64,000 nt of DNA from positions 78,642-142,641 of the forward strand of contig AP024681.1 in assembly GCA_025999335.1 (NCBI GenBank), in the 5' to 3' direction. The notes below the pieces were generated by a model. It saw only the letters and a program-made list of their open reading frames with translations. It was not told the origin of the DNA and did not search any database. Positions 1 to 64,000 of the stretch are shown here, one piece after another; the first letter of the stretch is position 1; each line of letters opens with the position of its first letter. The stretch is from Candidatus Parcubacteria bacterium (GTDB lineage: Bacteria; Patescibacteriota; Minisyncoccia; UBA6257; HR35). The translations under genes were made by a program, and so were the position numbers.

Positions 1-54
1 ATATAAGCTAAACGGTCAAAATATTGTTCTTGAGTTTGACTCATATTTGAAAAA

Positions 55-543
55 TTAAATTTTTAATAAGTATATTATACTTTTTGTTTTAGCTTTCAAT
101 TTTTTAAAAAATTTATGAGAGTAAAAATTATCTACTTTAATTTCTATTCTAAAAAATTGCCTTCGTGTTTTAGATAATTTTTTCTTGAAATATTTTTTTA
201 AATATTTAATCACTTTAATGCCTATTCCCTGATCTCTAAATTGTTTATCAAGATAGATCAAACATAAATCTACATACTTATTACTAATATAAGTATGCAC
301 CATACCAATATTAGAATTATTTTTTTTAATAATAAAATATAAATTATTTTTATCTTTAAATTTGGTTAGTAAAATTTTAGCTAATTTTATTTTATTGAGC
401 TTAATATCTTCAAATTCATAAAAATAATTATAAATGTAATCAATTAAATTATTTAATAACTGTTTATTTCTGCGAACTTCCGACAATAATATTTTTTTAA
501 CAATAATATCAGAATTATTTAATTGCTTTTGATAATTTTTCAT
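55..543 (-). CDS. GNAT family N-acetyltransferase
   Basis: 162 aa; acetyl-CoA binding motif RDQGIGIKVIKYL (Q/RxxGxG) typical of GNAT fold. Confidence 0.55.
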   Translation of the reverse strand: MKNYQKQLNNSDIIVKKILLSEVRRNKQLLNNLIDYIYNYFYEFEDIKLNKIKLAKILLTKFKDKNNLYFIIKKNNSNIGMVHTYISNKYVDLCLIYLDKQFRDQGIGIKVIKYLKKYFKKKLSKTRRQFFRIEIKVDNFYSHKFFKKLKAKTKSIIYLLKI

Positions 544-576
544 AGTATAATAATATAAACAATAATATAAACAATA

Positions 577-780
577 ATGTCGTTAATTAATTTTAATATA
601 ATTTCAATAATGAGCAAAATTAATCTCAATACAGCAATTAGAAAATGGTCTAAAGGAAAAAAGTATAATGGCTTTCATCCTACAGGTTATAATGATATTA
701 ATTGGCAAACAGTAAGAAAATTAGAAAAATTGGCAATGTTTAACTCAACTAAATGCTGCGCTAGTGGTACTTGTGACTAA
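577..780 (+). CDS. Candidate RiPP precursor peptide (Cys/Ser/Thr-rich C-terminal core ...FNSTKCCASGTCD)
   Basis: 67-aa ORF ending 16 nt upstream of a DUF4135-like ORF on the same strand; C-terminal 11 residues contain 3 Cys, 2 Ser, 2 Thr; no obvious SD, alternative starts at M12 or M54. Confidence 0.3.
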   Translation: MSLINFNIISIMSKINLNTAIRKWSKGKKYNGFHPTGYNDINWQTVRKLEKLAMFNSTKCCASGTCD

Positions 781-796
781 AAATTAATCTATCTTA

Positions 797-2314
797 ATGT
801 TTGAGATTTTTTATCAAGATCATTTAGAATTTTTTAAAAATAGTCTTAATAAACATATAAATCATCGTATTCTAAACAATAAAAATCTCTTTATTGAACA
901 TATTCTTAAAAATGTAATCAAAAATTTAGATAAAGTTATAGCGCCTATTGTTTGCTGGCAATTATATTTAGATAAAAGTAATAATCTTATCAAAGGCATA
1001 ACTAGTTACGAAAGATTCCAAAATTTTCTTAAATCAAGAAAAAATTCTTTACTTAAGATTTATAATAATATTGACAAAATAATAACTAATTATCTTACTG
1101 AAGAAGAATTATTTATAAAACAAATTCTTGAAATAGTATCTAAAAATTGGCGCCAAATTGATAAAATTTTTAATATTCACGCTCCTCTTTTGTATTTTCA
1201 AGAACCCACATCAAGCGATAGACATTATCAAGGCAAAAGAACAATCTTTTTAAAATTTAAAAATAATAAAATCATCAAAATTAAACCTTTCCTCTTTAGC
1301 TGTCAACCATTATTTTACGCAATTTTAAAAAAATTTAATCAAGACAACAGTCACAAATTAAAAATTACTCTTAATATTCAAATAGATAATTTTTGGTTTT
1401 CAGAATTTATTCCTGTACAAAATAAAAACATCAACATCCAATCAGCGGAAATATTTTATAAAAAATTAGGTTGCCTTTTTGCTTTAACTTTTGCTTTTAA
1501 CGGTTCTGATTATCATATGGAAAACATCATTGCTTCTAAAACAGATCCTGTAATAACGGACTCGGAAACGTTTTTTACTAATTATAGTATTTATAAAAAT
1601 AAAAAATTAATTAATAGTCTTTTAAGCACAGGTTTTATAGAACGTTTAACGAAAAATTCACCAACAAGCGCTATTTGGGGAGGCAATAAAAAATTGCTCA
1701 GCTTAACCCAGCCGATTATTATCAACCCCAACACAGATAAAATGAGATTAAAGTTTAAAAGTTTTAGTAAAATTTTACCTAATAATAGAATTTTTAAAGA
1801 TAATAAAATTTTATGGCAACCACAAAAATTCAAAAAGCATATTCTGCAAAGTTTTCAAGAAACCTATTTATGGATTATCCGAAACAAAGAAAATATACTC
1901 AATCTTATTGATAATTATCAACAACCAATTTTTACACGAGTTATCTTAAGGAAAACATCTTTTTATGCTATTTTAATTCAACACATTCTCCAACCAATTA
2001 ATTTACCTTTATCTCAATTCAAACTTAAATTAAAACACGCTTTTTATCAAAATAGTCAAAGATTCCATAATAATTACAAAAATTTTTTATTTAAAAAAAT
2101 CATCGCCTATGAAATAAACAATATCCAAAAAATATCTATCCCTATCTTTTGGCAAAATATTAAAGAAAAACATCTTTATCTAGGCGAAGAAAAATACAAA
2201 AATTTTTTTCCTAAAACAGCTTATGAATTACTAAATGAAAAATTACAAACAATGAATAATCGTCAATTACAATACTACCTTCAAAAAATTAATAATTATT
2301 TATCGCCTAAATGA
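797..2314 (+). CDS. Stand-alone LanM-type dehydratase-domain (DUF4135-like, kinase-fold) protein; no LanC cyclase domain
   Basis: 505 aa; blocks GKRTIFLKFKNNKIIKIKPF, NFWFSEFI and FNGSDYHMENIIASKTDPVITDSETFF resemble the remembered DUF4135 consensus (vYKPr / GWxEFv / TDlHfENiIA..PvlIDlEtlF) and the DxHxxN catalytic loop of the kinase-like fold. Confidence 0.5.
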   Translation: MFEIFYQDHLEFFKNSLNKHINHRILNNKNLFIEHILKNVIKNLDKVIAPIVCWQLYLDKSNNLIKGITSYERFQNFLKSRKNSLLKIYNNIDKIITNYLTEEELFIKQILEIVSKNWRQIDKIFNIHAPLLYFQEPTSSDRHYQGKRTIFLKFKNNKIIKIKPFLFSCQPLFYAILKKFNQDNSHKLKITLNIQIDNFWFSEFIPVQNKNINIQSAEIFYKKLGCLFALTFAFNGSDYHMENIIASKTDPVITDSETFFTNYSIYKNKKLINSLLSTGFIERLTKNSPTSAIWGGNKKLLSLTQPIIINPNTDKMRLKFKSFSKILPNNRIFKDNKILWQPQKFKKHILQSFQETYLWIIRNKENILNLIDNYQQPIFTRVILRKTSFYAILIQHILQPINLPLSQFKLKLKHAFYQNSQRFHNNYKNFLFKKIIAYEINNIQKISIPIFWQNIKEKHLYLGEEKYKNFFPKTAYELLNEKLQTMNNRQLQYYLQKINNYLSPK

Positions 2315-2709
2315 ATCTGCTTGTTTGCTTTACTAAATTGCCAATTAAAAATAATAAAAATAGACAACGCCAAACTATCAGCGATTAAACAATAATAACA
2401 AAAATTGCCTAAAATAAAAAATTGAACATAAATTAAATAAAGAGCAAAAATAAACCCTAAAGTAGTTATAAAAATTTTTATTCTCATCAACTTTTGACTA
2501 GTAAATAAAAATAGAAAGAAAATAACAACAAAATATATTACACCTAATAAAGCAACATTAATACCTAAAAATTCAGAATATTCGCTCTTAATAACTAAAT
2601 TACAACCACTAAGGCCACAAGCAACGCCTTCGCTTTGAGAGAGATAAAGAAGATAAAGTGAAATTAAAATACCTAATCCCGACAGAAATAAAATTACTTT
2701 TTTTGTCAT
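2296..2709 (-). CDS. VKOR-like (vitamin K epoxide reductase family) membrane thiol-disulfide oxidoreductase
   Basis: 137 aa, 4 predicted TM helices; loop Cys pair ACGLSGC (C-x4-C) after TM1 and CYYC (CxxC) at start of last TM helix; overlaps 3' end of DUF4135 ORF convergently. Confidence 0.45.
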   Translation of the reverse strand: MTKKVILFLSGLGILISLYLLYLSQSEGVACGLSGCNLVIKSEYSEFLGINVALLGVIYFVVIFFLFLFTSQKLMRIKIFITTLGFIFALYLIYVQFFILGNFCYYCLIADSLALSIFIIFNWQFSKANKQIHLGDK

Positions 2710-2746
2710 TTTAAAATTATCATTATTTTAATAATAACTATTTATT

Positions 2747-3361
2747 TTAATAATGTTTTAATATTTGTCTAACTATCTTTTTTAAAGCAAAATAGCGATG
2801 ATTAATTTGTTTATGCTCGTCAATATCTAAATCAACATAATATTTTTTAAATTTACTTACTATAAACAACGAACGAAAGGGATAGCCTTTAATCATTTTT
2901 TGAGATGGTTGTTTAGCTATTTCGCCTTCTGTCTTAGCTTCGCTAAATAAAATTAAATCACGATGGCTATCGTAAAAAACTAAAGTTGTTGTTAAATATG
3001 CTTTTCTTTCTTTGCCTTCGGCTTTATGCATTTTTTTCAAAGTATACTCTATCAATTCTTCATCGCTCATTTCGTATCCCGCCCATCTTTTTGATTTTAC
3101 GCCTGGTTCATTATTAAGATAAGGAATAACTAAACCACCGTCATCAGACAAAACAGGTAATTGCAATAATTCTGAGTATTGCTTGCTTTTTAATAAAGCA
3201 TTTTGGAAAAATGAATCCCCATTCTCTTCAACTACATAATTGACTTTTAAATCAATCAAAGAAGAAATATTAAATTTTTCTTCTAATAATAAATGAAACA
3301 AATATTCCTTTATTTCCTTAGCCTTGCCTTGATTATGAGTACCTATAACTAAATGATTCAT
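2747..3361 (-). CDS. rdgB: Non-canonical purine NTP pyrophosphatase (Ham1/RdgB family)
   Basis: 204 aa; N-terminal LVIGTHNQGKAKEIKEYL matches the Ham1 ATGNxGKxxE motif. Confidence 0.7.
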   Translation of the reverse strand: MNHLVIGTHNQGKAKEIKEYLFHLLLEEKFNISSLIDLKVNYVVEENGDSFFQNALLKSKQYSELLQLPVLSDDGGLVIPYLNNEPGVKSKRWAGYEMSDEELIEYTLKKMHKAEGKERKAYLTTTLVFYDSHRDLILFSEAKTEGEIAKQPSQKMIKGYPFRSLFIVSKFKKYYVDLDIDEHKQINHRYFALKKIVRQILKHY

Positions 3362-3381
3362 TGTTAAAATTAGTTAGATTT

Positions 3382-4593
3382 TTATTCGTAACGCAATGCT
3401 TCAATGGGATCTAATTTAGCGGCTCTTTTAGCTGGATAATAACCAAAAATCAAACCAACAGAAACAGAGACGGCTATAGATATAATAACTGCTTGCATCG
3501 AAACATAAGTGGTAATATTGGCAAAACGACTAATTAGAATAGATATTACCACTCCTAATATTATACCTATAAAACATCCAAAGGAAGTAATAATAATCGA
3601 TTCTAAAATAATTTGACGAAGAATATCGCTGTTTTTAGCGCCGAGTGCCTTACGCAAGCCTATCTCTTTTGTTCTTTCAACAACACTAGTAAGCATCATA
3701 TTCATAATACCAATACCCCCAACTATTAAAGATATTCCCGCAACAAATGATAAAAATAAAGTAAAAGTATTAATAATCGAAGTTAGAGTTGCTAAAATGT
3801 CTTCCTGAGAAAATACCGAAAAATCTGGTTCGTCAACTTTGTGTAACTGCATTAATCGTGAAGTTACTGCCTGCCTTACATAATCTATGTTATTTTTAGA
3901 ATTAACCTTCACAGCAATGCTATTAAAATATTCATTGCCTGATAATTGTTTTTGCATTACCGAATAAGGAATAATGATAAAGTCATCATAATTAACAAAT
4001 CCAGCTGAACCTTTTGCCGCTAAAACGCCTATAACTTTAAAATTAACACCTCTAATACGTATTTTTCTATCAATTGGGTCTATATCGTTAAATAAATCTT
4101 TAGCTATTTGATTACCCAAAACAGCAACCTTTGCATAAGATCTTAATTGTTCATCATTAAAAATAGACCCTTTATCAATTACCATATTCCTCACTACAAA
4201 AAATTCTTTACTGCCACCTAAAATAATAGTATTTCTATTATTCCCAACATCAGATATTACTTGAAAACGTCGTTGAACTTCTGGAGATATGGCTTCAATT
4301 TCAAGAATATCGCGAATAGCTTCAATATCATCTTTTTTTAAAACTTGCGCATCACCTCGCCCACTAGAAACAAAACCTCTTCCTGGTTGGACAACACCCG
4401 GAAATATTATTAAATTATTTGAACCTAAACTTTCTATACTCCTTTGAATACTAATTTTTGAACCTTCGCCTAATGATATCATTGAAACAACAGCAGCAAC
4501 GCCAATCATAATACCTAAAATAGACAACAAGGTCCGCAACTTATTGCTTCTTAAAGAATCTAAAGACTCATTAACTAAATCTTTAATTCTCAT
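3382..4593 (-). CDS. ABC transporter permease, MacB/FtsX family
   Basis: 403 aa; N-terminal TM helix, large periplasmic domain, C-terminal FtsX-like 3-TM bundle; translationally coupled (4-nt overlap) to upstream ABC ATPase. Confidence 0.75.
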
Positions 4594-5303
4594 TTATGAT
4601 ATAATTGTTTTCTGTTAATTACTTTCATATCTTCAACTTTTTCACCATCCTTAATTTTAATAATTCTCTCTGAATGTTTGGCTACATCTTCTTCGTGAGT
4701 AATCAAAATTACCGAGATATTTTTTTCGCTATTTAGTTTTTGTAAAGTATGCAAAACAATTTCACCTGTTTTAGTATCCAAATTACCTGTTGGTTCATCA
4801 GCTAAAATTATTTCTGGATCATTCATTAAAGCTCTAGCAATAGCAACTCGTTGCATCATACCCCCAGATATTTGATTTGGCTTATGATATATAAAATCTA
4901 AAGGAAAAGCTGTTGCTTGTAGACATTCTAAAGCCTTTTCCTTTCTTGCTTTAAATGATAAATAATTATTAGCATACAAAGATGGTAAAATTACATTTTC
5001 TAAAACATTTTTTCTTGAAAGTAAAAAGAAAGCCTGAAAAACAAAACCTATTTTTTTATTTCTAATATCAGCTAATTCGTTATCATTCAAAAGACTAATG
5101 TCTGTATTTTCTAAAAAATATTTTCCACTTGTTGGTTTTTCTAAACAACCTAAAATGTGCATTAAAGTTGACTTACCAGAACCAGAAGGCCCCATAATAG
5201 CTATAAACTCGCCTTTTTTTATTTCTAAAGATATATTCTTGACAGCAACTGTTTCAAAAGCGCCAGTTTTATATATCTTAGTAATATTTTCTAACTTGAT
5301 CAT
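4590..5303 (-). CDS. ABC transporter ATP-binding protein (MacB/LolD-like)
   Basis: 237 aa; Walker [10 protein letters not shown], signature [15 protein letters not shown], Walker B ILADEPT. Confidence 0.85.
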
Positions 5304-5313
5304 TAAAAGTTGT

Positions 5314-7068
5314 TTATCTATTTCGCGAATTATTAGTTGTCGTTGTTCTACCAGTAAATTGTCGAGGATTGGGCATTAATCGCTGAAACAATCCTTGACT
5401 TTGAGTAAGGGTTGTATTATTGTTATCTATTTTCTTTAAGATAAAAATATCGTTTTCTTTCAAACCATCAATAATTTCAGTAAAACGATTATCACTAATA
5501 CCTGTTTTGATAAAAATTTTTTTAGGTTCAAAATTTAACTTAACAGGACGTTCAGAAATATTACTTATATTATCTTTCTCATCAGGAACTAAAATAAATT
5601 TTTTATTATTTAAAGATTGAATAGCGTTATTAGGCACAACTAAAATATTATCTTTTATTTCAACGATAATTTCCGCATTAACTGTCATTCCTAGTTTTAA
5701 CTTATTGTTATCGGGCAATGAAATTTTAACTTTATAACTAACAACTCCTTGATTAACATCACCAACATAATCAATGCTTAAGACTTTGCCTTCAAGTTGT
5801 AAATTCGGTTCAGCATCAAAAGTTAAAATTGCTTTTTGACCAACTTTTACTGAAACAACATCAACTTCATTTAAATCTAATTCAGCAATTTTTTGATCAG
5901 AGATAATATTATAAATAGCGCTACCACTATTTATTAAATCATTAACATTGTAATACTTTTTCTGAATAATTCCGCTTAAAGGAGCGTAGATATTATAATC
6001 TTTTAAATCCTCTTTTAAATCTTCTAAATCTTGTTGTGCTTTTTTTAACTCATTGTTTAATTTTTCAATATTTTTCTTTTTTTGTTCAATAGTATTTTTC
6101 ATTGTCTCAATATCCAACGATTTAGAACGCAAAGAATCATTGTAATTATTTAAAGTTTGCGACATTACTGCTAATTCATCGTTGTATTTTGTGTATTTGT
6201 TATATATACTATTTAAAGTTGTAAAATGCTGCTCAATAATATTTTGTTTAGCGTGCAAGGATTGATTAAAAATTATATCATTTTTTAGTTTAATAATAAT
6301 ATCTAAAATATCTTTAATAAAATTCTGGTTTTTTAAAACAAAAGCATAAGTTTTATCAATTAAGTCTTTATTAAAAACATTGCTTTGATATTTTGTTGTT
6401 TGAAAATTGCTATATAGATCATCAAACTCTTTTTTTAGACTATCTTTATTGCGTCTTAAATTATCACTTAAATTTTTATATTGCGGAAAATAAAAAAGAT
6501 AATAATCTATATTATCAAAATTGCTATCTAAATCTTTATTAAAATATATTCTGTCAATACTATTAAAATCATTAGCGTACTGAGAATAAAAATCTGATAA
6601 AGTTTTTAATACTAATTCATATTTCTTTTTTATGTCATCGCCTCTTTGTAGTTGCTCATATTCTAGCAGTATTTTTTGTAAACTAATATTAGAACTTTGA
6701 ATATCTAAATTACCAATATCGATATTTTTCTTTATGTCTTCTATATTTTTTTCTATATTTCTAATATTTCTTTTCACTGAAGTATCATCTATTGAAACTA
6801 TCAACTGACCATTTTTTACATAATCTCCTTCTTGCGCTCCTAAATAAACTAACTTCCCGCTCACCAATGATTTTACTAAAAAACTATCAGAAGTTGTCAC
6901 ATAACCAGAACCTGATACTATTTTTTGAATTTTATCTCTTTTAACCCTGTCTAAAATATACCCTTCCGGAGATTTTAGCCCTCGTTGAAAATAAAAATAG
7001 TATCCTAAAGCTAACAATAATATCACAGACAAAAAAATAAAAAATTTATTAAAAATAATTTTTCTCAT
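5314..7068 (-). CDS. HlyD/MacA-family periplasmic adaptor (membrane fusion) protein with extended coiled coil
   Basis: 584 aa; N-terminal TM anchor, biotin-lipoyl-like halves flanking an about 300-aa coiled-coil/low-complexity segment, C-terminal beta-barrel region; operonic with ABC ATPase and permease. Confidence 0.7.
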   Translation of the reverse strand: MRKIIFNKFFIFLSVILLLALGYYFYFQRGLKSPEGYILDRVKRDKIQKIVSGSGYVTTSDSFLVKSLVSGKLVYLGAQEGDYVKNGQLIVSIDDTSVKRNIRNIEKNIEDIKKNIDIGNLDIQSSNISLQKILLEYEQLQRGDDIKKKYELVLKTLSDFYSQYANDFNSIDRIYFNKDLDSNFDNIDYYLFYFPQYKNLSDNLRRNKDSLKKEFDDLYSNFQTTKYQSNVFNKDLIDKTYAFVLKNQNFIKDILDIIIKLKNDIIFNQSLHAKQNIIEQHFTTLNSIYNKYTKYNDELAVMSQTLNNYNDSLRSKSLDIETMKNTIEQKKKNIEKLNNELKKAQQDLEDLKEDLKDYNIYAPLSGIIQKKYYNVNDLINSGSAIYNIISDQKIAELDLNEVDVVSVKVGQKAILTFDAEPNLQLEGKVLSIDYVGDVNQGVVSYKVKISLPDNNKLKLGMTVNAEIIVEIKDNILVVPNNAIQSLNNKKFILVPDEKDNISNISERPVKLNFEPKKIFIKTGISDNRFTEIIDGLKENDIFILKKIDNNNTTLTQSQGLFQRLMPNPRQFTGRTTTTNNSRNR

Positions 7069-7185
7069 TTTTGGTTATGTTTCAGCAAACAATTAGTAAA
7101 CGAATAATTCAAAATTATTTTATCATATTAATAAAACATCGTCAAATTTATATAAGGAGTTGCTTATTTGTATTACTTCACAAAA

Positions 7186-8175
7186 CTATAAAATATCAGT
7201 TTCTTTAATTAATTTTTTAAATCTTTCAATTAAAACAACATTCTCGGGATCCACTTTATACAATTGAGCTAAATAATAAGTTACCCAATCGCCAAAAATT
7301 AAATTATCGAAAATTTTATAAAAAATATTTTGATACTGTTTGAGAATGATTTTTTCTAAAACAAAATTTTTTTCTTGCAAAATTTTTTCTAAAACAAGCA
7401 TTCTTTTTTTAATACGCTCATCATCGCTATCGTCAAACAAAAATAAAAAATAAAATTTTTTAAAACAATTATTGCTTGTTTTAAAATCAAAACCTGACAT
7501 TTCGTTATGATTTAATTCAGGAAAAAAATTACAGAAAGCAGGAATTTTGCTTGTCTCGTTAAATTTTATTTTCCAATTATAAGCTAAAGCAAAATTATTT
7601 TCAGAAGCATAAATTATAGGTATATAACCAAATAACTTTTGAGCAAAAATTTTTCCTTTTTCTCTTAGATCTAAAGGATTAAAATAATTAGCTAAATCTT
7701 CCAATTCTTTTAAAGCTTTATTTTGTTTCATTACCTTTAATAAAGCTTTTATCATTACCACAGTCGCAAAACGAGGTTGCGTATCAATATCTGGCAACTG
7801 AATATAAGGAATTTTATATTTCTTGGCTATCTCCAAAAGTTTTCCTCCTTTACTAATAACAACTTGATTTTTTAACTGTTTTTTTATTGATTCTTCGCAA
7901 GCAGAAATAACTTCTTCGGTATTGCCAGAATAAGAAATAAAAATTATTAAATATTTTTTTAAACTTTGCAAATTTAAAGGAGGTAAATTATAATTTTGAC
8001 GAATAAATAAATCTAAAGAAGGATTATAAATTTTTAATAAATCACCAGCTAAATGAGAACCCCCCATGCCTATAATCAGAAATTTTGGATGGTAAGAAAA
8101 ATTATTATAATTTTGAATAACGGGTTTATATTTTAAATGATTTTTAAAATTTTTAAGAGTAGTTATAAGATTCAT
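7186..8175 (-). CDS. Bifunctional phosphoglucose/phosphomannose isomerase (SIS domain, archaeal-type)
   Basis: 329 aa; FLIIGMGGSHLAGDLL SIS/PGI motif; size matches PGI/PMI family. Confidence 0.5.
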   Translation of the reverse strand: MNLITTLKNFKNHLKYKPVIQNYNNFSYHPKFLIIGMGGSHLAGDLLKIYNPSLDLFIRQNYNLPPLNLQSLKKYLIIFISYSGNTEEVISACEESIKKQLKNQVVISKGGKLLEIAKKYKIPYIQLPDIDTQPRFATVVMIKALLKVMKQNKALKELEDLANYFNPLDLREKGKIFAQKLFGYIPIIYASENNFALAYNWKIKFNETSKIPAFCNFFPELNHNEMSGFDFKTSNNCFKKFYFLFLFDDSDDERIKKRMLVLEKILQEKNFVLEKIILKQYQNIFYKIFDNLIFGDWVTYYLAQLYKVDPENVVLIERFKKLIKETDIL

Positions 8176-8213
8176 AATTTTAAAATAATACTATTTTATA
8201 TATTAATTATAAA

Positions 8214-8924
8214 TTACAATTTTTCAAAAATAACTAAACCTGTTTCAACATAAGAAAATGGATTATATTGATTTTCTTTTCTGTCATAATGTAAAAACCT
8301 TACTTTACCTAAATCATTAATTAATTCTTCGCAAATTTTATAACCCGGTAAATTTTTATTTTGAAATAATTCGTAAAATTTCTGTGTTAACGATGAATAA
8401 ATTTCTTTTGGCGGAGGCAAACGAAGAGGGAAAATATGTACACGACCTCCGGGCTTCACAACTCTTAAAATCTCAGCTAAAGCAGACACATAAGCTTCAA
8501 AAGTTTTTAAATAACTTAAACTATATAAAGACAAAACATAGTCAAAGGAATCATTTTTAAAAGGTAAATCAACAAATTCGCCTGCTAACAAAGGCAAAGG
8601 TTGTTTTTGTTGTTGATAATGCAATTGTTTATCGATTCGTCGCGTTTTAAAAACTAAACTAATATCAAGACAAACAATTTCTGTATCGTTAAATTTTTCC
8701 TTTAATTGCCTAGCGAACTTCTGATATTTGCCTGAACCTAAATCTAAAATTTTTTTATTCTTTAAATCCTCTAAATTCAAATGTAAAAATGATAAATAAT
8801 CGTCTAAAGGCCTGTCGGTTAAACCAAAATCTTCTAAGCGACTGCCTTCTTTTTTTCTACGTTTAAATTGTTCATCTTGGTTAAACTGATCCTCTGATGG
8901 CATTATTAATTTTAAAAATATCAC
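8214..8924 (-). CDS. Class I SAM-dependent methyltransferase
   Basis: 236 aa; motif I ILDLGSGKY, post-motif VKPGGRVHI. Confidence 0.6.
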   Translation of the reverse strand: MIFLKLIMPSEDQFNQDEQFKRRKKEGSRLEDFGLTDRPLDDYLSFLHLNLEDLKNKKILDLGSGKYQKFARQLKEKFNDTEIVCLDISLVFKTRRIDKQLHYQQQKQPLPLLAGEFVDLPFKNDSFDYVLSLYSLSYLKTFEAYVSALAEILRVVKPGGRVHIFPLRLPPPKEIYSSLTQKFYELFQNKNLPGYKICEELINDLGKVRFLHYDRKENQYNPFSYVETGLVIFEKL

Positions 8925-10543
8925 TTCATAAATCGCAAAATATATTCTTTAACCGCTTTTGTCTTTTTATAATTATTAAAAATATTATGAGGATCAAAAA
9001 TATTTTTAATTGTCTGGAAAATATTAAAAATTTCGGTGCCAAATTCTTTAGCTAAATAAGGACCTCGAATAATGCCATCATTGTGTTCAGCCGTTAATAT
9101 TCCTTCATATTTTAAAACTAAACTATGAACCTTTTCCATAATTTCAACAATATTTTCTCGTGTTTCTTTTTTTGTAAAATCAACTAAAGGAATAATGTGT
9201 AAATTACCATCGCCTAAATGACCAGAAATAGTATAAATCATTTGATAACTATCTAAAATATTATATAATTGTGGTAAAAATTCAGACAAATATTGAGGCT
9301 GAATAATAAAATCATCAATAAAAGGAGCGGCGCTTAAATGTTTTATTTTTTCTCTTAATAATCGGTAGGTATCCCTTCGTAAACGCCAGTATTTATTTGC
9401 ATCTATTTCAGAAGTTGGAATTCTATATAAAAAATTATATTTTTGATTTATTAACTTCAGTTTATTAATTTTTTCTTGAATTTCGGCTTCATCATCGCCA
9501 GAAAATTCGCATAAGACAATTAATTTAGGAATACCTAATTTTAAAATAATCATCAAATCAGGCAAAAATAATCGGATAGTAGAAAAAACTCCACGCGCGC
9601 CTAATAAACTAGCCATTTCTCTAGCAAAACGCATAAATATTTTAAAAGTATGATCATCGGTAATTTCTAATGATGTTGGGTTTAACGATAAAATATCATT
9701 AGTAAATAACGGCAAATTTTTTAAGTCTTTAATAAAAATAACTGCTAATTTCGAAAAATTATCTTTAGGCACTAATTTAAGTTTAGCTTCAGTTACAATG
9801 CCCAAAGTACCTTGAGCGCCAACAAAAAGTTTTGTTAAATCAAAATATTCATCGTTAAAAGCATCCCAAATATTATAACCACTTGAATTTTTGCTAACTT
9901 TGGGTTTAGATTTTTTAATTAACTCATTATTGTCTTTAAAAAGATTATACAGTTGACGATAAATTTCGCCTTCAAAATTAGATAAATTCATTTTTTGCTT
10001 GACTTCATTTAAACTTAATCTTTCAAAAATATATTCTTCGCCATCTGCTAAAATAACTTTTAATTGTAAAACATATTTATCAGTCTTACCATATTTCAAA
10101 CTTTTTTCACCTCCAGAATTATTATTGATCATACCACCTAAAGCACATAGTTCTTTCGATGCTGGATATGAAGGCAGCATTAAATTATATTTATTAAGCT
10201 CTTTTTCAAAATCACGAAAATAAACACCAGGCTGAACAATAGCGGTGTTATTTTGAGAATCTATGCTAAAATTTGTAAAATATTTTGTTAATACTAAAAG
10301 CAAAGAATCTGTCAACGGACCTCCTGACATATCAGTGCCTGCAGCTCTGCATGTTAAAGTGTAATTATTATCTTTAGCTAAATTAACTAATTTTTTAATA
10401 TCTTCAGAATTTTTAGGAAAAATAACTACCTGGGGTTCAATTTTAAAAATACTTTTATCTTCCGAATATTCTTTTAAGGTTTTTTCTTCAGTAGAAAATT
10501 CTAAACCTAAATCGCTTAATAAATCTTTTATATGCTGACTCAT
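8921..10543 (-). CDS. FAD-linked oxidase (GlcD / D-lactate dehydrogenase-like, FAD-binding type 4)
   Basis: 540 aa; N-terminal FAD-binding PCMH-type region CRAAGTDMSGGPL, C-terminal FAD-oxidase_C-like domain. Confidence 0.6.
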   Translation of the reverse strand: MSQHIKDLLSDLGLEFSTEEKTLKEYSEDKSIFKIEPQVVIFPKNSEDIKKLVNLAKDNNYTLTCRAAGTDMSGGPLTDSLLLVLTKYFTNFSIDSQNNTAIVQPGVYFRDFEKELNKYNLMLPSYPASKELCALGGMINNNSGGEKSLKYGKTDKYVLQLKVILADGEEYIFERLSLNEVKQKMNLSNFEGEIYRQLYNLFKDNNELIKKSKPKVSKNSSGYNIWDAFNDEYFDLTKLFVGAQGTLGIVTEAKLKLVPKDNFSKLAVIFIKDLKNLPLFTNDILSLNPTSLEITDDHTFKIFMRFAREMASLLGARGVFSTIRLFLPDLMIILKLGIPKLIVLCEFSGDDEAEIQEKINKLKLINQKYNFLYRIPTSEIDANKYWRLRRDTYRLLREKIKHLSAAPFIDDFIIQPQYLSEFLPQLYNILDSYQMIYTISGHLGDGNLHIIPLVDFTKKETRENIVEIMEKVHSLVLKYEGILTAEHNDGIIRGPYLAKEFGTEIFNIFQTIKNIFDPHNIFNNYKKTKAVKEYILRFMK

Positions 10544-10681
10544 ATCCTAAAAAATTTAAAATTTTATTTTTAATTATATCAAACAAATAAATAAAAAATA
10601 AATGTTTAATTGAAATAAATTCAAATTATTAGCTAAAGTTATAATAAAGCTATAATAAACTAAATAATAATTTGTTAACTA

Positions 10682-11539
10682 ATGCGAATATCAAGATTAT
10701 TTTTTCAACAAAAAACATTAAAAGTTGCTAAAAAATTATTGGGCAAATATTTAATAAGAAAACATAAAGGAAGACTACTAATTGGCAAAATTGTTGAAAC
10801 TGAAGCTTATATTGGACCAAAAGATAAAGCTTCTCATGCTTATTCGAAAAAAGAACAACCAATGAAAGAAAAAGTGAAAATTATTGAAGAAAATTGGGGA
10901 AAAATTAAGAATTATGTTGAAAATAAGGATATTTTTATTAAAAGAATATTATATGGGAATAAAAAGAATAAGACGCCCGAATATAACACGAATAAGATGC
11001 CCGAGTATAAATCGAATACATTCGATCATCATTCGGGTAATACATTTGGTCATCATTCTGGTAATAAAGTCGATCCTCATTTGCGTAACTTTATAATTTA
11101 TTACAATAAAGTAACTAAAAGAAATTTAGCTGAATATCTACGAGGTGGCCATATCTATATTTATTTAATTTATGGCAATTATTATCAATTAAATATTACT
11201 ACCTACAAAGAAGGTTATCCAGAATGTGTTTTAATTAGATCCCTAGAACCAATTTTAAATTTAAAAAATCCTAAAGGACCAGGAAGACTTTGCGAAGAAC
11301 TAAAACTAGATTCGAGTTTTTGGGGAGAGGATTTGGTAACGAGTGAAAGGATTTGGATAGAGGATGAAAAATTAGATCGCGAGCCGGTTCGCTTTTTAAA
11401 CAAAAATAAATTTAACGCAACACAACATAAATATATTATTACAAGAACAACTCGTATTGGTATTGATTATGCTGAAGAATGTAAATTTTTAAAATGGCGG
11501 TTTTATATCAAAGGAAATAAATGGGTTTCAAGGAAATAG
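10682..11539 (+). CDS. mpg: 3-methyladenine DNA glycosylase (Mpg/AAG family) with about 85-aa low-complexity tandem-repeat insertion
   Basis: 285 aa; GKIVETEAYIGPKDKASHAY, TKRN, HIYIYLIYGNYYQLN, GPGRLCEELKLD match Mpg core blocks; insertion contains TPEYNTNK/MPEYKSNT and TFDHHSGN/TFGHHSGN repeats. Confidence 0.8.
   Translation: MRISRLFFQQKTLKVAKKLLGKYLIRKHKGRLLIGKIVETEAYIGPKDKASHAYSKKEQPMKEKVKIIEENWGKIKNYVENKDIFIKRILYGNKKNKTPEYNTNKMPEYKSNTFDHHSGNTFGHHSGNKVDPHLRNFIIYYNKVTKRNLAEYLRGGHIYIYLIYGNYYQLNITTYKEGYPECVLIRSLEPILNLKNPKGPGRLCEELKLDSSFWGEDLVTSERIWIEDEKLDREPVRFLNKNKFNATQHKYIITRTTRIGIDYAEECKFLKWRFYIKGNKWVSRK
10972..11067 (+). repeat. Two pairs of 24-nt tandem repeats inside mpg coding sequence
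   Basis: ACGCCCGAATATAACACGAATAAG/ATGCCCGAGTATAAATCGAATACA then TTCGATCATCATTCGGGTAATACA/TTTGGTCATCATTCTGGTAATAAA. Confidence 0.8.
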
Positions 11540-11751
11540 ATCATAATATAACAAACAACAAAATCTAACTATCCCAAATTTTCACGATTGTGAAAATTTT
11601 GGTAAGTTTGTTAAATTATAAGTTTATTAAATTAATTGAAAGAATTAAGCCATAAGTTAAAATTAACAATGAAACAAGATTAATCAATGAACACTAAATG
11701 AAAAAATGCTAATAAAAATTTAATAATAAAATGATCAAAGATAAGCAAAAT

Positions 11752-12747
11752 TTAAAATGTTAATAATTTCTTAACAGCATTTTTAACAGCTTCTTTATCC
11801 ATTCCATATTTTTTAATAAGTTCATCAGGCTTGCCCGATTCACCAAAAGTATTTTGAAGACCTAAAAAAATCATTTTTGGTTTATTTTCACTCTTTTGAA
11901 CAATAACTTCAGCGATCGCACTCCCCATTCCTCCATTAATTTGATGATCTTCTAAAGTAACAATTCCTTTAACTTTATTTGCGACTTCTAAAATTTTTTC
12001 TTCATCTAAAGGCTTAATTGTATGAACATTTAAAACATAAACATCTATTCCCTCCTCTTCTAATTCTTTAGCTGCCAATAATGCTTGGTAAACTAAATGT
12101 CCTGTCGCCATTATAGCAATTTCAGCGTTTTCATTTTTGGAAATCCAGAATTTTTCTATTTTCCCAAACCTAAATGGAGTTTCTTCAGTTGTAATTACCG
12201 GAGTTTTATCTCGGACATATCTTAAATAAAAAGGCCCGTATTCTTCAACTGAATACAAAGTTGCTTTTTTAGCTTCCCAGTAATCGCAAGGAGAAATCAC
12301 TCTTACATTTGGCAAACATCTCATAATAGCAATATCTTCAGTTGCTTGATGAGTAGCGCCATCGGGACCAGTGACAATACCGGAATGATGACCAGCAATT
12401 TTTACATTGGCATTATTATATATTATTGTTGTCCTTATTGTTTCCCAATTTTTCCCAGGAGAAAAAGTTGCATAAGAAGAAATAAAAGAAATTTTTCCTG
12501 AAACAGCCAAACCAGCAGCAATACCAGCCATATTTTGTTCAGAGACGCCACATTCAATAAATCTTTCCGGAAATCTTGCTGCAAATTTATGAGCTCGTGT
12601 TGATTCAGCTAAATCAGCTGTTAAAACAACAATATTATGATTTTTTTCGCCAGCTTCAATTAAAGCATCGCCATAACCATCACGAATTGGCTTTTGCTCT
12701 ACTTCTTCAAAAATTTTTGGATTTAATTTTAACTCCAGATTTAACAT
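11752..12747 (-). CDS. Transketolase, C-terminal subunit (pyrimidine-binding + C-terminal domain)
   Basis: 331 aa; FIECGVSEQNMAGIAAGLA block; adjacent to N-terminal subunit gene (split tkt). Confidence 0.85.
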   Translation of the reverse strand: MLNLELKLNPKIFEEVEQKPIRDGYGDALIEAGEKNHNIVVLTADLAESTRAHKFAARFPERFIECGVSEQNMAGIAAGLAVSGKISFISSYATFSPGKNWETIRTTIIYNNANVKIAGHHSGIVTGPDGATHQATEDIAIMRCLPNVRVISPCDYWEAKKATLYSVEEYGPFYLRYVRDKTPVITTEETPFRFGKIEKFWISKNENAEIAIMATGHLVYQALLAAKELEEEGIDVYVLNVHTIKPLDEEKILEVANKVKGIVTLEDHQINGGMGSAIAEVIVQKSENKPKMIFLGLQNTFGESGKPDELIKKYGMDKEAVKNAVKKLLTF

Positions 12748-12749
12748 TT

Positions 12750-13613
12750 TTATTGATGCTCGCTTTCAATTTTACCTCCTAAAGTTCTTAATTCATCTAA
12801 TGCTTTCTTAGCTTCTTCTTTGTCAGGAGGTTTCCCGTGCCATTCAAATTTTTTTTCCATAAAACTAACGCCTTTGCCAGGTATAGTATAAGCAATAATC
12901 ACTGAAGTTCGTTTCCATTCTGAACGAGCTTCATTAATAGCATCGATAAAAGCTCTAATATTATGTCCATCAACTTCCAAAACATGTAAGCCAAAAGATT
13001 CTAATTTTTGTTTTAATGGTTCTAAAGGCATAACATTTTCAGTTATACCATCAATTTGAATATAATTTCTATCAATAATAATAGTTAAATTATCAAGTTG
13101 GTTTTTACCTAAAAACATATAAGCTTCCCAAGTATTGCCTTCTTGATGTTCGCCATCTGAAGTTATGCAATAAATATGATAATCCTTTTTATCAAGCTTA
13201 GCGGCAATTGCCATACCAATTGCTTGAGAAATACCTTCGCCTAAAGGTCCTGAAGTGTTTTCTATGCCTGGAAGAACGGCACGATGGGGATGGCCCTGTA
13301 AACGTGTATTTATTTTCCGCAAAGTTTTTAATTCTTCAATAGAAAAATAACCAGCTAAAGCCATAGTTACATATTGCACAGGACAGATATGACCATTAGA
13401 AAGAACTAATCTATCTCGTTCATCCCAAAATGGATTACGAGGATCAAATTTTAAAATATGAAAATACAAAGCTGAAAAAATATCAGCCATACCTAAAGGA
13501 CCAGCAGAGTGGCCTGACCCAGCTTCAACCAAAGTCTCGATTATTAATCTACGAATTTCATTGGCCTTCTCTTCTAAAAATTTCAATTTGTTTTCATCTA
13601 AGCTGTTAATCAT
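12750..13613 (-). CDS. Transketolase, N-terminal subunit (TPP-binding)
   Basis: 287 aa; GSGHSAGPLGMADIFSALYFH and ITSDGEHQEGNTWEA TPP-binding motifs. Confidence 0.85.
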   Translation of the reverse strand: MINSLDENKLKFLEEKANEIRRLIIETLVEAGSGHSAGPLGMADIFSALYFHILKFDPRNPFWDERDRLVLSNGHICPVQYVTMALAGYFSIEELKTLRKINTRLQGHPHRAVLPGIENTSGPLGEGISQAIGMAIAAKLDKKDYHIYCITSDGEHQEGNTWEAYMFLGKNQLDNLTIIIDRNYIQIDGITENVMPLEPLKQKLESFGLHVLEVDGHNIRAFIDAINEARSEWKRTSVIIAYTIPGKGVSFMEKKFEWHGKPPDKEEAKKALDELRTLGGKIESEHQ

Positions 13614-13663
13614 AAATATTTAATTCTAAAATTTTATTATTTCTTTTATCTCTCAATAAAAAA

Positions 13664-13924
13664 TCAATTTTTGTCTTCTTCAATTTTTTTTATCAATAAT
13701 TCTTTCTTCTTATATTTTTTAACAAATTCTTCCTCATTATAATTATGAGGACTATTAATAACTAACAAATTTTCGTCTTCATAATATTCATAATCATTTA
13801 AAATAAATTCTTCAACAATCTCTTCTTTAATATTACCATCAGCATCAAAATCATAACATATTATCGCTACTTTATCGCCTTTATTAAAAATATTTTTAGT
13901 TGTAAAAACAAAGTATTGCATCAA
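13664..13924 (-). CDS. Hypothetical protein
   Basis: 86-aa acidic ORF, no recognised motif. Confidence 0.3.
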   Translation of the reverse strand: MMQYFVFTTKNIFNKGDKVAIICYDFDADGNIKEEIVEEFILNDYEYYEDENLLVINSPHNYNEEEFVKKYKKKELLIKKIEEDKN

Positions 13925-13936
13925 AACTTAATAAAA

Positions 13937-15124
13937 TTATGTTTGGGAATCGGGTCTATTATCTTTATTAAACGAGACCATTGTTACTGGTACAGAATTC
14001 GGATCAAAATGTTCATAATAACCTAATTCTTTCTTTCCAGAAAAACAAAAAATACTTTTTAAATTATCTATAGCATTAGCAATGGCTAAAGGACCTGCAA
14101 ATTGAGAATAATTATTCTGATGATTACTTATAGCTATGCCAAAATAACGAGTAAAAATAGAATAAGAACCACTACTATTATAGCTATATGGCACAGGAAT
14201 TCCATAAGCAATTATAGATATTCTTTCATTGGTACGAGAATTATAAATATCTAAAGTAATAACCGCTTGAACATATCTCAAAGCTTCATATCTTTGACCT
14301 TGAGTACCGAAACGTTCTCGTGGTATAGACAGTGTTGTACCAGATCCTCCTGATTCGTAACCAGGTATTAAATTAATAGACACATTATCAACTATATAAT
14401 CAGGAAATTCAATAGTACCCTTTGGTGGTACAGTTTGCTGATTTATCTCAGGATTACTTCTTGCATAACCTCTTTCTCTTGTTCGATAATCCATTGAAGA
14501 TATATCACCTACATTTCGCATATTAAAAGCTTCACCTAAAAAATCAGTGATTAAATGTGAAGTGTAATCTCGAATAACATTAAAATTATTCTGATACCAA
14601 CTATAACCCCCTCTTAAATTTCTCACATTATTTCTGTTTATTGTAAAAGTAGCGTTTTCACGATTGAAAAAGTTTCTTATTTTATTAATATCGTTATGCT
14701 CTAAAGTTAATTTTTTAGCTAAAATTGCTAATTCTAAGAGTCTTTCTTCGGGGTCTGAATTATTAGCTGATTCAAGTGTTATAATTCCTCCTAGCAAATC
14801 AATTGATTTTATTCTACCGTCAACGCCCCTTCTAACACCTATCACATCTTTCCAACCGGCTAATTGCACATTTTCACCTTCATTACTTTTATCTATAACC
14901 TCAACTATTTTAGGACCATTATTTAAAAATCTATCTAAGCTTCTAGCATGCACTTCGCCCATTTTACCAGTAAAAAAAACAGCTTGAGAGCTCATAAGAT
15001 AAACTAAAAATCTAGATTTAAAAAATTTTGATAAGTATTTAATCTTCTCTCTTATTTCCTCAGTTATCCTTACTACACCTTCTGGCTCTCTTTCTTTTCT
15101 TTCTCTTATAGGTTGTTCTTCCAT
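13937..15124 (-). CDS. Hypothetical protein (charged helical N-terminus, beta-rich Asn/Ser/Tyr/Gly-rich C-terminal region)
   Basis: 395-aa uninterrupted ORF; no family recognised from sequence. Confidence 0.45.
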   Translation of the reverse strand: MEEQPIRERKEREPEGVVRITEEIREKIKYLSKFFKSRFLVYLMSSQAVFFTGKMGEVHARSLDRFLNNGPKIVEVIDKSNEGENVQLAGWKDVIGVRRGVDGRIKSIDLLGGIITLESANNSDPEERLLELAILAKKLTLEHNDINKIRNFFNRENATFTINRNNVRNLRGGYSWYQNNFNVIRDYTSHLITDFLGEAFNMRNVGDISSMDYRTRERGYARSNPEINQQTVPPKGTIEFPDYIVDNVSINLIPGYESGGSGTTLSIPRERFGTQGQRYEALRYVQAVITLDIYNSRTNERISIIAYGIPVPYSYNSSGSYSIFTRYFGIAISNHQNNYSQFAGPLAIANAIDNLKSIFCFSGKKELGYYEHFDPNSVPVTMVSFNKDNRPDSQT

Positions 15125-15167
15125 TAATTTTATTATAACATTAAAATTAATTTAAAAATAATAATTA

Positions 15168-16169
15168 TTATTTTAAAATATCAAATTTTTTAAAAATAAT
15201 ACGCGGTTTTTTAAAAACAATTTCTAAATTTTCAACACGACTTAACAAAGGACCCTGTTTAACTAATGATAAAAATTTCAACAAAGATTGCTCGCTTCCT
15301 TGCGCAATTATTTCTAAAGATCCGTCATTTAAATTTCTAACATAACCTTTAATATTGAATAAATTAGCTTTTTCTAAAGTAAAAAAACGAAATCCAACGC
15401 CTTGCACCAAACCATAAATCCTAATATAAACTTCAAAAAAATCTTTTTTAAAATCATCAAATGTCAAACCTTCTTCTAAAGTAAATACATAATTATTAGC
15501 CATAATCGTTGTTCTTGTTAATGATTCCAGATAAGCGCCACACTTTAAATCTTTGCCAATATCTGAAGCTAAAGATCTAATATAAGTGCCTGAAGAAACC
15601 TTTAACTCAAGTTTTAAAAAAGCAATATTAAAACTACTATTATTAGAAGGTAAAAATTTATAAAAACTAAAATCTTTGAATAACAAACTATTTGCGTCAT
15701 ATTTTTGAAAATCCAAAATTTTTAAATCATAAATTATAATTTTTTTTGGTTTTAATTGAAAATTAATACCTTTACGTGCTAATTTATAAGCGGGAACACC
15801 TTTAATCTTAACAGCTGAAAAAGCAGGAGGAACTTGTATCATCTCACCTTGATAAGAAGATAATATTTTTTCTATATATAAAAAATCAGGAATTTCTTTA
15901 TGGGTAAATTCTATAATACCATCACGATCATAAGTATCAGAAATGCATCCTAAAATAATTCCAGCTATGTAAATTTTTATGCTATTTTTTAAAAAAATGC
16001 TTAACTGTTTTGTTGCTTTATCTATGCCCAAAATTAAAATACCATCAGCGAAAGGATCTAAGCTACCTCCGTGTCCAATTTTTTTATGTTCTCTATTTTT
16101 TAAAAAATCAACTATTTGACGAGAAGTATAATTTTGAGGTTTGTTAAAAACAACTAAACCTTCCATCAA
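15168..16169 (-). CDS. truB: tRNA pseudouridine(55) synthase TruB fused to C-terminal acylphosphatase domain
   Basis: 333 aa; N-terminal GHGGSLDPFADGILILGIDKATK (TruB catalytic Asp motif); C-terminal IYGLVQGVGFRFF and GYVRNLNDGSLEIIAQG match both acylphosphatase PROSITE signatures. Confidence 0.8.
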   Translation of the reverse strand: MMEGLVVFNKPQNYTSRQIVDFLKNREHKKIGHGGSLDPFADGILILGIDKATKQLSIFLKNSIKIYIAGIILGCISDTYDRDGIIEFTHKEIPDFLYIEKILSSYQGEMIQVPPAFSAVKIKGVPAYKLARKGINFQLKPKKIIIYDLKILDFQKYDANSLLFKDFSFYKFLPSNNSSFNIAFLKLELKVSSGTYIRSLASDIGKDLKCGAYLESLTRTTIMANNYVFTLEEGLTFDDFKKDFFEVYIRIYGLVQGVGFRFFTLEKANLFNIKGYVRNLNDGSLEIIAQGSEQSLLKFLSLVKQGPLLSRVENLEIVFKKPRIIFKKFDILK

Positions 16170-16982
16170 TCATAAAATTTCACTTATATAATTAGAAAAA
16201 TTTTTAAGCAAGTCTGATTTAATTTGAATTAGAAGTTTATCTCTTAAAACAAAAGGAGATTTAATTTTAATTTTAAAATCATAAAAATTATTAGTTAAAA
16301 CAATATTTTTATCAATAAAAACTTCAATCTTTTTATTAATATCATTAAAAGTATCTAAATGTTTTTCTAATAACTGCAAAAATTCATCATTAAAATTTTC
16401 TTTATTAATTCTTATTTTAATTTCGCTAATATTACGATAACGTGAAAAATTATTAATAATATCTATTTTATTAAAAGGAATTTTTAGAAGCGAACCATCA
16501 TCTAAACGTAAAATCAAATATCTAAATGTAAAATCAATTACTTTTCCTTTAAAGGTATTATTAATCACTACAGTTTCGCCTTTACGAAAGTTATCCTCAA
16601 AAATAGAAATCCAACCCATAAATATATCTTTCAAAGTATTCTGAAAAATTATTATCAAAATAGCACCTAAAGCGCCAGCGCCGGTTAAAAGAGCATTTAT
16701 ATTAATCTTAAATTGATTAAAAGCATAAATTGTAAATATTAAAATTAATAAAAAACGAATTATAAGTTTTAAAGCATCAAAAATAGTAATAATCCATTCC
16801 TTATGAGCTTCGTATTTTTTCTTGGTAAACTTAATTGTTGTTTTAAAAATTATTTTTAAAATCAAAATTAATATCAAATAAACAAATATTAGAAAAACAA
16901 TAAACCAACCAATATTAGTTAGTTCTTCGGAATAAATATCAATAAATTTTTTGAAATAGCGCACAGGAAGATTAAAGTTCAT
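16170..16982 (-). CDS. Mechanosensitive ion channel (MscS family)
   Basis: 270 aa; 3 N-terminal TM helices followed by MscS-type beta domain (GETVVINNTFKGKVIDFTFRYLILRLDDGSLLKIPFNKI). Confidence 0.65.
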   Translation of the reverse strand: MNFNLPVRYFKKFIDIYSEELTNIGWFIVFLIFVYLILILILKIIFKTTIKFTKKKYEAHKEWIITIFDALKLIIRFLLILIFTIYAFNQFKININALLTGAGALGAILIIIFQNTLKDIFMGWISIFEDNFRKGETVVINNTFKGKVIDFTFRYLILRLDDGSLLKIPFNKIDIINNFSRYRNISEIKIRINKENFNDEFLQLLEKHLDTFNDINKKIEVFIDKNIVLTNNFYDFKIKIKSPFVLRDKLLIQIKSDLLKNFSNYISEIL

Positions 16983-17149
16983 ATTTATTATTTCGTAATT
17001 ATTTTTTAATTTAATAGCATAAGAAATTAATTTTTTAATTTTTAATTAACACCAAAACACATATAATTTAATCAATAATTAAAATATAGTCTATATAATT
17101 TAATTATATTATGAAAAATTGAAAATATAGATTATTAAAATTTATAGAA

Positions 17150-19783
17150 TTATTTATATCTTAAGCAATATAAATCATTAATTTTATTAATAGTTTCTCG
17201 AGTTAGGTTACCTGAAGAGAATTTAAGATTATATTTTTTCTGAAAGTTAGCTAATTCTTTTTTCAATTGATAATCAAAACGCGGAGTTAATTTTAGTTTT
17301 GTTCCTTCAAATTTATTTAAAAATATTTTAATTTTTCTAAAACGTTGACCCTTAGACTCATTAGTAATATAAGGCTTACATATTTTTGGCGATTGAATAA
17401 TTTCAGCTAAAATTTGTTTTAAGTTTTCAGCAAATAATTGAACATCAAGAATAGTATTTTGTTGACGATAAAAAGGTTGTTGTCTAACATAACCAGAAGC
17501 TCTACTTCCTTCGTTGGTAGTTGTCGTTGCTGAAGAAATAATAATATATTCTATAGAATCAGTAGCTAGAGAGGATTCATTATTATAAATATCTAAAAAT
17601 ATCGCATAAACATTTTTAATTCCCTGGTTGCTATTACCTCCATAATTACTATCAGCTAAATCCCACAAAACTGTTGTTGCAAAAGTTATCGTGGCGTAAT
17701 TAACACCATTATTGCTAATTCTAACTTGCTTTGATGAAGTAGAGCTATCTAAATAGGTAGCAGTTAAGGTTAAAGTGACATTAGTTGATGTTGTTTGTGA
17801 ATTATTATTATTGATCACAACATTTGTTGATGTTACGGCTGGCAAAATAGTTATATTTTGAGTAGCACTAGCGTAAGGAAGCGCTGAAATTTTTAAAGAA
17901 TGTGCGCCAGCTTTGGTGTCTTTATAATAAAACGATGAAGTTGCTGTATTTATAATTGACAGCTGAGAAATAACAGTTGAGGTATTGCTGACAGAATAAA
18001 AACTACCATTCACTGAAGTAGATGTAAGATAAATTAATACTGATGTTGCTGGTTGAAAATTATTATTATAAAAATCTTTTAAAATAAAATCTATTTTATT
18101 AGAAAGATTACCGGCAATAACACTTTGTTCTGAAGAAGTAAAATTTAATTTTGAAAAACCAGGGAAAATAGCAAAAAATGGCCTTGGCAAGTTATTAACA
18201 GCAATAAAAGCACCACCTACAAACAAAAGTCTGTTATCAGGAACAATTTTTAAAACATTACCGCTAAAACTAGGATCAAAATAATTTATCAACGAACCAT
18301 CAGAAATATTTAATGCAGCAAAATAATTTTTAGTTGTTGAATTAATCTGCGTAAAAGCTCCTCCTGAATACAAAATTGAACCATCGGAAGAAAGAGCTAA
18401 AGCAAAAACAGTATTATTAGCATCAGCATTAAAAGAACTTACTAAAGAGCCATCAGAAGTGTTTAATGCAGCAATATAGTTTTTAGTTGTTGAATTAATC
18501 TGCGTAAAATATCCACCGATATACAAAATTGAACCATCAGAAGACAAAACTAAAGAACGAACAGTGTTATCAGCGCTAGCATTAAAAGAACTTACTAAAG
18601 AACCATCAGAAGTGTTTAATGCAGCAACATAGTTTTTAGTTATTGAGTTGACTTGAGTAAAATCTCCACCGATATACAAAATTGAACCATCAAAAGAAAG
18701 AGTTAAAGCAAAAACAGTGTTATTAGCATCAGCATTAAAAGAACTTACTAAAGAACCATCAGAGGTGTTTAATGCAGCAACATAGTTTTTAGTTGTTGAG
18801 TTGACTTGAGTAAAAGCTCCACCGATATATAAAGTTGAATTATCAGAAGAAAGGACTAAGGAATAAACAGAGCTATTAGCATCAGCATTAAAAGAACTTA
18901 CTAAAGAACCATCAGAAGTGTTTAATGCAGCAACATAGTTTTTAGTTGTTGAGTTGACTTGAGTAAAGTCTCCGCCGATATATAAAGTTGAATTATCAGA
19001 AGACAAAACTAAAGAACGGACAGCACTATTAGCATCAGCATTAAAAGAACTTACTAAAGAACCATCAGAAGTGTTTAATGCAGCAACATAGTTTTTAGTT
19101 GTTGAGTTGACTTGAGTAAACATACCTCCGATATATAAAATTGAACCATCAGAAGAAAGAGTTAAAGCAAAAACAGTGTTATTAGCATCAGCATTAAAAG
19201 AACTTACTAAAGAACCATCAGAGGTGTTTAATGCAGCAACATAGTTTTTAGTTGTTGAGTTGACTTGAGTAAACATACCTCCGATATATAAAATTGAACC
19301 ATCAGAAGAAAGGGCTAAAGCAAGAACAGTATTATTAACCATTGGTTTAAAATTATTATCCAAAGTCCCATCAGCTAAAATATGGATAACTCTTCCAACA
19401 GTTGTTGTGCCTACTAAATTAAAATTTCCAGCAATATAAAAACCTCCTGAATTATCAGGAACAACTGCATAAATAGTATCATTTATTCTTAAATTTCTTA
19501 AAGAAGTTGTTGGAATTAAAAGATTGCCACTCGTAGCACTAAATAAAGAACCTTTGCCAATATTTAAACCAACAAGATCAAAATCACCAGCAATATAAAG
19601 GTAATTATTCTCAATATCAGGAAATATATCGAAAACTACTGGATCTCCGAAAACATTACTCTTGCTCACTCCCCAAAATTCATAATGAGGATCATTATTA
19701 AAATAAATACTACCAGCGTAAATATAATTAGAAATCAAAAAAAATTGCGTTAAGAATATAAAAATATAAAAAAATCTATTCAT
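17150..19783 (-). CDS. Secreted delta-60-repeat (beta-propeller-type) surface protein with possible C-terminal peptidoglycan-binding-like region
   Basis: 877 aa; signal peptide; about 8 tandem about 50-aa repeats YIGGxFTQVNSTTKNYVAALNTSDGSLVSSFNADANNTV resembling delta-60 repeat consensus. Confidence 0.6.
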   Translation of the reverse strand: MNRFFYIFIFLTQFFLISNYIYAGSIYFNNDPHYEFWGVSKSNVFGDPVVFDIFPDIENNYLYIAGDFDLVGLNIGKGSLFSATSGNLLIPTTSLRNLRINDTIYAVVPDNSGGFYIAGNFNLVGTTTVGRVIHILADGTLDNNFKPMVNNTVLALALSSDGSILYIGGMFTQVNSTTKNYVAALNTSDGSLVSSFNADANNTVFALTLSSDGSILYIGGMFTQVNSTTKNYVAALNTSDGSLVSSFNADANSAVRSLVLSSDNSTLYIGGDFTQVNSTTKNYVAALNTSDGSLVSSFNADANSSVYSLVLSSDNSTLYIGGAFTQVNSTTKNYVAALNTSDGSLVSSFNADANNTVFALTLSFDGSILYIGGDFTQVNSITKNYVAALNTSDGSLVSSFNASADNTVRSLVLSSDGSILYIGGYFTQINSTTKNYIAALNTSDGSLVSSFNADANNTVFALALSSDGSILYSGGAFTQINSTTKNYFAALNISDGSLINYFDPSFSGNVLKIVPDNRLLFVGGAFIAVNNLPRPFFAIFPGFSKLNFTSSEQSVIAGNLSNKIDFILKDFYNNNFQPATSVLIYLTSTSVNGSFYSVSNTSTVISQLSIINTATSSFYYKDTKAGAHSLKISALPYASATQNITILPAVTSTNVVINNNNSQTTSTNVTLTLTATYLDSSTSSKQVRISNNGVNYATITFATTVLWDLADSNYGGNSNQGIKNVYAIFLDIYNNESSLATDSIEYIIISSATTTTNEGSRASGYVRQQPFYRQQNTILDVQLFAENLKQILAEIIQSPKICKPYITNESKGQRFRKIKIFLNKFEGTKLKLTPRFDYQLKKELANFQKKYNLKFSSGNLTRETINKINDLYCLRYK
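18300..19340 (-). repeat. Near-identical about 150-bp tandem DNA repeats (at least 6 copies) inside delta-60 repeat gene
   Basis: recurring unit ...ccatcagaagtgtttaatgcagcaacatagtttttagttgttgagttgacttgagtaaa... at about 150-bp period. Confidence 0.8.
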
Positions 19784-19834
19784 AGATTCAACATCTTTTT
19801 AATTATAATTTTTTATTATACTATAATTACCTTT

Positions 19835-20083
19835 TTAAAAAAATTCTAAAATTTTTGCTTCATTATTAGCAAATTCTAAAATACAATCGTTATTTATATA
19901 AATTCTTTCTTCATTATTTTGAACCTTAATTTTTAAATAACCTTTTAATAAGATTGTCACCAACGGATGATGATTAGCTAAAATAGTAATTTCACCACTT
20001 TTTGTTTGACAGCTCAAACTTTCTACTTCTCGTTCAATAGCAACACCATCAATTTTAAAAATTTTCACAGTAAACCTGTTCAT
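19835..20083 (-). CDS. atpC: F1 ATP synthase epsilon subunit (N-terminal beta-sandwich only)
   Basis: 82 aa; position at end of atp operon; epsilon N-domain-like sequence; lacks C-terminal helical hairpin. Confidence 0.75.
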   Translation of the reverse strand: MNRFTVKIFKIDGVAIEREVESLSCQTKSGEITILANHHPLVTILLKGYLKIKVQNNEERIYINNDCILEFANNEAKILEFF

Positions 20084-20087
20084 AATA

Positions 20088-21455
<1,368 letters not shown>

Positions 21456-21465
21456 TTAATCAATT

Positions 21466-22404
21466 TTAAATTATTAATGACCCACTTTTTGCTAAATCGA
21501 TTAATTCCTCAGTAATTTTTTGTTGTCTTAATTTATTATAGTAAATCAATTCTTTATTTTTTAAATTATTACTGTTTTCGTAAGCTCGACGCATAGTAAT
21601 TGTTCTTGTAAATTCTAAAGTAGCCTGTGATTCAAGAATAATTGCATAAATAATTAAAAACATTATTTTTTTTAAAATAAAATTAGCTAGGACTACATCA
21701 TTTGGTTCTAAGATATATTTAAAGCGTGAAGTAGAAAAACGATATTTATTTACAAAATCTTTTTTTAATTCTTGCAAAGTTGCTGAAGATAATATTTTTG
21801 TAGTTAAATTATCAAGGTTATAAATATTAAAAGGATAAACCTGCAATGGTTCAACAAAAAATCCTTTAGTTGTCATTTTAGAAAAAATAACAATAATTTT
21901 ATCAATTTTAGATTCTTCTATTAAATAATCCAAATAGTCAATTAACTCTAAAGCTAAGTCTCTTGCCAAAACATTTTCAATTTTTGTAAAAGAAAAAGCT
22001 AAAGAAAATTTTTTCTTTAAATATTTATCAGCTTTTTTGCCAATAGCACCAACAATAAATGATTGCTTTGTTTGTAAATTGGTTATTAATTTATCGGTTT
22101 CATTAAAAATCATTTGATCAAAAGAACCAGCTAAACCACGATCAGAAGCAATAACAATAATCAATGTTTTATTTGTTGAATGAGCACTAACAAAATTAGT
22201 AACTATCTTCCGCACCGAAGGATTGCGTCTTTGAATTTCAGCAAAGATTGAAAGACAATAAAAAACATTGATCATTATATTTTTTATTAAAGTATTAATC
22301 TTTTGAAATTTGACAGCGGACAATAAACTGATAGATTTCGTAATTTTCTGAAAATTATCTAAAAACTTAATTCTTTGTTTAGTCTTACGCAATGTTTTTC
22401 TCAT
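21466..22404 (-). CDS. atpG: F1 ATP synthase gamma subunit
   Basis: 312 aa; operon position between alpha and beta; gamma-like termini. Confidence 0.85.
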   Translation of the reverse strand: MRKTLRKTKQRIKFLDNFQKITKSISLLSAVKFQKINTLIKNIMINVFYCLSIFAEIQRRNPSVRKIVTNFVSAHSTNKTLIIVIASDRGLAGSFDQMIFNETDKLITNLQTKQSFIVGAIGKKADKYLKKKFSLAFSFTKIENVLARDLALELIDYLDYLIEESKIDKIIVIFSKMTTKGFFVEPLQVYPFNIYNLDNLTTKILSSATLQELKKDFVNKYRFSTSRFKYILEPNDVVLANFILKKIMFLIIYAIILESQATLEFTRTITMRRAYENSNNLKNKELIYYNKLRQQKITEELIDLAKSGSLII

Positions 22405-23920
22405 TGTTTATAGTTAAAAAAGTGAAAAAATTCTGTAAAGCATTTTTAATAGCTATTTCAATATCATCAGTTAAATCTTTCACTTCTCTTATTTGCGCTA
22501 ATAAAGAAGAACAATCATTTTCAAGATAATCTATTAATTTTGATTCTACTAAACGAATATCCTGAAGATTAAAATCATCAAAATAACCATTTTGAACAGC
22601 ATACATTAAAATAGCTAATTTCTCGAAAGATAAAGGATGTAAATTATCTTGTTTTAATAATTCAAGAATTATTTTTCCTCTTAAAAGAATACGATGCATT
22701 TCTTGGGGAAGCTCAGTACTTAGTTGAGCAAAAGATTCTAATTCACGATATTGAGCTAAACTTAATTTCATCTTACCTGTAATTTTTTTAATAATTTTCG
22801 TTTGAGCCTTACTACCAACACGAGAAACTGATAAACCAATATTAATTGCTGGCCTAAAATTAGATTTAAACAACCCATTATCTAAATATATTTGTCCATC
22901 AGTTATTGAAATAAGATTAGTAGGAATATAAGCAGAGATGTCGCCTAATTGAGTTTCACATATAGGTAAAGCTGTCAAACTTCCTCCTTTGTTTAGTTTT
23001 GCAGCTCTTTCTAATAAACGAGAGTGAATATAAAAAATATCGCCAGGATAAGCTTCTCGGCCAACGGGTCTTTTTAAAAGTAATGATATTTCTCGCCAAG
23101 CCCAAGCATGTTTTGTTAAATCATCATAAATAACTAAAACATCTTTACCTTGATCCATAAAGTATTCACCAAGAGCACAACCAACATAAGGAGCTAAATA
23201 AAGTAAAGTTGGATAATCTTCTGAAGAAGTAGCAACAATAATGGTATAATCTAAAGCGCCTTCTTTTTTAAGAATTTCATAAAAACGTTTAATTTTAGAG
23301 AGTTTTTGACCAATAGCAACATAAATACAAACAGGCGTTTCAAAAACATCTTGTTTTTGATTTAAAATTACATCTAAAGCTATAGAAGTTTTGCCTGTTT
23401 GACGATCGCCTAAAATTAGTTCTCTTTGACCACGACCAATAGGAATAAGACTATCTATAATTTTGATACCTGTATGCAAAGGCACAGATACCGGCGATCT
23501 TTCTGTGACACTAGGAGCTGAACGCTCAATAGGATAAAAATTTGTAAATTCTATAGGCGATAAATTATCTAAAAAATCTCCCAAAGGATTAATCACTCTA
23601 CCCAGTAAACGCTCATCAACTCCTATGCTTGCTACCTGTTTAGTTCGGTAAACAATATCATTATGTTGCAGTAAGTCAAAATTATTTAAACAAACAGCGC
23701 CTATTAATGATTCTTCTAGATTCAAAGCTAAAAGTTTAATATTTAATTTTTCTTTTTTAACAACCAAAATTTCCATTGATTGAACTTCATTTAAACCATC
23801 GATCAAAACAACACCATCATTAAAAGCAATAACTTTACCAATATCATTTAACTCTGCTTTAATTTCCAAATTATCTATCGATTTTTTCAATTTTTCAATA
23901 ATAAACTTTATGTCATCCAT
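22385..23920 (-). CDS. atpA: F1 ATP synthase alpha subunit
   Basis: 511 aa; P-loop GDRQTGKTSIALD. Confidence 0.95.
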   Translation of the reverse strand: MDDIKFIIEKLKKSIDNLEIKAELNDIGKVIAFNDGVVLIDGLNEVQSMEILVVKKEKLNIKLLALNLEESLIGAVCLNNFDLLQHNDIVYRTKQVASIGVDERLLGRVINPLGDFLDNLSPIEFTNFYPIERSAPSVTERSPVSVPLHTGIKIIDSLIPIGRGQRELILGDRQTGKTSIALDVILNQKQDVFETPVCIYVAIGQKLSKIKRFYEILKKEGALDYTIIVATSSEDYPTLLYLAPYVGCALGEYFMDQGKDVLVIYDDLTKHAWAWREISLLLKRPVGREAYPGDIFYIHSRLLERAAKLNKGGSLTALPICETQLGDISAYIPTNLISITDGQIYLDNGLFKSNFRPAINIGLSVSRVGSKAQTKIIKKITGKMKLSLAQYRELESFAQLSTELPQEMHRILLRGKIILELLKQDNLHPLSFEKLAILMYAVQNGYFDDFNLQDIRLVESKLIDYLENDCSSLLAQIREVKDLTDDIEIAIKNALQNFFTFLTINNEKNIA

Positions 23921-24282
23921 TTTTTCAAAATATTAGATAAACTAAAATTTAATTCTAAATTGTTAGTACGAAAAATGCCTCCTAAAATTAAATCTTTATT
24001 TAAGACAAGATTATTAATTTCAATATCTTGCTTCAAGAAACTAGCTAATTTTTCTTTAATTAATTCAACACTTTCAGGATAACAATATTCAAGATCGCCA
24101 ACCAATATTCCCTGTTTTAATTTCCATTCAATCTCAAATTCTTTTAAAGCCTTTTTAAGTTCATATAATCTGCCGTTTAAATATACCCGACGTATAAAAT
24201 TATCTATAACTCGATCATTATCTTTGCTCAAGCTAATTAAATCATAAATTAATTTTTTAAAAATGATTTCAATTTTTCTCAT
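23908..24282 (-). CDS. atpH: ATP synthase delta (OSCP) subunit, short form
   Basis: 124 aa; operon position between b and alpha. Confidence 0.65.
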   Translation of the reverse strand: MRKIEIIFKKLIYDLISLSKDNDRVIDNFIRRVYLNGRLYELKKALKEFEIEWKLKQGILVGDLEYCYPESVELIKEKLASFLKQDIEINNLVLNKDLILGGIFRTNNLELNFSLSNILKKWMT

Positions 24283-24754
24283 TAGATGAAAAAATTTCGT
24301 TCAAAAACTCACGATCTAATTTACTTTTAGTAAAAATTTTCTTCGCTAAATTCAAAAAAATATCAAAACTCTCTTGTTCTAAATTCTTTTGTAAGTTTGC
24401 CTTCAAAGCTAACTCTTCTTCTTTAATTTGATCAATCAATTTTTGTTTATGCTGAAGCATTTCCTTTTCAAGAGAAGCAAGTTTGCTATAACGCTCATTG
24501 TCAATTTCCTGTCTTAAGCGTTCTTTTTCTAAAAACATCTCTCTTTGCATCTTTTTCTTAAACAATAAAGCTTTTTTAATAATATGTTTAGCCTTATTTA
24601 CCTTTTTATACGCCTCTTCAATATCTTGTTTTCTTTTATTTAAAACATTTATTAAGGGTTGGCTAAAAAATTTATAAATAATAAAAAATAGAATTAAAAA
24701 ATTCAAGCTTTGCAATAATAAAATTTTATAATCCAAGCCTAAATTGCTAAACAT
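24269..24754 (-). CDS. atpF: ATP synthase Fo subunit b
   Basis: 161 aa; single N-terminal TM helix then long charged helix. Confidence 0.75.
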   Translation of the reverse strand: MFSNLGLDYKILLLQSLNFLILFFIIYKFFSQPLINVLNKRKQDIEEAYKKVNKAKHIIKKALLFKKKMQREMFLEKERLRQEIDNERYSKLASLEKEMLQHKQKLIDQIKEEELALKANLQKNLEQESFDIFLNLAKKIFTKSKLDREFLNEIFSSNEKN

Positions 24755-24762
24755 TATATTTA

Positions 24763-24993
24763 CTAAGAACCTAATTTAACCAATAAAGCTACAACTAAAA
24801 CATAAATAGCGATTGCTTCTGCAAAGGCTAAACTCAAAATCATCGCTGTTTGAATTTTTGAATAGGCTTCAGGATTACGACCAACAGCTTTTAAAGCTTC
24901 AGAACCGATTTTGCCAATAGCTAATGAAGGACCTAAAATTCCTATTGCCATTATAAAACCAACAACTAAATTTTTGATTATTTCTACGTCCAT
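24763..24993 (-). CDS. atpE: ATP synthase Fo subunit c
   Basis: 76 aa; two-TM hairpin with conserved Glu (LSLAFAEAIAIY). Confidence 0.9.
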   Translation of the reverse strand: MDVEIIKNLVVGFIMAIGILGPSLAIGKIGSEALKAVGRNPEAYSKIQTAMILSLAFAEAIAIYVLVVALLVKLGS

Positions 24994-24999
24994 TGTCGA

Positions 25000-25695
25000 T
25001 TAATGATTATCTTTTAATGCGACTCTTAAAAAAATAGTGGTTAAGGTAAAAAATATAAATGCTTGCACAAACCCAACAAATACTTCTAAAATAATAAAAG
25101 GCAAAGGAATGAATAAAGGTATTAAGGCAGAAATAACTAATAATAAAATTTCACCAGCGAAAACATTTCCAAATAAACGAAAGCTAAAAGATAAAATTTT
25201 GGATAATTCACTAACAAACTCTAAAAAACCAATGAAACCGATAAATTTTTTGATAAACTGTCTGCCTATTTTTATAATACATAAAACATTAATAAAAACA
25301 ATACTAATTATAGCTAAAGCTAAAGACATATTCAAGTCAGAATACACGCTTCGTAATAAATGCACTTTTTCATGATCTTTGACAATATATAAAGAATTAA
25401 CCAAAGGCAAAACTCCAAACCAGTTAGCAAAAATTATATAGATAAAAAATGTTAAACAAAATGAAAACAGGAAAATATTTTTTTCACCAAAAATGTTTAG
25501 CCAATAATTATATAATTTTTCGAAAATAATTTCTATTAAAATTTGCGGAGATTTTGGTATTAAGGCTATTTTTTTTCTTATAATTAAAAAACAAACACTA
25601 ATAATCATAACAACAATTAAAGAAGTTAAATAAGTATTAGTAATATTCAAGAATCTACCTAAACTAAAAATTTGCTCTGCTTTTAAAGTTGGCAT
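25000..25695 (-). CDS. atpB: ATP synthase Fo subunit a
   Basis: 231 aa; conserved Arg in FSFRLFGNVFAGEILL. Confidence 0.9.
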   Translation of the reverse strand: MPTLKAEQIFSLGRFLNITNTYLTSLIVVMIISVCFLIIRKKIALIPKSPQILIEIIFEKLYNYWLNIFGEKNIFLFSFCLTFFIYIIFANWFGVLPLVNSLYIVKDHEKVHLLRSVYSDLNMSLALAIISIVFINVLCIIKIGRQFIKKFIGFIGFLEFVSELSKILSFSFRLFGNVFAGEILLLVISALIPLFIPLPFIILEVFVGFVQAFIFFTLTTIFLRVALKDNH

Positions 25696-25811
25696 AACAA
25701 TTTTTTATGATTAACTAATTGATTCTTCTTTAATCTTATATTATACAATAAACTAATTCTCGCAAGCAGAAAAAATCTCTAATTGCCTTGGAGTTCAATA
25801 GTGTTTAAAAT

Positions 25812-26540
25812 TTATAAATATATTTTTAGTTTATCGATGTACTTACAAAAATCACAATCTTTATTCCCCAACGGTGGTTTTGATAATGATAAAACATTAA
25901 AAATATCAATTAAAACATTTTCAATCCATGCATCATTGCCTTCGTACGCTAATAATTTAACATCAAATTCTAATTTACCATCAAAATATTCTTTATTTTT
26001 TAAAGCATTGACATAAACAAAATACGCTGTCGAAGAAACATTAAAATTATTTTTTTTAAATAACCATTGATAAATTTCAACTTCGCGTTTATAGCTATCT
26101 TTATAGCCACCTCCTTCTAAACTAATTTCTTGAGAGGTGCTTGTAGCTTTATAATCAACAATATACAATCTATTATCTCTGTCAACCCAAACATCATCAA
26201 CTTTGCCATAAATTAAAAAATTACTACGTTTATCTAAATAGAATATGCCTCTATTACGCCATTCATCTATTTGTTTATGGTCGTAAGGCAATAAATCAAG
26301 TTTATATTGTTTCATTAAAGGATGTTGTTGATTTTTAAAACGATGGCTATCAAATTCTTTTTTTAAAAGAACATCAACAGCGTTATTAAGCGTAAAAGGA
26401 AAACCCGGCGGTCGAGTAATACCTAATTTAATATCAAAATAAAAACAACGCGGACATTCAATAAATAATTCTATCTTTGTTCGCGAAAGTTTATAATAAT
26501 TTTTAACTGAGTTTGAATTATCAAATAAATTTTTAGTCAT
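25812..26540 (-). CDS. PD-(D/E)XK nuclease, Cas4/RecB-like with 4-Cys cluster
   Basis: 242 aa; CPRC near N-terminus and CDFC near C-terminus, IVDYKAT (D-x-K) catalytic motif. Confidence 0.55.
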   Translation of the reverse strand: MTKNLFDNSNSVKNYYKLSRTKIELFIECPRCFYFDIKLGITRPPGFPFTLNNAVDVLLKKEFDSHRFKNQQHPLMKQYKLDLLPYDHKQIDEWRNRGIFYLDKRSNFLIYGKVDDVWVDRDNRLYIVDYKATSTSQEISLEGGGYKDSYKREVEIYQWLFKKNNFNVSSTAYFVYVNALKNKEYFDGKLEFDVKLLAYEGNDAWIENVLIDIFNVLSLSKPPLGNKDCDFCKYIDKLKIYL

Positions 26541-26736
26541 TTAGATATTTATCTCTTACTTGTTTAAATTTATTCTCTACTTTAGTCAATTCTTTTTTGC
26601 ATTTATCTATCAATTGAATGCCTAATTGAAATTTTTCTAAAGCTTCATCTAAATCAACATCATCTTGCTGAAACCATTGGCTTATTTCTTCTAATTGTTT
26701 ATAAGCTTCGTTAAAATTAAATTTTTTCTTTTTCAT
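26533..26736 (-). CDS. xseB: Exodeoxyribonuclease VII small subunit
   Basis: 67 aa; FNEAYKQLEEISQWFQQDDVDLDEALEKFQLGIQL matches XseB helical hairpin; overlaps xseA. Confidence 0.8.
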   Translation of the reverse strand: MKKKKFNFNEAYKQLEEISQWFQQDDVDLDEALEKFQLGIQLIDKCKKELTKVENKFKQVRDKYLND

Positions 26737-27925
26737 TATTATTAATAATTTTTCTAACCATTGATAATGCTTCGCCCTTATAAAATATATTTTTAATCAC
26801 TTGATTTTTCATCAACGACGAAGAGTTTTTTATTATTTTACCAGACATATCTTTGCTAATAGAATATCCCCTTTTTAATTGTAACTTAGGATTGGAAACA
26901 TTAATAATTTGAGTTAGTTGCGCTAACTTATCTTTTATTCTTTTTAAAAGTCCTGCAAAACTATAGATAAAAAAATCTTTTTGATGTTTTAATTTATTTT
27001 TATATTGCGTCATACCAAGTTTTGATAAATTTGCTTGCTGATAATATATGGCTTTTATAAAATAACGCAACTTTTCTTGAAAAGCATTAACAAAAAAATC
27101 TCTAAAAAAATTCAATCTATCTTCTAAAGAATCCCAATGAGCTCGCAAAAAACGCGCTGCGGCTGTTGGCGTTGAAGTATAAACATCAGCAACATAATCA
27201 GCCAAAGTCTTATCATCTTCATGGCCAATACCGGTCACAACAGGAATACGCGAAGAAAAAATAGCCTGAACAATTTCTTTTGTATTAAAAGGTTCTAAAC
27301 TTTCCCAATCGCCACCTCCTCTTATAATAACAATAACCTCAATCATTAAATTACTTTTGTTAAACCATTCAATAGCTTTAATAATTTCACCCAAAGCTGA
27401 AAATCCCTCAACTTTTACATCATAAAAATAGATTTCAAATCCATAGTTACCTAAATTTTTCATAAAATCATTAAAAGCTCCACGCGCTGATTTAGATGTA
27501 ATTAAGCCGATACGTCTTACAAAAGGACTAACTATTTTTTTATGCTCTTTATCAAAGTAACCTTGAGCAGCTAATTCTCTTTTTAATAATTCAAATTTTT
27601 TCTTTAAAGCACCCTCGCCAACAAAACTAATTCTTTTTACCTGAAATGTTAATTCCCCTCTATTTTTGCGCACTTCAGCGTAACCTTCAACCATCACTTC
27701 GACGCCAGGAACTAACAACATTGACATATCTTCCAAAATATTCCTCCACATAAAACACTTCAATAAAGATTTGTCTTGATCAAGCAAAGTAAAAAAAATA
27801 TAATTAGGATATTGATTAATCTTTTCACCAATTTCTCCTTTAATAATCACTTGCTGGCCAGTTAAAAATTTATTAATATTATCAATAAATTCAGAAACAG
27901 ATAAAATTCTTAAATTGCTAGTCAT
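26717..27925 (-). CDS. xseA: Exodeoxyribonuclease VII large subunit
   Basis: 402 aa; N-terminal OB fold, IIRGGGDWESLEPFN and TGIGHEDDKTLADYVAD catalytic blocks. Confidence 0.85.
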   Translation of the reverse strand: MTSNLRILSVSEFIDNINKFLTGQQVIIKGEIGEKINQYPNYIFFTLLDQDKSLLKCFMWRNILEDMSMLLVPGVEVMVEGYAEVRKNRGELTFQVKRISFVGEGALKKKFELLKRELAAQGYFDKEHKKIVSPFVRRIGLITSKSARGAFNDFMKNLGNYGFEIYFYDVKVEGFSALGEIIKAIEWFNKSNLMIEVIVIIRGGGDWESLEPFNTKEIVQAIFSSRIPVVTGIGHEDDKTLADYVADVYTSTPTAAARFLRAHWDSLEDRLNFFRDFFVNAFQEKLRYFIKAIYYQQANLSKLGMTQYKNKLKHQKDFFIYSFAGLLKRIKDKLAQLTQIINVSNPKLQLKRGYSISKDMSGKIIKNSSSLMKNQVIKNIFYKGEALSMVRKIINNNEKEKI

Positions 27926-27941
27926 TGGTATTAATAAAATG

Positions 27942-28859
27942 TTAAAGCCACTTTTTTAATTTAAAAATAACTATTGTTACTGTTACTAGTAAAAAATTAA
28001 TCAAATTTATATAATAAAAAGCATTCTTATGACTTTGCAAAGGCAATTCTATGTTCATTCCATATAAACTAAAAATAATTGTTGGAATAAAAAGTAAAAC
28101 TGTTAGAATAGTTAAATACTGTAAACGAGTATTAATAACACTGTTCATAATATTGACATAGCTGCTTTTAATTGATTGAACTCTTTTTAGGTTATATCTT
28201 AAAATTTCTATTAATTCTTGAACACTAATGCCTAAATCATCAACAATATTTTTTTCTTCTTGTAAAAAATCTAAGTATTCTCTATGCAAAATGTTTTCGT
28301 AAACTTTATTCATATAAGATAAAGTAGTCAGTAACGAGCTAAGCAATAATTCTTTGCGTGATATTTCAATAATTTTTTGATCGGTAAAATCAATAATATT
28401 TTCCTGAAAAAAATCAATTTCTTTAGCTATTTTGTTTATATACTTTCTGTATTCGCGATTAATCATTAAAAGAGATAACAGTAAAAATTTGGTTTTTTGA
28501 GTAGTATAAAAGTTAATTCGTTGATTAAGAAAAGGATTAAAAAAATAAGTTGCCTTACGAGATGCGGTTAAAATATAATCTTCAGCAACGACAAATAAAA
28601 TGGGATACATACTTAAAGAATCTTGATTGCTTAAAATACCACGAACAAAAAGATATAATTTGTTTTGAAATATTTCTAAACGCGGTAGTTCTAAGATATC
28701 GAAGCTATCCTTAAGCAAATTATGCGATATTTTTAATTTTTTGCTAATCGTTTCTAAGTCATCTAAATCGTCTTCATCAACTAAAATCCAACAACCTTTT
28801 TGCGGTTTATCTAAAAGAATCAATTTATTATCCTTCAAACGACGTAAATAAATCTTCAT
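27942..28859 (-). CDS. corA: CorA-family magnesium/cobalt transporter
   Basis: 305 aa; two C-terminal TM helices with YGMNIELP (GMN motif). Confidence 0.75.
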   Translation of the reverse strand: MKIYLRRLKDNKLILLDKPQKGCWILVDEDDLDDLETISKKLKISHNLLKDSFDILELPRLEIFQNKLYLFVRGILSNQDSLSMYPILFVVAEDYILTASRKATYFFNPFLNQRINFYTTQKTKFLLLSLLMINREYRKYINKIAKEIDFFQENIIDFTDQKIIEISRKELLLSSLLTTLSYMNKVYENILHREYLDFLQEEKNIVDDLGISVQELIEILRYNLKRVQSIKSSYVNIMNSVINTRLQYLTILTVLLFIPTIIFSLYGMNIELPLQSHKNAFYYINLINFLLVTVTIVIFKLKKWL

Positions 28860-29059
28860 TGTTAATAAAAAAATTAATATTATATCTTATTTTAATAATA
28901 TCAAAGAATAAAGGAAAATCAATAAAGACACCGAAGTCAATTATTTGTCTGATATTAATTATAATCATATTTTGCTAAATAATCTTTAAATATTTTTATT
29001 AATAAAAATAAAAAACGAAAATTTATTTATAATTGCAATAGTGAAAATAATTTCAATAA

Positions 29060-29713
29060 TTATTTTAAAAATTTATCTAATTTTTCCTTTAGATCAGTAA
29101 ATAAAATAAAACCGCTAATAACCTCCTTATTGTTTATAATTAAAGTCGGCGTTCGTCGAACACCTTTTTGCAAACCTTCTTGATAATCTTGTTCAACCTT
29201 ATTTTTATAGCGACGTTCATTAAAACATTTTTTGAAATCATCTAAATTTAAATGTAATTCGGAAACAATATTGAAATATAAATTAGATGATAAATAAGCT
29301 TGATTTTCAAATAATTTATCAACAAACAACCAAAACGCTTCTTCACCGCCCTGTTCTTTAACGCATTCGGATGCTTCCGCCGCAAAACGTGCATTTTTAT
29401 GAATTCTATCAATAGGCAAATGCTTAAAGATAATTTTAATTTTATAAGGATAAGCAGAAATCAACTGTTTAATAGTAATGTGCATTAAAGCACAAAATGG
29501 GCATTCTAAATCTGAATAAAGAGTCAGAGTAAGGCTATTATCAGATTGAGCAATTTTTTTAAAAAAATCTTGATCATAAGGAAACTGTAAGTTTTTTTTA
29601 GCTTTAATATATGCTTCATTAACAACAATAAGACCTAACATTATTAAAATGCCGACAGTAATAATAAAAAAATGACGAATATTTTTCATATAAAATAAAA
29701 AGTTTATTTGCAA
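29060..29713 (-). CDS. DsbA-like thioredoxin-fold thiol:disulfide oxidoreductase
   Basis: 217 aa; N-terminal TM anchor, CPFC active site. Confidence 0.6.
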   Translation of the reverse strand: MQINFLFYMKNIRHFFIITVGILIMLGLIVVNEAYIKAKKNLQFPYDQDFFKKIAQSDNSLTLTLYSDLECPFCALMHITIKQLISAYPYKIKIIFKHLPIDRIHKNARFAAEASECVKEQGGEEAFWLFVDKLFENQAYLSSNLYFNIVSELHLNLDDFKKCFNERRYKNKVEQDYQEGLQKGVRRTPTLIINNKEVISGFILFTDLKEKLDKFLK

Positions 29714-30087
29714 ATAGCAATAACATCAATTTCAATCAATGCTTTCAAAGGCAAATCTTTTACAACAATAGTAGTTCTCGCTGGTAAATGTTTTTTAAAA
29801 AATTTAATATATTCTTCATTAACTATTTTGAAATCTTTAATATTTTTAATAAAAATATTAACTTTCAAAACTTTATCTAAATCACTATTGCCGGCATTTA
29901 GAATATGCTTAATATTCAACAAAGCTTGTTCGGTTTGTCGACGAATGCCTTTAACCAACAAATTGGTTCGTGGATCAATACCTAATTGACCTGAACAAAA
30001 AATTAATTTGTCATAAATTATTGCTTGACTGTAAGCGCTAACCGGTAAAGGTGCTTTGTTTGTTTTAATCACTTTTATTTTTTTCAT
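29704..30087 (-). CDS. ridA: RidA/YjgF-family reactive intermediate deaminase
   Basis: 127 aa; APLPVSAYSQAIIYDKLIFCSGQLGIDP; downstream of ilvA as in the classical pairing. Confidence 0.8.
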   Translation of the reverse strand: MKKIKVIKTNKAPLPVSAYSQAIIYDKLIFCSGQLGIDPRTNLLVKGIRRQTEQALLNIKHILNAGNSDLDKVLKVNIFIKNIKDFKIVNEEYIKFFKKHLPARTTIVVKDLPLKALIEIDVIAICK

Positions 30088-31340
30088 CTTAATAAATGAA
30101 TATACAAAGGATCATCTAAATTAATTTTTTTAAAATTAAAATTAAATTTCTTAAGATTTTTAATTATATTTTTTAAATCATTTTTATTTTGCAATTCAAT
30201 GCCAACTAAAACTGGACCTTTCTCTTTATTATTATTTTTAATATACTCAAATAATACAATATCGTCATTAGGACCTAAAACATTATTAACGAATTTTTTT
30301 AATTGCCCAGGCTTTTGCGCAAATTCTATCAAAAAATAATGCTTTTTACCTTCATAAATTAAACTCCTTTCTAAAATTTCAGGATATCTTAAAATATCGT
30401 TATTACCGCCAGAAATCAAACAAACAACATTTTTATTAATAATTTGTTTTCTGATTAAATCTAAAATTGATACTGATAATGCTCCCGCCGGTTCAGCAAT
30501 AATACCCTCATTTTGGTATAAATCAATCATTGTCTTGGCCACAGCGCCTTCATCGATAGCATAAAATTTATCAACAAATTTTTTACAGATATTAAAAGTT
30601 ATAGAACCAATTTTTTTAACCGCAACACCATCAACAAAATTGTCTAAATTGTCTAAAGTTATAATTCTATTTTTACGCAAAGAAAGCAACATCGAAGCTG
30701 CGCCCTTGGGTTCAACTCCTATAATTTTAATTTTTGGATTAATATACTTAATGTATCCAGCAATACCCGAAATTAATCCACCTCCACCAACTGGTACAAT
30801 AATATAATCAACATCGGAAAAATTATTTAAAATTTCATAAGCAACAGTACCTTGACCAGCAATCACATCATAGTCATTAAAAGGATGAACAAAAGAAAAT
30901 TTATTTTTTAAAGCAAAATCTTTAGCTATCGTTTCTGTTTCACTAAAATTATTGCCAACAACACGACATTCCACATAACCATCGCCAAAATATTTAATTC
31001 TATTAATTTTTTGAAAAGGCGTTGTTACTGGCACAAAAATTACGCCTTTAATATTTAAGCGCGAACAAGCAAAGGCAACTCCTTGAGCATGATTGCCAGC
31101 TGAAGCTGTCACAACGGTTAAATTTTTAATTTTTTCATTTTTTAAAATGTTTAAAATCTTATTCAATGCTCCTCTTATTTTAAAAGATCTTGTTTTATTT
31201 AAATCCTCTCTTTTTAAATAAATATTGGCTTTAAATAGATACGATAAACGATCGGAAAAATCTAAGGGCGTCTGGTTGATAAATCGATAAATATTTTTTC
31301 TTGCTTCTTCTATCTTAGAAAATAATGGCGATAATTTCAT
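30084..31340 (-). CDS. ilvA: Threonine ammonia-lyase (threonine dehydratase), PLP-dependent with C-terminal regulatory domain
   Basis: 418 aa; PLP-lysine motif TRSFKIRGA, glycine-rich GGGGLISG loop. Confidence 0.8.
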   Translation of the reverse strand: MKLSPLFSKIEEARKNIYRFINQTPLDFSDRLSYLFKANIYLKREDLNKTRSFKIRGALNKILNILKNEKIKNLTVVTASAGNHAQGVAFACSRLNIKGVIFVPVTTPFQKINRIKYFGDGYVECRVVGNNFSETETIAKDFALKNKFSFVHPFNDYDVIAGQGTVAYEILNNFSDVDYIIVPVGGGGLISGIAGYIKYINPKIKIIGVEPKGAASMLLSLRKNRIITLDNLDNFVDGVAVKKIGSITFNICKKFVDKFYAIDEGAVAKTMIDLYQNEGIIAEPAGALSVSILDLIRKQIINKNVVCLISGGNNDILRYPEILERSLIYEGKKHYFLIEFAQKPGQLKKFVNNVLGPNDDIVLFEYIKNNNKEKGPVLVGIELQNKNDLKNIIKNLKKFNFNFKKINLDDPLYIHLLR

Positions 31341-31377
31341 TGCTAACTATAAAAATTAACAAATTAATTAACCGCTT

Positions 31378-32496
31378 TTAAAAAATAAATTGAGAAAATT
31401 TAGCTAAAGTTTTATTGATTGATTTCGTTTTCAAAAAATCATTTCTTAAAATAACCGCCAAATTAAGCCTCTCTTTTAACAAATTATATAATACTTTAAG
31501 ATAATTTTTATATTTTGATGATTTTAAACTTTTTTGCGCAGCCACTAAAACTTCAAAAGCTCCATCATATATAAAGGTGTCATTAAAACCATAAATAGAG
31601 CTTAATTTTATTAATTTTAAGTCTGGCCATAAACTTTTTCCTTTTAAAGAAGTATCCATTATTATTCCTAAAAGAAGAGCAAATAATCCTTTGTAAATTT
31701 TAATATCCTGAACTACATCAAAAGCTTTATATTCAATTAAACCTTTTTGTTTAGGTAAAATTAATTTTTTAACAATCAAATTATCAGCAAATTTATTAAA
31801 TATTTTATCACTCACAACAACCCCAACAACAGCTGGTCTTAAACGTGATCTTAAAAAAGTTCTCACTGATAAACCATGCCATAATTTACCACCATAAAAA
31901 GGAGAAGAATAAGAAAAAGGCACAATAAAAGGAGTATAAAAATTCAATTTTTGTACTATATTAATTACATCTAAATCATCAAAACCATCATTGGCTATAT
32001 TTAAATCAGGACCAAAAGATAAAAGGGTAAATTTATGAGTATGTCTGTCGCGATAAATTTCACGAAAACGTTTTTCATAACGATTCATACTAATTCTAAT
32101 ATTAACTTTCTTGCGAAAAGGATTAAAACTAATAAAAGTTGGACGCATTTTAAACTTTAGCAATTCTTGACGAACATAAAAAAAATCATTTAATAAATTT
32201 TTAAACAAAAAATCAATATCATTACACGGTGGCATTCTTAACTCAAAACCTTTAGGATGATATTTTTTTAAATATCCATCTTGATCAAAAATTTCTAAAC
32301 CTTCAATATATAACCTTTTCGTTTTATATCCTAAACGACTTATTTTTAAAAAAGAATAATCTTCCATATATATGGGAAATTTCTCAACAACTTTAGTCAA
32401 AGAATTAATATTTAAATTAGTGAAATCTAAAAAGTGATTTTTCAAATCTAAAAGAGGTATTTCATGTTCAATACCAAAATAAAATTTTGATAACAT
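31378..32496 (-). CDS. Putative carboxylate-amine ligase (GCS2/YbdK-like)
   Basis: 372 aa; N-terminal FGIEHEIPL resembles GCS2 lGvEeEf motif; weak. Confidence 0.35.
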   Translation of the reverse strand: MLSKFYFGIEHEIPLLDLKNHFLDFTNLNINSLTKVVEKFPIYMEDYSFLKISRLGYKTKRLYIEGLEIFDQDGYLKKYHPKGFELRMPPCNDIDFLFKNLLNDFFYVRQELLKFKMRPTFISFNPFRKKVNIRISMNRYEKRFREIYRDRHTHKFTLLSFGPDLNIANDGFDDLDVINIVQKLNFYTPFIVPFSYSSPFYGGKLWHGLSVRTFLRSRLRPAVVGVVVSDKIFNKFADNLIVKKLILPKQKGLIEYKAFDVVQDIKIYKGLFALLLGIIMDTSLKGKSLWPDLKLIKLSSIYGFNDTFIYDGAFEVLVAAQKSLKSSKYKNYLKVLYNLLKERLNLAVILRNDFLKTKSINKTLAKFSQFIF

Positions 32497-32524
32497 TATT
32501 AAAACTTTAATTTTTAAAATAATT

Positions 32525-32917
32525 TTATTCTTTTAAACAAAAACTATCATTACCTAAAAAAAATAATGCCAAACAACTAAACGCTAAACCCAAAGTAGTC
32601 ACGCCTTCAATTTTGAAAAGATTTAAAGAAAAAAAAGATAAATTTAAAAGATATATAGTTCCTAAAAAACTAAGAAAGCGCATATATATGCCACCTATAA
32701 AACCCAAACCCAAGAAAATAAGAAAAACACCGTTTATAAAAATAATTTTACTTCTCAAAATATCATTAACTTCAATATTTAAATCAGCGATAAAATTTAA
32801 AAAATACTCAGGGATCAACTGTAGCCAATCCTCTTGAAAAAGTAATTGCTGTAAACCAAAATATATAAAAATAAAACCTAAACTTAGCCTTAATAACAAC
32901 TTACCTATATCCGCCAT
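32525..32917 (-). CDS. DoxX-family membrane protein
   Basis: 130 aa, 4 TM; LLRLSLGFIFIYFG matches DoxX N-terminal motif. Confidence 0.45.
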   Translation of the reverse strand: MADIGKLLLRLSLGFIFIYFGLQQLLFQEDWLQLIPEYFLNFIADLNIEVNDILRSKIIFINGVFLIFLGLGFIGGIYMRFLSFLGTIYLLNLSFFSLNLFKIEGVTTLGLAFSCLALFFLGNDSFCLKE

Positions 32918-33154
32918 TAATAAAAAAACATAAACTATCTAAAATTATAAAAATCAAGAACTAATGACTGCAACAATCACAAACGCAAGTGTTATCAGGA
33001 CTATCAGAATGATCGCAGCAATCACAAGAACAAGTTGGATTATCAAATTTCATTATAAATATATAAAAAATACGACGTCGATTTAATTACAGTGTAATTT
33101 TAAGCTAAATTTATTATAACATAGAAAATAAATATATTTTTATCTAAACAAGAC

Positions 33155-33826
33155 TTACCTTCCCCAAAGTTTATCCATAAGAGCATCAAAATTTTCTATA
33201 CGCCCTATAATTTCTATGGTTATTTTTTTAGAACCAAAATGTCTTGCTTTACGTTCATCAAGAAAAAATAAATCAATTCTATCTCCTTTAATAGCTTCAC
33301 CTCTATCAACGGCTATTCCATAACCATAACCTGGAATTTTTAAAACACTTCCTAGAGGAATAACTTCTGGATCAACAGCCACAACGCCGGGCATTGTCAT
33401 TAATCCGCTAAAAGTATGTCCTTTAAGACTATAGGCTGTAGCAATAACTTGTTTTTTTTTAATTTCTACTTCTTTATTTTTAGCTTTAGCTAATTTTTCA
33501 TAATTAGCTATTAACGTTTTAAATTGATTTTCTAAAAATCGCAACTGTTCTTCTGCTGATTTAAAATTGCTTTCTAATTTAGAAAACCGCTCAGCTAACT
33601 CTTCATTTGTCTGCGCAGCATTTTTTAATACTGAATGCAAGTATTCAATATCCTTATTTGCCTCATATTCTTTAGCTCTATAACCTAATTGAAAAGCTAA
33701 AAAACTAGCAAGTAAAATATGAATGATTTTTTTTCGCCTATTTTCTCTTTCGTAGGGATATAAAATATCTTTCCTTCTCATAAAATATAATGAAAAACAA
33801 TTATGCTTTAATAATTTTATTAACAA
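33155..33826 (-). CDS. 3D-domain protein (MltA/YuiC-like) with N-terminal coiled coil
   Basis: 223 aa; C-terminal ATAYSLKGHTFSG...VAVDPEVIPLGSVLKIPGYGYGIAVDRGEAIKGDRIDLFF (three conserved Asp). Confidence 0.6.
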   Translation of the reverse strand: MLIKLLKHNCFSLYFMRRKDILYPYERENRRKKIIHILLASFLAFQLGYRAKEYEANKDIEYLHSVLKNAAQTNEELAERFSKLESNFKSAEEQLRFLENQFKTLIANYEKLAKAKNKEVEIKKKQVIATAYSLKGHTFSGLMTMPGVVAVDPEVIPLGSVLKIPGYGYGIAVDRGEAIKGDRIDLFFLDERKARHFGSKKITIEIIGRIENFDALMDKLWGR

Positions 33827-34457
33827 TAGGCGTTAATGGACATTGATTATGATTATGTTTTTTAGCTGGACAAAAGTCTCTTCCGTATTGCACCAAACGT
33901 AAATTAAAATCTCGCCATTCAGGACCTCGAGGAACAATTTCCATTAAATCCTTTTCAATACGTTCAGGCTTGTCTTCATTGGTTAAATGCAAAATCTTTG
34001 CTAATCTCTTTACATGTGTATCAACAGCAATACCTTCAAAAATATTATAACCTATACTTAAAACTAAATTAGCTGTCTTACGAGCTACACCAGCAAGTTT
34101 TAACATATCTTGCATTGTTCGAGGCACTTTACCATTAAAATTATTTTTTATAATTTTAGCGTTAGTAAGAATATACTTAGCTTTATTTTTATAGAAATTG
34201 ATACTCTTAATATCTTTTTGAAAATCACTTAAAGAAGCCTTGCAATAATCATCTAAAGTTTTATATTTTTTAAAAAGTTTAGCGGTCACTTCGTTAACTT
34301 TTTTATCTGTTGTTTGGGCTGAAAGAATAACTGCCACTAATAATTCCCAAACATTTGAAAAATTTAGAGCTGTCTTAATTTGCGGATAAAGTTCTTTTAA
34401 GCGCTTATTTATTGCTTTAAAAATTTTTTTTCTTTGTTGCAATTGTTTATTAATCAT
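33801..34457 (-). CDS. nth: Endonuclease III
   Basis: 218 aa; HhH-GPD block LVAVILSAQTTDKKVN, catalytic Lys/Asp, C-terminal 4Fe-4S Cys cluster C-x6-C-x2-C-x5-C. Confidence 0.85.
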   Translation of the reverse strand: MINKQLQQRKKIFKAINKRLKELYPQIKTALNFSNVWELLVAVILSAQTTDKKVNEVTAKLFKKYKTLDDYCKASLSDFQKDIKSINFYKNKAKYILTNAKIIKNNFNGKVPRTMQDMLKLAGVARKTANLVLSIGYNIFEGIAVDTHVKRLAKILHLTNEDKPERIEKDLMEIVPRGPEWRDFNLRLVQYGRDFCPAKKHNHNQCPLTPIVNKIIKA

Positions 34458-34489
34458 TTTTTAATTTAATGAAATAATAACCTAATATA

Positions 34490-35824
34490 TTAGCGCTTCG
34501 CTATATTACGCCAGTTTTTAAATAATAAAATAAAATCAGCGACATTAACCGGTAATTTACCAGTTTTAATGCCATCGCCTACTTTAACAAAAAAATTGAA
34601 ACTATCATTGTTAGCTAGATAATTTTCAAGATTAAGTTTATGGTTTTTTGCTTTTATTAATGTTAAACAATCACAAATAGCGCCAGCGAATTTTGTATTA
34701 TCCCAACCATCAGAATTAAGAGCAATGAAAATTATTCCTTCTTTATTCTTCATCGATTTTTCTTTAGTGACATCGGAAAGATGAGAACATAGTTTATGTT
34801 GAGACATTAATTGCAAAAATCTTAAAGCTAATTCTTGATTACGGCCTCCCTGACCCTTGCCTTTTATCTTAACAGTTGTTTCACCGCCAGCAATAATAAA
34901 ATCATATTTTAACCTCTCTGAAAGTTTTAAAAAATATTTAGCTATTTTAACTACATCACCTTTTAAATTATCGCTAATAATTTTACCGCGTAAATTATAA
35001 AATTTTTTAGCAAAAAGTACCATATTTTCTAAAGCTGTTCTATTGCTAAGCACTAAAAAGTTAGATATGTTTTGAAAATAAATTTTTTCTTTCGGTGTTT
35101 CGATCAAATCTTTTTTCTGAATCGATTGAATATTATATTTTTTAATAATCTTTATAGCATCTTTAACTGTCGTTTTATCATAAATAGTTGGACCTGAAGC
35201 TATAAAACTTAAATCGTTACCAGGCACATCTGAAAAAATCAAACTAATAATTTTTGCTGGGTAAAGTATTTTTGCCAAACCACCGCCTTTCATTACATCT
35301 AAATGCTTACGCACAGTATTCATCTCGTAAATATTAGCTCCTGATTTTAATAACTCTTTATTTAACTTAATAAATCGATTCAAACTAACTACAGGATAAG
35401 TCAGCATTGACGAACCGCCACCGCAAACAACAACAAATACTAAATCATTGCTTGTTAACTTATTGACAAAAGTATCTAAAATAGTTTTAGAAAACTTTAA
35501 ATTTTTAAAAGACGGTAAAGGATGAGTGCCGATAAAATATTTTATTTTTCTACCGTTAATTTTATTAAAATCAATAACATAAGCGTTCTTAAAAGAAATT
35601 TTCTTCGCTAATATTTTAATCACTTGCGAAGATCCCTTGCCAAAACCAATTAAATAAATATTTTGATAACGATTGATTATTTTTGAAAATTTCTTTTCTT
35701 TAAACAAATTATCAATGGCTTTTTGATAATCAAGCGATTTTAAACCAAAAGCTATAATATCCAAAGCTATTTTTCTAAAAATAGTCGTTGATAAATTGTT
35801 GTAATTTTTAATTATTGATTTCAT
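34490..35824 (-). CDS. Glycerate 2-kinase (MOFRL family)
   Basis: 444 aa; FIIAGGETTVKIKGKGQGGRNQELALRF MOFRL signature. Confidence 0.65.
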   Translation of the reverse strand: MKSIIKNYNNLSTTIFRKIALDIIAFGLKSLDYQKAIDNLFKEKKFSKIINRYQNIYLIGFGKGSSQVIKILAKKISFKNAYVIDFNKINGRKIKYFIGTHPLPSFKNLKFSKTILDTFVNKLTSNDLVFVVVCGGGSSMLTYPVVSLNRFIKLNKELLKSGANIYEMNTVRKHLDVMKGGGLAKILYPAKIISLIFSDVPGNDLSFIASGPTIYDKTTVKDAIKIIKKYNIQSIQKKDLIETPKEKIYFQNISNFLVLSNRTALENMVLFAKKFYNLRGKIISDNLKGDVVKIAKYFLKLSERLKYDFIIAGGETTVKIKGKGQGGRNQELALRFLQLMSQHKLCSHLSDVTKEKSMKNKEGIIFIALNSDGWDNTKFAGAICDCLTLIKAKNHKLNLENYLANNDSFNFFVKVGDGIKTGKLPVNVADFILLFKNWRNIAKR

Positions 35825-35924
35825 TGAAATTTATTAAATTATATTATATTACAATAATTAATTATTAATTAAAAGGACCAGCTATATTCAATTTCAAGCT
35901 TATCTCTCAATAAAATAATCAAAA

Positions 35925-36992
35925 TCAGTTAGACAAAAATAATTTATTTTGTTTGCTTAAATAAAGAGCTTTGCTAATAATCTTTAAAGTTTCATCATAG
36001 GTTTCTCTATCTAAAGGATAGGGCGTTCCATCTTTACCACCATAAACAAAAGTATATCGTGCTGGATCTTCAAAAGATGGTTGTGCGCCTAAAATAACTT
36101 CGGTCAATAAAGACAGCGCTCTTATAGTTCTTGAACCAACTCCCGGCATTAACAATAAATCATTTATTGATGAAGGCTTAAATGACTGCAAGCAGTTTAT
36201 TGTTTTAATTATTTTCTTTGTATCAAATCTTTCTTCAATAACCGGATGATAGGAAAATTCAATGTTAGGTAAAAATAAACTTTTTTGATGTTTGTTAAAA
36301 ATTTGTTCAAAATAATAAGATAATTTTTGTTCTTCGTTTATGATTTTAATCATTCCTTCCTTGTTAGATTTGCTTTTTTTAGAAACTAAATTTAAAACTT
36401 TCTTTATCAAAGTTGAAGAGATAATGCCTGAATGAGGTTCTTCGGTAAAACTATTTATTTGTTCGGAAAGCCAGTGATATCTTCGTGCAGCATTCATTTC
36501 TATGTTCATACCCTGCTGAACTACTGCCCAACAACCAGATTGTTCAACAATAAAAGAATGAAAATATAGATTAAACCCATCTTGAATCAAATTATTATCT
36601 ACCTTAGCAACTAATTTAGAAATAGTGGCTAACTTATCGCCGTTCAAACCGGTTTTTTCACCTATATAAAGTAATTCCTGAGGAGTTTTTCTTGAAGCCT
36701 TACCCTTGCCACCGGCTAAATAAACTCCTAACTCCTTTTCTAAGCCCTTAAGACCGTTCTTTAAAGCTCCTAAAGTAATAGTAGTTGTACCACTGCTATT
36801 CCAATCCATACCAATAGCACAACTAAGACTTTGAAACCACACTGGATCCGCAAGTCTTCTAACTAACTCTTTAGAGCCAAATTCATCAACAATAATAAGA
36901 GCCACATATCTCATTAACCGCGACATACGAACGAATAACCACTGCGGTACTTTACCGCTATCTAAAGGCAAAGTAGCTATTCCGGTTTTCAT
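35925..36992 (-). CDS. DUF763-family protein
   Basis: 355 aa; N-terminal MKTGIATLPLDSGKVPQWLFVRM resembles remembered DUF763 start; C-terminal HhH-like PGVGSRTIRAL. Confidence 0.45.
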   Translation of the reverse strand: MKTGIATLPLDSGKVPQWLFVRMSRLMRYVALIIVDEFGSKELVRRLADPVWFQSLSCAIGMDWNSSGTTTITLGALKNGLKGLEKELGVYLAGGKGKASRKTPQELLYIGEKTGLNGDKLATISKLVAKVDNNLIQDGFNLYFHSFIVEQSGCWAVVQQGMNIEMNAARRYHWLSEQINSFTEEPHSGIISSTLIKKVLNLVSKKSKSNKEGMIKIINEEQKLSYYFEQIFNKHQKSLFLPNIEFSYHPVIEERFDTKKIIKTINCLQSFKPSSINDLLLMPGVGSRTIRALSLLTEVILGAQPSFEDPARYTFVYGGKDGTPYPLDRETYDETLKIISKALYLSKQNKLFLSN

Positions 36993-37110
36993 TACTTTTT
37001 AATTATACATCGTCTTATCATTAAATTAAACATTGACTAAACTATCGAAATATTAACGAAAATTTAAAAGCAAAGACAATAAAAATAGTATTAAACTAAA
37101 AATATCTTAC

Positions 37111-37677
37111 CTATTGGGTAACTCGCCTAACATATTCACCTGTTTCAGTATTTACTTCAATAACATCTGATTCTTCAATGAATAATGGAGCTTGAATTTC
37201 CGTACCTGTTTCTAAAATAACCGGTTTTGTTCCAGGTGTCTCTCGTCCACCCTTAATGCCTGGCGGCGCCGAGATTACTTTAAGATGAATCTTAAGAGGC
37301 ATTTCAATATTAATTAGTTTTTCTTCAAAAAATATCCCGGTTACAGTATCATTTTGTTTTAAAAAATTTGCTTTTGTGCCTAAAATATCTTTTTTAAGTT
37401 CAAATCTTTGAGAGGGATTGTTTGGAGAACAAAAATAAAAAATATTATTTTTTGAGTACAAAAATCTTATATTTTCTCTTTCAATCTCAGCTTCTTCAAT
37501 ATCGTCACCAGCATGAAAAGTCTTAGTTATTACTTTGCCCGTGATTAAATTTCTTAATTTTGCTTGAGTTGTTGATTGTCCTCTACCTTTAAAAACATAA
37601 TTAGTCTCAATAACTTCGTAAGGTTCTTTATTCAAAACTATTCTTAATCGTGGTTTTAAATCTGTATGTTCTAACAT
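37111..37677 (-). CDS. efp: Elongation factor P
   Basis: 188 aa; KPRLRIVLNKEPYEVIETNYVFKGRGQSTTQAKLRNLITGK matches EF-P KOW domain with modified-Lys loop. Confidence 0.85.
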   Translation of the reverse strand: MLEHTDLKPRLRIVLNKEPYEVIETNYVFKGRGQSTTQAKLRNLITGKVITKTFHAGDDIEEAEIERENIRFLYSKNNIFYFCSPNNPSQRFELKKDILGTKANFLKQNDTVTGIFFEEKLINIEMPLKIHLKVISAPPGIKGGRETPGTKPVILETGTEIQAPLFIEESDVIEVNTETGEYVRRVTQ

Positions 37678-37770
37678 TGGTTAAGTCTAATTATCGCAAA
37701 TATTATTTTTACGCCAATCCACGCGTGTTCTTAAGTAATTCGCGCTAATTCAAGGTATAATAATTATATC

Positions 37771-38091
37771 ATGATTTCTTTTGACGATTTTCAAAAAATT
37801 GATTTAAGAGTTGCTAAAATTCTTAATGCAGAAAAAATTGAAAATAGCGATAAATTAATCAAATTAATAATTGATCTCGGATCAGAAAAAAGAACAATTG
37901 TTGCTGGTATTGGTAAAAAATATACTCCCAAGGATCTTATTAATAAACTTGTTGTTATCGTTGCTAACTTAGAGCCAAAAAATATTAAAGGCATTCAAAG
38001 CGAAGGAATGCTTTTAGCAGTTGATAGTCAAAATGGACCTGTTTTAATAACTCCTTTAGAGGAAGTTGGAGTTGGCGAAAAAGTAAAATAA
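37771..38091 (+). CDS. tRNA-binding protein (Trbp111/CsaA, MetRS C-terminal-like OB fold)
   Basis: 106 aa; FQKIDLRVAKILNAEKIENSDKLIKLIIDLG...EGMLLAV. Confidence 0.7.
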   Translation: MISFDDFQKIDLRVAKILNAEKIENSDKLIKLIIDLGSEKRTIVAGIGKKYTPKDLINKLVVIVANLEPKNIKGIQSEGMLLAVDSQNGPVLITPLEEVGVGEKVK

Positions 38092-38193
38092 TTACTCCAA
38101 TAATCTAAATTTAAATGATAACAAGTATATTTTATTTTCTGGCTTCTCAATTATCTTTTGCAATTCATTAATAACACCAATTATAAAAAATAT

Positions 38194-38952
38194 CTAAACG
38201 ATAGGCGTTAAAACTTCATTTTTGTTATCTAAAATAACTATTGTTGCCTCAAAATGAACGCCCACCTTACCATCAGAAGTTCTAAAAACATACTCATCAA
38301 CTTCTTCGGCAACATCTGAAGAAAAGGATGCCATTGGTTCAATGGCTAGAAACATTTTTGGTTTTAACTTTGGTCCTTCATTGGGATTACCAAAATTAAG
38401 AACCTGCAAATCTCCATGAAGATAATTACCAATATCATGACCACATAAATTTTTAATAGCCTTAAAACCAGCATCTTCAATCGTACTTTCAATAACCCAA
38501 CCAATATCACCTAAAGTGTTATTAGGCAAAGCTACGGCAATAGCATTTTTTAAGGCTTGACAGGTAACATCAATTAATTGTTTAACATCTTTGCTAACCT
38601 CACCAATTGTTAAAGTTAACGCCGCATCTGCGTAAAAACCTTTATACTTGACGCCCAAGTCAAGTTTAACAACATCGCCGTCTTTAATAAATTTATTCTT
38701 TTCTGGATAACCATGAACTAAAATATCATTTAAAGAAACACATATATTATAAGGATAAGGTTTGTTTGCAAACGGTGCTTGGTAATTTTTAAATGCTGGT
38801 TCACCGCCATAATCTTTAATCACAGTAGCAGCTAAATCATCAATCTGACTTAATTCCATACCTTCTTTAATTTCTTTCTTTAAGGTTAATAAACTTTGGG
38901 TTAAGATAAACCCTGCTTGCTTCATAAGATTGTATTGAAAATCAAAATCCAT
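38194..38952 (-). CDS. map: Methionine aminopeptidase type I
   Basis: 252 aa; HGYPEKNKFIKDGDVVKLDLGVKYKGFYAD metal-ligand block. Confidence 0.85.
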   Translation of the reverse strand: MDFDFQYNLMKQAGFILTQSLLTLKKEIKEGMELSQIDDLAATVIKDYGGEPAFKNYQAPFANKPYPYNICVSLNDILVHGYPEKNKFIKDGDVVKLDLGVKYKGFYADAALTLTIGEVSKDVKQLIDVTCQALKNAIAVALPNNTLGDIGWVIESTIEDAGFKAIKNLCGHDIGNYLHGDLQVLNFGNPNEGPKLKPKMFLAIEPMASFSSDVAEEVDEYVFRTSDGKVGVHFEATIVILDNKNEVLTPIV

Positions 38953-38971
38953 TGAAGGTAGCCAAATATGG

Positions 38972-41900
38972 CTATAAAAATATACTTATTTTTACTTTGC
39001 CAAAGTTTTCGTAAATAAATTCTTTCTCGGCGATAATTTTTTTCATTTTTGTGCTAATGGCTGTTTTAGTTCTTGCTAAAATATTTTTCATCCTTTGTTG
39101 CAAAATATTCATTAATAAACCGCTAGCTTCAATATTTAAAAAAACAACTTCTTTAGGTGTTAATTCAGCATCTTGTCGTAAATCTTGAATAAAACGAACA
39201 AAGTCATTTTCAATACCTATAATTTTTAAATCATCGGTAATAGTAAAATCAATTTTAATTTTTTCTTGTTGCTTAACATCAATTTTAATATCAACAACAT
39301 TAATTTCTTCTTTCAAAATATCAAGCAATTCTTCTGAAAACTTAGTATTTAAAGTAACTAATTTTAACGGCTGTCGGACTTTTAAACCCTTTTCTTTACG
39401 TAAACGATGAACTTCAGCAGCAATTTCTCTTATTTTTTCCATTTCTTCTAATAATATTTTTTCTTTTAAAGTAAGTTTTAAAGGCAAGCTTAATCTTTCT
39501 AAATGAATGCTTTCTTTTAAAGAATAGCGTTTGTTTAAATCATTTTTAATTTCTTGATAAAAATATTCACTAACAAACGGTGTTAAAGGAGCTAACATTT
39601 TTAGCAATTGGAAGAAAAAAATCTCAAAATTAACCATTGCTGAAAAAAATTCATTCTTGTTTTTTGGATTTTGAAAGCGATCTCGTGATCGTCGTAACCA
39701 CCAACGTGAAAAATCGCCTACTAATTCATAAATAACACGAGTTGCCTTATGCACATTAAAGTCAGTCATATAGTTATAATACCGAAGGTAACTTTCCTTA
39801 AATTTAGCTTCAAACCATAAATCAATAACTTCCTTTTTAGGTGAGCCTTTAAAGTTAAATTTTTGGTAACTATAATAAAATTTATAAAAATTAAAAATAT
39901 TAAAAAGCAAACCAAAAAAATCATTTTTGATTTTTAACAATTCTTTCGCGTCAAAACTTTTATTATCATAGATTTCATTAAGATATAACAAATAAAATCT
40001 CAAGGGATCAGCTCCGTATTGATTAATAATTTCCATAGGATCAGTAACATTGCCCAAAGATTTTGACATTTTAATACCCTTTTCATCTAAAACAAGTCCG
40101 CTAACAATAACATTTTTATAGGGTGCTTGTTTTTTAATTATTGAGCTAATCACCAATAAAGTATAAAACCAACCTCGCGTTTGATCAATGCCTTCAATAA
40201 TAAAATCTAAAGGAAATATTTTGTTGCTATCTATTTCACTTTTATTGGCAAAAGGATAATTATTGGCTGCAAAGGGAACGCAACCTGAATCAAACCAAAT
40301 ATCAGCAATTTCACTAATCCTCTCGTAAACTCCTCCACATTGACATTGCCATTTTATATTATCTACAAAAGGACGATGTAAATCTAGCTCGCCTTCCTTA
40401 TTACGAGGATAGGTAATAAATTTAACATTCCTTACTTCAGCTGTTTTATATTCTTTTAAATCCTGCCTACGTATTGTTTTTAAATTTAAACCTTTCATTT
40501 CAGCTTCGAGCATCATTAATACAGCGCCATGGGAAACAATCAAAATATTTTTGTTCTTATGTTTAGCTTCCAGCTCTAATAAAAAGTTTATTGCGCGACG
40601 ACGAACATCGTCAAAACTTTCACCATTGGGAAGCTTTTTAAAAAAATCTTTTTTATCTTCTAATCGATCTAACAAATATTCTTCTAAATCTCGAGAACTT
40701 TTACCCTGAAAAAAACCAAGATCTAACTCTCGCAAACGCTCATCAACAAAAAATGGTTTTTTAATTTCGTCGGCTATAATCATTGCTGTCTGTTTAGTTC
40801 TTAAAACAGGCGAAGTATAAATAATATCAATTTTGTTTTTTAAATTTTTAGCTTGTTTTTTAACATCGCTAACTCCTTTCCTCGTCAACGGATTAAAAAA
40901 TAACTCAGGATAAGAGGAAAGCATATTTTTAACAAGAGACAAAGAACCACCATGTCTCATTAAGTAATAATTATTGTTGGCTGCTGGTAAAAATTTAGCC
41001 AAATCATTTAAACTACCTATAACTTCAATCTTTTGACATTGATGACAACGCCAAATAGGCAAAGGTATGCCCCAAAATCTTGTTCTTGATAAATTCCAAT
41101 CTTTACCTTCTTTAATCCATTCATAAAAACGATTATAAGCGCTCACAGGAATCCATTTGACAATTTTATTATTATTAACAATATCTTTTTTAATTTTAGA
41201 AACTTTAATTACCCACGATCTGTTGGCTTTATAAATTAAAGGCTTTTTGCAACGCCAACAATGGGGATAATTATGTTCATAAGTTTCTTCTTTAAATAAC
41301 AGATTCAATTTTTTTAGAGAATCTAAAATTAAACGATCGCTGTCTTTAAACAATAAACTCTTTGTTTTAATAACCAATTCCTCATTATTGCTATTTTGAT
41401 TTTTATTAATTTTTATATCAATCACAAATTGACCCTGATCATTAAGATAATCAAGCATACCTAAATTGTTTTCTAAACCTAATTTAAAGTCCTCTTCTCC
41501 ATAAGCTGGCGCTATATGAACAATACCCGTACCCTCACCTTCAACGACAAAATCACCTTTATAAACTTTATATAAATTGCTTACCTTTTGAATGTCTTTA
41601 TAAAATTTATTATTAGTGTCATCAATTTTATCATTAAGCAAATCAAATAATGGTTTATAGCGTCTACCAATTAAATCTTTACCTCTTTTTTTACGAATAA
41701 TAGGATAATCAAATTTTTTATGTGACCAAATCAAACCATTGTCAGTTTTATGCAAAAAATAATCAAAATCAGCATTAACAGCTAAAGCAAGGTTGCCCGG
41801 CAATGTCCACGGCGTTGTTGTCCATACTAATAAATATTCTTTATTATTTGTTCTCTTGTTCTCGTCAATAAGTTCGAATTTAATATAAGCGCTTATATCT

Positions 41901-42496
41901 TGAACATTTTTATACGCATCCGGCATACCTAATTCAGCTTGAGCCAAAATTGTTTCACAACGAAAACAATAAGGGTAAATTTTCTTTTCTTCGCTTAAAA
42001 GTCCTTGATTGTAAATATTTTTTATCACCCACCAACAACTCTGCATATAAAAAGGATCAAAAGTAATATAAGCTTTTTGATGATCTATCCAAAACCCCAT
42101 TTTTTCATCCATATTTTCCCAAACATTTTTAAACTGAGTTACCAATGATTTACATTCTTGATTAAAATTATCAATACCATAATTAAGAATATCTTTTTTT
42201 GATTGAAAACCTAATCTTTTTTCTGTAGCTACTTCTATAGGCAAACCATGGGTATCCCAACCAGCACGTCGAGGCGTATAATAACCAATCATAGAAAAAA
42301 ATCGTAAAATAGAATCCTTATAAACACGTGTTAAAAAATGGCCCATATGAGGTTTATCGTTGGTATAAGGCGGACCTTCTAGCCAATTAAAAATTTTACT
42401 TTTATTGTTTAACTTATTTAAAAGTAAAGATTTCTCAAAAATTGAATTATTTCTCCAAAAATTAAGAATTAATTTTTCAATTGATTTAATATCCAT
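38972..42496 (-). CDS. ileS: Isoleucyl-tRNA synthetase carrying an inserted histidine-phosphatase (PGAM-like) domain
   Basis: 1174 aa; HMGH, editing-domain TTTPWTLPGNLA, KMSKSLGN; insertion of about 190 aa beginning LMRHGGS... through YTSPVLRTKQTAMII to ILIVSHGAVL (RHG and SHG catalytic His motifs) lies between the WRCHQC and WQCQCGG zinc-knuckle Cys pairs. Confidence 0.85.
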   Translation of the reverse strand: MDIKSIEKLILNFWRNNSIFEKSLLLNKLNNKSKIFNWLEGPPYTNDKPHMGHFLTRVYKDSILRFFSMIGYYTPRRAGWDTHGLPIEVATEKRLGFQSKKDILNYGIDNFNQECKSLVTQFKNVWENMDEKMGFWIDHQKAYITFDPFYMQSCWWVIKNIYNQGLLSEEKKIYPYCFRCETILAQAELGMPDAYKNVQDISAYIKFELIDENKRTNNKEYLLVWTTTPWTLPGNLALAVNADFDYFLHKTDNGLIWSHKKFDYPIIRKKRGKDLIGRRYKPLFDLLNDKIDDTNNKFYKDIQKVSNLYKVYKGDFVVEGEGTGIVHIAPAYGEEDFKLGLENNLGMLDYLNDQGQFVIDIKINKNQNSNNEELVIKTKSLLFKDSDRLILDSLKKLNLLFKEETYEHNYPHCWRCKKPLIYKANRSWVIKVSKIKKDIVNNNKIVKWIPVSAYNRFYEWIKEGKDWNLSRTRFWGIPLPIWRCHQCQKIEVIGSLNDLAKFLPAANNNYYLMRHGGSLSLVKNMLSSYPELFFNPLTRKGVSDVKKQAKNLKNKIDIIYTSPVLRTKQTAMIIADEIKKPFFVDERLRELDLGFFQGKSSRDLEEYLLDRLEDKKDFFKKLPNGESFDDVRRRAINFLLELEAKHKNKNILIVSHGAVLMMLEAEMKGLNLKTIRRQDLKEYKTAEVRNVKFITYPRNKEGELDLHRPFVDNIKWQCQCGGVYERISEIADIWFDSGCVPFAANNYPFANKSEIDSNKIFPLDFIIEGIDQTRGWFYTLLVISSIIKKQAPYKNVIVSGLVLDEKGIKMSKSLGNVTDPMEIINQYGADPLRFYLLYLNEIYDNKSFDAKELLKIKNDFFGLLFNIFNFYKFYYSYQKFNFKGSPKKEVIDLWFEAKFKESYLRYYNYMTDFNVHKATRVIYELVGDFSRWWLRRSRDRFQNPKNKNEFFSAMVNFEIFFFQLLKMLAPLTPFVSEYFYQEIKNDLNKRYSLKESIHLERLSLPLKLTLKEKILLEEMEKIREIAAEVHRLRKEKGLKVRQPLKLVTLNTKFSEELLDILKEEINVVDIKIDVKQQEKIKIDFTITDDLKIIGIENDFVRFIQDLRQDAELTPKEVVFLNIEASGLLMNILQQRMKNILARTKTAISTKMKKIIAEKEFIYENFGKVKISIFL

Positions 42497-42519
42497 AAAT
42501 AAAAATCAAAATAAAAGTA

Positions 42520-43413
42520 CTAAATAATCATTGACCGTAAAATTTTTATTCTTTCTTCGATAGGAGGATGGGAAGAAAATATATTGCCTAACCAATTAAT
42601 AAAACCTTTTTTATCTTTAAAAGGATTAACTATAAAAAGATGAGCTGTTGCCGGCGAAACATTTAAAGGAATATTTGCGCCAGAAATTTTTTCTAAAGCC
42701 GAAGCTAAACCATCAGGATTTCTTGTAAGTAAAGCGCCTGAAGCATCAGCCATAAATTCTCTTTTGCGCGAAATAGCTAAAGTAATAAGTTGCGCAAAGA
42801 GCGGAGCTAGAAAAGATAGCATAAAACCGATAACAAAAAAAATGGCATTACCTTTCTCTCGATCCTTGTTGCCAAAAAAACTTAGTCTTAAAAAGATATC
42901 AGCCATAATAGCAATAATACCAGCTAAAATTGTCGCTATCATCATTACTCGAATATCATAATTTTTAATATGGGAAATTTCATGAGCAATAACTCCTTCA
43001 AGTTCTTCTTTATTCAATTTTTCAATAATACCAGTTGTTAAAGCAACAACAGAATTTTTTGGCGATTTACCAGTAGCAAAAGCATTCAAAGCTGAAGATT
43101 GAATTAAATAAACTTTTGGCGTTTGTGGCAAGCCAGCGGTAATGGCTAAATTTTCAACCATTCTATAAATCTCCGGCAAATCTTGCTTATTAACTTCCTT
43201 TGCGCCATTAAGAGTCAAAATAATTTTATCGCCTATAAACAAACCAAGTATATTAACTATAACTCCAAAAATAATAGAACCAATAAAAATCGCATCATTC
43301 TCTAACAAATAAGCAAATAAATAGCCTATTCCAAAAACAAACCCCAAAAACAAAGTCATTAACATTATAGTTTTTGTATTGTTTATAGCCACTGCTTTAT
43401 AAGCTGTTTGCAT
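42520..43413 (-). CDS. htpX: Zinc metalloprotease HtpX (M48)
   Basis: 297 aa; TM helices, HEISHIKNYD HExxH motif. Confidence 0.8.
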   Translation of the reverse strand: MQTAYKAVAINNTKTIMLMTLFLGFVFGIGYLFAYLLENDAIFIGSIIFGVIVNILGLFIGDKIILTLNGAKEVNKQDLPEIYRMVENLAITAGLPQTPKVYLIQSSALNAFATGKSPKNSVVALTTGIIEKLNKEELEGVIAHEISHIKNYDIRVMMIATILAGIIAIMADIFLRLSFFGNKDREKGNAIFFVIGFMLSFLAPLFAQLITLAISRKREFMADASGALLTRNPDGLASALEKISGANIPLNVSPATAHLFIVNPFKDKKGFINWLGNIFSSHPPIEERIKILRSMII

Positions 43414-43589
43414 AATATATTCGTTAAATATTATAACAATCTAGACGCTTAAATATAATAATTTTGATTATATCATAAAATCACCTAAGCCAACAATTGA
43501 AAACTAAATCTTGCTAAGTTTTAAAAACATCCAACAATACTACTAACACCTTAAATAAATTTTTAAAATTAGTTTAAAATAAAAGAAAT

Positions 43590-45791
43590 ATGGAAAATAT
43601 CAATAATCAAAAAAAATTCTCTATCAAATATATTATCGAACAAAAACCCTTGGAAGAAAAAACAACTCAAAATGTTTTTGATGAATGGTGCCGAATCAAC
43701 GATTCAATCATACCTATAGTGGTTGACCGTCAACAATGGGAGAAAATAAATAAAAAAGATATTTTTAAAAAACTACCTAACGGAAAAATTATTTTAACAA
43801 TACCTGAAGATTTACATTTATGGGAAATGGTTGGTATTATGGAAATAGTTGATCATGAAACTTTTAAAAATAAACCTGAAAAACAAAAAGAAGCGAAAGA
43901 AAGGATAGAAAATCTTGGTAAACTTTTTTGTCAAATTGGTATTTACATTGCAAAACGAATTAATAAAATCAACAAAGGCAAAAAAATAGCCGCAGCTTTA
44001 GCGGAAGAACTTTACCAATATGGCCAATCTCTCATTAAAGGTAAACAGTCGCAAGAAACTGTTGAAATTCAAGATTTAGCATCTTTGCCATTAACTTCTG
44101 AAGAAACAAAAGCGATTGACCGTTTTTTAGCTGGCGATAGTTTGCATACCCGTAGATATAAAAAACTTATAGCAAAACAAAGAATAAATTTTTCAAAAAC
44201 AAATGATGAAATTGAAGAAGAAGAAAGGCAAAGAACATTAGCCCAATTTTTTCGCGTCGCTGAAAAAGCTTTTCTCTTAAAAAATAAAAGCGACAAAGGA
44301 GAATTATACAGAGGAGATCATAGTTTAGCTCCTTGGGAAGATTACACACCCATCCATAATGCTTTCATTCAAAAAGTTGAGCAAGCATTAAGACAAAAAA
44401 TAGAAATTCCCCAAGAAGAATTTGAAATGTCTATTTTGCGTCGTGCTTTTGAAAATATCGCTAATGAAATTAGCAAAAACCCGTCGCGTTTAACAATAAT
44501 TATCAATAAATTTTTAGCTAAAATCGGATTTAAACTAATTCAAGGAAAACAAAAACTTAAAGATTTATTAAATATTGAACAACTAAAAAAAGAATTAAAG
44601 ACAGCTTACCAAAGCGAAGATTTAAAAAGAATTAGCGAAAAAGAAATAGAAATTGCTAGCAAAATTCAACGAGCAGTTTCAAAATTTCCCTATAAAATAT
44701 CTGGCCACAACCCTGCTCAAATACTTATAGAACGTTACATTAATTGTGTTGGAGCTACAATTTTAGGAGGAATTTTTATGAAAGAAGTTGGTTTAAATTA
44801 TTTAGTCGGCGGTTTACCAATGCATTCCATAATTATTTTAGTTACTGCTGATGGACGACTTTTTTTATATGATATGCAACTAACGTCTGCTTATGAAATA
44901 AAAAATAAAAATTTACTGCCAATCAAACAAGAAAAAATAACCGTCCAAAATATCGTTGATTTTGCTCAAGATCCAGATAATATTTATGATAATTTATTAA
45001 TAAATATTATTACCCCACATGGCATACAAATAGATGAAGATTCAAAGGATTCACAAAATAAACCAGTGATGCTTAGTCTTTATAAACCTGAATATGGACA
45101 AAGAATGCAAATACTTTTTAACACCGCGGATGCCTTCATAGAATCAGGTCGTCTTAATGAAGCTGCAAAGATATATGAACAATTAATCGCCGCTGACACA
45201 AAATACCCTTATACTTATCTAGGCTTAGGGAATATTTACGCTCATAAAAATAACTATAATAAAGCGATTAAAATGTATAGAAAAGCTTTAGCTATTAATC
45301 CTAATTTTGATACAGCTTATTACTATTTAGGTAATGTGCTTTTTAAAATTAGTAATTACAAAGACGCTGTTCAAGCATATCAAAGAGCTGTAGCTCTTAA
45401 TAATAATTTTTACTTAGCTTATTGCCGCTTGGGTATTGCTCTTTTAAAATTAAAGCGTTATGAAAATGCTATCTTTGCCTTACGTCGCGCAATAAATATT
45501 AAAGAAAATGACTGCCTACCTTTTTATTATTTAAGCGTAGCTCTTGTAAAACTTGAAAGGTATAAAGAGGCAATTGATGTATGTAAAAAAGCAATTCATA
45601 TTAATCCTAAATTTTATTATTCTTATTTCCAGTTAGGTTATGTTTTATATAAAATAAAAAATTACAAAGAAGCGCTTGAAGCTTTAAATAATTTTCTTCA
45701 ATACGCTGATAAGACAAAAGATAGCACTTTAATAAATAATGCGAATATGATTATAAAACAAATAGAAAATTTAAAAAATAATCAAAGTTAA
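43590..45791 (+). CDS. TPR-repeat protein with N-terminal unknown domain (possible transglutaminase-like Cys-His-Asp core)
   Basis: 733 aa; C-terminal about 250 aa contains at least 6 canonical TPR units (YLGLGNIYAHKNNYNKAIKMYRKALAINPNF...); middle has NCVGATILGG...PMHSIIILVTADGRLFLYD. Confidence 0.55.
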   Translation: MENINNQKKFSIKYIIEQKPLEEKTTQNVFDEWCRINDSIIPIVVDRQQWEKINKKDIFKKLPNGKIILTIPEDLHLWEMVGIMEIVDHETFKNKPEKQKEAKERIENLGKLFCQIGIYIAKRINKINKGKKIAAALAEELYQYGQSLIKGKQSQETVEIQDLASLPLTSEETKAIDRFLAGDSLHTRRYKKLIAKQRINFSKTNDEIEEEERQRTLAQFFRVAEKAFLLKNKSDKGELYRGDHSLAPWEDYTPIHNAFIQKVEQALRQKIEIPQEEFEMSILRRAFENIANEISKNPSRLTIIINKFLAKIGFKLIQGKQKLKDLLNIEQLKKELKTAYQSEDLKRISEKEIEIASKIQRAVSKFPYKISGHNPAQILIERYINCVGATILGGIFMKEVGLNYLVGGLPMHSIIILVTADGRLFLYDMQLTSAYEIKNKNLLPIKQEKITVQNIVDFAQDPDNIYDNLLINIITPHGIQIDEDSKDSQNKPVMLSLYKPEYGQRMQILFNTADAFIESGRLNEAAKIYEQLIAADTKYPYTYLGLGNIYAHKNNYNKAIKMYRKALAINPNFDTAYYYLGNVLFKISNYKDAVQAYQRAVALNNNFYLAYCRLGIALLKLKRYENAIFALRRAINIKENDCLPFYYLSVALVKLERYKEAIDVCKKAIHINPKFYYSYFQLGYVLYKIKNYKEALEALNNFLQYADKTKDSTLINNANMIIKQIENLKNNQS

Positions 45792-45804
45792 AATAAATTA
45801 GATA

Positions 45805-47022
45805 TTAATGTTTAAATCCCAAATATTTACTAATAGCTTCGTCCATTTTAGCTATTAACCATAAAGGCAAAAACCATCCAATTGCCAATCCCCAAAGACC
45901 AAGAGAAGTAACAATAGCAACGCCTGAAACTTTCAAAAAATCTTTTGTTTTCCTCAAAACCTTTGGAGCAATGCCAGGATCTTTATTTTTTTTATATTCG
46001 TCAATATCTGGTTTTAGTTCTTCTAAGAATTGTTTACATTTATTTAGTCCTTCTCTAATTTTCTCTAAATCTTCCTTTGATGCTCCAGTTTCTATCATTT
46101 CTTTGTATACTTCTTCTAAACTCTTAAGAAAGCTTCCAATTGATCTTAAATTATTTTTAATATCAGGAGGGGCATCTTTTAATAAAGAATTGTACAAATC
46201 ATATGTCTCTTTAAAAAGATTATTAATTTCTGCTTCTCCCTTGACTGTTTCAGTATAAGTTCCTAACCATATATCAAAAATATCTTTTAATTTATCGGGA
46301 GTAATATAAAATTCGTAGATATTTCCGTATTTCTTGATATTTAGCTTTGCTAATTCCTCTTCACTGCTATTTTTCAATTCATCAGGCAGTAAATTTTCTT
46401 CAAACCATAAAGTTATCCTATCTTTACCTTTTTGTAAATCTTCAATATAACTTTGAACACCCTTAAAAAAATCGCCAACCTCAAATCCTGGTCTAATTTC
46501 TGGCTTTGGCGGCAACAATTTTTTAAAACCTAAAGCTATATATGGTGGCCATAAACGAAAATAAAATTTCTCTTTTTGACTAATTAATCTTTCAAAATCT
46601 TCTTTAAATCTCTCATCTTTAGTTGTTAAATAAAGCCAACCCCTTAATTCTTGAGGATCATTAATCTGATCACGAAAGTTAACACCTTTTTTTTCTGGAT
46701 GCTTGCGAAAAATATCAATCAAAGCAGCTTGTAATTCTTGATTTAAAAATTTTTTATCTCCTTCTTGTCTAATTAATCGTTCCAAAATTTTTTGTTTTTC
46801 TTCATCGCTAATTTCTAAATCGTTTATTTTTTCTTCTAATTGTTGAATAAATGTTTCTTCATTAAAATATTCTCCTGTCTGATTAATAAGTTCTCTCATA
46901 AATTCTTTAAAATCTAATCCTTCAATTCTCTCGTCTTGTAATACTTGGCGTTCTAATAACTTAAGAGATTGATCTAAATTAAATTTTCTTAAATGCTCTT
47001 TAATATTGCGAAGCATTTCCAT
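45805..47022 (-). CDS. Hypothetical tail-anchored protein
   Basis: 405 aa largely helical/charged with single C-terminal TM segment VSGVAIVTSLGLWGLAIGWFLPLWLIA. Confidence 0.45.
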   Translation of the reverse strand: MEMLRNIKEHLRKFNLDQSLKLLERQVLQDERIEGLDFKEFMRELINQTGEYFNEETFIQQLEEKINDLEISDEEKQKILERLIRQEGDKKFLNQELQAALIDIFRKHPEKKGVNFRDQINDPQELRGWLYLTTKDERFKEDFERLISQKEKFYFRLWPPYIALGFKKLLPPKPEIRPGFEVGDFFKGVQSYIEDLQKGKDRITLWFEENLLPDELKNSSEEELAKLNIKKYGNIYEFYITPDKLKDIFDIWLGTYTETVKGEAEINNLFKETYDLYNSLLKDAPPDIKNNLRSIGSFLKSLEEVYKEMIETGASKEDLEKIREGLNKCKQFLEELKPDIDEYKKNKDPGIAPKVLRKTKDFLKVSGVAIVTSLGLWGLAIGWFLPLWLIAKMDEAISKYLGFKH

Positions 47023-47040
47023 TAATCATTAAAATTAAAT

Positions 47041-47751
47041 TTAAATAAGACGCCACTTATTTTTATTGTTACGAATATTTCTTAATTTTTCAGCTAAGTT
47101 TCTGTCAAGTTCTTTGTATTTATCTCTTATTTTAGGATAGTTTTCCTTTATTAGATTAATTATTTCTTCCAATCCTTTACCAGTTGTTTTTGATATTTTC
47201 TGAAAAGCATCTTTAATAATTTCCCAGATAGCTTTTAAGTCAATCTCGACTCCAGACTTTGCCAATTCTTTTCTTAATCTCTCTAAATTTATTAAAACAT
47301 TAATATACTCATCAATCTCTTCAGCTGTAAATGATTTTATAAATTCATGATGCTTTGACGGAGAAAAACGCAAAAGAAATGTTCTTTTAACCTCTGTATT
47401 TTTGCTTGCGGCAATTATTTCTAATTCTTCTAGTTCTAGCGTTGCTGATTCTATTGATTCTTCTGCTTTTGTTTTTTTTGCACCAGCCTTAACGCCTCTA
47501 GCTACTTGCTCTAAAATATCTGCAATAATTTCAAACTGAACACCTTTAAACCCTTTTTCAAAAATTTGAGCGCCGCCACCTATTATATTTGCAATAATCC
47601 TTCTTGCCTTTGGATTTGAAATAAGTTGTTCTGCTATTTTGCCACTTTTATCTCCTATATAATCACTAATTTCAGTTAAAACTCCACCCCATATAGCTCT
47701 TATTGCTGTATCCAAATTTATACCTTTTTGGTTGTCTCGATTTTTAGGCAT
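47041..47751 (-). CDS. Hypothetical protein
   Basis: 236-aa ORF, helical/charged, no recognised motif. Confidence 0.4.
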   Translation of the reverse strand: MPKNRDNQKGINLDTAIRAIWGGVLTEISDYIGDKSGKIAEQLISNPKARRIIANIIGGGAQIFEKGFKGVQFEIIADILEQVARGVKAGAKKTKAEESIESATLELEELEIIAASKNTEVKRTFLLRFSPSKHHEFIKSFTAEEIDEYINVLINLERLRKELAKSGVEIDLKAIWEIIKDAFQKISKTTGKGLEEIINLIKENYPKIRDKYKELDRNLAEKLRNIRNNKNKWRLI

Positions 47752-47854
47752 ACGCTAATTATACTATAAAAATTTAAAAAAGCAAAATTATTGACGAAAT
47801 AGGCATTTTGTGATATAATAAAAGTTAGAAATCTAAAAAAGGAGGATATTTTTT

Positions 47855-48706
47855 ATGAATTTAATTTTTCAAGCTCTAGGGTTGCTGGGCGACATTGTTG
47901 TCGTCTGGTTTGTGCCCATTCTTGGCGTCGCTATCGCGGCGCCGGTTCTGGCGGTTGTAATTGCCGCCAATAATTCGGTTGGCGGGGGGATTGTTCTTAC
48001 TATCGCTGCCCTTCTGGCATGGGCTTGCGCCGTCCGCCAGATGTGGTGGCAGATGTGGGCGTGTCTGGCGGCACTTTTGCCGCTGGCCGCGCTGGCATTC
48101 ACCGCGCCTCTCTGGGCCCGTTACTGGGCCCTGGGTCTCCAGGCTCTAGCTCTGGGGATTCTTTTTATCGTCCCTGGAGCTATCTGGCCCTCTGCCCGGG
48201 CGGTTTTTTGGGTTTGGCTTGTCGCTGGAGTCGTCCTCACCGCCATTCTCGCCGGTGGAGTTTTCACCGGCGGAGCGGTGGCGGTTGTGCTCCTAGGTCT
48301 TCTTCTCCTAGGAGCTGGAGCGATCCTTTTCTCCCAAGGAGCCCGGCCTTGGGAAATCCGGCGCGCTCAGCGCCAGACCGCAAGGGTCCTAACTGGTCTC
48401 GGCGTTGCCGCCCTGGCAATCGGGCTTTTTAGCCCGGTTGTCAGGAATTGGCAATTGCCCGAACTTCGGGCACCGGCGCCCATCGCCAATATGTGGGCCT
48501 ATTTGTCGGCTCACACAGAGAAATGGGCGCTAAGTGCCCAAAGGGGTCTACTCGGCGAGCGGGCTAAGACCAGCTCGCTTGAGGAGATGGGGGAAGCTGC
48601 ACAGCTGGCTCACAAAGCCCGCTGGAAGCGGCTCATCACCCAGGTTCCCGATGCTCCTCCTTCGCGGGAGGAATGGCGGGATCTGGGGATCCCTCAAGAT
48701 CCCTAA
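47855..48706 (+). CDS. High-GC-encoded multi-pass membrane protein of unknown function (compositional island)
   Basis: 283-aa Ala/Leu/Gly/Val/Trp-rich ORF with about 6 predicted TM helices plus about 100-aa soluble tail; strong SD aaggagg 8 nt upstream; body about 60+% GC, with the CTG/CTC Leu and CGC/CGG Arg codons that the rest of the window lacks. Confidence 0.6.
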   Translation: MNLIFQALGLLGDIVVVWFVPILGVAIAAPVLAVVIAANNSVGGGIVLTIAALLAWACAVRQMWWQMWACLAALLPLAALAFTAPLWARYWALGLQALALGILFIVPGAIWPSARAVFWVWLVAGVVLTAILAGGVFTGGAVAVVLLGLLLLGAGAILFSQGARPWEIRRAQRQTARVLTGLGVAALAIGLFSPVVRNWQLPELRAPAPIANMWAYLSAHTEKWALSAQRGLLGERAKTSSLEEMGEAAQLAHKARWKRLITQVPDAPPSREEWRDLGIPQDP

Positions 48707-48720
48707 CCATCCCCCAACCG

Positions 48721-48754
48721 CCCGCAGCCCTCACGCAGAGCTGCGGGCTTTTTT
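48721..48754 (+). terminator. Rho-independent terminator (GC-rich hairpin + T-run)
   Basis: cccgcagc...gctgcggg stem (8 bp) followed by cttttttatttt, 15 nt after stop of the high-GC ORF. Confidence 0.75.
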
Positions 48755-48891
48755 ATTTTTAAAATTTCATCTCTGAAGAATATTCCAACATTCTTAAGAA
48801 TGTGAGAATGTTATTTTATCAAATTTAAGAGCTGCTGATTTTTCTTTTTGAAATCTAAATCAGCGTTAATCCGCGTATATCAGCTTTACTT

Positions 48892-49518
48892 TTAAAACTT
48901 CACTTCTGGAGGTTTTTCTGCTGTTTCTTTTTCCTCGTAGTTTAATTCAAAATATTCAAAAGAAGGAAATTTAAAAAGATTAGCAATAACTGAATTTGGG
49001 AAAGATTGACGATAAGCTTCGTATTCTCTCAAAACCGCATTATAAAATCTTCGGCTGGCTTGAATTTTATCTTCAGCGTCAACTAATTCTTGCTGAAGAT
49101 GTAAAAAGTTTTGATTAGCTTTTAAGTCTGGATAATTTTCAGCAACGGCAAATAAAGACTTTAAAGCTGAAGTTAACATATTGTCCGCCTCAAGCCCTTC
49201 TTTAACTGTCTTTGCTTCTAAAATTTTACTTCTAGCTTCAGTTACTTTTTCAAAAACTTCTTTTTCATGAGCAGCATAACCTTTAACAGTTTCAATTAAA
49301 TTAGGAATCAAATCAGCTCTTCTTTTTAACTGAATTTCAATATCGGAAGAAGATTCTTTAACTTGCTCTCTTAAACGAATTAACTGATTATAAATTAAAA
49401 CTAACCAAATAAATAAAGATACAGCTAAAGCTACAATATTAAATTGCCATTCAACTATATTAAATAAACCACTGGCAATTATCAAAACGAAAATTATTAA
49501 AAATAAAGAGTTAATCAT
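48892..49518 (-). CDS. LemA family protein
   Basis: 208 aa; N-terminal TM, YNQLIRLREQV, RRADLIPNLIETVKGYAAHE, AVAENYPDLKANQNF, ASRRFYNAVLREYE match LemA conserved blocks. Confidence 0.8.
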   Translation of the reverse strand: MINSLFLIIFVLIIASGLFNIVEWQFNIVALAVSLFIWLVLIYNQLIRLREQVKESSSDIEIQLKRRADLIPNLIETVKGYAAHEKEVFEKVTEARSKILEAKTVKEGLEADNMLTSALKSLFAVAENYPDLKANQNFLHLQQELVDAEDKIQASRRFYNAVLREYEAYRQSFPNSVIANLFKFPSFEYFELNYEEKETAEKPPEVKF

Positions 49519-49591
49519 TAATTTAAAAATAAAAATTTCTTATTTTTTTAAATTATTTATTAGTAAATATCGACCAAAATTTTATTTACTT

Positions 49592-50197
49592 TTATTTATC
49601 TTTATTATACCACGGTTCCTGTTCAGATATTTTTTTAATATATGCTAGATATCTCGCCCAAGCATAAAAATAGCTTGACAAACGATTAAGATAAGCAATA
49701 ATAGTTTCATCAAGATGATATTTTTTACTTAAAACAATAAGCCTTCTTTCAATTCGCCGACTAACAGCTCGTAAATAATCCAACCAAGCGGAATTTTTCT
49801 CTGACCCGTAAATTATAAATTTATTTTTAGGCGAAATTTTATCTTCTATTGACATAATTTCTTTTTCAAGCATAGCAAGAGAATCTTTGCTTAACATCGG
49901 AGGTTTAAATTTTTTATATAAAAGATAAGCTATATTTGCCTGAATAATAAAAAGATTATTTTGAATATTAGTAAGTTTCTCGTTTAAAGAGTGAGAATGT
50001 TTGTGTTTGCGCTGATTAGCAAAACAAGCAGAACAAAGGTTAGTTTCAATTTTTGTCAAATGACTTTTGGCTAAACCAATGAGACTATTTAATTCATCTA
50101 ATTCTCCTAAAGTTTCAATAATAAAATTATCTTTAGATATTTTTTTATCTCCAATAATACTTTTTCCTTTATCGCCTTTACCAGTAAAATAAACCAT
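49592..50197 (-). CDS. ATP:cob(I)alamin adenosyltransferase, PduO-type (MMAB-like)
   Basis: 201 aa; N-terminal MVYFTGKGDKGKSIIGDKKISKD...GELDELNSLIGLA matches PduO-type YTRTGDKGxTsL...GtxDELNsxiG. Confidence 0.6.
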   Translation of the reverse strand: MVYFTGKGDKGKSIIGDKKISKDNFIIETLGELDELNSLIGLAKSHLTKIETNLCSACFANQRKHKHSHSLNEKLTNIQNNLFIIQANIAYLLYKKFKPPMLSKDSLAMLEKEIMSIEDKISPKNKFIIYGSEKNSAWLDYLRAVSRRIERRLIVLSKKYHLDETIIAYLNRLSSYFYAWARYLAYIKKISEQEPWYNKDK

Positions 50198-50209
50198 TAA
50201 TTGCTTAAA

Positions 50210-50422
50210 CTATAATCTTTTAATAATTCTACCTTTATATTGGTCATAAGGAGAGAGCTCCACCATTACATAATCACCAGGAATAACTTTAATAAAATTA
50301 ATGCGCATTTTACCAGCTACATAAGCAGTAATTATTCTCTCGTCTTCAAGTTTAACTTTAAATTTTAATTCTGGTAATGCTTCAATAATTCTACCTTTAA
50401 CTATATTGGCTTCTTTCTTCAT
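50210..50422 (-). CDS. infA: Translation initiation factor IF-1
   Basis: 70 aa S1-like OB fold; GKMRINFIKVIPGDYVMVELSPYD. Confidence 0.85.
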   Translation of the reverse strand: MKKEANIVKGRIIEALPELKFKVKLEDERIITAYVAGKMRINFIKVIPGDYVMVELSPYDQYKGRIIKRL

Positions 50423-50462
50423 TAGAAATAATAAAAAATTGCAAATAATTTAACTTATAAAA

Positions 50463-50933
50463 CTAATATAAATCAAGATCATTTAAAGTCTCATCAGGAT
50501 TATTATTAAGATTAGTAGGCTTATAAGAATCTAAATCTGATTCTAGGTTAATCAATTCTTTATCATCGTTATTAGTTGCATTTATATTTTTAGGACCAAA
50601 ACGTACGTTTTCAGCAATAATTTCATAAGACATACGTTTATTACCCTGAGTATCAAGCCATGAACGCGATCTTATTCTACCTTCTACAAAAATAAGCCTT
50701 CCTTTACTTAAATATTGCCTACACAAATCAGCTAACTTCCCCCAAACAACAACACGGTGATATTCAGTTTCTTCTTTCAAATTACCACTTTTATCTTTAT
50801 AAGAATGATTGGTAGCTACATTTAAAATAGCTAAAGAGACGCCTGAAGGCAAATAACGAAAATCAACTTCTTGAGTTAGTCTACCTATAAGTAAAACTTT
50901 ATTTAAATTCATTAAACAATTATTATTAAGCAA
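50463..50933 (-). CDS. ssb: Single-stranded DNA-binding protein
   Basis: 156 aa; OB fold NKVLLIGRLTQEV...YHRVVVWGKLA; acidic C-terminal tail; immediately downstream of rpsF. Confidence 0.85.
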   Translation of the reverse strand: MLNNNCLMNLNKVLLIGRLTQEVDFRYLPSGVSLAILNVATNHSYKDKSGNLKEETEYHRVVVWGKLADLCRQYLSKGRLIFVEGRIRSRSWLDTQGNKRMSYEIIAENVRFGPKNINATNNDDKELINLESDLDSYKPTNLNNNPDETLNDLDLY

Positions 50934-51288
50934 TATTAGTTAAATTGTGCTCTTGATTAGTAATGACGGTATTTAAAATTTGAGCTAATTCTTTAGAATT
51001 TCTTTTCTTTTTAAGAATAATAAAACGAATAATATTATTAATATTTTTTACTGCTTGGTGAAAATCTTTCATCTTACTAATGTCAGTTTCTTCAACCTCA
51101 AAATAAATTGTCCCAAATTCACCATTAATATGATTATTAATAGGATAAGCTAAATTTTTTATTTTCAGAGGATTTTTCTTCAATAACTTAAACTTAAAAT
51201 CATCTAAAAGCTGAAGAATTGTTTCTTCTACTTTATTACCAAAATCATTTATCGCCCAAAAACTTATCTCATATATTTGTTTACGCAT
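50926..51288 (-). CDS. rpsF: 30S ribosomal protein S6
   Basis: 120 aa; YEISFWAIND... LAYPI motif; rpsF-ssb synteny. Confidence 0.7.
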   Translation of the reverse strand: MRKQIYEISFWAINDFGNKVEETILQLLDDFKFKLLKKNPLKIKNLAYPINNHINGEFGTIYFEVEETDISKMKDFHQAVKNINNIIRFIILKKKRNSKELAQILNTVITNQEHNLTNIA

Positions 51289-51393
51289 TGTTAATAAATT
51301 ATCAGATTGATTTTTAATTTTAATATTATTATTATAAACTAAAATTTTTATTATCCATTAAAATCATACTGAATTAATTTTACCATAATTATC

Positions 51394-52434
51394 TTAAATT
51401 TTAATAAAAATTATATCATTATTTTCCACAAAACTGTTTCTGCCTTTTAACCTAATAACTTTTTCCTGACGACAAGCTTCCCAACTGCCACACCTTAGAA
51501 AATCATCTAAAGAAACAACCTCAGCTATCTTAAATGATTTTACAAAATCAGAATGAATCATAGGCAAAATATCAGCAATCATACTATTTTTAGCAGTAAA
51601 CCAACCTTGAGTAATTAAATTATTAAAAGTAAAAAACTCTATTAATTCTAAAGAGAGAGCGAGATCATATAAAAATTTATTAATATTATCAACATCACCA
51701 TTTTCTTGCAGCAAATCCAATTCCCACTTTAAATCTAAGTTATATGTCTTAATAAATAAATTTTCTAATAACGATAAATCATACTTTAATCCATTAATAA
51801 GCAAAAACCATTTTTTGGTCACCAATAAATTAAAATCTTTAAGAACATCGTTAAATCTAGAAAATTGTAAAAAATTAACTTTATCTAAATTATTGTTGCT
51901 TAAATGCTCAACAGCCATATCTAATTCTTGCGCTAACTCTCCTAAAATTTCAATAATTTTTTTATTATCTTTATTATGTTCTTTAAGAAGTTTATTTATC
52001 GATTTATCAATAATGGCTTTATCGGCAAAGATTATTTCTGTCAAAATAGTTATAATATCATTCAAAGGATCAATAACAATATTAACTGATGGTACTTGAA
52101 TATCAAAAAAATTTCGAGCTATTAAAAAAATCGCCTTACAACCACGTAAATAACTTAAAAATTCATTTCCTAATCCTTGACCCTGATGAGCTCCTTGAAT
52201 AAGGCCAGGAACATCAATAAATTTTAAATAAGGCATAACTAATTTTTCGGTTTTGGTTAGAGTATGCAAAGAACGTAAATTTTGCGAACAAACAAAAGCA
52301 ATACCTTCTTTAGATTCTAAAGTCGAAAACATATGCGGAGCAATAGCATTGTCTATATTGGTTACTAATTTTAAAAAAGTTGATTTACCGCTATTAGGCA
52401 AACCGCACAAACCAATAGTTAAATTTTTAATCAT
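51394..52434 (-). CDS. ychF: Ribosome-binding ATPase YchF (Obg-family GTPase)
   Basis: 346 aa; GLCGLPNSGKST G1, FIDVPGLIQGAHQGQGLGNEFLSYLR matches YchF G3 region, C-terminal TGS-like VIRLKGRNSFVENNDIIFIK. Confidence 0.85.
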   Translation of the reverse strand: MIKNLTIGLCGLPNSGKSTFLKLVTNIDNAIAPHMFSTLESKEGIAFVCSQNLRSLHTLTKTEKLVMPYLKFIDVPGLIQGAHQGQGLGNEFLSYLRGCKAIFLIARNFFDIQVPSVNIVIDPLNDIITILTEIIFADKAIIDKSINKLLKEHNKDNKKIIEILGELAQELDMAVEHLSNNNLDKVNFLQFSRFNDVLKDFNLLVTKKWFLLINGLKYDLSLLENLFIKTYNLDLKWELDLLQENGDVDNINKFLYDLALSLELIEFFTFNNLITQGWFTAKNSMIADILPMIHSDFVKSFKIAEVVSLDDFLRCGSWEACRQEKVIRLKGRNSFVENNDIIFIKI

Positions 52435-52474
52435 AAAATTTTGATTTTAAACTTAAATTTTCAATAGGGCAAAT

Positions 52475-52894
52475 TTAAATATTTAAAACTTTCTTTACTT
52501 CGGGATCTAAGTTTGACTGAAAATAGTTAAATAATTCACTTGGCATAACCCATTTAACTTCAGCAATCTCATCTTTTTCAATAATCTCTTGAACTGGTTC
52601 TTCGCTTTCTAAAGAGCACAAAAAATAAATTATAGGTATAAAAGTATCGGGATGAATTCTAAAATGTATTTGCCTAATAACATTTGTTTTATAACCAGTT
52701 TCCAGTAAAATTTCTTTAACAACCCTTTCTTCTCTACTTTCATTATCTTCTTGTACGCCACCAGGAAAAACCCACTCTAAATAACCACCTTTGTTTAAAC
52801 TTTCAGGATAACGACGCCTTACAATTAATACTTCTCCTTTTTTATTTAGAACTATACCAATAGTTACTATTGATTTCATCCGTTTATTATCCAT
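52475..52894 (-). CDS. NUDIX hydrolase
   Basis: 139 aa; Nudix box GGVQEDNESREERVVKEILLETG. Confidence 0.75.
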   Translation of the reverse strand: MDNKRMKSIVTIGIVLNKKGEVLIVRRRYPESLNKGGYLEWVFPGGVQEDNESREERVVKEILLETGYKTNVIRQIHFRIHPDTFIPIIYFLCSLESEEPVQEIIEKDEIAEVKWVMPSELFNYFQSNLDPEVKKVLNI

Positions 52895-52976
52895 TTTTTA
52901 AAGATTATTAATTATTAACGATTTATTAAAATTTGACTTTTAATAAAAATTAATTATAATTATAATTTTATCATAG

Positions 52977-53447
52977 ATGAATGACAAAATATATATATCA
53001 AAAGAACAATTAGAAAATTTAAAAAAAGAATTAGAGTATTTAAAGAGCGAAGGCAGAAAAATGACTGCTGAAAAACTTAAAACTGCTTTATCTTTTGGTG
53101 ATATAAGCGAAAATGCTGAATATGACGAAGCAACAGCGCTTAAAGAAAGACTAGAAAAACGTATTCTCGAATTAGAACATATAATCAGATCAGCAAAAAT
53201 AATAAAAGATGTTAAAAATAAAGACCGAATTTTCCCAGGCTCAACATTTGAATTATTAGATCTCTCCACAAATAAAAAATACACTTTCACTTTAGTTGGA
53301 TTTGGCGATGCTGACCCACAAAAAAAACAAATCTCAGCTGAATCACCATTGGGCAAAGAATTGTTAAATAAAAAAGTTGGCGATATTATTAAAGTTAAAA
53401 CTCCTAAAAAAGAAATTAATTATAAAATAACAAAAATTATAAAATAA
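52977..53447 (+). CDS. greA: Transcription elongation factor GreA
   Basis: 156 aa; N-terminal coiled coil with acidic tip DISENAEYDEA, C-terminal FKBP-like domain. Confidence 0.85.
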   Translation: MNDKIYISKEQLENLKKELEYLKSEGRKMTAEKLKTALSFGDISENAEYDEATALKERLEKRILELEHIIRSAKIIKDVKNKDRIFPGSTFELLDLSTNKKYTFTLVGFGDADPQKKQISAESPLGKELLNKKVGDIIKVKTPKKEINYKITKIIK

Positions 53448-54047
53448 CTATTTTCTCTCAACAAAAGATAATTTAATTGTTTCTGGATCAATAAACTCTA
53501 TTTCTCCACCTAAAGGAATACCCCGAGCTAAAAAAGTAAATTTTAATTTAGGAAACTTTTTAACAAGAATGTTTAAATGTTTGATTGTTGGTAAAGCTTC
53601 ACGAGTATAAGGTAAAGCGATAATTATTTCTTTGTATTGCTTAGTAGATAAACGCGACTCTAAAATTTTTAATCTTTCTCTAATAATACTTTTATTTTCA
53701 AATGGCAAAATTAAACCTCCTAAAATAAAATATTTACCTTGAAACACTTTAGCGCTTTCTAAAGTCAAAACATCAGTTTCGCGAGCTACAATCATCATAA
53801 TATCATCACGACGATGACTATTGGCGCAAATATTACATAATTCATTAATAGAAGGAAAAAAACAATTCTGACAAAATTGGATCTCGCTTAAAGTCACATT
53901 TATATTTTCTAAAAATTTTTTCTTTGTTTTTTCATCCTGTTTAATTAACCAAAAAAATAATCGTAAAGCTTGACGTGAGCCTATTTCCGGAAAAGAATCA
54001 AAAAATTCTATTATTCTTTTAAATAAAGGAGGTAAGATTGATGACAT
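53448..54047 (-). CDS. recR: Recombination protein RecR
   Basis: 199 aa; HhH LPPLFKRIIEFFDSFPEIGSRQALRL, C4 zinc finger CQNC...CNIC, Toprim domain. Confidence 0.85.
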   Translation of the reverse strand: MSSILPPLFKRIIEFFDSFPEIGSRQALRLFFWLIKQDEKTKKKFLENINVTLSEIQFCQNCFFPSINELCNICANSHRRDDIMMIVARETDVLTLESAKVFQGKYFILGGLILPFENKSIIRERLKILESRLSTKQYKEIIIALPYTREALPTIKHLNILVKKFPKLKFTFLARGIPLGGEIEFIDPETIKLSFVERK

Positions 54048-54070
54048 TATTTAATTTAGCGTTTAGCATA

Positions 54071-55435
54071 TTAATGAAATTCTATTTCTTCTGGTTGAGT
54101 TTCTAAAGTATAAAAAGAAGCTGTCTCAGCGTCAAAAAATAAATCAACACTACCGATAGGACCATTTCTATGTTTAGCAATGATTATATTAACTTGATTA
54201 GAAGGTAAAGCGGCGGCTGTTTCTTTAGGACGATGTATAAAAATAACTACATCCGCATCTTGTTCAATACTACCTGATTCTCTTAAATCAGATAAACGAG
54301 GAATTTGAGAAATTCTTTGTTCCGGTGCTCGCGATAATTGCGAAATAGCTAAAACAGGAGTTTCTAATTCCCTTGCTAATTCCTTTAAGCTTTTCGATAT
54401 TTCACTAACTTCTTGAACTCGATTATCTATCATTTTGCTTGATCTTATTAACTGTAAATAATCAATCACTATTAATCCTAATTCGCCTATTTCATGCTTT
54501 AATTTTCTTGCCATTGTTCTAATCTGCAAATTATTAAGACTAGGACTATCGTCTATAAAAATCGGGACGTTTTTAAGTTTGTCAATAGCTTCATCAATTA
54601 ACGCTAATTCATCAACATTACCTTCGCTGCTTAAACGTCCCGTACGTAAACGCCATAAACTAATACCTGCCTGCGAAGCAATTAAACGATCGGCTATCTG
54701 ATCTTTAGACATTTCTAAAGAAAAAATGCCTACCGGGATATTTTCTTCAACAGCTAAATAACGTGCAATATTAAGCGCCAACGCTGTTTTACCTTGAGAT
54801 GGCCTTGAGGCTAAAATAATTAAATCTGATTTTTGTAAACCTCCTAAATACTCGTCTAATTTAACAAAACCTGTAGGAATCCCTCTTAAAATAACTCCTT
54901 TTTGTAAATCATAAATTCTTTTACGACTGTCATCAAGTAAATTATTTAAAGGTATAAATTCATAAGGATACACTTTTTCAGCTATAGTAAATATATTTTT
55001 CTCAACCTCATCAATTAATTCTTCGGCATCTTTATTTTCATCGTCAACTAATTCTCTAATTTTTTGAGATAATTCTAATAAATCTTTTCTTGATTTCCTT
55101 GTTCGAATCAATTTAGCGTAAGAAACTATATTAACAACTGAAGGAGCTTTGTTAACCAAATTCACCAAATAACCATAACCTCCAATGTTGTCTAAAATTT
55201 TTTTCTCTTGCAAACGATTGCTGACAGTAATAATGTCTATGCCTATTCTTTTTTCAAATAATTCTAAAATAGCTTTATAAATTTCTTGATTTTCATTTTT
55301 TAAAAAATCCTCAGGCTTTAAAATGTCAGCAATTTTAATAATACCTTCATCATCTATTAACAGCGCTCCTAATAATGCTTCTTCTAAATCATCCAAAATA
55401 TGGGCAAGTTTATTCAGGTTATTAAAAGAATTCAT
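54071..55435 (-). CDS. dnaB: Replicative DNA helicase DnaB
   Basis: 454 aa; Walker A ASRPSQGKTALALNIA, Walker B LIVIDYLQLI, arginine-finger region. Confidence 0.85.
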   Translation of the reverse strand: MNSFNNLNKLAHILDDLEEALLGALLIDDEGIIKIADILKPEDFLKNENQEIYKAILELFEKRIGIDIITVSNRLQEKKILDNIGGYGYLVNLVNKAPSVVNIVSYAKLIRTRKSRKDLLELSQKIRELVDDENKDAEELIDEVEKNIFTIAEKVYPYEFIPLNNLLDDSRKRIYDLQKGVILRGIPTGFVKLDEYLGGLQKSDLIILASRPSQGKTALALNIARYLAVEENIPVGIFSLEMSKDQIADRLIASQAGISLWRLRTGRLSSEGNVDELALIDEAIDKLKNVPIFIDDSPSLNNLQIRTMARKLKHEIGELGLIVIDYLQLIRSSKMIDNRVQEVSEISKSLKELARELETPVLAISQLSRAPEQRISQIPRLSDLRESGSIEQDADVVIFIHRPKETAAALPSNQVNIIIAKHRNGPIGSVDLFFDAETASFYTLETQPEEIEFH

Positions 55436-55720
55436 AATAATTAATTATATTACTAGTTTTATTAATAAATTATCTAAAAATTTTTTAAAAATAAAAAATC
55501 TGGAAAAAATGAGGATAAACTAATAATTAGTTTAAATTTAATTTAAAAAATAATCTTTATTATCAATAAAAGAAAAAAGCCATTAAAATATAATCTTAAA
55601 ATAAAATTATAATAAGATTGCATCATTAATCAAAAATTGGCTAATATTAATTTTTATTAATAATTCTTTTGGATTGTTAAGTCGAAATTAAAATATAAAA
55701 TTAATTTTTCTTTATTAATA

Positions 55721-56098
55721 ATGACTCATCCTGAAAATATTAATCCTCCTAAAGACCACCTGGAAAATTCAAAAAATCAAGAAAAAGAATTTTCAGCAAG
55801 TCAAGAAATTAAACGCGGTCCCTATGCTCTTCAACTAAAAGTTATATATACACGTTACCTAGGATATTCTCTTAATATTCTTGGTATTCCTTATAAAACT
55901 TCCCAAGGATGGAATACAAAAGATGAAACTTATGAGCTCAAAACCGATGATGCTGAAAAAGCAAAAGAAATTTTTGAAAAAATAAAAAAATTCTTAGAAG
56001 AAACAGACAGCGATTGGAATGAATTATTTCCTGAAAAATTCAAATTTATTTTAGAAAAAACTATTAAGGAGATTATTAATAGTAAAACAAATAATTAG
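55721..56098 (+). CDS. Hypothetical protein
   Basis: 125-aa ORF, charged, no recognised motif. Confidence 0.35.
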   Translation: MTHPENINPPKDHLENSKNQEKEFSASQEIKRGPYALQLKVIYTRYLGYSLNILGIPYKTSQGWNTKDETYELKTDDAEKAKEIFEKIKKFLEETDSDWNELFPEKFKFILEKTIKEIINSKTNN

Positions 56099-56425
56099 AT
56101 TTTTAAAATTATTCTTGCTCATAATTTTATCACCGCCTTTATCTTGATAATTAAATTTAGCGCCATAAAATTATAAACATAAAAAAATTAAGCATATACC
56201 AAATAATCATAAAAACTTAATAATCCAAAAAATTTTTATTATTTAAAAGATAAAGTTATAATAATAAAAATAGTCCTCTTGTCTATTCAATATTAAAAAT
56301 ATTGCATTTATTGCTAAAAAAATATGTTTTAAAATATAGATAACAAAAATCAAATTGCAACCAATTGGTCAATAAATTAATTAATCCCTTATTTTGGCGC
56401 TTACTATCTCAAAACCTTAATAAAA

Positions 56426-58474
56426 ATGTCAAAAAAAGTATTCTTTATAAGCACAATAATACTCTTATATACATTATTGGCAACAGCCGAAACAAACTAT
56501 CAACAATTATCACTTTCTAATCAGTCTACGCCTCAAATCAAATTAGAAAATAAAAACGGCAACATTGAAATAAAATTAGAGATACCTGACGATTTAAAAG
56601 ATTCAATCACAATAGATTATTTTGAAATTTATAGAAATAATTCACTAATTGTAACGACAACAACAAATGAATTCATAGATCAACTAAAACAAAATGGTCA
56701 ATACAACTATAAATATATAATCCACGCTAAAAATAGATCCAACAATACAACTCTTACAATAACCAGTCCAGAAAAAACAATTGTTATTGAAAACTTAGCA
56801 ACAACAACTACTACTAATAATACTTCAACCACCTCAACTACAAATATTTCTACTACTAATATTTCTTCTAATACTTCTTCAGCAACTACTTCTACAACTA
56901 CTTCTAATAATTATAATACTTTTGTCACCAACAATATTATTTCAACAACCACCACAGGACGAAACACAGAGGAAACTGAAAATGAATTTAGCGTCGAAAA
57001 TATAACCGCAAATAATTTATCAAATATTAATACCACCACAACAAAAATTACTCCTTCCCAAGAACAAAAGAAAATACCCGAAACACCACGCTCTCGTCTT
57101 GAACAACCTTTGCCTAAAACTACTGCAACTATTAAAGAAGCAGAAATAAAGAGTAGAAAGGAAACAAAAGAATCTGCTAAAGAAAAAGTAAAAGAGACGA
57201 AAGATGAAATTAATAAAATGTCACCAGTAAAAATAAAATTAACTGGTCAAACGTTAACAACTGAAGGAGAAATTTTAGGTAAAAGCAAAGTCTTCATTCA
57301 AACAGCAAAAGACATCTATGAAATTGAAACAAATCAAAACGGAGAATTTAACATTGAGATACCTGGTTGGCAAAATATTACTATCAATAGTGTTTATGCC
57401 AGAGATTCGTCTATTTATAAATCAAATATAATTAATCTTAACCTTACTGAGAGTGATCAAAATATTAATATTTATTTAGAAAAAGAAAAAATAGTTTTAC
57501 CTCAACCAATAGAAAAAGCAATTGCAACTAATAAAGAAGAAAAAATAGTTCTTGATGATAATACAGAAATTACTATCCCCGCAACGGCAGTTACCACAAC
57601 AAACATTATCAATGTTGATATTAAACCAACAATTGAGGTACCGCCAGTAACTAATTTTAGTTTCATCGATAAAGTCTATGACATAAAACTTAGAGATCAA
57701 AATAATAATGAAATTAAAAATCTTGATAAAGAAATAGAAATTAAAATAGAATATGATCCTCAAGTATTAAAAGAAAAAAATTTAAGTGAAGATGAAATTT
57801 TAATCGGTTATTTTGATGAAATAAATAAAATTTGGATTCCTTTAGAAAAGTATACTCTTGACAAAAAAAATAAAGTTATTATTGGTTATGTCCAACATTT
57901 AACCAAATTTGCAATCATTAGTTTTGTTGATCGCACTCCACCGCCACCACCAACAAACATCAACTTAACTTTAACAAAAGACAAAAAAGTAAAAATTAAT
58001 TGGACTAATCCGCTGCAAGATTTTAAACATATAAATATCTATCGTTCGTCAACGACCAACTCTTCAACCATACTTTTATTTAAAGCAATAACCTCAACAG
58101 AAATTATTGACCAAAATGTTGATTGGGGAAAAACTTATTATTATTTAATCAAATCAGTAGATTATTTCAACAATGAATCAACAAACACTAAACCGTACAT
58201 TATTACTGTTTTCAGTTTTAATCGTTATTTAAAAGTCGGTAATAAAGGAGAAGATGTTCGTCACTTACAAGAAATACTAATTAAAGAAAATCTGCTCTCA
58301 GAAAAAATCAAACTTGGCTATTTTGGTTTAGCTACTAAAAATGCAGTAATAAAATTTCAAGAAAAATATTCTAAAGATGTCTTAGAACCTTTGTCATTAA
58401 AAAAAGGAACAGGATTTGTGGGACCTTATACTATCAAAAAACTCAATCAAATTTTAAACTCTGTAAATGAATGA
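56426..58474 (+). CDS. Secreted protein with Ser/Thr-rich linker, FN3-like region and C-terminal peptidoglycan-binding (PG_binding_1-like) domain
   Basis: 682 aa; signal peptide MSKKVFFISTIILLYTLLATA; long T/S/N-rich low-complexity segment; C-terminal LKVGNKGEDVRHLQEILIKENLL...GYFGLATKNAVIKFQEKYS. Confidence 0.55.
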   Translation: MSKKVFFISTIILLYTLLATAETNYQQLSLSNQSTPQIKLENKNGNIEIKLEIPDDLKDSITIDYFEIYRNNSLIVTTTTNEFIDQLKQNGQYNYKYIIHAKNRSNNTTLTITSPEKTIVIENLATTTTTNNTSTTSTTNISTTNISSNTSSATTSTTTSNNYNTFVTNNIISTTTTGRNTEETENEFSVENITANNLSNINTTTTKITPSQEQKKIPETPRSRLEQPLPKTTATIKEAEIKSRKETKESAKEKVKETKDEINKMSPVKIKLTGQTLTTEGEILGKSKVFIQTAKDIYEIETNQNGEFNIEIPGWQNITINSVYARDSSIYKSNIINLNLTESDQNINIYLEKEKIVLPQPIEKAIATNKEEKIVLDDNTEITIPATAVTTTNIINVDIKPTIEVPPVTNFSFIDKVYDIKLRDQNNNEIKNLDKEIEIKIEYDPQVLKEKNLSEDEILIGYFDEINKIWIPLEKYTLDKKNKVIIGYVQHLTKFAIISFVDRTPPPPPTNINLTLTKDKKVKINWTNPLQDFKHINIYRSSTTNSSTILLFKAITSTEIIDQNVDWGKTYYYLIKSVDYFNNESTNTKPYIITVFSFNRYLKVGNKGEDVRHLQEILIKENLLSEKIKLGYFGLATKNAVIKFQEKYSKDVLEPLSLKKGTGFVGPYTIKKLNQILNSVNE

Positions 58475-59259
58475 AACTAAAATTTATAATTATCATTATC
58501 ATAATTTTTAGCTTATTTTTATCGGCTTTGCTCTATTATTCTTTTTCGCAACAATCCAATAATCAATTATCATCGCTCTCAACTCTACATTTTTACGACG
58601 AACCAAGCATCGATCTTAAACACATTAATTTATATGCTATCTATGTTGTTGCGGCTGATAAAAAAAACGAAATAAAAAATAACTGGCAACAATTAATAGA
58701 AAAAAGTTTACAAAAAATATCAGCCTTTCATCAAAATCAATTCCGCAATTTATCTCATCTGGAATATAAAATTTATAAGCAACCAATTATTATAGAAAAT
58801 ATTGATACTATGAATAACAAAGGTTTTGATGTTACTTCCCTGCCTGAATTTTTCAAAATAATTGAAAAGATAGACAAAGAAATGCCTTTGGATTTTATAA
58901 CAAATAAAAATGATATCTATAAAATTTTAGTTATTTTTTACGAAGGAGAAAATACTGCTTTTGGTTCCGCAATAGTTGATAAAGAAAATATTGCCGAAAA
59001 ATATCAACAATCTTCCCGAATTATAACAACAACGATTGAAAATTTTAATGGTGTAGCGTTAATTAGTAACGATTATCTAAACAAACCCTACGGCGAATCC
59101 ATCCTCTATCACGAAATCGCTCATACCCTTGGTATACCTGATTTTTATAAAGATAATCAAGAATTATCTTTAGATATTATGGGCAATGGACGTTTTATAC
59201 CTTTAGAAATTAATTATCTTGATTACGAAATTATAAAAAAAATGACACAAACTAAATAA
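58471..59259 (+). CDS. Membrane-anchored putative zinc metallopeptidase (HExxH)
   Basis: 262 aa; N-terminal TM; YHEIAHTLGIPDFY (HExxHxxGxxD, M64-like spacing); start overlaps upstream stop (ATGA). Confidence 0.4.
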   Translation: MKLKFIIIIIIIFSLFLSALLYYSFSQQSNNQLSSLSTLHFYDEPSIDLKHINLYAIYVVAADKKNEIKNNWQQLIEKSLQKISAFHQNQFRNLSHLEYKIYKQPIIIENIDTMNNKGFDVTSLPEFFKIIEKIDKEMPLDFITNKNDIYKILVIFYEGENTAFGSAIVDKENIAEKYQQSSRIITTTIENFNGVALISNDYLNKPYGESILYHEIAHTLGIPDFYKDNQELSLDIMGNGRFIPLEINYLDYEIIKKMTQTK

Positions 59260-59263
59260 CATA

Positions 59264-61057
59264 ATGAAATTAAAATTAAAATATAAATTCTTTCTATCAT
59301 TAATTGTTACAGGAATAATCCCCATTATAATTTTGGGTACAATTGGATTTTTTTTAGCATTTAACTTTGCTAAAAATACAATCATAGATTTAGAAAACAA
59401 TCTTATTAATCAAAAAATTAATGAAATCAATAATTTCTTTAAGCAAAATTTAGAAATTTTAGAAATTATCATCGCCGTTGATGCCAATGAAACTGTTTAT
59501 TTTACAAATCCTGATGACTATTATTTAACTTACGATTTGAACAGAGAAAAATTTATACTTCTCCAAACATTAGAACAAACACCTGCTATTTTAGAAATAT
59601 CATTTTTAGATTTAAACGGTTATGAACGTATAAAATATTACAAACATAATAATACAATAACTAGTGCCGATCAAGTAACCAAAATTAATCCTAAAGCTTA
59701 TTTTTTCGATTTAGCAAAAAATGGGAAAAAATTTACAAGCGAAGTTTTTTCATCTCTTAACGGTCCTTTTATAATCGTCGCTAATCCTCTAAAAAGCAAA
59801 GATAATAAAGTTATCGCTATCTTAAAAACTAAATTATCTTTAAATCAATTAAACACAATTATCGGCAATAGCAGTTTAGGTTCTTTGGGTTATGTTTATC
59901 TAGTTGATAAAAATGGCTATATTCTTTATAGTAGCAACAATCAATTACCACAACAAATCAATTGGAAAATTAATAATTTTGAACAATTTATTAAAAATAA
60001 AATTCAAAACTTAACTAAATACAAAAATTTTAATAATAAACCAGTTTATGGTTTAGCTCAATCTTTATATCCCTATGGAATGTATTTAATTGTTGAATGG
60101 CCCACGCAAGAAGCTAATGAAATTATTTATAAACAAATAACTTTAATTATCTTTTCTATTTTAACTGTTGTTATTCTAACTATTATTCTTAGTTTTATCC
60201 TAGCGCAAATCATTATAAAACCAATAGACATTTTAAAAGCTGGTGCAAAAAAAGTTAGCGAAGGCAAATTAGAAAAAATAGCTGACATTAAAACAAATGA
60301 TGAATTGGAAGATTTAATCAAGGAATTTAATTTTATGATTGATGGCTTAATCCAATTTAAAAAATTAAAAGATGAATTTGTTTTTATGACGGCTCATGAA
60401 TTAAAAGCGCCAATGGCGGCAATGAAAGGTTATTTAACGCTTTTAATAGATGGCACTGTTGGAACATTAGATAAAATTGCTCAAGAATTTATTATTAAAA
60501 TAAAAAATGCTAACGAAAGATTAATTCAATTAGTCAATGATTTGCTTCATATAGCTAAAAATGAAGCGGAAACAATTTCTATAAACATTCAGCCTGTAAA
60601 CATCAGCGAAGCTATTTTACCTATTATTAATGAATTTAAAATTGATTATCAAAAAAAGAATATAACCCTTGATTATCAAATAAGCGAAACTCTTCCTAAA
60701 ATTAACGCTAATCTTGATAAATTAAAAGAAATATTCGCAAACTTGATTTCTAATGCTATTAAATACAATATCGAAAATGGCAAAATTATTATTTATCACA
60801 AAACTGAAGGAGATTATTTATTAACCATTGTTCAAGACACAGGCTTAGGAATACCTAAAAATCAGCAAGAAAAAATATTTCAAAAATTTTTCCGGGTTCA
60901 ATCAAAAATTACTGAAAATATACCTGGCACAGGATTAGGATTGTTTATTGTTAAAGAATTAGTAGAAAAGATGAACGGTAAAATTTGGTTTGAATCTGAA
61001 GAAGGTAAAGGGACAACTTTTTTCCTAGCTTTTAAAATAGCTAACAACAATAAATAA
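59264..61057 (+). CDS. Sensor histidine kinase (extracellular Cache-like sensor, HAMP, HisKA, HATPase_c)
   Basis: 597 aa; two TM helices flanking about 250-aa periplasmic domain; H-box FMTAHELKAPM; G-box GTGLGLFIVKELVEKMNGKIWFESEEGKGTTF. Confidence 0.8.
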   Translation: MKLKLKYKFFLSLIVTGIIPIIILGTIGFFLAFNFAKNTIIDLENNLINQKINEINNFFKQNLEILEIIIAVDANETVYFTNPDDYYLTYDLNREKFILLQTLEQTPAILEISFLDLNGYERIKYYKHNNTITSADQVTKINPKAYFFDLAKNGKKFTSEVFSSLNGPFIIVANPLKSKDNKVIAILKTKLSLNQLNTIIGNSSLGSLGYVYLVDKNGYILYSSNNQLPQQINWKINNFEQFIKNKIQNLTKYKNFNNKPVYGLAQSLYPYGMYLIVEWPTQEANEIIYKQITLIIFSILTVVILTIILSFILAQIIIKPIDILKAGAKKVSEGKLEKIADIKTNDELEDLIKEFNFMIDGLIQFKKLKDEFVFMTAHELKAPMAAMKGYLTLLIDGTVGTLDKIAQEFIIKIKNANERLIQLVNDLLHIAKNEAETISINIQPVNISEAILPIINEFKIDYQKKNITLDYQISETLPKINANLDKLKEIFANLISNAIKYNIENGKIIIYHKTEGDYLLTIVQDTGLGIPKNQQEKIFQKFFRVQSKITENIPGTGLGLFIVKELVEKMNGKIWFESEEGKGTTFFLAFKIANNNK

Positions 61058-61084
61058 ATAAATTTTTCAGTTAAAATAGATTCT

Positions 61085-62107
61085 ATGAAAATTACTGTTC
61101 TTCTTTCAGGAGGCGTTGATTCGTCAACAAGTGCTTTAATTTTAAAAGAAAAAGGGTTTAAGATAACAGGCATATATTTAAATTGCTATAAATTTTGCAA
61201 TCCCCAAGATGCTGAAGACGCAAGAAAAATAGCCAACATTTTAAACATTCCCTTTTATGTTTTTGATTTGACTGAAGACTTTGAAGATAAAGTTATTAAT
61301 TATATGATAAGAACTTACAAACAAGGTTTAACTCCTAATCCTGATGTATATTGTAATCAATTTATAAAATTCGGCATTTTTTTTGATAAAGCTTTAAAGC
61401 TTGGCTTTGATAGTGTCGCTTCCGGACATTATGCAAGAAATATCGATAATTCTCTCTTAAAAGCTAAAGATGAAAATAAAGATCAAACTTATTTTCTTTG
61501 GTCAGTAGAAAAAGAAAAATTTAAAAAGATAATTTTCCCCATTGGTGATTTATTTAAACCAGAGGTTCGGCAAATTGCTAAAGCAAATAATTTACCGGTT
61601 GCTGAAAAAAAAGAAAGTATGGGCATTTGTTTTATTGGAACAGTTAAATTAAAAGAATTTTTAAACCGCTATCTTCAACCTAAAGAAGGTAAAATTATTG
61701 ACACCGAAGGTAAAATTTTAGGCACGCATCCAGGATATTTTTATTTCACTGAAGGCCAAAGGCATGGATTGAATATTAAAACAGGCGGAGGTCCTTATTA
61801 TGTTGCCCAAAAAATTCCTGAAGAAAATTTAATTATTGTAGCCAAAGAAAATCATCCGCTTTTATATACTAAAAAAATTGAAGTTACTGAAATAAATATT
61901 TTAGAACCAGAAATTTTCAAAAAGGAAGAAATTATTGAAGCAAGATTCAGACATCGCCAGCCATTAGTTAAAGCCAAAGTTAATTTAAATGAAAAAACAG
62001 TTGAATTTTTAGAAGCGCAAAAAATGGTAGCTCCAGGCCAATCAATAGTTTTTTATCACAAAGATTATGTTTTAGGCGGAGGAGTTATTTTAAAGAAAAT
62101 TGAATAG
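61085..62107 (+). CDS. mnmA: tRNA-specific 2-thiouridylase MnmA
   Basis: 340 aa; PP-loop VLLSGGVDSS, catalytic Cys region MGICFIG. Confidence 0.85.
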   Translation: MKITVLLSGGVDSSTSALILKEKGFKITGIYLNCYKFCNPQDAEDARKIANILNIPFYVFDLTEDFEDKVINYMIRTYKQGLTPNPDVYCNQFIKFGIFFDKALKLGFDSVASGHYARNIDNSLLKAKDENKDQTYFLWSVEKEKFKKIIFPIGDLFKPEVRQIAKANNLPVAEKKESMGICFIGTVKLKEFLNRYLQPKEGKIIDTEGKILGTHPGYFYFTEGQRHGLNIKTGGGPYYVAQKIPEENLIIVAKENHPLLYTKKIEVTEINILEPEIFKKEEIIEARFRHRQPLVKAKVNLNEKTVEFLEAQKMVAPGQSIVFYHKDYVLGGGVILKKIE

Positions 62108-62917
62108 ATTTTCCTGGTAATAAATAATCTTTTTCTTAATTTCTTCTATGACTGGTTCTAAAATTTTATAAGGAGTTACTGATTCTTTTTTAAGCTCTTC
62201 TTGAAGTTTTTCTTTCCAAATTTTTCGAAATTCAGTATTAAGATGAATTATTTTAAAACCGCAAGAGGCTGCTTTTTTTAAATTTTCTAAGCTTATTCCT
62301 GAACCACCATGCAAAACTAAAGGAATTTTAACTAACTCATAAATTTTTTTACCTCTTTCAAAGTCTAAAATTGGTTCTGTTGCGGTTATCCCGTGAACAT
62401 TGCCAATGGATACTGCTAATAAGTCAACTTTTGTCTCTTCAACAAATTTTAAAGCTTCTTCTGGTTTTGTTAAATATTCTTCTTTAATTTCTATTTCTTT
62501 TTGAATTTCTGATTTTCCTGGTAAGTAACCAACTTCACCTTCAATTAAAATATTTTTAGCTTCTCTAAAAGTTATTAATTCTTTAGTTATTTTTATGTTA
62601 TCATCAATAAAATATTCACTACCATCAAATAAAACAGCGTCGTAATTTAAATCAAGCGCTTTTTTAGCTGTTTCAAAACTTTTTGAATGGTCAGCGTTTA
62701 AAAAAACTGGCAAATCTTTTTTATAAAAATCAATAATCTCTTTAATTAAATCTTCACCTAAATAATTTCTTTCACCTTCAGAAACCCCAAAAATTAGCGG
62801 GAGTTTTGTTTCTTTTACGGCTAAAATGCCGGCTTTAATTTGTTCGAAAGTTGCTACATTATAATGCAACAATGCTTGATTTTCTTTTAATGAATATATT
62901 AACTCTTTTAAACCCAT
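62090..62917 (-). CDS. fba: Class II fructose-bisphosphate aldolase
   Basis: 275 aa; IPLVLHGGSGISLENLKKA and HLNTEF metal/phosphate-binding blocks. Confidence 0.75.
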   Translation of the reverse strand: MGLKELIYSLKENQALLHYNVATFEQIKAGILAVKETKLPLIFGVSEGERNYLGEDLIKEIIDFYKKDLPVFLNADHSKSFETAKKALDLNYDAVLFDGSEYFIDDNIKITKELITFREAKNILIEGEVGYLPGKSEIQKEIEIKEEYLTKPEEALKFVEETKVDLLAVSIGNVHGITATEPILDFERGKKIYELVKIPLVLHGGSGISLENLKKAASCGFKIIHLNTEFRKIWKEKLQEELKKESVTPYKILEPVIEEIKKKIIYYQENLFNFL

Positions 62918-62965
62918 TAGTTTCCAACTAAAATTAAAAATTAATAATTAAAACCATTAATTATG

Positions 62966-63036
62966 TGTCCCTAGGAGGAATCGAACCTCCATATCAGCCT
63001 CCGCAGGGCTGCGCTTTTCCTTTAAGCTATAGGGAC
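62966..63036 (-). tRNA. tRNA, anticodon read as GCG (Arg), 71 nt, no encoded CCA
   Basis: hand-folded cloverleaf: acceptor GTCCCTA/TAGGGAC, D-stem GCTT/AAGC, anticodon stem CAGCC/GGCTG with loop CTGCGGA, T-arm GGAGG-TTCGATT-CCTCC, discriminator A. Confidence 0.6.
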
Positions 63037-63325
63037 ATTAATAAAATAAATAATAGCTTACAATAAACCAATACATTAAATTAATATATCCTTTCCCTAA
63101 TTAACTTCAAATCTATTTTATCAAAAATTCTTGAAATTTACTAATTTACTTACCAATAATAGCTTAATAAAAACTAACTAACTTATGAACAAATTAATAA
63201 AATGCATAAAATAATCTTTATCTATATAACAAAAACGCTTTAGAGAATTTATTTTTTTATAAGTTAGTGTTAAAATTTCCTTAAACATAGTTTATCCTGT
63301 CGCAATTATAATCGTAATTATAATT

Positions 63326-63745
63326 ATGAAAATATATTTCGCTGGTTCAATACGCGGCGGTAGAAAACATCAAGCTATCTATCAACAACTAATTGCATAT
63401 CTTAGTAAATATGGTAAAGTTTTAAGCGAACATATAGGTAGTAAAAATTTAACTCAGTTTGGAGAAAAGTCTTTTTCTGATAAACGAATTTATAATCGTG
63501 ATATGTCCTGGCTTAAAGTCTCAGATGTTGTTATTGCTGAAGTTTCTACGCCATCTCTTGGTGTTGGCTATGAAATTGCAAAAGCGGAAAATATGAATAA
63601 AAAAATTTTATGTTTATATAGAAAACAACCTCGCAAAAGATTATCAGCAATGATTAATGGAAATCCCAATGTTAAAATTGCTGAATATAAAACATTTAAA
63701 GATGCTTTGCGCTATATCGATATTTTTTTTAAAGAATTAAAGTAA
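63326..63745 (+). CDS. 2'-deoxynucleoside 5'-phosphate N-hydrolase (DNPH1/Rcl-like, nucleoside 2-deoxyribosyltransferase fold)
   Basis: 139 aa; IYFAGSIRGGR...YGKVLSEHIG...DVVIAEVSTPSLGVGYEIAKA...KILCLYR...LSAMI closely parallels the DNPH1 sequence as remembered. Confidence 0.7.
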   Translation: MKIYFAGSIRGGRKHQAIYQQLIAYLSKYGKVLSEHIGSKNLTQFGEKSFSDKRIYNRDMSWLKVSDVVIAEVSTPSLGVGYEIAKAENMNKKILCLYRKQPRKRLSAMINGNPNVKIAEYKTFKDALRYIDIFFKELK

Positions 63746-63844
63746 TAAATTCTGCTTATTAATTTATTAGAATGTAAAATTAATATCAACTCAAAACTGA
63801 TTAGTAAATAATAAACTTAAAAACATTAAAGTATTTTATCCAAG

Positions 63845-63918
63845 TGGACTCGAGGGGATTCGAACCCCTGACCTCCGGTGTGCAAAACCGGTGCTCTAGC
63901 CAACTGAGCTACGAGCCC
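63845..63918 (-). tRNA. tRNA-Ala (anticodon TGC), 74 nt, no encoded CCA
   Basis: GGGCTCG acceptor with G3:U70, anticodon loop TTTGCAC, T-loop TTCGAAT, discriminator A. Confidence 0.8.
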
Positions 63919-63933
63919 TTCTTAAAAATAAAG

Positions 63934-64000
63934 CGCCCCCAACCGGAATCGAACCGGTATTTTCACCTTGAAAGAGTGATGTCCTAACCTTTAGACGATG
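63934..64000 (-). tRNA. tRNA-Glu (anticodon TTC), 5' end truncated by window edge
   Basis: D-arm TCGTCTAAAGGTTAGGACA typical of tRNA-Glu, anticodon loop CTTTCAA, T-arm ACCGG-TTCGATT-CCGGT, acceptor 3' half TGGGGGC, discriminator G. Confidence 0.6.

Follow-up and report, generated by a model that had tools for sequence, protein, structure and literature searches.

The residues that the class II lanthipeptide synthetase CylM uses for phosphorylation and those that it uses for elimination have been distinguished (PMC4550811), and LanM dehydratase domains excised from their parent enzymes suffice for dehydration (PMC10676384). In the phospeptin pathway, EmbM is the sole maturase and consists of a LanM dehydration domain only, with mutated elimination residues (Paoli et al. 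2022, PMC9259500), and the EmbA pathway is without the Cys needed for macrocyclization (PMC12639078). Spontaneous (Me)Lan formation has been reported, including at Dhx-Dhx-X-X-Cys motifs, and overlapping rings, e.g., 1→4 plus 2→5, can be energetically unfavorable when no cyclase is present, as noted for class Vb (PMC11186320). Large lanthipeptide surveys have been anchored on LanC-like proteins (e.g., PMC7268733), and genome mining of that kind is blind to the clusters described here.

The window, by which we mean the whole 64-kb stretch of DNA analyzed, comes from a Candidatus Parcubacteria MAG, in agreement with the CPR-like genome supposed in the initial annotation. A short peptide gene, a DUF4135 enzyme gene, and a divergent GNAT gene lie near its start (Table 1). 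We assign a probability of roughly 0.6 to the reading that positions 55 to 2314 form a three-gene RiPP module (peptide, class-II-type dehydratase, and GNAT) whose product would be lanthipeptide-like and LanC free, and we infer that the peptide is dehydrated, closed into rings, and acylated. The initial view went too far in treating the dehydratase-only LanM as an undescribed architecture, EmbM being one (PMC9259500).

Table 1. Coordinates of the module and its neighboring genes in the window
Feature	Coordinates	Strand	Remarks
GNAT-family N-acyltransferase	55..543	-	162 aa, divergent from peptide gene
Divergent intergenic/promoter region	544..609	.	66 nt, read from sequence
Precursor peptide gene	610..780	+	56 aa from ATG 610; longest ORF 577..780, 67 aa
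Stand-alone LanM-type (DUF4135) dehydratase	797..2314	+	505 aa, lipid-kinase-like fold, no cyclase domain
VKOR	2296..2709	-	Pfam E = 1.3e-20; CGLSGC and CYYC
Ham1	2747..3361		Between VKOR and exporter
FtsX/MacB	3382..4593	-	
ABC	4590..5303	-	
HlyD	5314..7068	-	

The peptide gene and the stand-alone DUF4135 enzyme

The longest ORF on the plus strand ahead of the enzyme gene ends in LAMFNSTKCCASGTCD. As the initial annotation had described, this Cys/Ser/Thr-tailed ORF of 67 aa is followed 16 nt later on the same strand by the 505-aa ORF, in which the motifs quoted at the time are present. The likeliest start codon of the peptide is ATG 610 and not the one at 577, because the homologues all begin at the equivalent Met, because a 77%-identical relative was called as 56 aa by gene callers, and because a TATAAT hexamer is present at 597-602. 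The hexamer lies 7 nt upstream of the ATG, a spacing which suggests that the peptide mRNA is leaderless or nearly so, and the same layout is repeated in loci L005 and L008. A scan for consensus promoters found 23 against 18.5 expected and is uninformative in this AT-rich DNA. The intergenic region also contains two tandem copies of the 12-nt repeat aataatataaac, at 549-572. The peptide consists of the leader MSKINLNTAIRKWSKGKKYNGFHPTGYNDINWQTVRKLEKLAMFN, the core STKCCASGTC, and a tail of a single residue, D; about 20 residues ahead of the core, the leader carries TGYNDI, a version of a box found throughout the family.

The 505-aa enzyme matched Pfam PF13575 (DUF4135) with an E value of 2.2e-47, which strongly bears out the original assignment to that family. 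It covers positions 2 to 519 of the 932 positions of the LanM model TIGR03897, i.e., the dehydratase half only, and its score of 223.7 bits falls below the curated cut-off of 304. CylM (5dzt; E = 5e-36) and LicM2 were at the top of the sequence comparison. An AF2 model (pLDDT, 72.7) submitted to Foldseek retrieved CylM (E = 8.6e-18) and LicM2 (E = 1.1e-17), followed by PI3K/VPS34, so that the likeness to CylM-type dehydratases proposed at the outset is also seen at the level of structure. The catalytic residues, too, proved to be intact: all nine residues of CylM involved in phosphorylation and elimination have equivalents in the HMMER alignment, with K163 (CylM K274), D238/H240/N243 (D347/H349/N352), and D255 (D364) for phosphorylation and D141/H143 (D252/H254) and R381/T387 (R506/T512) for elimination. 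Model and alignment together show an enzyme with the predicted fold of CylM and every residue that CylM needs for ATP-dependent phosphorylation of Ser/Thr and for phosphate elimination. All 40 stand-alone enzymes checked keep the four elimination residues (D, H, R, and T); the canonical ATP lysine equivalent to K163 is missing in 5 of the 40, and DxN replaces DxH in those of Saccharibacteria. The stand-alone enzymes group into three pure clades and are therefore not random truncations.

A phospeptin-like outcome, in which the enzyme phosphorylates Ser/Thr of the core without elimination and leaves a linear, poly-phosphorylated, Cys-containing peptide, strikes us as quite unlikely. EmbM, of the same domain architecture, gives a di-phospho-Thr peptide, homology-based predictions have failed before for its enzyme type (PMC9259500), and some enzymes of the present family are without the canonical Lys or the His of DxH. 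However, the outcome with EmbM is ascribed to its mutated elimination residues, whereas the equivalents of D141, H143, R381, and T387 are those found without exception in the 40 stand-alone enzymes, and the strict complement of three Cys and four Ser/Thr in the core is required by a thioether product and would be needless in a phosphopeptide.

The C-terminal LanC-like cyclase domain is not on the 505-aa enzyme, which ends at position 519 of TIGR03897. A LanC HMM found no matches in the 64-kb window (of a 680-kb genome) or in 64 loci, with 115 matches in the positive control, which extends to the whole window the earlier observation that no LanC-like ORF is nearby. In the loci examined, a LanC-like cyclase was never found beside the peptide/enzyme pair.

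A peptide family with a near-invariant core

The initial annotation had staked its reading on a conserved small ORF beside the enzyme as well as on the DUF4135 match, and that ORF sits beside the enzyme in each of the 8 nearest loci, where column identity averages 71%, and also in dozens of more remote ones. Judged by these alignments, its conservation is far beyond chance. Among the closest loci the entire CPR-type peptide is conserved, and not the core alone. About 70 loci, with some 120 different peptides among them, make up the family; they come from Parcubacteria, Microgenomates, Saccharibacteria, Burkholderiales, Gamma- and Alphaproteobacteria, Nitrospiraceae, and Helicobacter plasmids. 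Near the C-terminal end, 118/121 peptides carry the core [ST][ST]-x-C-C-[AGS]-[ST]-G-T-C, in which positions 1 and 2 are always Ser/Thr, position 3 is free, and the invariance at positions 4 to 10 is partly a product of search seeding with a DNA probe and 5-residue words. The probe misses the window itself, in which Ser7 is encoded by AGT, and the family is thus undercounted. For the enzyme, BLAST, a broader HMM, and Pfam were used, a CPR-only HMM being too narrow for divergent members.

At least five dissimilar leader types precede the one core. They share a box, [ST]G[YFIA]x[DE][LI]; some are of the NHLP type (PF02979 match), and in some members the core follows GG-type cleavage sites. Peptide and enzyme are adjacent and on the same strand in all eight close homologues and are adjacent in about 45 of 60 loci that were retrieved by the core only, the remainder consisting mostly of truncated contigs. 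Clean operons are found in Burkholderia ubonensis, Helicobacter felis, GCA_044229535.1, and H. pylori plasmids, which are mobilizable. The carrier CPR genomes measure 0.56 to 0.68 Mb, the window's own being 680 kb. These comparisons show peptide and enzyme to be co-conserved across phyla, and the pair has what is looked for in a putative RiPP precursor and its maturase: an adjacent, co-conserved small ORF whose leader varies and whose core is conserved.

In public records the enzyme is named merely "DUF4135 domain-containing protein" and the peptide is often unannotated. Seven peptide variants matched no NCBIfam model, and the core DNA probe found nothing in viral contigs. No published description of an [ST][ST]xCC[AGS][ST]GTC family was found in literature searched by core, domain, architecture, and hosts, and this peptide family of the stand-alone enzymes is apparently undescribed.

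We think it very improbable that the small protein is no RiPP precursor at all but a stable cellular protein, either with metal- or redox-active Cys or L32e-like, that is regulated by a DUF4135 kinase. Such a role would fit the conservation of the CPR-type peptide over its whole length in loci without a protease or exporter, the weak L32e matches (E = 0.017 and 0.0049), and the label "ribosomal protein L32E" that JGI gives to three homologues. Against it stand the occurrence of one 10-residue core behind so many leader types, including the NHLP type, the GG-type cleavage sites, and the operons with an ABC exporter in many taxa and on mobilizable plasmids, which are a classic RiPP/bacteriocin organization. 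An L32e-like identity of the peptide was itself rejected, both matches being far below cut-offs and the matched region leader specific.

The GNAT partner and the neighboring genes

GNATs known from RiPP clusters include PaeN (paenibacillin), the N-acyl GNATs of goadvionins and selidamides, and MccE of microcin C, which acetylates processed microcin C. The divergent protein of the window matched Pfam Acetyltransf_1 (E = 1.6e-9), and its acetyl-CoA motif, R-x-x-G-x-G, reads RDQGIG; the variants RDQGIG, RRKGLG, and RNHGVG were seen in an alignment of 11 module GNATs. These GNATs gave generic GNAT matches only, with a weak likeness to RimI-type acetyltransferases. A divergent GNAT is present in every closest locus whose contig extends far enough, and a GNAT adjoins the peptide or enzyme in about 36 of 60 loci, across several phyla and two subfamilies; complete loci without one include those of Helicobacter, L009/L010, and Saccharibacteria. 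When neighbors within 5 kb of the peptide were clustered, the recurrent families were DUF4135, GNAT, and ABC only. On the evidence of gene neighborhoods, the conserved third member of the module is the GNAT, and not the VKOR or exporter.

The two latter genes account for the part of the original proposal that did not hold. Peptide and stand-alone dehydratase without a cyclase were rightly grouped, but VKOR and HlyD/ABC/FtsX are not parts of the unit. Their positions were correctly read: the VKOR gene overlaps the 3' end of the enzyme gene convergently, by 19 nt, and the three genes at 3382-7068 are indeed those of an FtsX/MacB, ABC, and HlyD exporter. It is nevertheless highly improbable that VKOR-assisted oxidative cross-linking and export by this pump belong to the pathway. 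Besides the overlap, the recurrence of VKOR close to the pair in two other loci, L005 and L064, and the presence of an exporter, though of a different ABC type, in non-CPR members would favor such a role. However, VKOR accompanies the pair in three closely related Parcubacteria loci only, at varying positions (about 5 kb off in L064), and is absent from L001, L002, L004, L006, L007, and all non-Parcubacteria loci, while Ham1, an unrelated housekeeping gene, shows equal residual synteny (5 loci). No other locus has a MacB/HlyD-type exporter, and here Ham1 intervenes and the exporter genes lie on the strand opposite to the pair. The initial annotation had overlooked the Ham1 gene, the divergent GNAT, and the cross-phylum family with its near-invariant core.

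An ABC exporter is adjacent in the members from Proteobacteria and Helicobacter and in many taxa is in the same operon. The CPR loci have no dedicated exporter linked and no protease; a leader protease was not found in the loci, and their ABC exporters are without the C39 peptidase domain.

Lys3 of the core was considered as the obligatory acceptor for the GNAT. This idea is weakened by the variation at position 3 (K, T, R, Q, S, G, M, and A). Four inspected loci with non-Lys3 cores (H. felis, GCA_044229535.1, and two H. pylori plasmids) are without a GNAT, a coincidence that is suggestive only (n = 4 loci).

The GNAT also bears on how the rings would be closed. It is unlikely, in our judgment, that a non-LanC cyclase closes them, be it the GNAT-fold protein, the dehydratase in a templating role, or the product of an unlinked gene, or that the GNAT is a self-immunity protein like MccE and not biosynthetic. 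The GNAT is the sole other recurrent partner besides ABC exporters, its resemblance to RimI-type acetyltransferases is weak, and overlapping rings 1→4 and 2→5 may be unfavorable without a cyclase (PMC11186320). Yet several complete operons without a GNAT keep an identical core, and the GNAT is therefore not essential for core maturation; the 505-aa enzyme has no extra domain outside the CylM dehydratase region.

We know of no GNAT-fold lanthionine cyclase.

Proposed maturation and comparison with known systems

In the three-gene module that we favor, the enzyme would recognize the leader, probably via the [ST]G[YF]x[DE][LI] box that precedes the core by about 20 residues, phosphorylate Ser/Thr of the core, and then eliminate the phosphate to give Dha/Dhb. 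The three Cys would add onto Dha/Dhb under substrate control, without a cyclase; core positions 1 to 5 would correspond to the Dhx-Dhx-X-X-Cys motif known for spontaneous stereoselective cyclization, and a second small ring could arise from Thr7(or 9)-Gly-Thr-Cys10. The predicted product is a compact decapeptide with multiple thioether bridges. The GNAT may serve as an accessory enzyme, in tailoring or self-protection, and N-acylate Lys3 or the new N terminus of the peptide, the acceptor being a guess. In Proteobacteria and Helicobacter, the product would be secreted by the adjacent ABC exporter.

It is unusual for a RiPP to keep a 10-residue core near-invariant over seven or more bacterial lineages, and such constancy from phylum to phylum speaks more for a conserved molecular target or ligand than for an arms-race antibiotic. 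More tentatively, and with distinctly less confidence than for the module itself, the family could be an ancient, horizontally mobile, cyclase-independent lanthipeptide-like class, in which a minimal LanM half-enzyme produces an ultraconserved knotted decapeptide with a single conserved binding partner, e.g., a metal ion, a cell-envelope precursor, or a receptor. If so, it would be a new lanthipeptide class or subclass systematically missed by LanC-anchored mining, and its retention in CPR genomes and on H. pylori plasmids would imply a role in symbiont-host interaction or niche competition. Modules resembling secondary metabolism are rare in ultrasmall CPR genomes, and the present one is also carried by mobilizable H. 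pylori plasmids. It offers a natural test of whether a LanM dehydratase domain and substrate-controlled cyclization are enough for a multi-ring thioether peptide, and cultured carriers exist in Burkholderia ubonensis, Noviherbaspirillum, H. felis, and H. pylori.

Like the GNATs of other RiPP clusters, the module GNAT is a small protein encoded beside the precursor and the main maturase, with its acetyl-CoA-binding motif intact; unlike them, the module GNATs gave generic matches, with no specific similarity detected. The enzyme resembles the dehydrazole LanMbC proteins, e.g., CcaM (PMC10676384), in being a divergent DUF4135 dehydratase outside canonical class II, and the proposed product, like theirs, would need no lanthionine cyclase activity. 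In contrast, CcaM depends for its activity on a fused class III cyclase-like domain, is leader independent, acts only beside azoles, and is found together with YcaO; the present system shares none of these features.

The class V (Va) lanthipeptides, e.g., triantimycins (PMC11186320), share with the proposed product the absence of a LanC-type cyclase and the spontaneous, substrate-controlled closure of (Me)Lan. They differ in being actinobacterial and in their dehydration by LanK/LanY (kinase and lyase) rather than DUF4135, often with LanD/LanX for AviMeCys; in the neighbor clustering, a LanK/LanY-type pair was not among the recurrent families within 5 kb of the peptide. EmbA/EmbM is similar in having a sole LanM-dehydration-domain maturase that acts on an adjacent precursor in an uncultivated lineage. 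EmbM, compared here by description, makes phospho-Thr, whereas the present family keeps the elimination residues and three core Cys, usually has a GNAT, an ABC exporter, or both alongside, and is spread widely over the bacterial phyla.

With the class II LanM enzymes (CylM, LctM, LicM2, and ProcM), the enzyme has in common the homologous N-terminal DUF4135 domain, all residues for phosphorylation and elimination, and a putative substrate made up of a leader and a Ser/Thr/Cys-rich core, part of which fits the Dhx-Dhx-X-X-Cys motif of cytolysin S. At 505 aa, compared with 900 to 1,080 aa, it is without the C-terminal LanC-like zinc cyclase or a separate LanC, lacks the N-terminal extension of about 100 residues found in CylM, and is encoded without a LanT-type C39 protease-transporter; and whereas class II cores are hypervariable, the core of the present family is near-invariant across phyla.

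A stand-alone dehydratase beside a small peptide gene

The peptide ORF and the 505-aa ORF downstream of it were found with exactly the lengths and spacing given by the initial annotation, and Pfam backed the identities proposed for the neighboring VKOR, FtsX/MacB, ABC, and HlyD genes; the divergent GNAT gene had been overlooked. The guess of a CPR-like genome was right, since an identical 505-aa protein is recorded from the Candidatus Parcubacteria MAG KatS3mg097 (680-kb contig). The extent of the peptide ORF stands, but its start codon does not: translation most probably begins at ATG 610 (56 aa) rather than at 577. The equivalent Met is the start in every peptide homologue, a 77%-identical relative was called at 56 aa, and a TATAAT was read from the sequence ahead of ATG 610.

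The GNAT and peptide genes may share an operator in the form of the 12-nt tandem repeat that lies between them; ATG 577 falls within the partial third copy of the repeat. The packing of the VKOR and dehydratase 3' ends is unusually tight. Elsewhere in the window, a sharp GC island may stem from a recent acquisition of foreign DNA or from a chimeric assembly; its ORF gave no convincing Pfam family, no Rfam match, and no tandem repeats.

Features of the window and of related loci (window positions unless a locus number is given)
Feature	Position	Strand	Remarks
GNAT	55..543	-	Divergent from peptide gene; Acetyltransf_1 E = 1.6e-9
12-nt tandem repeat	549-579		aataatataaac x2 plus partial third copy; in 66-nt GNAT/peptide divergent region
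Small peptide ORF	577..780	+	67 aa, end ...LAMFNSTKCCASGTCD
TATAAT	597-602		7 nt ahead of ATG 610
Stand-alone DUF4135 dehydratase	797..2314	+	505 aa; begins 16 nt after peptide ORF
VKOR	2296..2709	-	Pfam E = 1.3e-20; convergent to 505-aa gene
VKOR/dehydratase overlap	2296-2314		19 nt, convergent
Terminator-like hairpin	2383-2368	-	Within VKOR gene
Ham1	2747..3361	-	Between VKOR and exporter genes
FtsX/MacB, ABC, HlyD genes	3382..7068	-	Pfam MacB_PCD/FtsX, ABC_tran, HlyD
GC island	47,900-48,800		57-63% GC versus ~26% for the genome
GC-island ORF	47855..48706	+	283-aa Ala/Leu/Gly/Trp-rich multi-pass membrane protein
LemA	48892..49518	-	Flanks GC island
Three clustered tRNA genes	62966-64000	-	Window end; sole Rfam gathering-level matches in 64 kb
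Genes on a short-leader contig	L009 4468..5964		ParA/CbiA, UPF0137, and a DUF4116 protein; contig carries a short-leader member
Radical SAM enzyme	L061 946..2361	-	Non-CPR; two genes downstream of dehydratase
PhyH-family dioxygenase	L021 5974..6936	+	Divergent from Noviherbaspirillum peptide gene; also in L049, L050
H. pylori plasmid pHPPC4	L068 106..3547		NC_014556.1; small, mobilizable; peptide, DUF4135, ABC transporter
H. pylori plasmid p1HPAKL117	L069 3858..7299		NC_019561.1; small, mobilizable; peptide, DUF4135, ABC transporter

Against Pfam, the 505-aa protein matched DUF4135 (E = 2.2e-47, residues 92-451). Its match to the NCBIfam LanM model TIGR03897 (223.7 bits; cutoff, 304) was confined to model positions 2-519 of 932, and the protein is therefore the dehydratase half alone, which agrees with the proposed LanM dehydratase domain without a cyclase. 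That no cyclase lies nearby also held, as an HMM for the LanM cyclase domain (109 sequences; 115 control hits) gave zero LanC-like matches in the 64-kb window and 64 loci. The eight closest homologues (each 496-505 aa long; identity, 43-100%) were combined into a profile, and the only solved relatives it found were CylM (5dzt, E = 5e-36, residues 134-609) and LicM2. An AlphaFold2 model (mean pLDDT, 72.7; pTM, 0.70) matched the same two class II LanM enzymes (CylM, E = 8.6e-18, TMq 0.61; LicM2, E = 1.1e-17, TMq 0.65), followed by the VPS34/PI3K lipid kinases.

The CylM residues for phosphorylation (K274, D347, H349, N352, and D364) and phosphate elimination (D252, H254, R506, and T512) (PMC4550811) are all kept in the window enzyme, nine of nine, as K163, D238, H240, N243, and D255 and as D141, H143, R381, and T387. 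None of the 40 stand-alone enzymes aligned departs from the four elimination residues; the ATP lysine is absent from five of the 40, and DxN replaces DxH in Saccharibacteria. Because the dehydratase domains of CylM, HalM2, and NukM, when excised, have been reported to be sufficient for dehydration (PMC10676384), the window enzyme should, from its sequence, be a complete dehydratase and more than a kinase. Phosphorylation alone, yielding a phospeptin-like product, would fit the architecture, which is shared by the phospeptin-pathway maturase EmbM, but the behavior of EmbM was put down to mutated elimination residues (PMC9259500), and these are invariant here. A rough NJ tree placed the stand-alone enzymes in three pure clades, each with peptide-linked members, and in an exhaustive profile search 490-520-aa proteins outranked every 900-1,080-aa LanM. 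Judged by these comparisons, the stand-alone enzymes did not arise as sporadic truncations here and there among full-length LanMs.

Conservation of the core and of its neighbors

Only two neighbors are constant in the eight closest loci: a same-strand small ORF immediately upstream of the enzyme gene and a divergent GNAT, the latter found wherever the contig reaches far enough. The initial annotation had counted the VKOR in the candidate RiPP locus and placed the HlyD/ABC/FtsX exporter next to it. Besides the window, however, a VKOR gene turned up only in L005, the closest relative, and in L064, at a distance of about 5 kb, and the MacB/HlyD exporter recurs in none of the other loci compared; since co-conservation with the pair is missing, both are treated as neighbors and not as parts. 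Residual synteny of this kind was also seen for Ham1, in five Parcubacteria loci. In about 45 of 60 loci, a stand-alone DUF4135 gene adjoins the peptide gene in the same orientation, the others being mostly truncated contigs (L047 seemed to be an exception, but Pfam settled the case). The GNAT occurs in about 36 of 60, in two subfamilies that follow the enzyme phylogeny, subfamily A divergent from the peptide gene and subfamily B sited between the peptide and enzyme genes. A cyclase of an unconventional kind might be invoked, or a GNAT that serves in immunity, but operons without a GNAT have the same core, and an essential function of the GNAT is thereby excluded. The radical SAM and PhyH-family genes are candidate tailoring genes.

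The eight-peptide profile also drew 41-43-aa peptides with other leaders and an identical C-terminal STKCCATGTC, adjoining an MsbA-like ABC exporter and 533-539-aa stand-alone DUF4135 proteins whose identity to the window enzyme is only 26%. A profile of all leader types retrieved 121 peptides from a 5.8-billion-protein collection, 118 of which carry [ST][ST]-x-C-C-[AGS]-[ST]-G-T-C. Positions 1 and 2 are Ser/Thr throughout, a range of residues occurs at position 3 (K 85, T 11, R 7, Q 7, S 4, G 2, M 1; Ala in Helicobacter pylori peptides), and the invariance of positions 4-10 is partly imposed by the 5-residue word index and the DNA probe. That degenerate probe for the core, for which we estimated about one chance match in the reference-genome collection, matched 17 reference-genome loci and 37 metagenome loci, in frame within a small ORF in 17/17 and 32/37, respectively. 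By record title, the hosts include Parcubacteria, Microgenomates, Saccharibacteria, Herbaspirillum, Noviherbaspirillum, Paraburkholderia, Comamonadaceae, Gamma- and Alphaproteobacteria, Nitrospiraceae, and Solirubrobacterales.

One of the five out-of-ORF metagenome matches (L036) looks like chance; the other four, from rhizosphere metagenomes (L031, L034, L043, and L047), encode a near-identical peptide (...GYQKPAYALDDYSGPKTTKCCATGTCSRVG), but between the preceding in-frame stop and the peptide there is no canonical start codon. Paraburkholderia sp. NMBU_R16 (L027) has the same peptide with a Met start, and downstream of it an ABC fragment and penicillin amidase were found but no DUF4135 gene. 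The rhizosphere and L027 copies may be decaying.

At least five leader types were distinguished: the CPR type (WKKGKKYxGFHPTGYNEINW), a short type (GYDELL), ISGAxELxEIA, an NHLP-like type (one match carries PF02979), and a short N-terminal part combined with a 30- to 45-aa C-terminal extension. Common to all of them is the box [ST]G[YFIA]x[DE][LI], about 20 residues ahead of the core, and in some peptides GG or AG immediately precedes the core. The reading as a non-RiPP small protein is contradicted by this diversity of leaders, some of them NHLP, and by exporter linkage and plasmid carriage. The segment WKKGKKYxGFHPTGY is strikingly conserved, in the Parcubacteria clade only. The CPR-type leader (window 610-700) weakly matches ribosomal protein L32e, and three homologues (P0016 to P0018) bear the JGI label "ribosomal protein L32E"; with E values of only 0.017 (Pfam) and 0.0049 (NCBIfam), this identity was judged spurious.

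Cultured and plasmid-borne members

The order peptide-GNAT-DUF4135-ABC was found in Burkholderia ubonensis (L067), and peptide-DUF4135-ABC in GCA_044229535.1 (L066), in Helicobacter felis (L065, where the 10-kb contig also bears a Rep3 replication gene), and on two H. pylori plasmids. The H. pylori plasmid peptide has 40 aa (...TGLDEI...FFFGD-STACCASGTC-D..; core STACCASGTC); the pHPPC4 gene table omits it, and the enzyme carries only the label "DUF4135 domain-containing protein." Given these ABC-containing operons and their plasmid carriage, the module outside CPR looks like a secreted-peptide (bacteriocin-like) operon and is mobile. From its gene content, the L009 contig may be a plasmid or come from a Chlamydiota-like host, UPF0137 being the family of the chlamydial plasmid protein pGP6-D.

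Putative maturation and relation to known systems

These comparisons show a LanM-type dehydratase, by all predictions competent, genetically locked to a peptide with four Ser/Thr and three Cys residues in its conserved part, with no cyclase; the locus is very probably a RiPP precursor/dehydratase pair. To the overall reading, a dehydrated core with cyclase-free thioether rings and optional GNAT acylation and ABC export, we assign a probability of roughly 0.6. The leader box would guide ATP-dependent dehydration of the core, after which thioethers would form without a cyclase, the ring chemistry being a weak step. Core positions 1-5 could act as a Dhx-Dhx-X-X-Cys motif, which fits the conserved hydroxyls at positions 1 and 2 and the free position 3, and Thr7-Gly-Thr9-Cys10 could form a second small ring. 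The Dhx-Dhx-X-X-Cys motif of cytolysin S cyclizes spontaneously and stereoselectively, as summarized in the triantimycin paper, and class Va (Me)Lan rings arise without any cyclase (PMC11186320). Optional N-acylation by the GNAT, the other weak step, would follow, and in loci that have an ABC protein this would export the product.

NCBIfam has no model for the peptide family or the DUF4135 + GNAT module, and no description of either was found in the freely accessible literature searched. The module is a solid, testable genome-mining lead; both the degree of core conservation and the hosts (CPR, H. pylori plasmids) are unusual, and the underlying enzymology has clear precedents. Class V pathways share the cyclase independence, but their LanK/LanY enzymes are not part of the module. 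EmbM shares the architecture but is defined by a loss of elimination residues that is missing here, and the module enzyme falls outside LanM on both the cyclase domain and the curated score. Closest in working is the class II lanthipeptide pathway, of which the module is a version minus the cyclase.

What the first reader, a model, noticed from the sequence alone, without database searches (positions are those of the whole stretch)
15168..16169. TruB-acylphosphatase gene fusion
The TruB catalytic domain (GHGGSLDPFADG) is followed in the same ORF by a complete acylphosphatase domain carrying both PROSITE signatures (IYGLVQGVGFRFF; GYVRNLNDGSLEIIAQG). This replaces the usual PUA-domain region. 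I know of no link between acylphosphatase activity and pseudouridine synthesis. The fusion may reflect genome compaction or a novel coupling.
Basis: seen in the sequence. Interest (0 to 1): 0.5.

Follow-up and report, generated by a model that had tools for sequence, protein, structure and literature searches.

The report
TruB pseudouridine synthase with acylphosphatase tail
In a small clade of ultra-small Patescibacteria, the tRNA pseudouridine-55 synthase TruB carries a complete acylphosphatase domain where its usual RNA-positioning PUA domain would be; the fusion is real and conserved and I found no paper on it, and it gives a testable hint that an acylphosphatase fold can serve an RNA enzyme.

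Summary

It is not an artefact. An independent assembly of the raw run matches at 100% identity. About 124 homologous fused proteins, down to 39% identity, occur in Parcubacteria/Patescibacteria metagenomes. The clade is small: about 28 representative clusters against more than 12,000 TruB-family representatives.

The AcP catalytic Arg and Asn are kept in 99-100% of 97 fused proteins. The fusions also share residues absent from stand-alone AcPs. One lineage has lost the active site yet keeps the domain. The AlphaFold model has pTM 0.89, which suggests a fixed two-domain unit.

Best reading, inferred and not shown: the AcP domain is a docked C-terminal module that substitutes for PUA in positioning tRNA, and in most lineages it probably still hydrolyses acyl phosphates. 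The main rival is a simple tethering of two independent enzymes. No paper in the searchable library describes it. Interest is moderate.

The parts
15168..16169 (-). Whole truB-acyP fusion ORF (333 codons plus stop at 15168-15170; TTG start at 16167-16169, alternative ATG at 16164-16166).
   Evidence: identical protein BCX15198.1 'hypothetical protein KatS3mg097_090 [Candidatus Parcubacteria bacterium]'; independent assembly L089 identical.
15498..16169 (-). TruB catalytic domain, aa 1-224.
16056..16058 (-). Codon of Asp38, the predicted catalytic aspartate of the GHGGSLDP motif.
   Evidence: Read from the sequence; invariant in alignments; aligns with the GHGGTLDP motif of T. maritima TruB.
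15612..15701 (-). Lineage-specific insert of about 30 aa (aa 157-186) inside the catalytic domain; disordered in the model.
   Evidence: pLDDT about 50-58 in blocks 161-180; present only in the window protein and P0002, with other inserts at the same site in other lineages.
15438..15497 (-). Connecting segment, aa 225-244 (short strand plus helix 237-242; consensus F..EEALTFED...D.LE).
   Evidence: Secondary structure of the model; mean pairwise identity 45%, with A234 at 94% and D239 at 92%.
15171..15437 (-). Acylphosphatase domain, aa 245-333 (beta-alpha-beta-beta-alpha-beta-beta).
15387..15413 (-). AcP phosphate-binding loop G253-L-V-Q-G-V-G-F-R261 (Arg261 is the catalytic/phosphate-binding arginine).
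   Evidence: Codons read. In 97 fused proteins: G253 99%, V255 99%, Q256 99%, G257 92%, R261 99%.
15333..15335 (-). Codon of Asn279 (GYVRN), the AcP catalytic asparagine.
   Evidence: 100% conserved in 97 fused and 120 stand-alone AcPs.
15207..15215 (-). Fusion-specific motif F319-K320-K321 at the end of beta4. With E246 and K250 on beta1 it is conserved in fusions but not in stand-alone AcPs.
   Evidence: Fused versus stand-alone: F319 93% vs V 57%; R/K320 84% vs L 58%; K321 91% vs E 61%; E246 98% vs A 68%; K250 91% vs L/I. The motif persists as 'YLQKPK' in the active-site-dead lineage.
16170..16982 (-). Upstream MscS-like channel gene whose stop codon abuts the fusion's start; probably co-transcribed. 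This is context only, not a functional part.
   Evidence: The neighbourhood is not conserved in other lineages.

Best explanation
SHOWN: this is a genuine two-domain protein conserved in a small clade of Patescibacteria (Parcubacteria/Paceibacteria-type genomes). Its N-terminal 224 residues are a complete TruB tRNA pseudouridine-55 synthase catalytic domain with every catalytic residue intact. Its last 89 residues are a canonical acylphosphatase domain with an intact phosphate-binding loop (Arg261) and catalytic Asn279. That domain sits exactly where bacterial TruBs carry their PUA domain. The tRNAs in the window have the normal GGTTCGA T-loop, so the substrate exists.

INFERRED: the acylphosphatase domain is docked rigidly on the catalytic domain through residues found only in the fusions (E246, K250 and F319-K321, at the end of the domain away from its active site). 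It acts as a substitute for the lost PUA domain. It helps hold and orient the acceptor-stem side of the tRNA while the catalytic domain flips out U55, most plausibly by gripping backbone phosphates or the 5'-phosphate with its phosphate cradle. Because the hydrolytic Asn is also kept in nearly all members, the domain probably still hydrolyses acyl phosphates in most lineages, which would make the protein dual-use. In at least one lineage the active site has decayed while the domain persists, which shows that the non-catalytic contribution alone can keep it.
For: Reality and intactness.

Fixed two-domain unit: AlphaFold2 mean pLDDT 92.9 and pTM 0.89 for the whole chain; only the aa 160-180 insert is poorly modelled.

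Same sequence position as PUA, with no PUA present.

Comparable constraint on both halves across 95 fusions: AcP 52% mean pairwise identity, TruB 56-63%.

Fusion-specific conserved residues absent from 120 stand-alone AcPs. By ferredoxin-fold topology (my inference) they cluster at the N-terminal end of beta1 and the C-terminal end of beta4. That is next to the linker and opposite the P-loop.

Active-site-dead but maintained domains: P0094 (hhalign 96% to stand-alone AcPs, P-loop SLVSKTDLK). P0357 with P0407-P0410 form five clusters of 285-288 aa, 61-94% identical, with no Arg and no Asn; they match the fused profile in register (89%, E 2e-6). Their C-terminal domain is still 54% identical within the lineage against 71% for TruB, and they retain 'LE' and 'YLQKPK'. 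P0311 is similar.

Charge: the fused AcP domain is more basic than stand-alone AcPs, median net charge +4 against +1.

Origin: the 23 short TruBs form one clan containing no fusions, which fits a single origin for the fusion.

Room for a positioning module: E. coli TruB without PUA binds tRNA about normally but is about 25-fold slower (Keffer-Wilkes 2016 as cited in PMC13492117).

Weak hint that PUA-less TruBs recruit extra tRNA-binding help: in relatives with short TruB, a stand-alone tRNA_bind gene lies 10 bp upstream.
Against: No RNA contact of the AcP domain was shown. I had no model coordinates, so I could not check whether the P-loop faces the tRNA path.

Many close relatives function with a short, PUA-less TruB and no extra domain, so a PUA substitute is not obligatory.

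The hydrolytic Asn is needed for catalysis rather than for phosphate binding (my knowledge of AcP mutagenesis). It is 100% conserved in the 97 fused proteins, and the paired motif is intact in 119 of 124. The domain is 40-55% identical to ordinary enzymes. That is what an independently working enzyme would look like.

The charge excess may only reflect Lys-rich, low-GC proteomes, since the K+R fraction equals that of the TruB part.

The dead lineage is close to short TruBs, so it could be a stage on the way to loss rather than proof of function.

The TruB half shows few fusion-specific residues (F8, K24, G34, G48, L60, V191), so no clear complementary interface emerged.
Confidence: 0.42

Rival explanations
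1. Two independent enzymes on one chain. TruB makes pseudouridine-55, and the acylphosphatase domain hydrolyses small acyl phosphates (acetyl phosphate, 1,3-bisphosphoglycerate, carbamoyl phosphate) with no mechanistic link. The fusion is kept only because it saves a promoter and ribosome-binding site or ensures co-expression in a streamlined genome.
For: The AcP active site is fully canonical and almost universally conserved: R261 99% and N279 100%, with the paired motif intact in 119 of 124. The domain is 40-55% identical to stand-alone AcPs and superposes at 0.7-1.0 A. No second AcP is encoded anywhere in the 64-kb window or within +-5-6 kb of five other fusion loci, so the fusion may be the cell's only AcP. 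Genomes are small: 680 kb, 556 kb and 529 kb contigs.
Against: pTM 0.89 argues for a fixed inter-domain geometry rather than beads on a string. Fusion-specific conserved surface residues are not explained by AcP catalysis. Active-site-dead lineages keep an intact, still-conserved domain. No examined relative has truB and acyP as neighbours, which a fusion by stop-codon loss would require.
Confidence: 0.33
2. Catalytic or regulatory coupling. The AcP site binds or hydrolyses a specific phosphorylated species that matters for tRNA. One possibility is that it senses acetyl phosphate as a metabolic signal that tunes TruB or its tRNA-chaperone activity. Another is that it removes an acyl-phosphate-type adduct near the tRNA acceptor end.
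Against: Pseudouridine synthesis needs no cofactor or energy (established knowledge). No acyl-phosphate species linked to tRNA is known. Dead-site lineages survive. There is no conserved gene neighbourhood pointing to a pathway.
Confidence: 0.1
3. The C-terminal domain is a functionless passenger that is slowly decaying towards the short TruB form seen in relatives.
For: Short, domain-less TruBs are the nearest unfused relatives. Some lineages have lost the active site and the last beta-strand.
Against: The domain is retained at 52% mean identity over divergence down to 39% overall, similar to the TruB half, with active-site residues at 99-100%. Even the dead lineage keeps 54% identity with no frameshifts.
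Confidence: 0.04
4. Assembly or sequencing artefact that merges two adjacent genes.
For: None found.
Against: An independent assembly is identical. About 124 fused homologues come from many samples and sources. Three GTDB species genomes carry the fusion. The junction segment is itself conserved.
Confidence: 0.01

Closest known systems
Bacterial TruB (E. coli 1K8W; T. maritima 1R3E/1ZE2), tRNA pseudouridine-55 synthase
   Different: The C-terminal PUA domain is absent, along with the N-terminal strand that completes it. An acylphosphatase domain of a different fold follows the catalytic domain instead. There is also a 30-aa lineage-specific insert.
Short PUA-less TruBs of other Patescibacteria (211-247 aa, e.g. 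P0098-P0120, P0411-P0414) and eukaryotic TRUB1/Pus4
   Different: They end after the catalytic domain. They are more basic, with median net charge +18 against +8 for the TruB part of fusions. In one lineage a separate tRNA_bind gene lies immediately upstream.
Stand-alone acylphosphatases (S. solfataricus 2BJD/4OJH, T. thermophilus TT0497 1ULR, P. horikoshii 1W2I)
   Same: Full-length Pfam PF00708 match. 38-44% identity to these solved chains. TM 0.95-0.96, rmsd 0.7-1.0 A. The P-loop Arg and catalytic Asn are intact.
   Different: It is not a free ~90-aa protein. It carries fusion-specific residues (E246, K250, Q290, F319, R/K320, K321) and is more basic. It scores below the cutoffs of NCBIfam's AcP equivalog models (77 bits against 103).
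HypF N-terminal acylphosphatase-like domain
   Different: In HypF the domain is N-terminal and followed by zinc-finger, YrdC-like and Kae1-like domains. None of those is present here.
TrhO (tRNA U34 hydroxylase; 9J5O with tRNA-Ala; homologue 4F67) and Prp3 DUF1115 (4YHU)
   Different: The resemblance is at fold level only (15-18% identity). They lack the AcP catalytic motif as far as I know, and have different partner domains. Whether TrhO's AcP-like domain touches tRNA could not be checked here.

Membership tests
TruB / tRNA pseudouridine(55) synthase (TIGR00431; Pfam TruB_N) | Profile score above the curated cutoff | tested here: met
   TIGR00431 176.4 bits against 151.45; PF01509 130 bits against 27.3.
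TruB / tRNA pseudouridine(55) synthase | Catalytic Asp in the GxxGxLDP motif, plus the conserved His, Tyr, Arg and Lys of the active-site cleft | tested here: met
   D38, H33, Y67, R198, K10, K121 and Y196 are present and 100% conserved in 95 fusions. The motif aligns with T. maritima TruB.
TruB / tRNA pseudouridine(55) synthase | Pseudouridine synthase fold of the TruB type | tested here: met
TruB / tRNA pseudouridine(55) synthase | C-terminal PUA domain. This is typical of bacterial TruB but is not a defining feature: eukaryotic orthologues and many Patescibacteria lack it. | tested here: not met
TruB / tRNA pseudouridine(55) synthase | Forms pseudouridine at U55 of tRNA | not testable with these tools
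   The substrate site is present: the T-loops of tRNA-Ala and tRNA-Arg in the window read GGTTCGAATCC and GGTTCGATTCC. Activity needs an assay.
Acylphosphatase (Pfam PF00708) | Full-length profile match above the gathering score | tested here: met
   78.4 bits against 22.5, profile positions 2-85 of 85.
Acylphosphatase | Phosphate-binding loop V-x-G-x-V-Q-G-V-x-F-R with the catalytic Arg | tested here: met
   I-Y-G-L-V-Q-G-V-G-F-R, aa 251-261. R261 is 99% conserved in 97 fusions.
Acylphosphatase | Catalytic Asn in the G-[FYW]-x-x-N motif | tested here: met
   GYVRN, N279; 100% in fused and stand-alone sets. The rest of PROSITE signature 2, recalled from memory, has one V->L change at aa 285.
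Acylphosphatase | Beta-alpha-beta-beta-alpha-beta ferredoxin-like AcP fold | tested here: met
Acylphosphatase | NCBIfam equivalog-level score (used for naming a protein 'acylphosphatase') | tested here: not met
   The best model, NF011012, gives 77.4 bits against a cutoff of 103. All AcP equivalog models are below cutoff. These are narrow, lineage-tuned models.
Acylphosphatase | Hydrolyses carboxyl-phosphate bonds | not testable with these tools
   Needs an assay with benzoyl or acetyl phosphate.
PUA domain (functional analogue considered) | PUA sequence or fold | tested here: not met
   No Pfam PUA or TruB_C hit. The C-terminal domain is an AcP fold. Only the position in the chain is equivalent.
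HypF-type multidomain AcP enzymes | AcP domain followed by zf-HYPF, YrdC-like and Kae1-like domains | tested here: not met
   Only TruB_N, partial TruB_C_2 and Acylphosphatase are detected.

The most novel reading that the evidence does not exclude
The acylphosphatase phosphate cradle has been recruited as an RNA-end or RNA-backbone reader. In this reading it recognises the 5'-phosphate or acceptor-stem phosphates of tRNA, or acts hydrolytically on a tRNA-linked phosphoanhydride, and so couples tRNA maturation state to pseudouridine-55 formation. That would give the first physiological RNA-linked role for the long-enigmatic acylphosphatase family, and a new class of PUA-replacing tRNA-positioning module.
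Probability: 0.12. Interest if true: 0.7.

Novelty: new variant of a known kind. Interest (0 to 1): 0.4.

Why it matters
Both halves are well-known families, and what is new is the combination. TruB's accessory domain is thought to position the tRNA acceptor stem. Here evolution has swapped it for a phosphate-binding enzyme fold, kept that arrangement over deep divergence, and in one lineage kept the domain even after its active site died.

If the domain does help handle tRNA, three things follow. It would be a natural experiment on how modular the RNA-positioning part of pseudouridine synthases is. It would add to scattered hints (TrhO, Prp3, mitoribosomal proteins) that acylphosphatase-like folds are recurrent RNA-machine modules. 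It would also offer a rare functional clue for bacterial acylphosphatases, whose physiological role is still unclear.

If the two halves are merely tethered enzymes, this is a tidy example of gene fusion in streamlined Patescibacteria. It also corrects an annotation: the protein is deposited as 'hypothetical protein', and its relatives as plain 'TruB'.

Tried and rejected
(1) Artefact or frameshift: rejected.

(2) Origin by fusion of adjacent truB and acyP genes: looked for and not found. Short-TruB relatives L001-L006 have no acyP nearby. The nearest stand-alone AcPs, L011 and L012, have no truB nearby and lie in unrelated, partly high-GC contexts.

(3) Conserved operon context for the fusion: none. 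The neighbours are an MscS-like gene in the window, an HD-domain gene in L087, and PP-binding genes upstream plus TGT downstream in L088.

(4) Second AcP gene: none in a six-frame HMM scan of the whole window or of five other fusion loci. Whole genomes could not be scanned.

(5) AcP-domain-only homology search returned only stand-alone AcPs and not even the query's own protein. The tool's word-based candidate step is incomplete for this query, so it says nothing about other AcP fusions.

Its three fusion-bearing species are a lower bound.

(7) AlphaFold-DB fold search for UniProt names and taxa: the library was unavailable.

(8) TruB-side interface residues: only a few fusion-specific positions, inconclusive.

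(10) Literature: no paper in the library links acylphosphatase with TruB, pseudouridine synthases or Patescibacteria. The TrhO-tRNA structure paper was not found. Reports of nucleolytic activity of acylphosphatases that I recall from the 1990s could not be retrieved and are not used as evidence.

(11) P0357 and P0311 against stand-alone AcP profiles gave only 34% and 9% probability. Their AcP ancestry rests on the in-register match to the fused-family profile and on the single-stretch full-length match.

Full report
**1. The observation**

Window 15168..16169 holds a single open reading frame on the minus strand. It has 333 codons from a TTG start, or 332 from the next ATG, which is the start NCBI uses.

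Pfam finds TruB_N at aa 27-157 (130 bits, cutoff 27.3). It finds a full-length Acylphosphatase domain at aa 248-331 (profile positions 2-85 of 85; 78.4 bits, cutoff 22.5). Only the first 28 positions of TruB_C_2 match, and there is no PUA-type domain. NCBIfam's TruB equivalog TIGR00431 is passed (176.4 against 151.45). The narrow acylphosphatase equivalog models are approached but not reached (77 against 103). The window is about 27% GC.

**2. Not an artefact**

The identical protein is deposited as BCX15198.1, 'hypothetical protein KatS3mg097_090 [Candidatus Parcubacteria bacterium]', on a 680-kb contig. An independent Logan assembly of sequencing run DRR290133 (L089, 5.4 kb) matches window 13050-18443 at 100% identity without gaps.

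A search of 5.8 billion protein clusters returned 96 further clusters (P0002-P0097), 78% to 39% identical, nearly all at about 99% coverage and 301-349 aa. All but one (P0094) are annotated with both PF01509 and PF00708. All 97 are recognised by an HMM I built from stand-alone acylphosphatases.

An exhaustive HMMER scan of 1.84 billion representatives (clustered at 50% identity) found 27 additional AcP-bearing representatives plus P0056. TruB-family representatives with E<=1e-30 number 12,099. The architecture is therefore real and recurrent, but confined to a small clade.

Source names place it in Patescibacteria. They include Candidatus Parcubacteria bacterium KatS3mg097 and KatS3mg096, 'Patescibacteria group bacterium', and a 'Microgenomates group bacterium' MAG. 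On a neighbour-joining tree of the TruB part alone, the 23 nearest short TruBs form one clan that contains no fusion. This fits a single origin.

**3. Anatomy**

An AlphaFold2 model built on 31 fusion sequences is very confident: mean pLDDT 92.9 and pTM 0.89. Only aa 160-180 is poorly modelled; this is a lineage-specific insert shared with the closest relative only.

By sequence, the query aligns to T. maritima TruB up to about its residue 205. The AcP domain then occupies the stretch that in TruB holds the rest of TruB_C_2 and the PUA domain. The protein begins directly with the first strand of the catalytic domain. It therefore lacks the N-terminal strand that, as I recall from E. coli TruB, completes the PUA domain.

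**4. Are both halves functional?**

In 95 full-length fusions, the TruB residues K10, H33, D38 (the catalytic aspartate), Y67, K121, Y196 and R198 are all 100% conserved. Two complete tRNAs in the window carry the normal T-loop with U54-U55.

In the AcP domain across 97 fusions, the phosphate-loop residues are G253 99%, V255 99%, Q256 99%, G257 92% and R261 99%. The catalytic N279 is 100%. The paired motif is intact in 119 of 124 fused proteins, and most of the five exceptions are single conservative changes. Mean pairwise identity is 52% for the AcP domain against 56-63% for the TruB segments. Both halves are therefore under similar purifying selection. By every sequence and fold criterion the domain looks like a working acylphosphatase.

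**5. Signs that the domain is more than a tethered enzyme**

- The pTM of 0.89 for a two-domain chain implies a defined inter-domain geometry.
- The fusions share residues that stand-alone acylphosphatases lack: E246 (98% vs Ala), K250 (91% vs Leu/Ile), Q290 (98%), F319 (93% vs Val), R/K320 (84% vs Leu) and K321 (91% vs Glu). In the ferredoxin-like topology, beta1 and beta4 are antiparallel neighbours. By my inference these residues therefore cluster at the end of the domain next to the linker and opposite the phosphate loop. That is where a domain interface or an extra binding surface would lie, and it leaves the phosphate cradle exposed.
- The fused domain is more basic than stand-alone acylphosphatases, with median net charge +4 against +1. 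Lys-rich composition may contribute to this.
- Some lineages have lost the active site yet keep the domain. P0094 is clearly AcP-derived (hhalign 96%) but its P-loop reads SLVSKTDLK. P0357 and P0407-P0410 form five clusters of 285-288 aa, 61-94% identical, on contigs up to 65 kb. Their ~75-aa C-terminal domain matches the fused-family profile in register (89%, E 2e-6) but has no Arg, no Asn and no last strand. It is still 54% identical within the lineage (TruB part 71%) and keeps the fusion-specific 'LE' and 'YLQKPK' landmarks. P0311 is a similar case.

A purely catalytic passenger would be expected to be deleted once inactive. Its persistence argues for a non-catalytic contribution.

**6. What that contribution may be**

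Published work, as summarised in PMC13492117, reports that removing PUA from E. coli TruB leaves tRNA binding nearly unchanged but slows catalysis about 25-fold. PUA is thought to position the acceptor stem. In archaeal Cbf5, PUA together with the tRNA CCA end anchors the enzyme (PMC2018633 abstract). A module at the same chain position with a ready-made phosphate-binding cradle is a plausible substitute.

In one lineage of relatives with short TruB, a stand-alone tRNA_bind gene ends 10 bp upstream of truB. Those short TruBs are markedly more basic, +18 against +8. Both points hint that PUA-less TruBs compensate for the missing RNA-contact surface in different ways.

**7. Caveats and rivals**

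I could not obtain model coordinates, so no RNA contact is shown. Many relatives manage with a bare catalytic domain. The universally conserved Asn is, to my knowledge, needed for hydrolysis rather than for phosphate binding, which favours a still-active enzyme. The dead lineage is also close to short TruBs, so it could be an intermediate on the way to loss.

The main rival is two independent enzymes kept on one chain for economy. It remains nearly as likely as my preferred reading, and the two readings are not mutually exclusive. No neighbouring truB-acyP gene pair was found that could have produced the fusion by simple stop-codon loss. There is no conserved operon around the fusion. There is also no second AcP in the window or in five other loci.

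**8. Comparison and novelty**

The protein passes every testable membership criterion for TruB except the non-defining PUA domain. It passes every one for Pfam acylphosphatase except being a free-standing protein. It is not a HypF-type protein.

I found no paper linking acylphosphatase to TruB, to pseudouridine synthases or to Patescibacteria. Databases label members 'hypothetical protein', 'TruB' or, for fragments, 'acylphosphatase'.

I rate it a new variant of a known kind, of moderate interest. It is a clean, conserved domain replacement in a universal tRNA-modification enzyme. It comes with a testable mechanistic hypothesis and a natural 'active-site-dead' control lineage.

Noticed in passing
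window 47880-48750 (ORF 47855..48706, + strand): An island of about 870 bp at 60-65% GC in a 27% GC genome. It contains one 283-aa Ala/Leu/Trp/Gly-rich, membrane-like ORF on the opposite strand to its AT-rich neighbours. It could be a foreign insertion or an assembly chimera.
   Followed up: partly
window 17150..19783 (-), repeats at 18294-19337: An 877-aa protein built from 6.8 tandem copies of a 153-bp (51-aa) unit with 89% matches. It has DUF5122 beta-propeller repeats and a C-terminal peptidoglycan-binding domain.
   Followed up: partly
L001 3668-4675, L002 814-1821, L003 298-1305: In relatives with a short (224-aa) PUA-less TruB, a 107-aa stand-alone tRNA_bind (PF01588) gene ends 10 bp upstream of truB on the same strand. 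In L004-L006 a tRNA_bind gene lies about 3.4 kb downstream.
   Followed up: partly
proteins P0098-P0120 versus P0001-P0097: Short PUA-less TruBs have a median net charge of +18, while the TruB part of the fusions has +8. This may be compensation for a missing RNA-contact domain, or it may be a composition effect.
   Followed up: no
proteins P0357, P0407-P0410, P0311, P0094: TruBs whose C-terminal AcP-derived domain has lost the P-loop Arg and, in P0357/P0311, the catalytic Asn as well, yet is retained. Pfam no longer recognises it as an acylphosphatase.
   Followed up: yes
window 15612-15701 (aa 157-186 of the fusion): A 30-aa low-confidence insert in the TruB catalytic domain, shared only with the 78%-identical relative P0002. 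Other lineages carry different inserts at the same site.
   Followed up: partly
window 12750..13613 (-): A 287-aa ORF that matches only the N-terminal (thiamine-diphosphate-binding) half of transketolase, which suggests a split transketolase.
   Followed up: no
window 13937..15124 (-): A 395-aa ORF 43 nt downstream of the fusion on the same strand, with no family match in Pfam.
   Followed up: no
L088 6465-7622: In one fusion-bearing lineage (P0092), a tRNA-guanine transglycosylase (TGT) gene lies about 500 bp downstream on the opposite strand. This is not seen in the other loci.
   Followed up: no
(tool behaviour): The homology search with the 94-aa AcP domain returned 552 stand-alone acylphosphatases but none of the fusions, not even the query's own protein. 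Negative results from that word-indexed search should not be trusted for short domains embedded in longer proteins.
   Followed up: no

Follow-up and report, generated by a model that had tools for sequence, protein, structure and literature searches.

An isoleucyl-tRNA synthetase gene with an internal extra segment

The window analysed here, a 64,000 nucleotide stretch of DNA from a Candidatus Parcubacteria bacterium, carries on its minus strand a single 1174-aa reading frame without interruption, whose product is the sole isoleucyl-tRNA synthetase (IleRS) homologue found in the 64 kb (Table 1). The protein scores 769.5 bits with the NCBIfam ileS model TIGR00392 (equivalog cutoff 621.4), even though an inserted segment splits the match. 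Among PDB entries, the protein is closest to T. thermophilus IleRS (1ILE; E 5e-178) and to IleRS2 of P. megaterium (8C8U/8C8V). It has in common with these two enzymes the HIGH and KMSKS motifs, CP1, two zinc knuckles, Anticodon_1 and the type-2 C-terminal region, and it aligns with 1ILE from end to end save at the insert.

The portion N-terminal to the insert aligns with 1ILE residues 12-477 and holds the first Rossmann half, the CP1 editing domain, the first zinc site (CFRC/CWRC) and the beginning of the second Rossmann half. The class I HIGH motif is present as HMGH, the CP1 motif GTGxVHxAP is matched by EGTGIVHIAPAYGEED, and the editing region aligns with the CP1 domain of 1ILE and with 1WK8. 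The C-terminal portion aligns with 1ILE residues 488-807 and includes a Pfam Anticodon_1 domain at residues 892-1047 (71.5 bits, cutoff 25.1, E 9e-20); DUF5915 falls slightly under its Pfam cutoff (23.3 bits, cutoff 27). Pfam tRNA-synt_1 is found in two stretches, the first at residues 10-501, with the phosphatase domain described below between them. Judged from these sequence features the ORF is a complete type-2 IleRS with intact synthetic and editing motifs, and Ile-specific charging of tRNA(Ile) is predicted.

Table 1. Features of the ileS locus in the window (positions counted from the first nucleotide of the window)
Feature	Coordinates	Strand	Basis
ileS ORF, 1174 aa, type-2 IleRS with nested phosphatase domain	38972..42496	-	ORF listing, TIGR00392
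N-terminal IleRS segment, residues 1-500	40997..42496	-	motifs, Pfam, 1ILE alignment
HMGH, residues 50-53	42338-42349	-	
Editing motif TTTPWTLPGN, residues 226-235	41792-41821	-	
First Cys pair of second zinc knuckle, WRCHQC, residues 482-487 (C484/C487)	41036..41053	-	WVCQAC in the 1ILE alignment
Inserted segment, residues 501-703 (linker, histidine-phosphatase domain, return linker)	40388..40996	-	1ILE alignment gap
His_Phos_1 (PF00300) domain proper, residues 511-680	40457..40966	-	Pfam 114.3 bits
Catalytic R514/H515 (RHG)	40949-40957	-	motif position
Catalytic R565	within 40784-40819	-	motif position
Catalytic E590	within 40715-40735	-	motif position
Catalytic H656 (SHG)	40526-40534	-	motif position
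Second Cys pair of second zinc knuckle, WQCQCGG, residues 716-722 (C718/C720)	40331..40351	-	ACACGG in the 1ILE alignment
C-terminal IleRS segment, residues 704-1174	38972..40387	-	HRP/WFDSG, KMSKS, anticodon-binding domain, type-2 C-terminal region
KMSKS, residues 809-813	40058-40072	-	

The insert is a histidine phosphatase nested in the second zinc-knuckle loop

The boundaries of the insert are given by the 1ILE alignment as follows: it stops at query residue 500 (T. thermophilus residue 477) and restarts at query residue 704 (T. thermophilus residue 488), so that ~203 residues that include a whole enzyme domain stand where the T. thermophilus enzyme has the ~10-residue tip of its second zinc-knuckle loop, a net insertion of ~193 aa. 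The segment is absent from the archaeal IleRS proteins L013 and L014, and none of the solved IleRS structures among the PDB matches has a domain at this loop. Its GC content (0.30-0.33) is the same as that of the remainder of the gene. The PF00300 match is far above the gathering cutoff of 21.7 bits (E 7.4e-33) and covers profile positions 2-171 of 194. An AF2 model of the insert segment alone has the classical histidine phosphatase fold (pLDDT 92.4, pTM 0.90); the full-length model (pLDDT 31) is too low in confidence to show where the pocket lies with respect to the 3' end of the tRNA. A full branch-1 histidine-phosphatase domain (~190 aa) is thus nested in the second zinc-knuckle loop, in one polypeptide with IleRS.

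Could this arrangement be an artefact, in which a chimeric assembly, or a frameshift that escaped notice, fused a separate phosphatase gene to ileS? Database relatives P0002, P0005, P0008 and P0009 do look like split genes, but the assemblies with the split examples also split neighbouring genes (thymidylate synthase, M48 peptidase and argS). In the window IleRS sequence is in frame on either side of the insert, and ten GTDB Patescibacteria species, represented by independently assembled species-representative genomes (MAGs), carry the insert as well, nine of them in uninterrupted ORFs of 1162-1190 aa and one (L004) in an ORF cut by the contig end. More widely, 133 clusters (50% identity) match at E<=1e-30, most of them with the same architecture (>100 related lineages); the insert is at the knuckle site in 132 of 151 sequences examined, and in ~130 cluster representatives IleRS sequence flanks it on both sides in a single chain. 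Because the orthologues share the uninterrupted architecture, a chimera or frameshift peculiar to the window is excluded, and we regard an artefact of either kind as negligibly probable. The domain scans, the structure-based boundaries, the confident fold and the many orthologues together show that this is a true insertion into one gene.

An earlier note on this DNA, made from the sequence alone, had described most of this arrangement, and its structural claims hold. The ORF listing gives the uninterrupted 1174-aa frame that it reported, the motif positions and 1ILE boundaries place the ~190-aa segment between WRCHQC and WQCQCGG as it had said, the motif positions and PF00300 agree with its RHG...SHG branch-1 signature, the flanking HMGH, TTTPWTLPGN and KMSKS blocks were all located intact, and its reading of one domain insertion rather than two genes is borne out by the scans, boundaries, fold and orthologues. 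The His_Phos_1 scan, the structure prediction and the search of related CPR genomes that it proposed gave, respectively, a score above threshold, a segment that folds alone, and the insertion in the species and clusters listed above. A large group within the Patescibacteria (Parcubacteria/Paceibacteria-type) has this architecture as an ancient trait that selection has maintained, and we hold this architectural and evolutionary part of our explanation to be all but certain.

Catalytic residues

Within the domain LMRHGGS lies at residues 512-518, LTRKG at 537-541, YTSPVLRTKQTA at 560-571 and ILIVSHGAVL at 651-660. These segments and the region around E590 supply the whole catalytic pentad R-H-R-E-H, that is, the nucleophilic His in RHG, two Arg, the Glu proton donor and the distal His. 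The window protein and its ten close orthologues all keep the five residues, and the pentad is intact in 126 of 141 family domains, with 10 more that differ solely by an E to D change. Among relatives, pairwise identity is 56% in the insert, 64-65% in the catalytic core and 50% in the anticodon/C-terminal part. The conserved pentad, these identities and the confident fold speak for selection on catalysis.

The small branch-1 phosphatases also have the auxiliary phosphate-pocket residues of RHGExxxN (Glu at H+2, Asn at H+6), and these are missing from the window copy, which has G517 and L521 there, a deviation that the earlier note had passed over; the first position is E or Q in 116 of 141 relatives and the second is Asn in 122 of 140. 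The closest relatives of the window copy have C, T or E at the Gly of RHG. Since the auxiliary residues are common and non-defining, their loss lowers confidence in full activity and leaves family membership unaffected; because of G517, L521 and the varied RHG Gly, phosphatase activity in the window sub-clade may be altered or weakened.

The same substitutions favour the idea that the domain is, at least in the window sub-clade, a non-catalytic module for which hydrolysis no longer matters: it would either replace or extend the zinc knuckle as a structural element, or modulate IleRS as a sensor of phosphate or a ligand. Both Cys pairs of the second zinc knuckle are kept in only 49 of 97 insert-bearing relatives, and this loss in about half of them suggests that the insert can take over a structural role. 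Retention of the pentad throughout the close orthologues and most of the family is, however, unexpected for a purely structural domain, and RH[S/A/T] is found in enzymes of the family that are active, PGAM5 among them, so we think a non-catalytic module improbable.

Comparison with characterised enzymes

A Foldseek search with the insert model gave matches of probability 1.00 to PspA (the top match), CobC, PhoE and Rv2419c. The insert has its fold in common with PhoE of G. stearothermophilus (1H2E), PspA of H. thermophilus (4IJ5/4IJ6), the CobC alpha-ribazole phosphatase (6E4B, 6NRU), Rv2419c (4PZ9) and the riboflavin-pathway HFP (9MMH), to which it is related with TM 0.72-0.79, 21-30% identity, an identical pentad and a similar size (~190-210 aa). 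None of these proteins is nested, whereas the window domain sits inside another enzyme. All are phosphatases of small molecules whose active site is covered by a cap, and they are the closest solved structures to the insert.

The insert reaches no NCBIfam equivalog subfamily threshold; its best similarities are to dPGM_arch, CobC and PspA. As a dPGM (NF038349, TIGR01258) it was rejected by an NF038349 score of 83.9 bits (cutoff 225) and by the residues after the catalytic Glu: dPGM substrate residues run E-R-H-Y-G from that Glu on, and in the insert LDLG, not RHYG, follows E590. The CobC model TIGR03162 gave 83.3 bits for the insert and 100.4 for a stand-alone relative (cutoff 162.9), and the phosphoserine phosphatase PspA model NF045917 gave 64.6 bits (cutoff 350).

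An IleRS with an extra enzymatic domain has a catalogued precedent in NF040702 (ileS_w_GNAT, isoleucine--tRNA ligase, N-acetyltransferase domain-containing), in which the extra domain is a GNAT and not a histidine phosphatase; the window protein does not belong to this family (263 bits, cutoff 1999, no GNAT Pfam match). Nucleic-acid or tRNA-end enzymes with a fused phosphate-removing module include the bifunctional Rv2228c-type RNase H/acid phosphatase and the E. coli CCA-adding enzyme with its HD phosphoesterase. In function they offer a parallel to a tRNA-handling enzyme equipped with such a module, but they are end-to-end fusions with other partner enzymes and not loop insertions, the insert scores 66.9 bits with the Rv2228c-type model NF005567 (cutoff 326), and the HD domain has a fold unrelated to that of histidine phosphatases.

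Stand-alone relatives and gene neighbourhoods

By sequence comparison the embedded domain falls in one clade with a stand-alone phosphatase of ~190 aa (a family of 636 matches at E<=1e-10), which in other Patescibacteria is encoded immediately upstream of insert-free ileS genes. The stand-alone proteins, for example P0238 (Candidatus Staskawiczbacteria), P0141 and P0304, have 42-46% identity with the query segment, a figure that rises to as much as 48% across the aligned domain columns, and have in common with it a K-x-N-N-K/R-Y lead-in to RHG and a W/Y-P-E-x-F-x-N-P-L-T motif; they differ in that they are separate products, have partner IleRSs that lack the insert and are more basic than the window insert.

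The block argS-phosphatase-(0-1 gene)-ileS(no insert)-recO was present in 7 of 7 such loci, in several of which the phosphatase start abuts or overlaps the argS stop, and three insert-bearing loci have this block too, with the phosphatase as a part of ileS. The neighbourhood of the loci is translation-related (infC-rpmI-rplT, smpB, argS, ileS); the argS/recO neighbourhood is not kept in the window clade. One IleRS, P0173, has the phosphatase at a second site, after KMSKS, and two others, P0122 and P0181, have two phosphatase copies each. Since the phosphatase and IleRS are fused in some lineages and adjacent in others (a Rosetta-stone relationship), their activities appear to be functionally coupled, and we infer that the domain is probably an active phosphatase coupled in this way.

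What might such a phosphatase act upon? The main rival to the RNA-directed explanation given below is that it is an ordinary PhoE/CobC/PspA-like phosphomonoesterase of a soluble metabolite or nucleotide (a nucleotide 2'/3'/5'-phosphate, a NUDIX or CYTH product, phosphoserine, or perhaps the PPi that leaves at the KMSKS loop). Its co-expression or fusion with IleRS would then serve stoichiometry, save genome space or clear by-products locally, and would not be for action on tRNA. The nearest capped structures and the best NCBIfam similarities point this way, as do the recognisable genes between the stand-alone phosphatase and ileS, which encode nucleotide/polyphosphate hydrolases (NUDIX in L015, CYTH in L017), and the position of the two insertion sites on either side of the nucleotide-binding segment WFDSG...KMSKS. 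The failure to reach any CobC, dPGM or PspA threshold argues against it, and two observations would be unexpected for a generic metabolic enzyme: the linkage to ileS is strict even where ileS has been replaced (IF3 is 93% identical between L015 and L019, and ileS only 39%), and the domain has entered IleRS at two separate sites. We consider this small-molecule explanation rather unlikely.

Charge also bears on this question. The stand-alone phosphatases have a median pI of 9.85 and a net charge of +17, with surplus positive charge that includes the cap region beside the active site, whereas the small branch-1 phosphatases are acidic (outgroup small-molecule phosphatases, pI 5.9 and net charge -4); the embedded copies have a median net charge of 0, and the window insert +11. 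Within the same loci the charge per 100 aa is +7.7 for the phosphatase, which resembles SmpB (+10.2) and IF3 (+8.7) and is unlike NUDIX (-1.7), CYTH (-4.6) and pyrH (+4.9); ArgRS and IleRS have +3.3 and +1.3. The stand-alone phosphatases are thus as basic as RNA-binding proteins, which counts against a soluble small substrate, but because CPR proteomes are as a rule Lys-rich this argument is suggestive only.

A possible role at tRNA ends

Our best explanation as a whole, which combines the architecture, the functional coupling and a mechanism at tRNA ends, has in our estimate a probability of about 0.4. The domain would be an active phosphomonoesterase that forms a phospho-His515 intermediate and removes phosphate, in cis, from the terminus of an RNA that IleRS handles. 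The most probable substrate would be tRNA(Ile) whose 3'-terminal ribose bears a 2'/3'-(pyro)phosphate or a cyclic-phosphate-derived phosphate and so cannot be aminoacylated; once freed of the phosphate, the tRNA would again have a 3'-OH that can be charged. The free-standing enzyme would have its own affinity for RNA from its very basic surface, and the embedded enzyme would obtain tRNA binding from IleRS, so that its charge could be relaxed. An RNA-directed role is favoured by the basic charge of the stand-alone proteins and by the translation-related neighbourhood, and phosphorylated tRNA ends do occur in bacteria. ToxSAS toxins phosphorylate bacterial tRNA 3'-CCA ends and thereby block aminoacylation (10.1101/2021.04.30.441581; PMC11559606).

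The choice of a tRNA or RNA end as the substrate is itself tentative, and we would wager somewhat against it. A literature search found no branch-1 histidine phosphatase that acts on RNA ends, and we know of none. Why tRNA-end repair should need IleRS in particular is left unexplained by this choice of substrate. Weighed against the best explanation as a whole are the small-molecule character of the nearest structures, the variant G517 and L521, and the lack of the argS/recO neighbourhood in the window clade.

The phosphatase might alternatively be a built-in antidote that strips inhibitory phosphates, placed by toxin or regulatory kinases, from IleRS itself (close to the KMSKS loop, for instance) and, in the stand-alone form, also from ArgRS. 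HipA-family kinases inactivate GltX and TrpS by phosphorylation, and some branch-1 members (SixA, PGAM5, Sts-1) are protein phosphatases; the conserved pentad, the KMSKS-bearing segment bracketed by the two insertion sites, and the linkage of the stand-alone gene to two class-I synthetase genes would all fit. No kinase partner was found in any neighbourhood examined, however, the cap is like that of small-substrate enzymes and unlike the open site of SixA, the SixA model gave only 42 on the stand-alone protein (cutoff 74.5), and no phosphorylation of IleRS is known to us. We judge a protein phosphatase distinctly improbable.

The earlier note had suggested, as targets, a nucleotide or a tRNA intermediate that carries a phosphate, or else a moonlighting metabolic role; the evidence tilts function somewhat toward an RNA- or tRNA-linked role and proves none of these ideas. 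It had also supposed the architecture to be undescribed, and this stands in so far as a literature search found no paper describing an IleRS with an embedded histidine phosphatase, but public databases hold many such sequences, from at least ten GTDB species and most of the 133 clusters, under automatic IleRS annotation. New here are the link between the embedded domain and the adjacent stand-alone phosphatase, the second insertion site, the double-phosphatase IleRSs and the basic nature of the stand-alone proteins. An essential translation enzyme of a tiny-genome Patescibacteria bacterium thus bears an apparently active phosphatase domain in its zinc-knuckle loop.

A histidine phosphatase nested in isoleucyl-tRNA synthetase

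The ileS gene of the window, on the minus strand, is, as the earlier note claimed, a single uninterrupted open reading frame for 1174 amino acids, and all of the motifs quoted there were found in its translation (see the table at the end of this section), so that observation is upheld in full. By every feature tested the host protein is a genuine isoleucyl-tRNA synthetase (IleRS): it scores 769.5 bits against the NCBIfam ileS equivalog TIGR00392 (cutoff 621.4), its Pfam tRNA-synt_1 match (E 4e-112) falls in two stretches on either side of a His_Phos_1 domain with Anticodon_1 C-terminal to them, and its best matches of solved structure, T. thermophilus IleRS (1ILE, E 5e-178) and P. megaterium IleRS2, make it a type-2 enzyme. 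The alignment with 1ILE covers query positions up to 500 (Tt 477) and restarts at 704 (Tt 488), so that ~203 residues stand in place of ~10 in the loop separating the paired cysteines of the second zinc knuckle; the T. thermophilus zinc ligands, which we take to be C461, C464, C502 and C504, agree with this alignment. The base composition of the insert is uniform with that of the rest of the gene.

The insert was proposed to be a complete phosphatase domain, and a domain scan gives 114.3 bits for His_Phos_1 (PF00300) at residues 511-680 (gathering cutoff 21.7, E 7.4e-33). Structure prediction bears out a folded module: the isolated insert reaches pLDDT 92.4 and pTM 0.90 with an 84-sequence alignment (a full-length single-sequence AF2 model has pLDDT 31), and Foldseek matches it at TM 0.72-0.79, with 21-30% identity, to small branch-1 phosphatases (PspA phosphoserine phosphatase, CobC, the riboflavin-pathway HFP, PhoE and Rv2419c). 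Threshold, catalytic pentad and fold all place it firmly in PF00300; two auxiliary phosphate-pocket residues of the superfamily are absent from the window copy.

In an NCBIfam subfamily search neither the insert nor the stand-alone protein (below) reached any equivalog threshold; the insert scores 83.9 bits for dPGM_arch (cutoff 225), 83.3 for CobC (162.9) and 64.6 for PspA (350), and it lies outside the dPGM, CobC, PspA and SixA equivalog families. A glycolytic dPGM role was set aside on these scores and on the lack of the substrate residues, and a link to the riboflavin or cobalamin pathway because the similarity is at the level of the fold only. NCBIfam already lists one IleRS family that carries an additional enzyme domain, the GNAT-containing NF040702, but the extra domain is a different one; the window protein scores 263 against 1999 there, has no GNAT domain and is not a member. 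A literature search found no paper on an IleRS-histidine phosphatase architecture, and nothing relevant on the GNAT-containing IleRS. Insert-bearing sequences are already public, automatically annotated as IleRS, and the architecture appears to be undescribed in the literature.

A 106-amino acid free-standing tRNA-binding protein (PF01588 tRNA_bind, Trbp111/CsaA-like, E 3e-28), a further small tRNA-handling module, is encoded two genes from ileS, between efp and map. Divergent from the string of htpX-like M48 peptidase, ileS and map genes lies a gene for a 733-amino acid protein with a C-terminal TPR array (residues ~510-715) and ~500 N-terminal residues without a Pfam match. Rfam found three tRNAs, and no rRNA or further family, in the 64-kb window.

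Coordinates of features in the window, in its IleRS and in the compared loci
Feature	Position	Strand	Location or basis
ileS	38972..42496	-	window
HMGH	residues 50-53		window IleRS, motif search
TTTPWTLPGN	residues 226-235		window IleRS, motif search
WRCHQC	residues 482-487		window IleRS, motif search
LMRHGGS	residues 512-518		window IleRS, motif search
Possibly altered pocket, residues 516-521	about 40934-40951	-	window ileS
LTRKG	residues 537-541		window IleRS, motif search
YTSPVLRTKQTA	residues 560-571		window IleRS, motif search
ILIVSHGAVL	residues 651-660		window IleRS, motif search
WQCQCGG	residues 716-722		window IleRS, motif search
KMSKS	residues 809-813		window IleRS, motif search
efp	37111-37677	-	window
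tRNA_bind protein gene	37771-38091	+	window
map	38194-38952	-	window
733-amino acid TPR protein gene	43590-45791	+	window
tRNA-Arg(GCG)	62965-63036	-	window
tRNA-Ala(TGC)	63844-63918	-	window
Third tRNA, cut by window end	63934-64000	-	window
Variable slot gene	5587-6033		L015, argS/phosphatase/ileS slot
Variable slot gene	5570-6160		L017, argS/phosphatase/ileS slot
Variable slot gene	5700-6311		L024, argS/phosphatase/ileS slot
Variable slot gene	4382-4966		L021, argS/phosphatase/ileS slot

Distribution and sites of insertion

An initial word-indexed protein search returned only short proteins (223-392 amino acids) with PF00133 plus PF00300. A naturally split IleRS was ruled out as their explanation, since the same contigs carry frameshifts in many other genes (thymidylate synthase, M48 peptidase and argS among them) and the IleRS pieces lie in different frames; these contigs are error-prone assemblies. 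Four metagenome contigs (L001, L002, L026 and L027) have pervasive frameshifts that split thyA, the M48 peptidase gene, argS and ileS, and their gene calls ('PhoE', a 368-amino acid 'IleRS') are fragments rather than genuine small genes.

A scan of GTDB species-representative genomes, seeded with a three-sequence alignment, found the same insertion in ten Patescibacteria species (labelled Parcubacteria, Pacebacteria/Paceibacter, Minisyncoccia or 'Patescibacteria group'). The reading frame is uninterrupted and encodes 1162-1190 amino acids in nine of them, and in the tenth (L004) it ends with its 2.7-kb contig; two archaeal IleRSs from the same scan have a short loop and no insert. When the insert and both its flanks were searched exhaustively with phmmer against 1.84 billion representatives of 50%-identity clusters, 133 proteins matched at E<=1e-30, and most of the best 150 matches cover the whole query, at the same position, in proteins of ~1100-1270 amino acids. 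Among 151 sequences analysed, 132 carry the insert at the knuckle site, about six are free-standing ~190-amino acid proteins, one (P0173, 1273 amino acids) has the phosphatase solely at another site and two (P0122, 1419 amino acids, and P0181, 1379) have two phosphatase domains. P0173 is a complete IleRS by Pfam and NCBIfam (TIGR00392, 947 bits) whose phosphatase sits past the catalytic core and KMSKS and ahead of the anticodon-binding domain, and P0122 has one domain at each site (zinc knuckle and after KMSKS). The domain insertion is real, conserved and selectively maintained, and an IleRS with a histidine phosphatase is kept across more than 100 deep Patescibacteria lineages.

A further IleRS-like open reading frame, P0080 (1066 amino acids), has an in-frame REP-associated tyrosine transposase/IS200-like domain inside CP1 (residues ~326-472) besides a phosphatase at the knuckle site and a GNAT domain at its C terminus. 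Its TIGR00392 score of 597.6 is just under the cutoff of 621.4; the gene call may be chimeric or truncated, or the protein may be an IleRS decorated several times over.

Catalytic residues and the phosphate pocket

Mean pairwise identity among the orthologues is 64-65% in the catalytic core, 56% in the insert and 50% in the anticodon-binding/C-terminal part. None of R514, H515, R565, E590 and H656 varies in the ten close orthologues, and in the representative set this R-H-R-E-H pentad is complete in 126 of 141 scorable domains, with E to D the sole change in ten more; a non-catalytic structural or sensor role is among the less likely explanations of the insert. The window copy has G517 and L521 at what we take to be the Glu (H+2) and Asn (H+6) of the superfamily RHGExxxN motif, positions that hold E or Q in 116 of 141 relatives and Asn in 122 of 140, respectively. 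The RHG glycine is itself variable (G, C, T or E) among the ten close orthologues, becoming C, T or E in the sub-clade of the window (relatives L003-L008). These substitutions suggest that the phosphate pocket of this sub-clade is altered or relaxed. The zinc knuckle is dispensable: of 97 insert-bearing proteins that could be scored, only 49 keep both Cys pairs.

A free-standing phosphatase beside ileS

The closest non-IleRS relatives of the insert are a large family of free-standing ~190-amino acid CPR phosphatases (636 matches at E<=1e-10), with named members from Staskawiczbacteria and Nealsonbacteria; two carry the JGI label 'isoleucyl-tRNA synthetase'. In all seven long-contig loci the genes form a block ordered (pyrH)-argS-phosphatase-(nothing or one gene)-ileS-(small ORF)-recO-CLIPPER-like gene, the ileS products have 818-966 amino acids and no insert, and in several loci the first codon of the phosphatase gene overlaps or adjoins the stop codon of argS. 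When filled, the slot between phosphatase and ileS holds a 148-amino acid NUDIX hydrolase, a 196-amino acid CYTH (triphosphate tunnel) protein or a ~200-amino acid protein without a Pfam or NCBIfam match; the recognisable occupants are nucleotide or polyphosphate hydrolases. Three insert-bearing loci of a more distant group share this block, in the form argS ... ileS(+His_Phos_1)-recO-CLIPPER-like-proS-like, and have no separate phosphatase gene. In one of the frameshifted contigs (L027), argS and ileS are separated by Cas1 and IS605 OrfB-like genes.

The linkage of phosphatase and ileS persists where ileS itself has been replaced: loci L015 and L019 are 93% identical in IF3 and 86% in SmpB but only 39% in ileS and 30% in argS. 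Gene order is identical in L015 and in L019/L020, and the phosphatase is 69% identical. The comparison points to displacement in place of both synthetase genes by xenologues, the phosphatase between them probably having been kept. By blastp, no stand-alone phosphatase, NUDIX, CYTH, argS or recO was found in the window or in its insert-bearing close relatives L003-L012, so the ancestral neighbourhood has not been retained in the window clade, where ileS has an M48 peptidase gene upstream and a methionine aminopeptidase gene downstream.

In a neighbor-joining tree the CPR domains, whether embedded or free-standing, fall together and away from Bacillus-type outgroups, with the free-standing genes as one tight clade nested among the embedded copies. 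Because this tree is crude and unbootstrapped and its sampling uneven, we claim neither insertion nor excision: either a neighbouring gene may have entered ileS or the domain may have been released from it, and release could have accompanied, for instance, the replacement of a resident ileS by an insert-free one. Whichever the direction, selection keeps the phosphatase with IleRS, and the fused and adjacent forms constitute a Rosetta-stone relationship. Fusion at two sites, duplicate copies and conserved gene adjacency together make the evidence for functional coupling to IleRS unusually strong.

What does the phosphatase act on?

Charge is the one property that separates the candidate substrates. 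The free-standing CPR phosphatases are strongly basic (median pI 9.85, net charge +17), as is the window insert (pI 9.65, +11); the embedded copies have a median pI of 7.15 and net charge 0, and outgroup small-molecule phosphatases 5.9 and -4. The Lys-rich CPR background was controlled by comparing proteins of the same loci, and net charge per 100 amino acids is +10.2 for SmpB, +8.7 for IF3, +7.7 for the phosphatase, +4.9 for PyrH, +3.3 for ArgRS, +1.3 for IleRS, -1.7 for NUDIX and -4.6 for CYTH, a ranking that groups the free-standing phosphatase with the RNA-binding SmpB and IF3. The added charge extends to the cap region beside the active site (+2.1, versus -3.8 in the outgroups). This pattern is a suggestive hint of a polyanionic (RNA) substrate, and the near-neutral embedded copies would fit a domain that, once embedded, relies on IleRS for tRNA binding.

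ToxSAS toxins pyrophosphorylate the tRNA CCA end and thereby block charging in bacteria (10.1101/2021.04.30.441581; PMC11559606). With such documented phosphorylated tRNA 3' ends, the charge pattern makes a tRNA/RNA-end phosphomonoesterase acting in cis with IleRS the best supported mechanism, though still a weakly supported one. The embedded and free-standing enzymes would then provide a tRNA-end 'healing' activity in an aminoacyl-tRNA synthetase, stripping a 2'/3'-phosphate or pyrophosphate from the CCA end, a reading to which we give roughly one chance in six. The groups to be removed could be remnants of ribotoxin action or the work of toxSAS-type enzymes from phages, hosts or competitors, and the repaired tRNA could be charged at once by the same enzyme.

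Against an RNA-end substrate, the nearest structures are all capped small-molecule enzymes, and a literature search found no RNA-end substrate for the histidine phosphatase superfamily. The principal rival is a small-molecule or nucleotide phosphatase that might act on products of the neighbouring NUDIX or CYTH proteins, or on nucleotide by-products at the KMSKS side of the active site. A protein phosphatase that shields the synthetase from inhibitory phosphorylation is less likely. If tRNA-end healing is correct, this IleRS would be the first aminoacyl-tRNA synthetase with tRNA repair or toxin defence built in, and the PGAM-like histidine phosphatase superfamily would gain its first RNA-end substrate.

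Implications

Few enzymes have been studied as intensively as the aminoacyl-tRNA synthetases, and it is rare for the catalytic body of a bacterial IleRS to house a second catalytic domain from another enzyme class. The zinc-knuckle loop is a natural permissive point for domain insertion in a class Ia synthetase, which has practical value. Maintenance in more than 100 lineages, acquisition at two sites, occasional double copies and a free-standing gene locked beside ileS argue for a biochemical coupling of isoleucyl-tRNA synthesis with a dephosphorylation step. Identifying the substrate could uncover a new step of quality control or repair in translation, or a new means by which ultra-small symbiotic bacteria protect or economise on their translation machinery.
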